DNA from: Armatimonadia bacterium
Lineage (GTDB): Bacteria; Armatimonadota; Zipacnadia; Zipacnadales; UBA11051
DNA length: 19,155 nucleotides
Assembly (NCBI GenBank): GCA_039683575.1
Contig: JBDKRC010000285.1
Location: 1-19,155, forward strand
Reading direction: 5' to 3'
In this document: in pieces, positions 1 to 19,155 of the stretch
Position numbering within the stretch: position 1 is the first letter of the stretch
Layout of the letters: every line of letters begins with the position of its first letter
Translations under genes and position numbers: made by a program
The notes under the pieces: model-generated
The model's input: the letters and a program-made list of their open reading frames with translations, nothing else
The model's database searches: none
What the model was told of the DNA's origin: nothing

Positions 1-663
1 CTGTAGCACGTCTGCCACTCGCCCCGCTGGCCAACGTCCCATTCCCACCTCAACCAGCGTCCCGATGATGATCCGCACCATCATGTACAAAAAGCCGTTG
101 CCCACCACACTCGCCTCAACAACGTCGCCCTCATGCTTGAGCCGCAGCGACTCTATCGTTCGCACCGATGTCTGCGCTGCTCCACCCGCTGCGCAGAAGG
201 CTGCGAAATCATGCTCGCCCACCAGGCTCTCCCCCGCCTCCTGCATCGCCTGCAGGTCAAGCGGCTCTCGCACATGCCACGCGTACCGCCCAATGAATGG
301 CGAGGGCAACTCGCGGTTCAGGATGCGATACACGTACTGCTTGCGCAGCGCCGCGTACTGCGGGTGAAAGCTCTCCGGCACGACTTCAGCAGAGAGGCAG
401 ACGATGTCTCGCGGGAGCAGATCATTCAGTGCTCGCGGCACCCGCTCGGCGGGTATTCCGTGGCTGGTAGTGAAGCACACTACCTGCCCGCAAGCATGCA
501 CTCCGGCATCCGTCCGGCTGGCTCCTCTGACCCCGACCTGCTCGCCCAACAGCCGGCTCAGTGCCCACTCCACCTCTGCCTGCACAGTCGGAAACTCCGG
601 CTGAACCTGAAAGCCGGCGTAATCCGTGCCATCGTATTGCACGACCAGGCGCACTTGCCGCAT
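1..663 (-). CDS. truA: tRNA pseudouridine(38-40) synthase TruA, 3' end truncated by window edge
   Basis: Not in the ORF track; translated manually from ATG 663: MRQVRLVVQYDGTDYAGFQVQP...GASRTDAGVHACGQV...GNGFLYMMVRII. Contains the TruA YDG and RTDAGVHA (catalytic Asp) motifs; usual position after rplQ. Confidence 0.96.
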   Translation of the reverse strand, partial: MRQVRLVVQYDGTDYAGFQVQPEFPTVQAEVEWALSRLLGEQVGVRGASRTDAGVHACGQVVCFTTSHGIPAERVPRALNDLLPRDIVCLSAEVVPESFHPQYAALRKQYVYRILNRELPSPFIGRYAWHVREPLDLQAMQEAGESLVGEHDFAAFCAAGGAAQTSVRTIESLRLKHEGDVVEASVVGNGFLYMMVRIIIGTLVEVGMGRWPAGRVADVLQ

Positions 664-701
664 TATCAATTGTCAATGTTGCCCACAACTGGGGCAATTA
701 T

Positions 702-1055
702 CTACTCAGACAGCTCAAGGATGGCCATCTGGGACGCGTCGCCGCGCCGCTGACCCGCGGGGATGATGCGGGTGTAGCCGCCCGGCCGATCGGTGAACCG
801 CGGGGCGACCTCGGCAAACAGATGGCCGACGAGATCCGGGTCCGGAATCGTCCGCAATACCTGGCGCCGGGCCGAAAGGTCGCCGCGCTTGGCCAGTGTG
901 ATCAGCTTGTCGGCTACGCGCCGGGCTTCCTTCGCCTTCGCCAGCGTGGTCTTGATATGATTGTGCCGAAACAGGCTGGATACCAGCGCCCGCAACAACG
1001 CGTCGCGCTGATCTGTCGGCCGACCCAGCCTGCGATGATCCTTTAGATGCCGCAT
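702..1055 (-). CDS. rplQ: 50S ribosomal protein bL17
   Basis: MRHLKDHRRLGR...IKTTLAKAKE...RPGGYTRII...RRGDASQMAILEL. Start reassigned to ATG 1055, which has a GGGAGG SD. Confidence 0.97.
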   Translation of the reverse strand: MRHLKDHRRLGRPTDQRDALLRALVSSLFRHNHIKTTLAKAKEARRVADKLITLAKRGDLSARRQVLRTIPDPDLVGHLFAEVAPRFTDRPGGYTRIIPAGQRRGDASQMAILELSE

Positions 1056-1121
1056 CTCGTCCTCCCAGCAAACTGCTGAAACCCAACTGTGGCCTTGGTG
1101 GGCCAACTCTGGGGCTGATAT

Positions 1122-2096
1122 CTAGTCTTCGTCAGCGCTACCGCCGGCCAGGCTCAGATCGTACTGCTGCAGCCTCTCCAGCACTTCGTCCAGCGACCGC
1201 CGACCAAAGTTGCGAATGTTGAGCAACTCGTTCTCATTGCGCTGGATCAGCTCGCCCAGCGTATTGATGTTTTCCTTCTTCAGGCAGTTGAAGGTGCGCA
1301 CTGAGAACTCGACATCCTCAATCGGGGTGTCCAGGATCTTGTTGCGCACTTCATCTTCGGCCGGCACGGCTTCGGCCGGCGCCGCCACTTCCTCAGCAGC
1401 GCCAAGGAAGATCGTGATGTACTCGCGCAGATGCCGTGCGGCCTGTCGCAGCGCGTCTTCGGGGCTCACAGTGCCGTTGCCCCAGACCTCGAGCACCAGG
1501 CGGTCGAGGTTAGTCCGGCTACCCAGGCGGGTCGGCTCCACGTGGTAGTTCGCGCGAGCTATGGGCGAGAACACTGCGTCAACCGGGATTACGTCCAGAG
1601 CTGTCTGCGAGCGGTCACGCTCTTCAGTCGGCACGTAACCCACGCCCAGCTTGACCCACATGTCGATGTTGATCTCAGTCTCGTCGTCGGAGATCTCCAG
1701 GATGTGCGCTTCGGGGTTGATGATCTCGACATTCGGCGGCGTCTGGATGTCGGCGGCGAGAACCTCGCCTGCACCCTTCTTCCGTAGATGAACGATGATC
1801 TCTTCTTCCTGCCCCTCTTCCGTCTCGCTCGGCGTCACCTTGATCGCCAACTCGCGGATGTTGAGGATAATCTCGGTGGTATCCTCGATGATCCCGGGAA
1901 GCGTGGTGAACTCGTGCAGCGCGCCGTTGATCCGAACGTCGGTGACAGCGGCGCCCTCAATGTGGGCTATCAGGATACGCCGAAAGGCATTGCCCAACGT
2001 GTCCCCGTAGCCCCGCTCCAACGGCTCGACGGCGAAGCGGCCATACGTGTCCGTCAGTTCCAGCGGCTGCACCTTGGGGTTCAAGCCTTGTAACAT
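1122..2096 (-). CDS. rpoA: RNA polymerase alpha subunit
   Basis: EPLERGYGDTLGNAFRRIL, HEF, alpha-CTD FSVRTFNCLK...NFGRRSL; AGGAG SD. Confidence 0.98.
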   Translation of the reverse strand: MLQGLNPKVQPLELTDTYGRFAVEPLERGYGDTLGNAFRRILIAHIEGAAVTDVRINGALHEFTTLPGIIEDTTEIILNIRELAIKVTPSETEEGQEEEIIVHLRKKGAGEVLAADIQTPPNVEIINPEAHILEISDDETEINIDMWVKLGVGYVPTEERDRSQTALDVIPVDAVFSPIARANYHVEPTRLGSRTNLDRLVLEVWGNGTVSPEDALRQAARHLREYITIFLGAAEEVAAPAEAVPAEDEVRNKILDTPIEDVEFSVRTFNCLKKENINTLGELIQRNENELLNIRNFGRRSLDEVLERLQQYDLSLAGGSADED

Positions 2097-2178
2097 GATG
2101 ATCTCCTAAACAACTGCTATCACGCCAGTGCGGTGCGCGCGCCGGCAGCGCGCGCGGGTGGTACTGCCCACGGGTCTC

Positions 2179-2811
2179 TTACCGCGAGTAGAACTCCACA
2201 ACCTGCTGCTCGTCCACCTGCGTATCGATCTGCTCGCGGGACGGGATGGCGTTGATCGTAACGGTCCGGTTCTGGTAATCCACCGTCATCCATTCGGGGA
2301 TGGGGCGGCCAGCCGCGGCCTTGAGTTCCTTGAACGGCCCGGCGTCCTTGCTGTTGTCCTTGACCTTGATGACATCGCCCGCGCGCACCAGCGCCGATGG
2401 CACGTTCATCCGCTTGTCATTGAGCTGGAAGTGCCCGTGGCTGACCAGCTGGCGGCTCTCGGAACGGCTCGAGGCCAGACCGGACCGGTAGATGACGTTA
2501 TCGAGGCGACGCTCCAGAAGCTGCAGCAGCACTTCGCCAGTAACGCCCCCGGCACGCTCCGCCTGGCCAACATAGCCGCGGAACTGCTTCTCGAGCACAC
2601 CGTAGATGTACCGCATCTTCTGCTTCTCACGAAGCTGCTTGCCGTAGTCGCTCACGCGCCGGCGCTGCATCCGCTGTTCGCCACCCTGTCCGGGAGGATA
2701 TGCTTTCCTGGTCTGCGGGCAATGCTGACCATAGCAACGCTGCCCCTTGAGGAACATCTGCTGTCCCTCGCGCCGGCACAGCCGGCAAATAGCTTCCCTA
2801 TATCGTGCCAT
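2179..2811 (-). CDS. rpsD: 30S ribosomal protein uS4 (Cys-containing form)
   Basis: MARY...CRLCRREG...SDYGKQLREKQK...LERRLDNVIYR...VVEFYSR. Confidence 0.98.
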   Translation of the reverse strand: MARYREAICRLCRREGQQMFLKGQRCYGQHCPQTRKAYPPGQGGEQRMQRRRVSDYGKQLREKQKMRYIYGVLEKQFRGYVGQAERAGGVTGEVLLQLLERRLDNVIYRSGLASSRSESRQLVSHGHFQLNDKRMNVPSALVRAGDVIKVKDNSKDAGPFKELKAAAGRPIPEWMTVDYQNRTVTINAIPSREQIDTQVDEQQVVEFYSR

Positions 2812-2849
2812 TCAGGCCTTCACCTCCAGAAATCCCAGCCTCGCTCGCC

Positions 2850-3242
2850 CTAGACGCGACGCCGCTTCGGCGCGCGGCATCCGTTATGCGGCACGGGTGT
2901 AACGTCCTTGATGTTGACAACCTCAAGACCCGCTGCCTGCAGGGCTCGGATCGCCGTCTCGCGCCCGGAGCCAGGCCCCCGCACGAATACGTCTACCCGG
3001 GACATGCCGTAGTCCTGCGCCCGACGTGCCACGTTCTCGGCTGCCTGCTGGGCCGCAAACGGCGTGCCCTTCTTCGTGCCGGAGAACCCGATAGTGCCGG
3101 CGCTCGCCCACACTAGAACATTGCCTTCTTGATCAGCAATGCTGATGATGGTGTTGTTGAACGAGGACTTGATGTTCACGCGACCGTACGGGACCTGCCG
3201 CTTTACTTTCTTTGGTCCACGGGCGCCTTTTTGCTGTCGCAT
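2850..3242 (-). CDS. rpsK: 30S ribosomal protein uS11
   Basis: [42 protein letters not shown]. Confidence 0.98.
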
Positions 3243-3376
3243 ATTACTTCTGCCTCCGCAGGGTCTACGCTACCCCAGATGGGAAGATACTCGAATGAAC
3301 AGGAGTCTCCGGCACCGCCGACGCGCCTGTGCGCGTATTGGGTATCGGGGCCGAAGACCCCTACTTGGTCGCTCCA

Positions 3377-3760
3377 TTACGTCTTGCGCAGGGCCTTCTT
3401 CTTCCCGGCCACGGTCTTGCGCCGACCCTTGCGCGTCCGCGCGTTGGTCCGTGTGCGCTGCCCGTTTACCGGCAGGCCGCGGCGGTGCCGCATCCCTCGG
3501 TAGGTGCCGATCTCCACCAAACGCTGGATGTTCGAGGCCACTTCGCGCCGCTTATCACCCTCGATGGTGTAGTCGCGCTCGATGATCTCACGCAGCTTGG
3601 CGGCCTCGTCCTCGGTCACGTCGCGCATGCGCGTAGCCGGGTCGATACCAGCCATCTCCACGATCTTCTTCGCTGTGGTATGGCCGATGCCGTAGATATA
3701 GGTTAGAGCGATTCCAACTCGCTTGTCCCGCGGGACGTCAACGCCGACGATTCTTGGCAC
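3377..3760 (-). CDS. rpsM: 30S ribosomal protein uS13
   Basis: (M)[25 protein letters not shown]...[29 protein letters not shown] start at 3760 with AGGAGG SD. Confidence 0.98.
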
Positions 3761-3793
3761 TGCACTGCCTCCTGGCAATCAACTAAGTCTAGA

Positions 3794-3907
3794 TTATCCC
3801 TGGCGCTGTTTGTGGCGCGGGTTCTCGCAGATCACCCGCACGATGCCATGCCGCCGAATGATCTTGCATTTGTCGCAACGCGGTTTGACTGATGCCGTTA
3901 CTTTCAT
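3794..3907 (-). CDS. rpmJ: 50S ribosomal protein bL36 (Zn-ribbon form)
   Basis: Not in the ORF track; manual translation [37 protein letters not shown] (37 aa), GGGAG SD. Confidence 0.97.
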
Positions 3908-3979
3908 CGAACTCCCTGCTTCCGTTCAACTCGCTGAGAGCGCAGGCATCCGCTGCCCGCATCTCCACTGAAACCCGCT

Positions 3980-4237
3980 CTATTTATGCAACCACGTAAT
4001 CCGACCTCGGGTCAGATCATATGGCGACAACTCTACAGTGACTTTGTCCCCCGCCATGACCTTGATGAACCGCATCCGGATCTTGCCGGACACGTGCGCC
4101 AGCACCTCATGCTTGTTGGGAAGCTCCACACGAAATACGGCATTCGGGAGCTTCTCAACTACGGTGCCCAGCACGCGAATCGCCTTTTGCCCCTTGTCCG
4201 TCTCTTCTTCCTGGCGGTGCTGCTTGTGTTTCCTCAT
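3980..4237 (-). CDS. infA: Translation initiation factor IF-1
   Basis: [10 protein letters not shown]...[39 protein letters not shown] overlap with the map stop codon. Confidence 0.97.
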
Positions 4238-5037
4238 GCCCCGTTAGCCTTTGTCAAACTGGTTAGTACGAGCGGCTTGTCCTTCGTGACGGCCACTGTG
4301 TGCTCAAAATGTGCGCTCAGACGCCCGTCTGCCGTCCGCATCGTCCACCCGTCGCGGTCAAGCTTCAGCTCTGGACCGCCAGCGTTGACCATCGGCTCGA
4401 TGGCCAGCACCATTCCTGGCCGCAGCTTCAGATCGTAGTCCGCAAACTGACGCGGGCTGTAGAAATTCGGCACCTGCGGCGGCTCGTGCATCTGCCGGCC
4501 TATACCATGGCCGACCAGATCCGTCACGCAACTGAAGCCCTGTGCCTCAACGTACTCCTGGATCGCCTTGCTGATATCGCCCAGGAATTTGCCTGCCACA
4601 GCCTGCTCGATTCCCACCCAGAGGGCGTGTTCAGTCGCTACCAGCAGACGCTCCGCCTCTTCACCAATCTCGCCGACTGCTACCGTGGTGGCGCTGTCCC
4701 CGTGGAAGCCCTCATAGAAAGCTCCTACGTCCAGCCCCACGACGTCCCCCTCCTGCACTACCTCAGTGGTCCGAGGAATGCCGTGAACGACTATATCGTT
4801 GATCTCGACACACAGGGTGCCAGGATAGCCGCGATAGCCTTTGAAGCTGGGCACGGCGCCTGCCGAGCGAATCACTTCCTCGGCGATCTTGTCAAGCTCC
4901 AGACTGCTGATACCGGGACGCACGGCCTTTGCCGCTACATCCAGGGCCTCTGCCGTGATCTTCCCGGCGAGGGCCATAATCTCAATCTCTTCTTCACTCT
5001 TGCGCAGGACCTTGAGGTTGCGCGACTTACCAACCAT
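4234..5037 (-). CDS. map: Methionine aminopeptidase type I
   Basis: VVHGIP, DVG...GDS, GHGIG...[15 protein letters not shown] metal-ligand motifs. Confidence 0.97.
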
Positions 5038-5040
5038 CTA

Positions 5041-5718
5041 CTACTTGCACTTCCTAACGCCTCGTGCCTGCAGAGCCTCGTCAACGCGCTGCGCCACTTC
5101 CGGCGGCGTCGCGCTGCCGTCAATTGTTACAAGGTTGCCTGTGTCGGTGTAGTATTGAACCAGCGGCATGGTCTGTCGGTGGTACACCGACAGCCGCTCG
5201 GAAATCGCTTCCACCTGGTCGTCTGCGCGCTGGTAGATCTCGCCACCGCACTGCGGGCACTTGTCACCCACGTCGAGGCCATCGCGATCGATGTGGAAGA
5301 TCGCGCCACAACCCCGACACATGCGCCGCCCGGTCAGACGCCGGAGTAGCACGTCATCAGGAACCACCAAGTTTACCACAACTGGGGGGTTCATGGCCAG
5401 ACTTTCCATGGCTTTTCCCAGGGCCTCGGCCTGTGGAAGGGTCCGCGGGAAGCCGTCGAGCAGCACGCCATTGGTCTGAATGTCCTCGGCCGCCAGACGC
5501 TCTTGCACGATTCCTATCACAAGCTCGTCCGTTACCAGTTCCCCGGCGTCCATGAAAGCCTTCGCCTTCAGGCCCAGTTCTGTCTGGCCGGCCACCGCAG
5601 CCCGCAGCATGTCGCCGGTCGACACGTGCACGACGCAGTAGTCGCTCACGAGCTGCTCGGCCTGCGTGCCCTTCCCCGCTCCGGGTGGTCCCAATAGGAT
5701 GAAGTTGGTCTGTGCCAT
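5041..5718 (-). CDS. adk: Adenylate kinase with Cys4 zinc LID
   Basis: GPPGAGKGTQA P-loop, STGDMLR, LLDGFPRT, LID CRGC...CPQC. Confidence 0.98.
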   Translation of the reverse strand: MAQTNFILLGPPGAGKGTQAEQLVSDYCVVHVSTGDMLRAAVAGQTELGLKAKAFMDAGELVTDELVIGIVQERLAAEDIQTNGVLLDGFPRTLPQAEALGKAMESLAMNPPVVVNLVVPDDVLLRRLTGRRMCRGCGAIFHIDRDGLDVGDKCPQCGGEIYQRADDQVEAISERLSVYHRQTMPLVQYYTDTGNLVTIDGSATPPEVAQRVDEALQARGVRKCK

Positions 5719-5747
5719 GTCTTTCCCGCCTCGGTAGCTCTGCTGCG

Positions 5748-7079
5748 TTACGACAGGAAGCCCTTGTAGTGCCGCATCAGAAGCTGCGCTTCAACCTGCT
5801 GCATCGTATCGAGAGCCACGCCAACAACGATGAGAAGCGAGGTGCCGCCGACCAGCCCGAACGTCCGCACTCCAGTGATATCGCCCACGTAGTACTGCAT
5901 CAGAGCGATGATGCCAAGGAAGATGGCCCCGGCCAGCGTTATGCGGTACAGGATCTTGTCCAGGTAATCACGCGTCCGCTCGCCTGGGCGGATGCCCGGG
6001 ATGGCTCCACCGTTCTTCTGCAGGTTCTCAGCGATCTGTTCGGGGTTGAACGTAACCGCCGTGTAGAAGTAGGTGAACACTACCACCATTGCAAAGTAGA
6101 GCAGCGAGGCGAACCAGTTCTGGCCAGGGGTGGTGAAGTCCACCATCGCAGCGATTGCATTGCGGACCTGGTCAGACGTGACGGGCAGTATCCGTGCGAC
6201 CCCGTCGACAAACCCAGGACTGTTCAGGAAGCTCGCAATGGTTGCCGGGAACATGACCACTGAGATTGCGAAGATGATCGGGATAACGCCAGCCTGGTTG
6301 ACGCGCAGCGGCAGGAACGTTGTCTGGCCGCCCCAGACTTTGTTGCCTTTTACGCGCTTGGCGTACTGGACTGGGATCTTTCGCTGCGCCTGCTGGACCT
6401 TGACGATCCCGTAGATCGTGCCCAGGAAGATCAGCAGCAGGAAGGCAATATTGGCCAACCCGATTTCGCGACCCACATACAGGACTGTCGTCTGGGCTAC
6501 CTGCTGCGGGATCGAGGTCATGATGCCCACAAAGATGATGAGCGAAATGCCCTGACCGATGCCCTTGGTGGTGATCATGTCTCCAAGCCACATCAGGAAC
6601 GAGGTCCCAGCGGTCATCATCAGGATGCCAAAGATCGTCTCCAACCAACCGCCGGAGTACGCCCCGGCGCTACGGAACCACGTGATCATGCCGGCTGCCT
6701 GGATGATTGCCAGACCCACCGTCATGTACTTCGTCCAGGCATTGATCTTCTTCTGGCCGTATTCGCCCTCTTTTTGCAGCTGCTCCAGTTGCGGGATCGC
6801 CATCACCAGGAGCTGCATGATAATCGAGGCGTTAATGTAGGGCATGATGCCCAGAGCCAGAACCGAGAAACGCTTCAGCGATCCCCCGACGAATGTGTTG
6901 AACAATTCGAAAATGTTGCCGCCCTGGAACAGGTTGGCGAGCTTCTCGATGTCCACACCAGGCATCGGCACGTGGGCACACCCGGCATATACGGCAAACA
7001 TCGCCATCACAAAGAAGATGCGCTGCCTGACGTCAGGAAGCCGAAGAGCGGTTGCCAGCGCGGCCAGACGCTGTTTCAT
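5748..7079 (-). CDS. secY: Preprotein translocase subunit SecY
   Basis: ALGIMPYINASII, GIGQGISLIIF, GVIPIIFA, IPGIRPGE, GGTSLLIVVGVA; multiple hydrophobic segments. Confidence 0.98.
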   Translation of the reverse strand: MKQRLAALATALRLPDVRQRIFFVMAMFAVYAGCAHVPMPGVDIEKLANLFQGGNIFELFNTFVGGSLKRFSVLALGIMPYINASIIMQLLVMAIPQLEQLQKEGEYGQKKINAWTKYMTVGLAIIQAAGMITWFRSAGAYSGGWLETIFGILMMTAGTSFLMWLGDMITTKGIGQGISLIIFVGIMTSIPQQVAQTTVLYVGREIGLANIAFLLLIFLGTIYGIVKVQQAQRKIPVQYAKRVKGNKVWGGQTTFLPLRVNQAGVIPIIFAISVVMFPATIASFLNSPGFVDGVARILPVTSDQVRNAIAAMVDFTTPGQNWFASLLYFAMVVVFTYFYTAVTFNPEQIAENLQKNGGAIPGIRPGERTRDYLDKILYRITLAGAIFLGIIALMQYYVGDITGVRTFGLVGGTSLLIVVGVALDTMQQVEAQLLMRHYKGFLS

Positions 7080-7540
7080 CCGGCGATCACCTCAACGCTG
7101 CCACCCGCCGCCTCGATCTTCGCCTTGGCGCTTTCACTAACGGCATGCGCGCGTATCGTCAGAGCCTTGGTCAACTCGCCGGTGGCGAGGATCTTCAGGC
7201 CCTTCTTGCCCATCTTCTTGACCCAACCCAGCTCCTGCACCAGTTCCGGGGTGACCACGGTGCCTGCCTCCAGCCGGTCGAGCTGGCTGAGGTTCAGGAT
7301 CGAGTGCTGTTTGCGGAACATCCCGATGTTGTGTGACTTGTTCGAAGTCCCACGCAGCTTGGGCGTCCTCATGTAAAGCGGGTTCTGACCACCCTCAAAG
7401 CCAGGGCGGACATTAGTGCGGGCGTGCTGGCCCTTGATACCGCGACCGGCATACATGCCCTGTCCGGACCCCAACCCGCGGCCGATCCGCCTGGTCTTTT
7501 TGAGCTTGCCTGAAGCGCGGCTTAGTTGACTGAGTTTCAT
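7076..7540 (-). CDS. rplO: 50S ribosomal protein uL15
   Basis: MKLSQL...RIGRGLGSG...GFEGGQNPL...KIEAAGG. ATG 7540 with GGGAG SD. Confidence 0.97.
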   Translation of the reverse strand: MKLSQLSRASGKLKKTRRIGRGLGSGQGMYAGRGIKGQHARTNVRPGFEGGQNPLYMRTPKLRGTSNKSHNIGMFRKQHSILNLSQLDRLEAGTVVTPELVQELGWVKKMGKKGLKILATGELTKALTIRAHAVSESAKAKIEAAGGSVEVIAG

Positions 7541-7634
7541 AATTGCTCCCGCCATCCGTACTGCTACTACGTTCATTCACCCGGGGGGGACTGTGCGCTC
7601 CCTACGAGAGAAAGAGCTTCACCCACCCGTTTGC

Positions 7635-7820
7635 TTACGCCGACTCCACCGTGACCATATGCTGCACCACGCGAAGCATTCCGTGCACGTCTGCCGTATC
7701 CGGCAACAGCACGCTCTGATGCGGCCGCTTCAGTCCCAGGGCCAACGCGGTCTTGCGCAGCTTGGGCTTTTGGCATATCAAACTTTTGGTCAGCGTGACC
7801 TTGATCTTGTTCTCGCTCAC
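7635..7820 (-). CDS. rpmD: 50S ribosomal protein uL30
   Basis: KIKVTLTKSLI...TALALGLKR...GMLRVVQHMVTVE. GTG start with GAGGAGG SD. Confidence 0.95.
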   Translation of the reverse strand: MSENKIKVTLTKSLICQKPKLRKTALALGLKRPHQSVLLPDTADVHGMLRVVQHMVTVESA

Positions 7821-7877
7821 TGCTACGGCCTCCTCGAACCGGCTCTGCCGGAATGACGGGTTGCCCGTCCGTTGCCT

Positions 7878-8246
7878 CTAGAACTCCAGGCCACCCTCAC
7901 GCGCCGCGTCGGCCAGGGCCTTGACCCGGCCATGGAAGGGGCGCCCGCTGCGGTCGAAGACGACGGCGCTCACGCCCGCGGCCTTGGCCCGCTCAGCAAT
8001 CGCCTTGCCGATGGCCTGCGCCGCGGCAATATCGCTCTTGCTCTTGAGGCTCTCGCTGATGGTCTTGTCCAGCGTGGTCGCCGCGGCCAGCGTGCGTCCC
8101 GTGCTGTCATCAATGACCTGCACGTGGATGTGCCGCAGGCTGCGGAATACCGATAGTCGCGGCCGCTCCGGCGTACCGGATACCTTCCGCCGCACCCGGC
8201 TCTTGCGCCGCAATAGGCTCTGTTGCTTATCTCTGAGTCTGCTCAT
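7878..8246 (-). CDS. rplR: 50S ribosomal protein uL18
   Basis: [25 protein letters not shown]...[18 protein letters not shown]. Confidence 0.98.
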
Positions 8247-8339
8247 CGTTTCCCTGCCGTATCTGCCGCCTCGTTCGACCTGGCACCAAATCTACCAGCT
8301 CAGGCGACTCGCTTTCGCGCACGGTGCGCTGATTTTCGA

Positions 8340-8885
8340 CTAACCGCCGGCCTTCGACTTGCCAGCCTTGCGGCGGACCAATTCGCCCTGATAGCGGATG
8401 CCCTTGCCCTGGTAGGGCTCGACCTTCCGCAGCTTCCGGATCTCAGCAGCCGTCTGCCCCACCATCTGCTTGTCCGGACCTTTGACGATTACGTTCGTCG
8501 TACCCTCGACCTCGAGCGTCACGGTCGGGCGGGGCTCAACCACCACGGGGTGCGAGAAGCCCAGGCGCAGGAGCAGGTTATTCCCCTGCTTCTCAGCGCG
8601 GTAGCCGACGCCGTTGATCTCGAGACGCTTGCTGAAGCCCTCGGTGACCCCCGTCACCATGTTGGCCAGCAGCGCCCGTGTCAAACCATGCAGTGACCGG
8701 TTCTCGCGCTGGTCGTTGGGCCGCGTGATGACAATCTTGCCGTCCTCGACCACGATTGTCAGGTTAGGGCTGAAGCTGCTATTGAGCTCCCCACCGGGGC
8801 CCTTCACCGTCACGGCATTGCCCTCGGCGACGGTCACCGTTACGCCCTTGGGTATGGGAATGGGTTGTTTGCCAATCCTGGACAT
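8340..8885 (-). CDS. rplF: 50S ribosomal protein uL6
   Basis: [39 protein letters not shown]. Confidence 0.98.
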
Positions 8886-8934
8886 GATTCAAATCACCCT
8901 TCAAACGCACCCGAGTCCGGGCGCGGCACACTCG

Positions 8935-9369
8935 CTACCAGATATACCCGATGACCTCGCCGCCGATGCCGCGCTTGCGCGCTTCGCGTGACGTCATGAT
9001 GCCTTCGCTCGTAGATACAATGCAGACGCCAAGGCCGTTGAAAACGCGCGGCAGCTTGTCCTTCTGCACGTATACGCGCCGACCGGGCTTGCTGATCCGC
9101 TTCAGCCCACGCAGAACCGGCTCACGGTTCGCGTCGTACTTCAGCCTGATGCGCAAGCTTTGACCCTTGCCCACGAGTTGGAAGCCACGGATGTAGCCCT
9201 CCTCGTGGAGAATCTTGGCGATCTCGCGCTTGATCTTCGACACCGGCACCTTGACGTTGGCATGCTTCGCCTGTGCCGCGTTGCGGATCCGCGTGAGCAT
9301 GTCAGCAATCGGGTCTGATACCACGCCCGTGCCTTTGACTCCCGCTGTGTCAGTGCTCGCTTGTTTCAT
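8935..9369 (-). CDS. rpsH: 30S ribosomal protein uS8
   Basis: [49 protein letters not shown]. Start is either ATG 9369 (GGAG SD, 15-aa extension) or GTG 9324. Confidence 0.96.
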
Positions 9370-9443
9370 GAGCCTATCTCCACCCGACCTGCTCGTATTG
9401 GAAGAACGCTCCATCGGGAGCCTTCCTGTGGATGTCGCAGCCA

Positions 9444-9629
9444 TTACCAACTCGACTTCCGTACGCCCGGAATGTTGCCCGACAGTGCATTCTCGCGGAA
9501 GCAAATTCGGCACATGCCAAACGGCCTCATGTAGCCGCGCCGCCGTCCGCAGATCATGCAGCGGTTATAGGCCTGCGTCGAAAACTTCGCCGGCCGCTTC
9601 TGCTTTGCTATCCAGGATTTCTTGGCCAA
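9444..9629 (-). CDS. rpsN: 30S ribosomal protein uS14, type Z
   Basis: 61 aa, RCMICGR...MCRICFRE...[11 protein letters not shown] start with AGGAGG SD. Confidence 0.97.
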
Positions 9630-9697
9630 CTTGCGCCTCCTGATTACCCGACCAAATCAACTTAAGTACCAGGCGTTGCACACGCCCCTCGACCAGC

Positions 9698-10240
9698 TTA
9701 CGCCTTGACGAACGGCATTCCCATCAGCTCCAACAGCGCCCGCGCCTCTTCGTCATTCTTCGCCGTCGTCACGATCGTGATGGACATCCCCCGCTGCCGC
9801 TCGATGTCATCGTACCCGAGTTCCGGGAAGATGAGCTGGTCGTCCAGCCCGAACGAGTAGTTCCCACGACCATCAAACGCGTTTCGGGATACTCCGCGGA
9901 AGTCGCGGATACGGGGCAGCGCGATGCTCAGCACCCGGTCCATGAACTCCCACATCCGCTCGCCGCGCAAGGTCACCCGGCAACCAATCGGCATATCCTT
10001 GCGGATGCTAAACGCTGAAACCGACTTCTTGGCCCGCGTGATGACCGCCTTCTGCCCCACGATCGTGGTCAGCTCACGCACCGCGGCGTCAAGCGTATCG
10101 GTGTTCTCACGCGCCTGGCCAACGCCCATGTTCACGGAGATCTTCTCCAGACGCGGGGCTTCCCACACGTTCTTGAACCCGAAGCGCTCCATCAGCGCCG
10201 GCAATATCTCTGATTCGTATCTGTCTTTCAACCTGGGCAT
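9698..10240 (-). CDS. rplE: 50S ribosomal protein uL5
   Basis: [40 protein letters not shown]. Confidence 0.98.
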
Positions 10241-10292
10241 GTTCTTATTGCCTTTCCGCCAATACCTGTCTCAAGAGCCACCGCGGTTGCGG

Positions 10293-10637
10293 CTACTCGT
10301 CGACGTCCTTGTGGCACTTGCTGCACACCCGCACGCCCTTGCCTTCACTCGTCCGCCGCCGCGTCACTCGCGTCGGCGCGTCGCAGTTCGGGCAGACCAG
10401 CATCACGTTCGATACGTGGATCGGACCGGGCTGCGTCACGATCCCCGCCTGGCGCATCTGCTGGCTCTGCCGCACGGCCTTCTTGATCAGGTTGATCCCC
10501 TCTACCACCACACGCTGATCATCAGGGCGTACTTCCAGAACCTTACCGCGGCGTACCCGGCCCTTGAACGAGCGGTCCTTACCCGCGATGATGAGCACTT
10601 CGTCTCCGGCCTTGATATTCTGCTTCCGCTTCGGCAT
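10293..10637 (-). CDS. rplX: 50S ribosomal protein uL24
   Basis: KOW motif GDEVLIIAGKD, VVVEGIN, PIHVSNV. Confidence 0.97.
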   Translation of the reverse strand: MPKRKQNIKAGDEVLIIAGKDRSFKGRVRRGKVLEVRPDDQRVVVEGINLIKKAVRQSQQMRQAGIVTQPGPIHVSNVMLVCPNCDAPTRVTRRRTSEGKGVRVCSKCHKDVDE

Positions 10638-10682
10638 TGTTATCGCTCCAACTATCCTGATCCTGATCCCGGCGCGGCCAAC

Positions 10683-11051
10683 CTATACTACCTCAGGTGC
10701 CAGCGAGACGATCTTCATGTATTCCCGCTCGCGCAGCTCGCGGGCAACGGGCCCGAACACGCGCGTCGCGCGGGGGTTCTTCTGGTCGTCGATGATGACA
10801 GCGGCGTTGTCGTCGAAGATGATCTGCGTGCCGTCGGGACGCCGCGTCTTCTTCCTGGTCCGCACCACAACCGCCTTGATAACCGTGCCCTTGGGAATCG
10901 GGCTCGAAGACGTTACGGACTTGGTCGAGGCGATGATCTGGTCACCGAGGCCGGCATACCGGTGGTAGCCCCGGCCCACGACCCTGATCATGCCGATCTC
11001 CTGCACACCCGAGTTGTCTGCAACCTTCAGTCTTGACTCTGTCTGTATCAT
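10683..11051 (-). CDS. rplN: 50S ribosomal protein uL14
   Basis: [43 protein letters not shown]. Confidence 0.98.
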
Positions 11052-11116
11052 TGCCTGCTACCTCTAGCGATCTGCCTGCTTCTCAACTCTCCGCAGGGCC
11101 ACCGACCCCACCCCGC

Positions 11117-13204
11117 CTAATCCTCCGCCGCCTCGCGAGCCTTCCGTTCCGCCACAATCCCCTCCGCCAGATGCGACGGCACTTCCTGGTAATGCGAGAA
11201 CTCCATCGTGTAGCTCGCCGCGCCCTGAGACAGTGACCGCAGGTCGGCTGCATACCGCGCCATCTCCGCCAGCGGCACCGAAGCCTTCACTACCACCATG
11301 CCCCCGCCAATTGGCTCGGTCCCTTGGATCTGGCCGCGCCGCCCGGACATGTCACTCATGATATCGCCCATGACGGTCTCGGACACGGTGATCGATGCCA
11401 CCATGATCGGCTCGAGCAATATCGGGTTCGCCTGCTGCAAAGCATTCCTGACCGCGATGCCACCGGCCATACGGAAGGCCTGCTCAGAGCTATCCACCGG
11501 GTGGGAGCTGCCATCGTCCAGGATGACCCGGACGCCAACCACCGGTGCCCCGGCCAGGATGCCCTTCTTGAGCCCGTCCTGCACGCCCTTCTCAACCGCC
11601 GGGATGAAGTTCGTGGGCACCGAGCCACCCTTGACTTCATTTACAAACTCATTCTCATCAACACCAGGCGGCTGCGGCTCCATGCGTACCCACACATCAC
11701 CAAACTGTCCACGACCGCCGGTCTGCTTCTTGTGCCGCCCCTGCACTCGCGTGGACTTGGAGATCGTCTCGCGGTACGGGATCAGCGGGTCGCTCAGATT
11801 GACTTTGACATCAAACCGGTTCGCCAGCCGCTCGGCCAGGATATCAAGATGTAGCGCGCCCATGCCCGATACGATCAGTTCGTTCGTCTCCGCGCTGCGC
11901 TCGTAGTGCAGACCCGCGTCCTCTTCGGCCACACGCGCCAGCGACATCCCGAGCTTGTCTTCGTCCGCGCGGCTCGCAGCGGTCATGGCTGCCGAGTGCA
12001 TCGGCAACGGCTGCGGCGGCTGCGGGTAGACAATCTGTGCCTTCGGATCGCAGAGCGTATCACCGGTGTGTGCGTTCTCCAGCTTCGACACCGCGCCAAG
12101 GTCTCCAGCGACGAGCTCGCTCACGTTCTGCGACTGCTTGCCCTGCATGGTCGCCAGGCCGGAGAGCTTTTCCTTGCTGTTCCGCCGGCTGTTGACCACT
12201 GCCATGTCGCTCATGGCCTTCCCCGACGCTATGCGTAGCAGGTTGATTCGCCCCACGTAGGGGTCGCTCATGGTCTTGAAAATGAACGCTGAGAACGTTT
12301 CGCTAGCGCTGCAGGACCGCGTCTCTTCATCCTCGCTACCGGGCTTTGTGCCCGTCCAGGCCGCACGTGCGTTGGGTGCCGGGCAACTGCTCTTCATGAA
12401 CTCCAGCACACCGCCCAGGCCCTTGGCCACGTATGCATCGGAGCACAGTACCGGCACCATCAGCCCCTGCGCCACCGCCTTCTGCAGGCCCTGCGCCAAC
12501 TCCGCAGCGCTCAACTCGCCAGCTTCCAGATACTTCTCGGTCAATTCATCATCGGTCGCGGCGACCGCGTCTACCAGCGCCTCACGGGCCGCGGACACCT
12601 CGTCCGCCATGTCACCGGGGACCTCCCCGGCCTTGATGTCCTTGCCCTCGCCCGTATAGGCCTTCATTGCTACCAGATCTACCACGCCGGCGAAACTGCC
12701 ACCGCTGCCGATCGGCAACTGTACCGCGACCGCTTCGCAGTCTTTGAGCATTGTGTTCATGCTCTCGACTGCACTGGCGAAATCGGCGTGCTCTTTGGTC
12801 ATCTTGGCGACGAGGCCGACCACCGGAACGCCCATTTCACGTGCTGTGTTGTATACCTTGATCGTGTGGATCTCCACACCCGACTGCGCGTCCACTACCA
12901 TCAGCGCTGCGTCCCCCACCTTCAGCGCGTAAGGCACGTCTGCGAAGAATTCCGCGTATCCGGGGGTATCAACGATATTGATCTTCACGCCGGCGTATTC
13001 GCAGTGGCACAGGGCCGGGGTGATCGTGATCTTACGGCTTACTTCTTCTGGCTCAAAGTCTGCCGTCGAGGTTCCGGCATCAACGCGCCCCAGCCGGTCA
13101 ATTGCTCCGGTGGCGAACAGCAACCCCTCAACCAGGGTAGTCTTGCCCGACCCACGGTGACCGATCAGTACCAGGTTTCGTATTTGCTCCGTAGAAAAGG
13201 CCAC
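11117..13204 (-). CDS. Elongation factor G paralogue (EF-G II / FusA2-type), about 695 aa
   Basis: Five-domain EF-G layout: GHRGSGKTT, EEVSRKITI, DTPGY, GMGALHL, PYRETI, KKQTGGRGQFG, GSSHPVDSS, LLEPIM, RRG, LRSLSQG. The G1 GH..GKT and DTPGY forms match the EF-G II class rather than canonical FusA (AHIDAGKT, DTPGH). GTG start at 13204 with GGAGG SD. Confidence 0.93.
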   Translation of the reverse strand: MAFSTEQIRNLVLIGHRGSGKTTLVEGLLFATGAIDRLGRVDAGTSTADFEPEEVSRKITITPALCHCEYAGVKINIVDTPGYAEFFADVPYALKVGDAALMVVDAQSGVEIHTIKVYNTAREMGVPVVGLVAKMTKEHADFASAVESMNTMLKDCEAVAVQLPIGSGGSFAGVVDLVAMKAYTGEGKDIKAGEVPGDMADEVSAAREALVDAVAATDDELTEKYLEAGELSAAELAQGLQKAVAQGLMVPVLCSDAYVAKGLGGVLEFMKSSCPAPNARAAWTGTKPGSEDEETRSCSASETFSAFIFKTMSDPYVGRINLLRIASGKAMSDMAVVNSRRNSKEKLSGLATMQGKQSQNVSELVAGDLGAVSKLENAHTGDTLCDPKAQIVYPQPPQPLPMHSAAMTAASRADEDKLGMSLARVAEEDAGLHYERSAETNELIVSGMGALHLDILAERLANRFDVKVNLSDPLIPYRETISKSTRVQGRHKKQTGGRGQFGDVWVRMEPQPPGVDENEFVNEVKGGSVPTNFIPAVEKGVQDGLKKGILAGAPVVGVRVILDDGSSHPVDSSEQAFRMAGGIAVRNALQQANPILLEPIMVASITVSETVMGDIMSDMSGRRGQIQGTEPIGGGMVVVKASVPLAEMARYAADLRSLSQGAASYTMEFSHYQEVPSHLAEGIVAERKAREAAED

Positions 13205-13269
13205 TCGGAATCCTCCAAGCCAAATACATGTCACGTAGTCTCAATTGCTGCTGGCTCGCGCCCAGATCC

Positions 13270-13530
13270 CTACCGCGCCCGCTCCACGATCTGCACTACA
13301 CGCCACGACTTGTCCTTACTCAGGGGCCGACACTCCGTGATGATCACGCGATCGCCCTGACGCGCCTCGTTCCCCTCGTCGTGCGCCTTGTACTTGCTGG
13401 TCCGGCGCAATACCCGGCCGTACAGCGGGTGAGGCGTCAGGCGCTGGACTGCGACCACAACGGTCTTGTCCATCTTGTCGCTGACTACCGTTCCCTCGAG
13501 GGTCCGCTTCTGAATCTGCTGGTCACTCAT
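13270..13530 (-). CDS. rpsQ: 30S ribosomal protein uS17
   Basis: [37 protein letters not shown]. Confidence 0.98.
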
Positions 13531-13531
13531 C

Positions 13532-13750
13532 TTAGATCAACCCTCGCTCAGCCTGGATCGTCCGGATCCGTGCGATTGCCTTGCGGTACTTGCGGACGCG
13601 CTTCGGATCCTCAACCTGCCCCGAAGCCAGTCGGAACCGCAGGTTAAACAGCCCCTCCTGGATGTGGCGCAGCCGCTCTTCGAGCTCTTCCGGCGACGCG
13701 TTGCGAACCTGCTCGACAAAATCGCGGGTGCTTTTGGCATTGTCAGGCAT
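13532..13750 (-). CDS. rpmC: 50S ribosomal protein uL29
   Basis: [12 protein letters not shown]...RKAIARIRT; position between rplP and rpsQ. Confidence 0.95.
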
Positions 13751-14165
13751 TCAGATCATCCTCCCGCGTGATAAATCGGCACTTGATGGGCAGTTTGTGC
13801 ATAGCCAGGCGGATGGCTTCCTTGGCCACTTCGTGCGGTACTCCACCCATTTCGAACATGATCCGGCCGGGCTTTACCACTGCGACGAAGTATTCCGGGG
13901 CTCCCTTGCCCTTACCCTGGCGGGTTTCCGCCGGCTTGCGGGTGACGGGCAGGTCCGGGAAGATCCGGATCCAGACTTTGCCGCCGCGCTGGGCGTAACG
14001 GGTCATGGCGACACGGGCTGACTCGATCTGGCGGCTCGTGATCCATGCTGGCTCCAAAGCCTGCAGGCCATACTCCCCAAAATCAAGGTTGCTGCCGCGA
14101 TAAGCCATGCCGCGCATGTTGCCACGGTGCGACTTGCGATGCTTTTGGCGCTTGGGCATCAACAT
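13743..14165 (-). CDS. rplP: 50S ribosomal protein uL16
   Basis: [37 protein letters not shown]. Confidence 0.98.
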
Positions 14166-14171
14166 CTCTAA

Positions 14172-15038
14172 CTACTCCTCTGTCTCGGCGGCGGGTGACT
14201 CGGTGTCCTCGTCACCCAGCGCGGCGATCAGCATGTCTTCTTCAGGTGCGGCCATCTCGACGCTTTCAATCTTCGCCGGGGCGGCATCCAACTGCGGGGC
14301 GACCGGGGCAACTGCCTGCGGTTCGACGGCCACCGCAGCCTCGGCTGCCGGAGCGACCTCAACTGCTTCCGCAACCGCGGGACCCTGAGGCTGCGATTCC
14401 TTCTTCGGGGGAAGGATGTCGCCGCGGTAGACCCATACCTTGACGCCGATGTGACCGTAGCCCGTCCGGGCCTCGGCGCGACCATATTCCACGTCAGCGC
14501 GCAGAGTGTGCAGTGGCACGCGCCCCTCGGGGCCAACGGACTCCGAACGTGCGATCTCGGCGCCGCCGAGGCGCCCGCTCACTGCGCAGCGGATACCGCC
14601 CGCTCCGAGCCGCATCGCCCGCTCTACCGCCTGCCGCATCGCGCGCCGGTAAGACACGCGACGCTCGATCTGCCGCGCGATGTTGTCGGCCACAAGCTGG
14701 GCATTGATATCCGGTTCCTTGGTCTCCTCGACGTTGACCCGAACCTTCTGCCCGATCATCTTCTCGAGCCGCTGGCGCAGCACGTCAACGTCACGCCCGC
14801 CCTTACCGATGATGATCCCGGGCTTCGCCGTCGAGATCGTTACCGTGACGGTGTCCGCCGCACGCTCGATGAAAATGTCCGAAATCGAAGCGTTCCGCTG
14901 GTTCTCGGCCACGAAGTTGCGCACGCGGATGTCCTCGATGAGTTGGTCGCGGTATCGCGGCCCCTCAGCGAACCACCGGCTGCGTGCCTCGCGGATCACG
15001 CCCAGTCTAAAACCGTATGGATGTACCTTCTGTCCCAT
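14172..15038 (-). CDS. rpsC: 30S ribosomal protein uS3 with long acidic C-terminal tail
   Basis: [54 protein letters not shown] 15038 with GGAG SD. Confidence 0.98.
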
Positions 15039-15118
15039 TAGTGGGTCACTCCGTACCTTCGTCTTTACGCGAACTTGCTTCTCCAACCCCGCTGGGAAGG
15101 CCCAGTGAAGCCCGTCCC

Positions 15119-15463
15119 CTACTCCTCGGCCCCGTCCGTCATCACAACTGTAATATGGCAGGTCCGCTTCACGTACCGGTCTGCCCGGCCGCGTGCCCTG
15201 GGCATAAGCCGCGCCATCTTCAGCGCGCCGTCAACCATGACCGTCTTAACTGCCAAGTCCTTGACATCCATCTCGTGGTTGTTCTCGGCGTTGGCAACGG
15301 CCGATTCCATGCATAGGCTCAAGGCCTTAGCTGCCGGACTGGATGACACCGCCAGGATCCCGCGCGCCTCGCCCAAAGCCTTCCCGCGCACCAGATCCGC
15401 ATAACGCTTGATCTTGCGGGGACCGAACCGAACATATTTGGCAACTGCTCTTGCTTCCATCAT
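15119..15463 (-). CDS. rplV: 50S ribosomal protein uL22
   Basis: [10 protein letters not shown]...SAVANAENN...PRARGRA...HITVV; AAGGAG SD. Confidence 0.97.
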
Positions 15464-15569
15464 CCCTGCTCCTTGCAAACGCGCCTATCCCTGGTGGGGC
15501 GACCCGAACGGGCCGATTGGACGGCCTGCAACGTGACCGTGTGCGGTCCGCTGCCTGCCCTCTCGCACT

Positions 15570-15857
15570 CTACCTCTTGCCCGTCGTGCGCTCCGACTTG
15601 CCCCCGCGCATTCCGCGGAACGTCCGCGTCGGCGCAAACTCGCCAAGCTTGTGACCGACCATGTTCTCGGTGATCAGAATGGGCACATGCTTGCGCCCGT
15701 CGTGAACCGCCAGCGTGTGGCCGAGCATCTCGGGGAAGATGGTCGAGCGTCGCGACCAAGTGCGGATCATCCGCTTCTCCCCGCTGTCGTTCATGGCCTG
15801 GACCTTGGCCAGCAGCTTTACGTCTGCGAAAGGTCCTTTTTTGATTGATCGGGACAT
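15570..15857 (-). CDS. rpsS: 30S ribosomal protein uS19
   Basis: [40 protein letters not shown]. Confidence 0.98.
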
Positions 15858-15910
15858 CCGATAACCTCCGGAATACCTGCCTGGAAGGGCCGCGTCGGCC
15901 CCCCACTAAA

Positions 15911-16741
15911 CTACTTTGCGGTCCGCTTGCGAACGATGTACTTGCTCGATGCCTTCCGCACGCTCCGCGTCTTCTTGCCCAGCGTCTTCTTGCCCCATGG
16001 CGACCGCGGGCTGTCCAGACCGATCGGTGCCTTGCCCTCGCCACCACCATGCGGATGGTCCTTCGGGTTCATGACAACTCCGCGCACCGTCGGCCGCACA
16101 CCGAGCCACCGCGTCCGCCCAGCCTTCGCGTTCCGCACATTGCCATGATCTACGTTACCGACCCGTCCCATCGTCGCCCGGCACTTCTGCGATACCATGC
16201 GCATCTCACCCGAGGGGAGCCGCACTGTCGCGTAGTTGCCTTCCTTGGCTACAAGCTGCGCCTCGGCGCCGGCACTGCGAACCATCTGGCCGCCGCGTCC
16301 GGGGGTCAACTCGATGTTGTGGATGGTGCTACCAAGAGGGATGCGCTCCAGCGACAGGCAGTTACCCATCCGGGCCGGTGCGCCCTCGCCGGACTGCACC
16401 ATGTCGCCCTTGGCCAACCCCAGCGGCGCCAGGATATAGCGCTTCTCGCCATCGAGATAGTGCAGCAGGGCGATGTTCGCCGAACGGCCGGGATCGTACT
16501 CGATCGCCGCAACCTTGGCCGGCACGCCGTCCTTGTTGCGCTTGAAGTCAATGTCGCGCACAAGCTTGCGGTGTCCGCCGCCCTGGTGCCGGACAGTGAT
16601 CTTGCCGGTGTTGTTGCGACCCGCGGCCCGCCTCTTGCGGAAGCGTAGCGCCTTCTCGGGCTTCTTGTTGTCTACCTCGCGCACCACGGTCGTCAACGAC
16701 CGTTGCCCCGCAGAAGTCGGTTTGTATTCCTTAAGAGCCAT
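15911..16741 (-). CDS. rplB: 50S ribosomal protein uL2
   Basis: [44 protein letters not shown]. Confidence 0.98.
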
Positions 16742-16859
16742 GTTCACCTACTCCTTGCTGATAGCGGCGTCCTGTCTGCTACTGCGCGTCCGGGTTACTT
16801 CCCCGGCAATCCGTTCTGCGGTAGCTTGGCTCGTACAGTCGCCACGCCAGCCGGTAGAC

Positions 16860-17180
16860 CTAGAGTCCACCCTCGAGAATGTCGATACTTGATCCCGGAG
16901 CCAACGTCACGATGGCTTTCTTCCACCGCGCCGTCTTGCCTACCCGGTACTTGTAGCTTCGCCGTCGCGCCTTGCCCTGCACGTTCATGGTGTGAACAGC
17001 GAGCACTCGGACGTTGAAGATGGCCTCGACGGCCTGACCGATCTGGATTTTGTTCGCGCGGGGATCAACCTTGAACGAGTACTTGTTCGCCTCGGCGGAC
17101 TCCCGCATGCTCTTTTCCGTCACCAGGGGGCGCAGAATTATCGCCCGGTGGTCGATTGGACCGGCAATGCCCTTAAGCAT
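16860..17180 (-). CDS. rplW: 50S ribosomal protein uL23
   Basis: [28 protein letters not shown]. Confidence 0.97.
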
Positions 17181-17823
17181 CAGCGGAGCCTCCTCCCGTC
17201 AGGGCCGCCAAGCCGGCCTGGGTAAAGATAATATAGTCGGCCCATAGCGCGTCACGGGTGTTCAGATGCGGCGACTCCCGCAGCACCACGCCCGGCAGGT
17301 TACGCGCACTCTTATAGTTGTTGTCGTCTATGGCCTCGTCGCGCGAACCCATGATCAGGACCCGGCCCTGAACATGCATCCCGTCAAGCAGCGCGACCAT
17401 GTCCTTAGTCTTGGGCTGCTCGAGAGCGAGACCCTCGATCACCAGAACCTTGCCACGCCTGGCCAAGGTCGACAGTGCGCTGTAAAGAGCCGCCTGTCGG
17501 GCCTTCTTGGGCATCACTAGGACCCTGCGGTCGCCCTGAGGCGGGAACGCCGCGCCACCACCGACGAAGACCGGTGCGGAACGTGCGCCGTGCCGCGCGC
17601 GCCCGAGCCCCTTCTGGCGGTACATCTTCGCTGTGGTCATCGAGACTTCGCCACGGGACTTGGCCCGGCCGGCCTTGCGGTTCCGGTGCGCGTCAACGAC
17701 CATGACCGCCTGGTGCACCAAGTCGCGGTTCAGCGCCGCGCCGAACACGGTCGCGGCTACCTCGAGCTGACCCACCTTGTGACCTGAGTTATCATAAAGC
17801 GCTAGCTGCGGCATAGAACTCAT
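17173..17823 (-). CDS. rplD: 50S ribosomal protein uL4
   Basis: [26 protein letters not shown]. Alternative start at 17814. Confidence 0.96.
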
Positions 17824-18458
17824 CCCTTCGCAACATCCTGGGGCCGGTAGATGGCCAGCAGGCCGCCGTTGGCCCCCGGCACCGCACCCTTGATCAGCAG
17901 CAGGTTCCGCTCCGTGTCCACGTCGACAACGGTCAGACCCTTGGTCGTTACCGTCTCGGCGCCCATGTGGCCAGGACTGCGCTTGCCGGGAAATACCCGA
18001 GCGGCGTCCGTCGCCCCAGCCGACATCGGCTTGCGGTGGATCTTCGAAGCACCATGCTCCATCGGGCCACCTACAAAGTGATGCCGCTTCATGCCGCCAG
18101 CGAATCCCTTACCCTTTGAGGTGCCCTGGATGGTTACCGTATCGCCCTTGGCGAAGACATCAACCTTGATCTCAGACCCAGCCTCCAGCTCGTTCACGCC
18201 CTGCAGGCGGAACTCCCGCAGGTACCGCTTAGGCGTGATACCCTTCGACTGGAAGTGCCCCATCAACGGCTGGTTGGTGCGATTGCGCTTGCGCTCTTCA
18301 AACCCCACCTGGACAGCGGCGTAGCCGTCCTTCTCCGCGCTCTTGCACTGCACTACAACACAGGGCCCGGCCTCGACGACGGTGACGGGCACTACCCGGC
18401 CCTGGTCGTCGAATATGCGCGTCATTCCGATTTTCTTGCCCAAAATTGCTGCTGGCAT
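17820..18458 (-). CDS. rplC: 50S ribosomal protein uL3
   Basis: ILGKKIGMT, DGYAAVQVG, GTSKGKGFAG, GHMG, KGAVPG. ATG 18458 (GGTGA SD) or 18470. Confidence 0.97.
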   Translation of the reverse strand: MPAAILGKKIGMTRIFDDQGRVVPVTVVEAGPCVVVQCKSAEKDGYAAVQVGFEERKRNRTNQPLMGHFQSKGITPKRYLREFRLQGVNELEAGSEIKVDVFAKGDTVTIQGTSKGKGFAGGMKRHHFVGGPMEHGASKIHRKPMSAGATDAARVFPGKRSPGHMGAETVTTKGLTVVDVDTERNLLLIKGAVPGANGGLLAIYRPQDVAKG

Positions 18459-18566
18459 CTCTGTCACCATTCATCGGCTGTGGGAGCACGAGCTATTATA
18501 CTCGCCTCTTCGACCTCACTCGCGTAGCTGGGCTCTGTGCGAACCAACTACTCGGCACGGTCTGAA

Positions 18567-18893
18567 CTAGCCGCTCGAAGTCTTGATCGATACATCAACC
18601 CCACTCGGCAGGTCCAGCTTCATCAGTGCATCGACTGTCCGCTGCGTCGAGTCGAGAATGTCAATCAGCCGCTTGTGCACGCGAATCTCGAAGTGCTCCA
18701 TGGAACGGCTGCTGCGGCCCAGGGCCGTCGGCTTGACGACGCAGTGCACGCTCTTGTCCGTAGGCAGCGGGACCGGACCGGCGATGCGAGCGCCACTGCG
18801 CTCAGCCGTCTCCACGATCTTCTGCGCGGACCGATCGAGGATCTCGTGGTCAAAAGACTTGAGCTTGATCCTGATCTGATTGGTTCTTGCCAT
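18567..18893 (-). CDS. rpsJ: 30S ribosomal protein uS10 (NusE)
   Basis: [36 protein letters not shown] 18893 with GAGGAG/AAGGA SD. Confidence 0.97.
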
Positions 18894-18948
18894 CGAAATC
18901 CTTCTCCTCGCGGCCACTGTCGCTTGAGACGCGCCCTGAGGCGCATGG

Positions 18949-18974
18949 GGTGGGGCCTCTCTCGAGGCCCCACC
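18949..18974 (-). promoter_or_regulatory. Perfect 11-bp GC-rich hairpin with GAGA tetraloop between tuf and rpsJ, no U-tract
   Basis: Minus strand reads GGTGGGGCCTC-GAGA-GAGGCCCCACC. Confidence 0.55.
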
Positions 18975-18985
18975 GCCTCGTTAAC

Positions 18986-19155
18986 TTAGTCAATAACCTT
19001 CGTAACAACCCCGGCGCCTACCGTGTGGCCACCCTCGCGGATGGCGAACCGGACGCCCTCTTCCATCGCAACCGGCACGATCAGCTCCGCCGTCAGCGTC
19101 ACGTTGTCACCAGGCATGATCATCTCAGTGCCCTCGGGCAGGTTCGCAACGCCAG
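18986..19155 (-). CDS. tuf: Elongation factor Tu, C-terminal fragment (truncated by window edge)
   Basis: Manual translation ...[14 protein letters not shown]...[27 protein letters not shown]. Confidence 0.97.

Follow-up and report, generated by a model that had tools for sequence, protein, structure and literature searches.

The gene order rplR-rpsE-rpmD is among the most stable in bacteria, and uS5, the product of rpsE, is essential. In Escherichia coli K-12 these genes are part of the spc operon (rplN-rplX-rplE-rpsN-rpsH-rplF-rplR-rpsE-rpmD-rplO-secY), whose S8-binding site is an autogenous ribosomal-protein leader; we know of no leader for uS5. Bacteria of the Candidate Phyla Radiation show a lineage-wide loss from the same operon, that of the dispensable gene rpmD, which encodes uL30. 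Outside the control of ribosomal proteins, 5′-terminal stem-loops of the ompA type stabilise bacterial mRNAs. In PMC3616713, the regulatory RNAs of E. coli ribosomal-protein genes are described as mostly confined to Gammaproteobacteria, so control of the S8 type should not be assumed in Armatimonadota.

The stretch of DNA analysed here (the window) is a whole contig of 19,155 bp (G000:C285) from an Armatimonadota genome, and carries an S10-spc-alpha ribosomal cluster on its minus strand. The cluster has the gene order of the E. coli K-12 spc operon, on one strand and with short spacers; unlike that operon, it lacks rpsE and has an EF-G gene between rpsQ and rplN, while rpsE forms a one-gene unit on another contig. 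The clean, clade-wide removal of one gene from this stretch of the operon recalls the loss of rpmD in the Candidate Phyla Radiation; unlike that gene, which is truly lost, rpsE is essential and survives as one copy at a new site. Given how stable rplR-rpsE-rpmD is, a clean class-wide exception represents a rare genomic change. It is a lineage-specific change within a known operon and not a new kind of system. Full-text literature searches gave no description of rpsE relocation or of Armatimonadota ribosomal gene order, and a term search of the main article of PMC10290634, which named Zipacnadia, likewise gave no mention of either.

The empty rpsE slot in the ribosomal cluster

The slot and its neighbours occupy the following positions of the window, to which we add the EF-G gene:

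11117–13234, minus strand: EF-G gene, 705 aa, between rpsQ and rplN (Pfam GTP_EFTU, EF-G_D2, EFG_III, EFG_IV, EFG_C)
8340–8885, minus strand: rplF (uL6), upstream neighbour (Pfam Ribosomal_L6)
7878–8246, minus strand: rplR (uL18), 122 aa, full-length, stop codon ending at 7878 (Pfam Ribosomal_L18p, 152 bits, profile positions 2–116 of 116)
7821–7877, minus strand: rplR-rpmD spacer, 57 bp, the normal rpsE slot (from the sequence; bridged by independent DNA and RNA-library contigs)
7635–7820, minus strand: rpmD (uL30), 61 aa, GTG start, full-length (Pfam Ribosomal_L30, 60 bits, profile positions 1–51 of 51)
7076–7576, minus strand: rplO (uL15), downstream neighbour (Pfam Ribosomal_L27A)

As the first-pass annotation had described, the rplR stop at 7878 and the rpmD start at 7820 leave a gap of 57 bp, by sequence and by Pfam, and the genes on either side are intact: uL18 and uL30 are full-length, and the Shine-Dalgarno sequence of rpmD (GAGGAGG, 7835–7829) lies within the spacer, 8 nt 5′ of the GTG codon. 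No promoter-like or terminator-like site was found on the minus strand of the spacer (7821–7877). The statement that the window holds no uS5 was also correct; whole-genome profile scans with PF00333 and PF03719 both gave no match on this contig. The remaining S10-spc-alpha genes are all there, as had been claimed, colinear and on one strand. Pfam confirmed S10, L3, L4, L23, L2, S19, L22, S3, L16, L29, S17, L14, L24, L5, S14, S8, L6, L18, L30, L15, SecY, Adk, Map, IF-1, S13, S11, S4, RpoA and L17; L36, outside the Pfam set, was identified as a 37-aa ORF at 3794–3907 on the minus strand.

The EF-G insertion between rpsQ and rplN is a second departure from the canonical cluster, separate from the rpsE gap and absent from the earlier description. 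A close EF-G homologue was present in 40 of 40 relatives, in most of them on the rplR contig and about 3 kb away from rplR (judged by eye). In several genomes of other classes (few genomes, again by eye) an EF-G homologue is found closer to rplR, only some 1.4 kb on its upstream side, suggesting that the gene was inserted at another point there. Elsewhere in the cluster, uS3 (14172–15086, minus strand) is 304 aa long with Pfam domains that stop at residue 219; the remaining 85 or so residues form a C-terminal extension.

The genome comes from a metagenome assembly of 352 contigs, its contamination estimated at 2%, and one might suppose that rpsE had collapsed out of the rplR-rpmD interval during assembly, or that the copy found on the other contig (C171, below) had been binned from another organism. 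A Logan DNA contig of 3,814 nt (X1) nevertheless spans 7000–9000 in one piece, a contig of 1,390 nt from a different study (X5) spans 7000–8004, and contigs from two RNA libraries (metatranscriptomes; X3, 7626–7959, and X4, 7643–8003) bridge the spacer; no insertion at 7821–7877 is reported in these bridging DNA and RNA-library contigs. X1 may derive from the sample that yielded the genome, and DNA can be present in RNA libraries, so the comparative evidence weighs more: the arrangement recurs in independently assembled genomes of the class throughout, 73 of 79 class genomes have exactly one uS5, always of the class type, and a nearly closed genome (G179, 7 contigs) is arranged alike. An assembly deletion, which the first-pass annotation had allowed for, is refuted by the independent contigs and the class-wide arrangement, and we regard an assembly or binning artefact of any kind as scarcely conceivable.

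Relocation of rpsE as a one-gene unit

Whole-genome scans with PF00333 and PF03719 returned a sole uS5 match above the cut-off of each model, on contig C171. The predicted unit around it, given in part in coordinates of locus L010, is as follows:

C171 25416–26036, minus strand: rpsE (uS5), 206 aa, a frame found by script, with the same product from public gene callers (P0002)
L010 10122–10094, minus strand: predicted sigma-70-type promoter, TTGACA-17 nt-TATCTT with a TG extension, 10 of 12 consensus positions
L010 10083–10064, minus strand: 5′ hairpin GCCTCC-8 nt-GGAGGC, G+C-rich, its stem beginning 10 nt after the −10 box
L010 10052–10048, minus strand: Shine-Dalgarno sequence AGGAG
L010 10037 to 9417, minus strand: rpsE, with its ATG at 10037 and its stop codon ending at 9417
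L010 9388–9356, minus strand: predicted intrinsic terminator 3′ of rpsE

Both domains of the product are complete: Ribosomal_S5 (PF00333) scores 83 bits over profile positions 1–65 of 65 (cut-off 27.1), and Ribosomal_S5_C (PF03719) 88 bits over positions 1–71 of 71 (cut-off 21.5). Against the PDB it found 166 sequences at E <= 1e-10, the best at 156 bits over query residues 18–190, and it aligns with solved bacterial uS5 along the whole core. The gene is thus elsewhere rather than lost, as the first-pass annotation had supposed. Its three-way suggestion that rpsE had been relocated, fused or replaced by a xenologue fared unevenly: relocation is favoured, fusion is excluded, since the 206-aa product stands alone and its gene has a promoter and a terminator of its own, and a xenologue is kept as a possible rival, which we weigh below. 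A longer ORF of 228 aa was rejected as the rpsE product; its start falls inside the −10 region, and gene callers give 206 aa.

Directly 3′ of rpsE are three tandem genes (L010 6809–9213, minus strand) that join an N-terminal methylation motif (N_methyl) to DUF1559, a pairing familiar from Planctomycetota. The upstream neighbours, in divergent arrangement, are a DUF4838 gene and a tandem repeat of 88 bp. The repeat (L010 10177–10571; 4.5 copies with 96% matches, and inverted repeats inside it) sits just 5′ of the rpsE promoter and overlaps a 174-aa ORF without a Pfam match. Across the class, we found no neighbours of the relocated rpsE conserved beyond genus or family level.

Because rpsE is a separate transcription unit, uS5 would be uncoupled from operon control, as had been proposed, presuming that such control exists in Armatimonadota. 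The class offers a natural experiment, with an essential small-subunit protein made from its own promoter as against translational coupling inside a 30-gene transcript.

We examined how widely the arrangement is shared among the 79 species genomes of the host's GTDB class, of which 75 have uL18 and 73 have uS5, with one match each; completeness is 76–93% in the six genomes that gave no match to uS5. In all 70 genomes that hold both genes, rplR and rpsE lie on different contigs (listings compared by eye, 13 by script). Loci of rplR were taken from 51 genomes, one from each; 39 of these genomes belong to the order of the window's genome, which is counted among them, and 12 to other orders of the class. 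In every one of the 51 loci rplR runs straight to rpmD or rplO with no uS5. None of 30 class rpsE loci has L6, L18, L30 or L15 within 1.5 kb of rpsE. G179 sets a minimum for the distance between them: the contig of rpsE continues for 291 kb or more on both sides of the gene and that of rplR for 440 kb or more, so that at least about 730 kb separate the two genes.

Outside the class, we sampled 136 genomes from the other classes of Armatimonadota (each at least 90% complete). In all 136, rpsE follows just after rplR on the same contig and strand, with a gap between the uL18 and uS5 Pfam matches of less than 300 bp in 131 and of 415–841 bp in five, all of one family (f36). In the one of these five genomes that we looked at (G100), a retropepsin-like aspartyl protease ORF lies between rplR and rpsE (L121 1421–1936, minus strand; Asp_protease_2, 31 bits).

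Comparison of the rplR-rpmD adjacency in sister genomes agrees with what was seen in the window, with rpsE lacking from every rplR locus examined in the class and canonical in every genome sampled outside. The class-wide presence of the relocation, set beside its complete absence elsewhere in the phylum sample, indicates that it is a shared derived character, ancestral to the class; related genomes are non-independent samples, so that this is one event seen many times. The relocation could serve as a marker for this class of Armatimonadota, being present in all scorable class genomes and in 0 of 136 sampled outside. It also bears on binning, as uS5 is absent from the ribosomal-protein contig used to link or bin genomes of the class.

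A further variation was seen at the same junction. A tblastn search, with a 61-aa query only, found no rpmD behind rplR in 11 family-f4 genomes (genera g12, g114 and g115; loci L042, L053, L056, L082, L084, L085, L087, L089, L092, L094 and L095), in which 43–282 bp lie between rplR and rplO. Genus g7 of the same family keeps rpmD.

Predicted promoters and 5′ hairpins of the class rpsE genes

We examined the leaders of 50 rpsE loci from the class. A promoter-like site of the form TTGACn-16 to 18 nt-[T/G]AnnnT lies within 300 nt upstream in 43 of them, and 31 of these 43 promoters are followed by a G+C-rich stem, perfectly paired over 6 bp or more, whose start is 4–12 nt after the −10 box. The 31 stems show 14 different inner hexamers. 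Dinucleotide shuffles gave a stem in a mean of 4.0 of 43 leaders, with a maximum of 11 in 300 shuffles. In the rpsE leader on C171 a U-rich stretch lies between the hairpin and the Shine-Dalgarno sequence, and in many leaders of the class a U-rich tract follows 5–8 nt after the hairpin (by eye). RNAalifold, applied to an unselected MAFFT alignment of the 43 leaders, found 0 pairs because the hairpins are out of register in that alignment, and Rfam gave no match at the C171 rpsE leader or in the window.

Such hairpins are not confined to rpsE. In the window's own genome, 15 of 114 strict promoter-like sites carry one, and two of these 15 precede a tRNA-like sequence (judged by eye from the printed downstream sequences); the rpsE hairpin may therefore be generic, and we counted this against the favoured account of the move. 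The most economical reading of these sequences would be a strong constitutive promoter followed by a 5′-terminal hairpin of the mRNA-stabilising type, probably used also for other highly expressed genes. The likeness to ompA-type stem-loops comes from position only, in that a G+C-rich hairpin is predicted within a few nucleotides of the 5′ end of the transcript.

The class leader also resembles an S8-type leader in placing a structured 5′ element, here a predicted one, before a ribosomal-protein gene; unlike the S8-type leader, it has no Rfam match, and binding and rRNA mimicry are candidate properties only. On the analogy of such leaders, excess uS5 might bind the 5′ hairpin and repress its own translation, so replacing operon-coupled control. 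We consider an S5-specific autoregulatory leader of this sort improbable. The presence and position of the hairpin are conserved over 14 inner hexamers, and its frequency of 31 in 43 exceeds both the shuffles and the 15-in-114 background, but the stem sequence itself is not conserved, leaving no obvious mimic of an rRNA site. The N-terminal domain of uS5 has a fold of the double-stranded-RNA-binding type, and the U-rich tract that recurs 5–8 nt beyond many of the hairpins would likewise suit a regulatory element; set against these are the lack of an Rfam match and of any consensus structure from the unbiased alignment, the similar hairpins after other strong promoters of the genome, two of them before tRNA-like sequences, and the absence of a perfect stem from 12 of the 43 promoters and from all 7 loci in which no promoter was recognised.

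Divergence and origin of the class uS5

We wondered how the relocated protein itself compares with uS5 from the canonical slot. Maximum-likelihood trees built from one set of 42 taxa give the class a stem branch of 1.48 substitutions per site in uS5 and of 0.11 in L6+L18+L15, so that the uS5 stem is about 13 times longer than that of the neighbouring ribosomal proteins. Identities at matched divergence depend on where they are taken: inside the class, uS5 is more conserved than L6/L18/L15 (65% vs 54%, ratio 1.21), between the class and other classes it is less so (48% vs 52.5%, ratio 0.91), and among the other classes the ratio is 1.04. Mean uS5 identity is 47.6% between the class and other Armatimonadota and 57.4% among the other classes; identity to E. 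coli uS5 is 44.3% for the class and 49.5% for other Armatimonadota. These comparisons suggest that a burst of amino-acid change in uS5 coincided with the move, on the class stem, and was followed by strong conservation. A branch of this length could distort marker-gene trees for the class.

Two histories could underlie this pattern. We favour, at a probability of about 0.6, the one in which the native rpsE moved and then changed fast, over replacement by a foreign gene. In the latter, an rpsE from a foreign phylum would have been gained singly at the new site and taken over, the native operon copy being deleted. Such a xenologous displacement, which we hold to be possible but rather unlikely, would explain the new location and the long stem (1.48 vs 0.11) together, and would account for a class uS5 about equally far from other Armatimonadota (47.6%) and from E. 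coli (44.3%), and for the ratio of uS5 to neighbour identity of 0.91 across classes as against 1.04 among the others and 1.21 inside the class. The native move has, for its part, to accommodate a uS5 stem as long as an inter-phylum distance, a class uS5 barely nearer to other Armatimonadota than to E. coli and the lack of conserved neighbours around the relocated gene; we also found no genome in which a distant rpsE coexists with one in the operon, and counted each of these points against it.

A foreign origin implies a donor, and a search of 1.84 billion representative proteins, which carry no taxon labels, turned up no close donor lineage outside the class. The class type accounts for two representatives, at 311 and 273 bits, and the next, at 195, 175 and 170 bits, are only 46–52% identical to the query. 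No outside sequence exceeds about 57% identity to a member of the class (leaving out a fragment, P0128, that nests inside the class clade), and the best 120 homologous proteins are all of the class type. Solved structures point in the same direction. Against B. subtilis uS5 the relocated protein scores 151 bits, and two canonical-slot Armatimonadota proteins 186–187 bits; against T. thermophilus uS5 the values are 120 vs 147–154 bits. The relocated protein has the lower score for most structures; with E. coli and Flavobacterium its score roughly matches that of one of these two canonical-slot proteins. Lower structure scores together with a greater distance from E. coli are the pattern expected of a sped-up lineage, and displacement would also need extra divergence to explain them.

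The trees divide between the two histories. A free quick tree with 52 representatives set the class beside three representatives without a taxon label (SH-aLRT 91), which are not Armatimonadota-like, as a xenologue might; metagenome relatives of one of them (P0132-like) have the canonical context L6-L18-S5-L30-L15, and their uS5 is only about 50% identical to the class type. A tree constrained to unite all Armatimonadota had a log-likelihood 34.5 above that of the free quick tree (p-AU 0.925), for a clade that was named after tree inspection, with quick searches and 188–203 columns. Together, the absence of a visible donor, a core free of indels, the structure scores and the constrained tree lead us to favour a native move over xenologous displacement.

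With a native move, events might have run as follows. In the ancestor of the class, the native rpsE would have left the spc operon: a copy would have taken hold far away, and a clean deletion would then have removed the one in the operon, joining rplR to rpmD by a short spacer. From then on uS5 would have been made from a self-contained one-gene transcription unit, with the burst of change on the class stem accompanying the move and strong conservation following it. The 5′ hairpin may stabilise or tune the mRNA and so keep the supply of uS5 in step with the rest of the ribosome now that the operon no longer couples them.

In its architecture the class uS5 is like the canonical-slot uS5 of the same phylum, with two domains and a core that aligns without indels, and it is gapless with E. 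coli over 162 columns. Unlike the canonical-slot proteins, the class type has a distinctive set of residues: in ten of the 162 columns its fixed residue is one that no more than 5% of the uS5 of other classes have. Of these ten, three fall in one N-terminal loop, which reads NRVSK in E. coli and DRTRK in the class, and which in other bacteria contacts 16S helix 34 and holds spectinomycin-resistance sites. It is tempting to join these features in a single account, in which exit from the operon led to adaptive remodelling of uS5 and altered contacts at the decoding centre, with the hairpin as an S5-specific feedback operator, which would make it the first ribosomal-protein leader to be described for uS5; we judge that account improbable.

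In one class locus (L140, genome G032) the uS5 frame extends upstream through a long Gly/Pro/Arg-rich repeat of GGPGG-type units, possibly an N-terminal extension or an assembly problem, there being Ns in the sequence. At the C terminus, and unlike the canonical-slot form, all class uS5 have a conserved DPY motif, behind which comes an acidic tail of low complexity, rich in Glu and Ala (L001, L011–L039); this tail varies in length, and the open frames span 206–329 aa.

Follow-up and report, generated by a model that had tools for sequence, protein, structure and literature searches.

Analysis of the window, a stretch of 19,155 nucleotides from an Armatimonadia bacterium, identified an intact gene for an EF-G II-type paralogue inside the S10-spc ribosomal-protein cluster, and this placement is a conserved feature of the phylum and not a one-off or recent insertion. 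The best reading of the gene, which we hold with moderate confidence, is an EFG II factor with impaired GTP hydrolysis that is co-transcribed with the cluster and would be produced alongside the ribosomal proteins. Coordinates of the relevant features are given in Table 1.

Table 1. Features of the EF-G II locus in the window (positions are those of the whole stretch).
Feature	Position	Strand	Remarks
EF-G II-type paralogue	11117..13204	-	695 aa, intact, GTG start; from ORF listing, Pfam and alignments
GGAGG Shine-Dalgarno of the EF-G II gene	13212..13216	-	7 nt 5' of GTG; read off the sequence
rpsQ (S17), end of the S10 block	13270..13530	-	NF004123, 119.7 bits
rplN (L14), start of the spc block	10683..11051	-	TIGR01067, 156.8 bits
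tuf 3' end at contig edge	18986..19153	-	ties the window to str-operon contig C190
Spacer, rpsQ stop to EF-G II start	13205..13269	-	65 nt; no promoter or terminator above chance
Spacer, EF-G II stop to rplN start	11052..11116	-	65 nt; GC hairpin without U-tract
P-loop codons 15-22 (GHRGSGKT)	13139..13162	-	canonical Ala to Gly, Ile to Arg, Asp to Gly
Tyr83 codon, catalytic-His position of DTPGH	12956..12958	-	sequence alignment
G4 codons 133-136, AKMT for NKMD	12797..12808	-	guanine-specifying Asp lost
Domain IV loop I, residues 492-504	11693..11731	-	conserved as in translocating EF-G
His568 codon, domain IV loop II (HxVDSS)	11501..11503	-	conserved

The full open reading frame covers 11117-13234 on the minus strand, and the most likely translation start is the GTG at 13204-13202; orthologue alignments begin at residues 1-5 of the resulting protein. 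Pfam profiles recovered all five EF-G domains (GTP_EFTU, EF-G_D2, EFG_III, EFG_IV and EFG_C). The initial annotation, made from the letters alone, had described an intact, co-oriented EF-G-like gene between rpsQ and rplN with its own GGAGG Shine-Dalgarno sequence and a 65-bp spacer on each side, and this description held throughout, with profile matches placing S17 upstream and L14 downstream. The genes secY, adk, map and infA lie further downstream in the window.

A survey of gene neighbourhoods in related genomes, as the initial annotation had proposed, found the arrangement to be class-wide. Every one of the 53 genomes examined from the class of the window had the order S17-EFG-L14, and EF-G II orthologues were present in 77 of 79 class genomes. 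Among 52 genomes that belong to the same phylum (Armatimonadota, according to the label on near relatives) but to other classes, the order was S17-EFG-L14 in 15 and L5-EFG-S14 in 27, while 10 carried the gene outside the operon, showing that the operon link is dispensable. The paralogue itself is not indispensable everywhere, since approximately 32 of 201 sampled phylum genomes gave a canonical-type match only and seem to lack it (five checked). The statement that EF-G II genes normally lie outside ribosomal-protein operons was borne out in other phyla, where none of 26 EFG II-like loci had S17, L14, L5 or S14 within 1.5 kb. It had also been cautioned that the arrangement might already be described as standard for this lineage; it is indeed standard, and a variant slot is used in other parts of the phylum, but a literature search for a published account of EF-G II within the S10-spc cluster found no paper. 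In the type-A loci (n = 59) the median spacer was 54 nt on the upstream side and 39 nt on the downstream side, the upstream spacer among orthologues ranged from 1 to 147 nt, and in some type-B loci the EF-G gene overlapped S14 by 1-8 nt. As a separate observation, rpsE is displaced from the S10-spc cluster in the window's class.

The same genome also encodes a canonical fusA, which was located upstream of tuf as anticipated, in the order rpsL-rpsG-fusA-tuf on contig C190, where tuf is represented by its 5' end. This copy scored 981 bits against TIGR00484 (cut-off 659) and combines that score with a str-operon position and the catalytic His of DTPGH, in contrast to the paralogue, which falls short of the same model (642.8 bits, cut-off 659.4), is flanked by rpsQ and rplN and has Tyr83 for His. 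The possibility that EFG II serves as the only EF-G in some genomes was rejected, as all five candidate genomes with a single strong match hold pieces of canonical fusA beside rpsL-rpsG.

Criteria for EFG II were taken from passages of Margus et al. (2011; PMC3150367), in which the EFG II P-loop is characterized by Gly16 and Leu25 of 1wdt, where EFG I starts with Ala, and domain II by Thr291, Gly333 and Lys352, where EFG I has Ile, Ala and Gly. All five type-I positions are found in the paralogue as Gly15, Leu24, Thr311, Gly355 and Lys374, with the 1wdt numbering assigned by spacing and not by direct alignment (the distance from Gly15 to Leu24, nine residues, is the same in 1wdt). Canonical counterparts (n = 26) carry Ala, Thr, Ile/Val/Leu, Ala and Gly at these positions: the first is Gly in 61/67 type-A sequences versus Ala in 26/26 canonical ones, the second is Leu in 60/67 versus Thr in 19/26, and the last two are Ala in 25/26 and Gly in 26/26 canonical sequences. 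The G2 motif of the window protein, RKITI, is of the RxxS/TI type that sections of the same paper report from the Clostridia and Chloroflexi EFG II subgroups; its fourth position is Ser in 62/67 type-A sequences and Thr in 26/26 canonical ones (RGITI). Passages of PMC3150367 also describe EFG II domains I-III as poorly conserved and domain IV as conserved to the degree seen in EFG I. Across 11 matched genomes, identity of the paralogue versus the canonical factor was 0.49 versus 0.77 in the G-core, 0.39 versus 0.53 in domain II and 0.46 versus 0.63 in domain III, compared with 0.60 versus 0.55 in domain IV and 0.58 versus 0.55 in domain V.

Phylogenetic analysis placed all 26 str-operon EF-Gs apart from all 129 paralogues (FastTree support 1.0; IQ-TREE SH-aLRT 100), in trees built free of named EFG I or EFG II references, the named EFG II being compared by PDB scores only. 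Those scores count against an EFG II identity, as the paralogue is nearer in raw similarity to solved canonical EF-Gs (544 bits for S. aureus, 521 for T. thermophilus) than to solved EFG II proteins (443 for T. thermophilus EF-G-2, 1wdt; 407 for mycobacterial 9k0z; 406 for Bacteroides 7uvp). Both NCBIfam EF-G2 models were likewise missed at their cut-offs (NF009377, 576.1 against 890; NF058620 for Bacteroidetes, 548.3 against 1000). Taken together, the five signature positions, the relaxed G2 motif, the domain pattern and the clade separate from str-operon EF-G uphold the initial assignment to an EF-G II-type paralogue. NF009381 was discarded because it also matched canonical EF-G (777 bits), as well as 11 of 14 control genomes, and is not diagnostic. 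A tetracycline ribosomal protection protein was rejected (NF012153, 275.7 against a cut-off of 775; domain IV loops of EF-G type). The spdEFG1 and spdEFG2 proteins, of which the former has a KDG three-residue insertion in switch I and both are reported only from spirochaetes, planctomycetes and delta-proteobacteria, were also rejected, as residues 3-105 align gaplessly with canonical EF-G and therefore lack that insertion. Two independent captures of EFG II were not favoured either, since the AU test does not reject a single clade for all sequences of the phylum (p 0.705) and the constrained tree was 10.5 log-likelihood units better; Chloroflexi and Acidobacteria sequences fell among type-A in the FastTree and quick IQ-TREE trees.

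The GTPase centre of the paralogue differs markedly from that of the canonical factor. The catalytic position is occupied by Tyr or Phe in 126 of 129 paralogues and by His in none of the 129, compared with His in 26/26 canonical sequences, and 12 of the 13 loci from the window's family no longer have the Asp of NKxD. Sections of a recent preprint (10.64898/2026.05.25.727771) report that mycobacterial EF-G2 has Tyr at the catalytic-His position and that the H88Y change in EF-G1 almost abolished ribosome-dependent GTPase activity. Parts of this preprint and of PMC12172202 also refer to Bacteroides EF-G2, by citation, as translocating slowly and having no GTPase activity. On these residues the GTPase of the paralogue is probably impaired, and loss of the His need not mean that GTP hydrolysis is absent. 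The two domain IV loops are retained, 41 of 58 type-A orthologues sharing the same loop I 13-mer, and a translocation role is suggested by this conservation.

The earlier remark that no terminator, transposase or target-site duplication accompanies the gene agrees with our scans. A consensus search of 10500-13800 returned no promoter or terminator above chance: the single promoter-like site (0.7 expected) was on the wrong strand, and the single terminator-like hairpin (1.6 expected), a weak one at 13220-13203, lay over the Shine-Dalgarno sequence and start codon. Neither direct repeats nor a target-site duplication flank the gene in the two spacers, and GC content is even over the region (0.61-0.63). 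A regulatory RNA in the spacers was rejected, as Rfam gave no relevant match over the whole window and the spacers folded no better than shuffled sequences (z -0.35 and -0.92). The L14/EF-G junction is bridged by DNA contigs X1 record 4 (10909-11955) and X2 record 10 (10494-11578), and the EF-G/S17 junction by the single DNA contig X1 record 7 (12977-13317), X1 and X2 being two public DNA runs of one study and X1 possibly the window's own source sample. The 53 other assemblies with the same gene order are a stronger argument against misassembly, which had been raised as a concern, than these bridging contigs.

RNA-library contigs of at least 99% identity cover parts of the EF-G II gene, in libraries where DNA may be present. 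One of these, X3 record 20, runs from 13265 down to 12646 and takes in the start codon plus 61 of the 65 nt of spacer upstream of it, leaving 4 nt between its end and the rpsQ stop codon; at neither junction did an RNA-library contig bridge into S17 or L14 by 31 nt. Gaps between RNA contigs within the gene and depth comparisons of RNA and DNA runs were kept out of the evidence. Short spacers in 59 loci, the lack of a terminator and an RNA contig running through the start codon lead us to infer that the EF-G II gene is most likely co-transcribed with the S10-spc cluster. Codon adaptation proved uninformative as an expression proxy (paralogue 0.684, canonical fusA 0.660, ribosomal proteins 0.690, background median 0.677), as it carries no expression signal in this genome, where ribosomal proteins resemble the background.

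These observations can be interpreted as follows. An EFG II paralogue would have become fixed in the S10-spc cluster early in the evolution of the phylum and, being transcribed within the cluster, would be made in step with the ribosomal proteins, while canonical fusA keeps its str-operon place. Both decoding-centre loops, and domains IV and V as a whole, are as well preserved as in the canonical factor, and the GTPase centre has been rebuilt, through replacement of the catalytic His by Tyr and of the P-loop hydrophobic-gate Ile by Arg and, in the window's family, loss of the NKxD Asp. This combination may be read as a ribosomal A-site factor that would bind like EF-G and favour translocation, by promoting or stabilising it, while hydrolysing little or no GTP in response to the ribosome, acting as a slow, cheap second translocase or as a regulator of ribosome state that is constitutive with ribosomes. 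Position and conservation are consistent with the growth-coupled housekeeping factor suggested by the initial annotation. A bolder extension, which we consider doubtful, is that throughout the phylum EFG II belongs constitutively to the translation apparatus, as a permanent, hydrolysis-free second elongation gear of slow growers and no stress accessory, and that in the window's family, where the NKxD Asp is lost, it may have relaxed nucleotide specificity (ATP or any NTP) or no nucleotide cycle.

Alternatively, the paralogue may be a ribosome-binding regulator and no translocase, one that binds the non-rotated 70S ribosome in the absence of GTP hydrolysis and modulates or parks ribosomes in the manner of mycobacterial EF-G2. 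The His-to-Tyr change and rebuilt switch regions are common to both proteins, the preprint (10.64898/2026.05.25.727771) describes the mycobacterial protein as specific to stress and incapable of ribosome recycling, and loss of the NKxD Asp in the window's family suggests that a nucleotide cycle matters little. We nevertheless regard this as rather unlikely, given that both domain IV loops that touch tRNA and the decoding centre, including the widely identical loop I 13-mer, are conserved as in translocating EF-G, that conservation of domain IV equals or exceeds that of the canonical factor, and that the protein scores higher against canonical EF-G than against the mycobacterial entry. A dedicated ribosome-recycling EF-G, with labour split as in spirochaete and mitochondrial EF-G pairs, would fit production alongside ribosomal proteins, and parts of the same preprint document such division among EF-G paralogues. 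It is however very improbable, because the paralogue lacks both the spdEFG1-type insertion and the catalytic His, whereas mitochondrial EF-G2 keeps its G motifs and this His and needs GTPase activity, and the mycobacterial member of EFG II that was tested cannot recycle ribosomes (both from portions of 10.64898/2026.05.25.727771).

The gene could also be embedded but separately controlled, through an internal promoter or attenuator in the spacers or rpsQ, as a conditional (e.g. starvation-induced) accessory EF-G of the kind reported for Bacteroides EF-G2. Its own strong Shine-Dalgarno sequence, the weak hairpin over this sequence and the start codon, the RNA contig that ends just before the rpsQ stop codon and the variable upstream spacer of the orthologues all point in this direction. 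We judge separate control unlikely, as the coding strand has no sigma-70-like site, no terminator exceeds chance, the spacers fold no better than shuffles, several orthologue spacers of 1-20 nt are too short to hold a promoter, and contig ends are not transcript ends. An assembly artefact or recent mobile insertion might be suspected in a metagenome assembly of 352 contigs, and its probability is negligible; it is refuted, as far as the data go, by the identical order in 53/53 other class assemblies, junctions bridged by DNA contigs from two runs, the lack of flanking repeats, even GC content and an orthologue divergence of 45-80% that follows kinship.

The few EFG II paralogues studied so far have been treated as stress or starvation factors. 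Retention of EF-G II across a phylum within the most conserved ribosomal-protein cluster, in two alternative slots, speaks for a role linked to the making of ribosomes. The S10-spc cluster is also less rigid than the textbook order implies, with EF-G II in and rpsE out in the window's class, and the gene order provides an easy means of telling sub-lineages of the phylum apart by synteny. Its cultured and uncultured members provide test organisms for ribosome stoichiometry, translocation without GTP hydrolysis and the energy economy of oligotrophs.

Among known systems, the classical cluster likewise places translation and housekeeping genes in ribosomal-protein transcription units, namely fusA and tuf (str) and infA, secY, adk and map (spc-alpha), and differs in having no second EF-G with an altered hydrolysis centre at the S17/L14 or L5/S14 junction. 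Bacteroides thetaiotaomicron EF-G2, which according to parts of the papers that cite it translocates slowly and lacks GTPase activity, was adopted as the functional model, and the window protein differs from it in reaching little more than half of the NCBI model cut-off for the Bacteroidetes group. The study behind this slow translocation without GTPase is reportedly that of Han et al. (2023) in EMBO J. The Bacteroides factor is also said to be induced by carbon starvation, in contrast to the ribosomal-protein operon context in the window. Mycobacterium smegmatis EF-G2 (9k0z/9k10) shares the replacement of the catalytic His by Tyr and altered G2 and G4 motifs, but is described as stress-specific and dispensable for growth (10.64898/2026.05.25.727771), whereas the window gene is located among ribosomal-protein genes and its product keeps the canonical domain IV loops. 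The EFG II subfamily typified by T. thermophilus EF-G-2 (1wdt/2dy1) has in common with the window protein, in passages of PMC3150367, the five type-I positions, a relaxed G2 motif with Ser/Thr, fast-evolving domains I-III, a conserved domain IV and co-occurrence with a str-operon EFG I gene. Those passages report a conserved genome context for EFG I only, and the window gene, with its modest score against 1wdt, differs from this subfamily in its place inside the S10-spc cluster.

Gene order analysis demonstrated that the EF-G II gene between rpsQ (S17) and rplN (L14) is an old trait of the whole lineage and not the product of an insertion event. Orthologues were present in all 41 genomes searched at the order level (the window's own included; 52–80% identity) and in 77 of 79 at the class level, where the two genomes lacking a match were 59% and 83% complete. 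The rpsQ-fusA2-rplN order that the initial annotation had singled out for a survey of relatives was kept in every one of the 53 class genomes examined for gene order among the 77 with a match (30/30, 11/11 and 12/12 in three batches), and records of the closest relatives in public databases bear the titles Armatimonadia, Armatimonadota or Candidatus Zipacnadia. Among 52 genomes from other classes of the phylum, which span many family codes, 15 showed S17-EFG-L14 (type A), 27 carried the gene between L5 and S14-S8 (type B) and 10 had it away from these genes, with the slot constant inside each family code sampled more than once. In a phylum sample of 201 genomes, 197 matched at E ≤ 1e-100, with two matches in 150, one in 47 and none in 4; about 32 of the 47 single-match genomes scored in the canonical EF-G range, and in five single-match genomes of 1–5 contigs the sole copy was of the canonical type. 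Five candidate genomes for the paralogue as the only EF-G were ruled out, as canonical fusA fragments were present. All 26 loci from other phyla (labelled Clostridia, Bacillota, Negativicutes, Chloroflexota or Acidobacteriota) gave a better score to the paralogue query than to the canonical one, and none had S17, L14, L5 or S14 within 1.5 kb.

Every gene of the window lies on the minus strand, in the order tuf (3′ end), S10, L3, L4, L23, L2, S19, L22, S3, L16, L29, S17, the EF-G-like gene, L14, L24, L5, S14, S8, L6, L18, L30, L15, SecY, Adk, Map, IF1, S13, S11, S4, RpoA, L17 and TruA. Family searches back S10, S3, L29, S17, L14, L24, S14, S8, L18, L30, L15, L17, TruA and the tuf end only, the remaining names being assigned by ORF size and position. 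The initial annotation described the EF-G-like gene correctly at the coordinates it gave. The ORF is intact, all five EF-G domains were found, a 65-nt spacer separates it from S17 and from L14, and the most likely start, a GTG 7 nt past GGAGG, gives 695 aa. The rpsE (S5) gene is absent from its usual place; the genome's sole copy (228 aa) adjoins a pilin-like gene (N_methyl/DUF1559) on a different contig. S5 was also off the cluster's contig in one further genome of the class, whereas four other-class genomes have it downstream of EF-G II at a distance of 1.8–3.8 kb. Pfam domains stop at residue 219 of the 304-aa S3 ORF, which appears to have ~85 additional residues at its C-terminus, and the S5 and L15 (166 aa) ORFs likewise exceed the length covered by their Pfam domains alone.

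Coordinates of features in the window and in related loci
Feature	Position	Strand	Remark
EF-G II gene	11117-13204	-	GTG start at 13204
G4 motif of EF-G II	12797-12808	-	AKMT
RNA-library contig	12646-13265		spans start codon and 61 of 65 upstream spacer bases
Hairpin	13203-13220		7 pairs, over SD and start codon
L15	7076-7576	-
Usual place of rpsE (S5)	7576-7878		S5 absent
L30	7635-7820	-
L18	7878-8246	-
S3	14172-15086	-
tuf, 3′ end	18986-19153	-	the other contig end inside tuf is at L002:3-209 (str-operon contig C190)
S5 gene	G000:C171:25539-26003		window's genome; L149:1378-2064 in the fetched locus
Canonical fusA of a relative	G051:C57:56655-58614		L159; match split into three on a single contig
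EF-G II gene of another relative	G016:C209:5983-8109		two pieces
Out-of-operon EF-G II loci	L115, L116, L118, L121, L160, L161, L166-L168, L179		ten other-class genomes; away from S17, L14, L5, S14

The window's genome (352 contigs, 96% complete) encodes one more EF-G, 39% identical to the window's copy. It lies on contig C190 in the order rpsL-rpsG-fusA-tuf(5′ end), so that a canonical fusA upstream of tuf, suggested as a check by the initial annotation, is indeed present; it scores 981 bits against TIGR00484 (cut-off 659), the window's copy falling slightly below the cut-off at 643. C190 breaks off within the 5′ portion of tuf and the 3′ end of tuf opens the window, so the two contigs are probably neighbours in the genome. 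The EF-G II gene starts about 5.7–6.3 kb from a contig end in many relatives, which, together with both contigs ending inside tuf, points to a repeated tuf gene as the cause of breaks in short-read assemblies of this lineage. The split matches in two relatives (see table) could reflect frameshifts or assembly errors.

Assignment to a subfamily relied on an alignment of 129 paralogues and 26 str-operon EF-Gs from the loci fetched in this analysis. The defining features of EFG II, a very diverse subfamily, are differential conservation at five positions (Gly and Leu in the P-loop; Thr, Gly and Lys in domain II), a relaxed G2 motif with Ser/Thr, and fast-evolving domains I–III next to a conserved domain IV (Margus et al. 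2011, PMC3150367). All five positions are present (Gly15, Leu24, Thr311, Gly355, Lys374) and the G2 motif reads RxxS/TI. In 11 matched genomes, G-core identity was 0.49 for the paralogue versus 0.77 for canonical EF-G, and domain IV identity 0.60 versus 0.55, a pattern that fits EFG II. A fully supported branch set all 26 canonical sequences apart. The EF-G II label of the initial annotation was upheld. Two results speak against a straightforward assignment: solved structures of canonical EF-G gave raw scores of 544 and 521 bits, above the 443, 407 and 406 bits of the three solved proteins of EFG II type, and the protein fell under the cut-offs of NCBI's two EF-G2 models. Given these scores and the diversity of EFG II, we assign the gene to a phylum-level subgroup of its own within EFG II.

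Type-B and out-of-operon sequences formed one clade, in which the latter nested at several places, suggesting that the gene left the operon repeatedly. Type-A sequences grouped in free trees with those of Chloroflexi and Acidobacteria, which can be read as two captures; the AU test nevertheless did not reject one clade holding every sequence from the phylum (p 0.705), and likelihood was higher for the constrained tree. A single early capture with a later slot change therefore explains the data as well as two captures do.

Co-transcription with the ribosomal-protein neighbours, proposed in the initial annotation, appears likely. Spacers at 59 type-A loci had medians of 54 nt upstream and 39 nt downstream, some type-B loci overlapped S14 by 1–8 nt, and the search for terminators, coding-strand promoters and stable spacer folds gave nothing above chance for the first two and no fold. 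Two metatranscriptome runs from one sample, in which DNA carry-over is possible, yielded contigs at ≥99% identity across parts of the gene; one reached into the upstream spacer. Against co-transcription, none extended 31 nt into S17 or L14; contig ends cannot mark transcript ends. The weak hairpin over the start region was within chance (1 found versus 1.6 expected), and folding of the spacer did not favour it.

The main-text literature searched on EF-G subfamilies, EF-G2, Armatimonadetes, the spc operon and Chthonomonas contained no account of this gene order. The available text of the Fimbriimonas genome paper just counts translation factors (PMC4072686), and that of Margus et al. (2011, PMC3150367) reports conserved genome context for EFG I only. 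The genomic arrangement appears to be new and the kind of protein, EF-G II, is known; the functional reading of the paralogue is testable.

In the GTPase centre of the window's protein, Tyr takes the place of the catalytic His of DTPGH. Among the 129 paralogues, 126 have Tyr or Phe there and none has His, compared with His in 26/26 canonical sequences. The P-loop is GHRGSGKT versus AHIDAGKT in canonical EF-G, and the G4 motif of the window's protein is AKMT in place of NKMD. Within the window's family, 12 of 13 loci have lost the guanine-specifying Asp of NKxD (to Thr, Ser or Ala); one locus of the window's own genus retains it, as do most other type-A sequences (44 of 58). Both domain IV loops are conserved. 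From these residues and the gene order, it is plausible that the paralogue would be a hydrolysis-impaired EF-G produced alongside ribosomal proteins. A recent preprint (10.64898/2026.05.25.727771) reports that H88Y in EF-G1 almost wholly abolishes ribosome-dependent GTPase activity, and Bacteroides EF-G2 is cited there and in PMC12172202 as translocating slowly and lacking GTPase activity. Mycobacterial EF-G2 carries the same His-to-Tyr change according to that preprint, and the window's protein resembles it in having Tyr for the catalytic His.

Follow-up and report, generated by a model that had tools for sequence, protein, structure and literature searches.

An EF-G paralogue in a ribosomal-protein operon of Armatimonadota whose base-reading aspartate may have moved from the G4 to the G5 motif

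A whole bacterial family keeps an EF-G paralogue that lacks the aspartate of the G4 motif NKxD, is under purifying selection and carries a new acidic residue in the adjacent loop. Textbooks name the NKxD aspartate as the determinant of guanine specificity, and translational GTPases are among its most conserved users. Judged by sequence comparison, the nucleotide pocket of the paralogue looks rebuilt, not decayed. We suggest, at about even odds (a probability of roughly 0.5), that the base-reading carboxylate has moved from G4 to G5 and that binding of a purine NTP, probably GTP, is kept. The window analysed here, a stretch of 19,155 nucleotides from an Armatimonadia bacterium, holds one such gene, and its product is an EFG II-type EF-G paralogue of Armatimonadota.

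The coding sequence lies on the minus strand at 11117..13204 (695 aa and a stop codon), as given by the ORF list and by the public gene call P0001 (695 aa). Its open frame reaches upstream to a GTG at 13234. The GTG at 13204 is the likely start; homologues start at the same residues, and a Shine-Dalgarno-like GGAGGA, read from the sequence at 13211..13216 on the minus strand, lies 6 nt upstream of it. All five EF-G domains of Pfam (GTP_EFTU, EF-G_D2, EFG_III, EFG_IV, EFG_C) score above their cut-offs, and the top NCBIfam match is NF009381 with 845 bits. An AF2 model has a pLDDT of 91.3 (94-96 in the pocket region), and a fold search with it confirmed the predicted EF-G fold. As the tip of domain IV is intact, an EF-G-like action on the ribosome would be expected. 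Loop I of this domain, HKKQTGGRGQFG (H491-G502; 11699..11734, minus strand), has invariant Q494, G496, G497, G499 and Q500 and nearly invariant K492 and K493 among 101 sequences. In the same set D564, G565, H568, V570, D571 and S572 are invariant in loop II, DGSSHPVDSS (D564-S573; 11486..11515, minus strand), which includes the conserved His568.

For comparison we used an order-level family composed of clades A (31 proteins) and B (22), which together are the window's family of 53, plus 94 other proteins; P0029 (585 aa) was excluded from the order-level tree. The G1 P-loop of the window protein is GHRGSGKTT (G15-T23; 13136..13162, minus strand) followed by Leu24, and its G20 and K21 are invariant among the 101 sequences. 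G2, in switch I, reads RKITI (R57-I61; 13022..13036, minus strand), with Thr60 as the Mg-coordinating residue; this position is Thr or Ser in 30/31 clade A proteins. G3 is DTPGY (D79-Y83; 12956..12970, minus strand; GAT ACC CCC GGA TAC), with a Tyr in place of the catalytic His. All 31 clade A proteins share the Tyr, and just 6 of 147 distant EFG II representatives have the His, in keeping with the remark of the initial annotation that this exchange is ordinary for EFG II. G4 reads AKMT (A133-T136; 12797..12808, minus strand; GCC AAG ATG ACC), with the Lys retained and Thr in place of the guanine-reading Asp. G5 reads SDAY (S255-Y258; 12431..12442, minus strand; TCC GAT GCA TAC), with Asp256 (12437-12439) at the canonical Ser position. 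All five motifs, including the intact P-loop and switch-I Thr, had been read in this way before, and the minus-strand codons confirm them. HMMER alignment to Staphylococcus aureus EF-G places 'glvAKMTk' under 'vfvNKMDk' and 'pvlcSDAy.akg' under 'pvlcGTAfknkg', which identifies AKMT and SDA as the genuine G4 and G5. Set against the guanine-specific TRAFAC pocket, the window protein has G1 GxxxxGK[ST], the G2 Thr and G3 DxxG; it lacks the Asp of G4 [NT]KxD and the S-A of G5, of which the Lys and the Ala alone are retained.

Phylogenetically, the paralogue falls in a 177-row EFG II clade without fusA-like rows (FastTree support 100). The EFG II signature described by Margus, Remm and Tenson (2011; PMC3150367) comprises Gly at position 16 and Leu at 25 of the P-loop (GHxxxGKTxL) and Lys471-Lys472 in loop I of domain IV; the window protein has GHRGSGKTTL and RHKKQTGG. 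Ser for Thr in G2 is a feature of only 76% of the subfamily (PMC3150367), and its absence from RKITI (clade A: S16/T14/G1) is therefore weak evidence against membership. G4 NKxD and G5 gSAx are said to be conserved in EFG II (PMC3150367); AKMT and SDA are the departure that makes the paralogue a variant. Other assignments score below their cut-offs: 642.8 bits against 659.4 for the canonical EF-G equivalog TIGR00484, 576 against 890 for the EF-G-like EF-G2 (NF009377), 276 against 775 for the tetracycline ribosomal protection proteins (NF012153) and 548 against 1000 for the Bacteroides-type EF-G2 (NF058620), to which family the paralogue therefore does not belong. Canonical EF-G also differs in its motifs (AHxDxGKT/RGITI/DTPGH) and in its str operon location, as opposed to the rpsQ-rplN slot. 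A canonical fusA is present elsewhere in the genome, on contig C190, where it adjoins rpsG and rpsL and encodes AHIDAGKTT, RGITI, DTPGH, NKMD and GSA.

The likeness to EFG II thus extends to five-domain architecture, GHxxxGKT followed by Leu, the Lys-Lys of loop I, the missing catalytic His, a gene outside the str operon and the co-occurrence of a canonical fusA; the differences are G4 AKMT, G5 SDA and the location in a ribosomal-protein operon. EF-G-2 of Thermus thermophilus (1WDT/2DY1) is the structural prototype of EFG II, and 1wdt matches the predicted model with TM 0.87/0.92 and a sequence E of 2e-131. The EF-G2 of Bacteroides thetaiotaomicron is likewise an EF-G paralogue (structure 8dmf against the model, TM 0.91), but it is reportedly induced by carbon limitation, in contrast to the ribosomal-protein operon found here. 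It is reported to translocate slowly without GTPase activity, as cited in a preprint (bioRxiv 10.64898/2026.05.25.727771). The subject of that preprint, Mycobacterium smegmatis EF-G2, is of EFG II type, has Tyr for the catalytic His, resembles the model (9k0z, TM 0.88) and is described there as being without ribosome-dependent GTPase activity; it differs in that the preprint presents it as a stress factor with an altered P-loop.

Loss of the G4 acid is not private to the window protein, since 49 of the 53 proteins of clades A and B lack it. Position 4 of G4 drifts among T/S/G/N/A/R/D in these clades; in clade A (T12 G7 N5 D4 A3) its entropy of 2.15 bits ranks 19 of 290 G-domain columns, and in the 22 proteins of clade B it is 1.67 bits. 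The Ser position of G5 (position 3), in contrast, is D29/E2 in clade A and D22 in clade B, that is, Asp or Glu in 53/53. The G4 Lys is likewise present in 53/53 (31/31 in clade A), and both counts point to purifying selection on residues of the base pocket. P-loop and DxxG are also retained in the two clades, in line with the earlier observation that the phosphate-binding elements are preserved. The pattern of constraint is reversed in the other 94 proteins of the order: position 4 of G4 is D88/E5/N1 (0.38 bits; acid in 93/94) and position 3 of G5 is A35 S31 G11 D10 C4 N3 (2.12 bits). The initial annotation had counted the G5 change as a second loss; being fixed in clades A and B and variable elsewhere in the order, it is instead a conserved gain. 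Among the unique rows of the order-level family, 82 have an acid at G4 only, 46 at G5 only, 14 at both and one at neither; L031 has an acid at neither position. Proteins with both acids include some with NK[LI]D and ATDAR, one type with SKMD and CCDG, and P0192 and P0245. The existence of these proteins and the rarity of the neither state fit a gain that came first and a loss that came second. Within the order, the exchange between G4 and G5 corresponds to no more than one or two independent events. In three clade B proteins position 4 of G4 is an Arg, which could neutralise the G5 Asp.

Motifs this unusual might by themselves speak for a decaying, non-functional copy or for a sequencing artefact, an explanation that we find scarcely credible. 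The frame is open in all relatives, the gene is found in 41/41 genomes of the order, and it occupies the same slot between rpsQ and rplN in 30/30 related loci. Over the whole gene dN/dS is 0.10-0.20, and the G domain, at 0.08-0.20, is no higher than the remaining protein; this comparison, which the initial annotation had proposed, thus gives no sign of decay, and the fold is confidently predicted. Nor are the G4 and G5 letters an assembly slip. A DNA contig (12109-12988) of run X1, a run that may be the source sample itself, spans both motifs and shows no difference there. Contigs from two RNA libraries cover the G4 codons, that of X3 (12646-12856) with 0 differences and that of X4 (12638-13075) with a single one, at 12991; the G5 codons and several other parts of the gene have no cover among the RNA-library contigs. 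X3 and X4 come from one sample of one study; their contigs reach into parts of the gene and of the genes beside it, and such contigs do not amount to proof of transcription or co-transcription.

We also asked how often the two changes occur together across EFG II. Position 4 of G4 is Asp or Glu in 38/39 EFG II genes sampled across the phylum; L096 in this sample has an acid at neither site, and L026, missed by the P-loop pattern, was read afterwards as NKMD/AASAY. Of 149 distant EFG II representatives, two shorter than 640 aa were not included in the wide tree; 140 of the remaining 147 have Asp or Glu at position 4 of G4. An acid at G5 occurs in 4 of the 7 without a G4 acid and in 4 of the 140 with one (Fisher p = 1.2e-4, phylogeny not corrected for). 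On the tree of 180 EFG II proteins, which took in 32 of 120 close homologues, the G4 acid was lost in about eight lineages, five of which have a G5 Asp that is missing in their nearest neighbours: Armatimonadota clades A and B, P0190 (same G4/G5 state in 15/15 cluster members), P0194, P0214 and P0249. A tree-aware test was not significant (of 9 independent pairs, 5 agree in direction, 1 runs counter to them and 3 do not differ; sign test p = 0.22), and co-variation therefore rests on the counts together with the conservation contrast. A G4 loss need not be compensated by a G5 acid: in P0195, in P0209 and in the P0231 cluster (13/13 members, Clostridia), as in L031 and L096, neither site is acidic.

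We propose that the acceptor for the Watson-Crick edge of the purine would have passed from the Asp of G4 to Asp256 at the G5 Ser position, in a loop that would adjoin G4. The G5 Asp would have come first, and the G4 Asp could then have become dispensable and drifted, to Thr in the window protein. The half of the pocket that holds the phosphates and Mg (P-loop, switch-I Thr, DxxG) is unchanged, so that binding of a purine NTP, most likely GTP, would be expected. With the catalytic His exchanged for Tyr, a feature shared with most EFG II, hydrolysis may be slow or absent. We infer the contact of Asp256 with the base, the identity of the bound nucleotide, the rate of hydrolysis and the role on the ribosome. 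Related pockets show how close the two positions can be. In docking to Miro, the residues that correspond to Ras S145 and D119 meet at the amino group of the base (PMC6321465), and a G4 Asp-G5 Ser hydrogen bond of ~2.7 A appears in AlphaFold3 models of ADP/ATP-bound Vibrio cholerae FeoB (PMC11406355). Many guanine binders without NKxD rely on another Asp or Glu (PMC11594714). Our search of the open-access literature found no description of G4/G5 remodelling in translational GTPases. Should the base be read by the G5 Asp, the paralogue would be a natural example of a specificity determinant migrating between loops, and a caution on 'non-GTP-binding' labels drawn from G4 alone.

The same changes could instead have produced a pocket that prefers ATP or takes both purines, which we consider unlikely though deserving of weight. 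The N6-amino group of adenine would donate a hydrogen bond to the G5 Asp, loss of the G4 Asp would lift the penalty on a base without N1-H and N2-H2, and the more abundant nucleotide would thereby power the factor. An unconstrained position 4 of G4 next to a fixed G5 Asp, as in clades A and B, is compatible with this. However, by general chemistry a carboxylate facing the Watson-Crick edge should prefer guanine, whose N1-H is a donor, to adenine, whose N1 is an acceptor, and the backbone NH that recognises O6 would still be in place. The both-acid proteins and the reversion to Asp in clade A, too, resemble neutral redundancy and not adaptive re-tuning. SpoIVA of sporulating Firmicutes offers a likeness: this Era-derived ATPase is a TRAFAC GTPase turned ATPase that kept G1-G3, has a poorly constrained G4 Asp and acquired an acid in the G5 loop, and Era with NSxR at G4 and SAE at G5 came to prefer ATP (PMC7952092). 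SpoIVA nevertheless belongs to another family and has another function, as a cytoskeletal ATPase; its acid is found two residues past the G5 Ser, whereas that of the paralogue is at the Ser position, and it has lost the G4 Lys that all clade A and B proteins keep. In NTP-promiscuous FeoB N-domains, residues of G4 and G5 jointly set base preference and ATP use is tuned by those of G5 (PMC11406355), but FeoB retains the G4 Asp and is an unrelated transporter domain. That an EF-G-class ribosome factor of this Armatimonadota family, made with ribosomal proteins, has given up GTP for ATP or for any purine NTP strikes us as rather unlikely. If true, the translational GTPases would include a member free of guanine-nucleotide dependence that originated by the same G4/G5 route as SpoIVA from Era, and a preference for ATP would change the view of what ribosomal translocases can do.

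It is improbable, in our view, that base recognition was simply relaxed or lost, with both changes being losses and the protein binding any NTP through its phosphates or acting free of nucleotide. Position 4 of G4 is indeed among the most variable G-domain columns, and EFG II lineages with no acid at either site persist, such as the P0231 cluster. There are known EFG II proteins whose GTPase activity is slight or absent; besides M. smegmatis EF-G2, Bacteroides EF-G2 is said to be one of them. Against relaxation stand the selection on the G5 acid and the G4 Lys, a G-domain dN/dS no higher than elsewhere in the protein, and the pairing of a G5 acid with G4 loss in four further lineages. The initial annotation is thus borne out in part: the pattern favours a rebuilt pocket, whether compensated or re-specified, over simple relaxation or GTP-independent action.

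Around the paralogue, genes are ordered S3-L16-L29-S17-[EF-G paralogue]-L14-L24-L5. Upstream, rpsQ (S17; 13270..13530, minus strand; PF00366, E = 1e-33) lies 65 nt from the start of the paralogue, and downstream rplN (L14; 10683..11051, minus strand; PF00238, E = 1.5e-46) lies 65 nt past its stop. A promoter and terminator scan of 10600-13800 gave nothing beyond shuffle expectation. The paralogue is probably co-transcribed with the ribosomal proteins. Its location in their operon argues for synthesis of the factor in step with that of ribosomes. The open-access literature search returned no description of an EF-G gene inside a ribosomal-protein operon of Armatimonadota, and at 26 EFG II loci of other phyla no ribosomal-protein neighbour was found within up to 3 kb. 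Those EFG II proteins that have been studied to date are portrayed as factors for stress or starvation; this paralogue is instead encoded in a ribosomal-protein operon.

The paralogue is encoded on the minus strand by the single open reading frame that holds the altered motifs (11117-13234). Translation likely starts at a GTG codon at 13204, with GGAGGA located 6 nt ahead, and the resulting protein of 695 amino acids equals the public gene call (P0001) in length. The Shine-Dalgarno sequence and start codon overlap a weak hairpin of seven pairs, of which three are G-C (13203-13220, minus strand); such sites are no commoner than in shuffled sequence and it may mean nothing. The codons exactly match the motifs read in the initial annotation, all on the minus strand: the P-loop GHRGSGKTT (13136-13162), switch I RKITI (13022-13036), G3 DTPGY (12956-12970), G4 AKMT (12797-12808) and G5 SDAY (12431-12442). 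When the protein is aligned by HMMER to Staphylococcus aureus EF-G, AKMT pairs with NKMD and SDA with GTA, so these are the true G4 and G5 positions.

All five EF-G domains were detected by Pfam, and the top NCBIfam model was the EF-G subfamily NF009381 (845 bits). The protein fell below the cut-off of the canonical EF-G equivalog (643 vs 659) and scored far under the cut-offs of the Bacteroides EF-G2 and tetracycline-protection models. Margus et al., 2011 (PMC3150367) give a P-loop Gly and Leu and a Lys-Lys in domain IV loop I as EFG II signatures. The paralogue has both (P-loop GHRGSGKTTL), and a FastTree phylogeny of 180 proteins placed it within the EFG II clade, separate from fusA-like rows. 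Its AF2 model is confident (pLDDT 91.3, pTM 0.84) and matches ribosome-bound EF-G, Thermus EF-G-2 (1wdt), Bacteroides EF-G2 (8dmf) and Mycobacterium EF-G2 (9k0z) with TM scores of 0.87-0.91. The loops of domain IV that extend to the decoding centre do not vary among 101 aligned sequences. A canonical fusA with 38% identity to the paralogue lies beside rpsG and rpsL in the same genome (motifs AHIDAGKTT, RGITI, DTPGH, NKMD and GSA). These data identify the paralogue as a variant of the known EFG II type that is altered at the base pocket.

The key result is that G4 and G5 have swapped constraint in the window's family (f1), to which every genome locus in two clades, A and B, belongs. The window falls into clade A (31 of the 148 rows of the order-level tree), and clade B (22 rows) is its sister on a wider tree (support 90). 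The fourth G4 position reads T12 G7 N5 D4 A3 in clade A (2.15 bits, rank 19 of 290 G-domain columns) and S12 T5 R3 A2 in clade B (1.67 bits), and the third G5 position, canonically Ser, reads D29 E2 and D22, respectively. Among the other 94 members of the order-level family the G4 position is D88 E5 N1 (0.38 bits) and the G5 position A35 S31 G11 D10 C4 N3 (2.12 bits). The G4 Lys is retained in all 53 proteins of the two clades. What had been described as a loss of G5 is instead the gain of a conserved acid (Asp or Glu in 53/53) beside the position that lost its own. This state is specific to f1 within the phylum, because a sample of 40 loci (L071-L110) from 40 genomes across Armatimonadota kept the G4 acid in 38 of 39 EFG II genes and had the G5 acid in none of the 39. 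In a single genome of the window's order, G4 appears to read NKLN, beside a G5 of canonical type (CTAAT; locus L031, G035:C300). Exchange of the NKxD Asp for Asn shifts Ras and EF-Tu to xanthine nucleotides.

Across 10200-14200, contigs from a single wastewater study (two DNA runs and two RNA libraries, X1-X4) match the window at 95-100% identity. They depart from it at isolated single bases and by a deletion of 2 bases in the intergenic gap, at 11074, an indication that the strains in the study are close relatives. A contig of DNA run X1, which may be the source sample, spans both motifs without change, and contigs of the two RNA libraries, whose cover reaches G4 and not G5, show the G4 codons unchanged. 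Nei-Gojobori dN/dS against three relatives was 0.10-0.20 over the whole gene (G domain 0.08-0.20, domains II-V 0.07-0.20), at dS values of 0.9-2.9 that are close to saturation. The initial annotation had named a private mutation, a sequencing error and decay as readings that would undo it. With G4 drift clade-wide in A and B, agreeing contigs and these dN/dS values, the motif change is none of the three.

A search of 1.84 billion proteins yielded 149 best representatives of 50%-identity clusters, 147 of them full length. Seven of these 147 lack the G4 acid and four of the seven (P0190, P0194, P0214 and P0249) have a G5 Asp; of the 140 with the G4 acid intact, only 4 have an acid at G5 (Fisher p = 1.2e-4, ignoring phylogeny). 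The four proteins are separate lineages on the tree with neighbours that have no G5 Asp, and all 15 members of the P0190 cluster share its state. Two results speak against such recurrence. A phylogeny-aware independent-pairs test gave five pairs in the same direction, one opposite and three without difference (p = 0.22), and neither site is acidic in P0195, P0209, the P0231 cluster (13/13, Clostridia) and the loci L031 and L096. The EFG II lineage of P0231 (cluster members P0287-P0299, Clostridia by name) reads NGIN at G4, with neither Lys nor Asp, and GGVA[IV] at G5 in 13/13 members; the predicted base pocket of this lineage is more fully degenerate than that of the window.

The NKxD Asp hydrogen-bonds N1-H and N2-H2 of guanine. 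In AlphaFold3 models of FeoB, the G5 Ser side chain is described as abutting the G4 Asp, with a mutual hydrogen bond of ~2.7 A (PMC11406355), and in docking of Miro the residues corresponding to Ras S145 and D119 meet at the amino group of the base (PMC6321465). Many guanine binders without NKxD rely on another Asp or Glu (PMC11594714). Because the two positions adjoin and other guanine binders use an alternative acid, we infer that Asp256, the residue at the canonical G5 Ser position, now serves as the acceptor along the edge of the base and that the residue at G4 was afterwards free to drift. Gain of the G5 acid would have come first and loss of the G4 acid second, an order that fits the order-level family, since unique rows with both acids (14) are far commoner than rows with neither (1).

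We rank retained GTP binding first on chemical grounds, as a carboxylate at the base edge favours guanine. SpoIVA is a real counter-precedent, for re-specification of the pocket from GTP toward ATP: its G4 Asp is unconstrained and its G5 loop has a new acid, changes that accompanied its own GTP-to-ATP shift, and Era given the same changes came to prefer ATP (PMC7952092). The interpretation in the initial annotation is supported in part, in that the base pocket has changed across the whole lineage and is under selection. Its simple relaxation fares less well: the sequence evidence favours a pocket that was probably rebuilt, be it compensated for GTP or re-specified.

Tyr replaces the catalytic His in 31/31 clade A proteins, and only 6 of the 147 best EFG II representatives retain the His, in keeping with the earlier remark that this exchange is common in EF-G II. 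Tyr by itself leaves the hydrolysis rate unsettled, because the cases in a 2026 preprint differ: His-to-Tyr in Mycobacterium EF-G1 nearly abolished GTPase activity, and Thermus EF-G-2 is active both as a GTPase and in translocation (bioRxiv 10.64898/2026.05.25.727771).

The paralogue is flanked by S3, L16, L29 and S17 upstream and by L14, L24, L5, S14, S8 and L6 downstream, with a 65-nt gap on either side; a scan of its region gave no promoter- or terminator-like sites above shuffle expectation. It is present in 41/41 genomes of the window's order, and a second EF-G gene (34-40% identity) in 39 of them; no such second gene turned up in G003 or G027, genomes that are 84-85% complete. Relatives carry the names Armatimonadota, Armatimonadia or Candidatus Zipacnadia. 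Armatimonadota EFG II genes occupy two slots in the ribosomal-protein operon. The phylum sample had 26/40 loci at L5-S14, 9/40 at S17-L14, 4/40 elsewhere outside the operon and one match to canonical fusA, and the window's order uses S17-L14, with the order L29-S17-paralogue-L14-L24 in 30/30 loci. No ribosomal-protein neighbours were found within up to 3 kb of EFG II genes at 26 loci of other phyla. One L5-S14 locus (L103, G050:C512) has, as assembled, a P-loop without Lys (AHGGSGAT) and canonical G4 NKLD and G5 GSA. S3 of the window (14172-15086, minus strand; 304 amino acids) extends ~80 residues past the Pfam S3_C domain, which ends at residue 219, in a C-terminal tail enriched in Ala, Pro, Glu and Val. 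L24 (10293-10637, minus strand) has four Cys near its C-terminus (CPNC...CSKC), a CxxC...CxxC arrangement that suggests a zinc ribbon.
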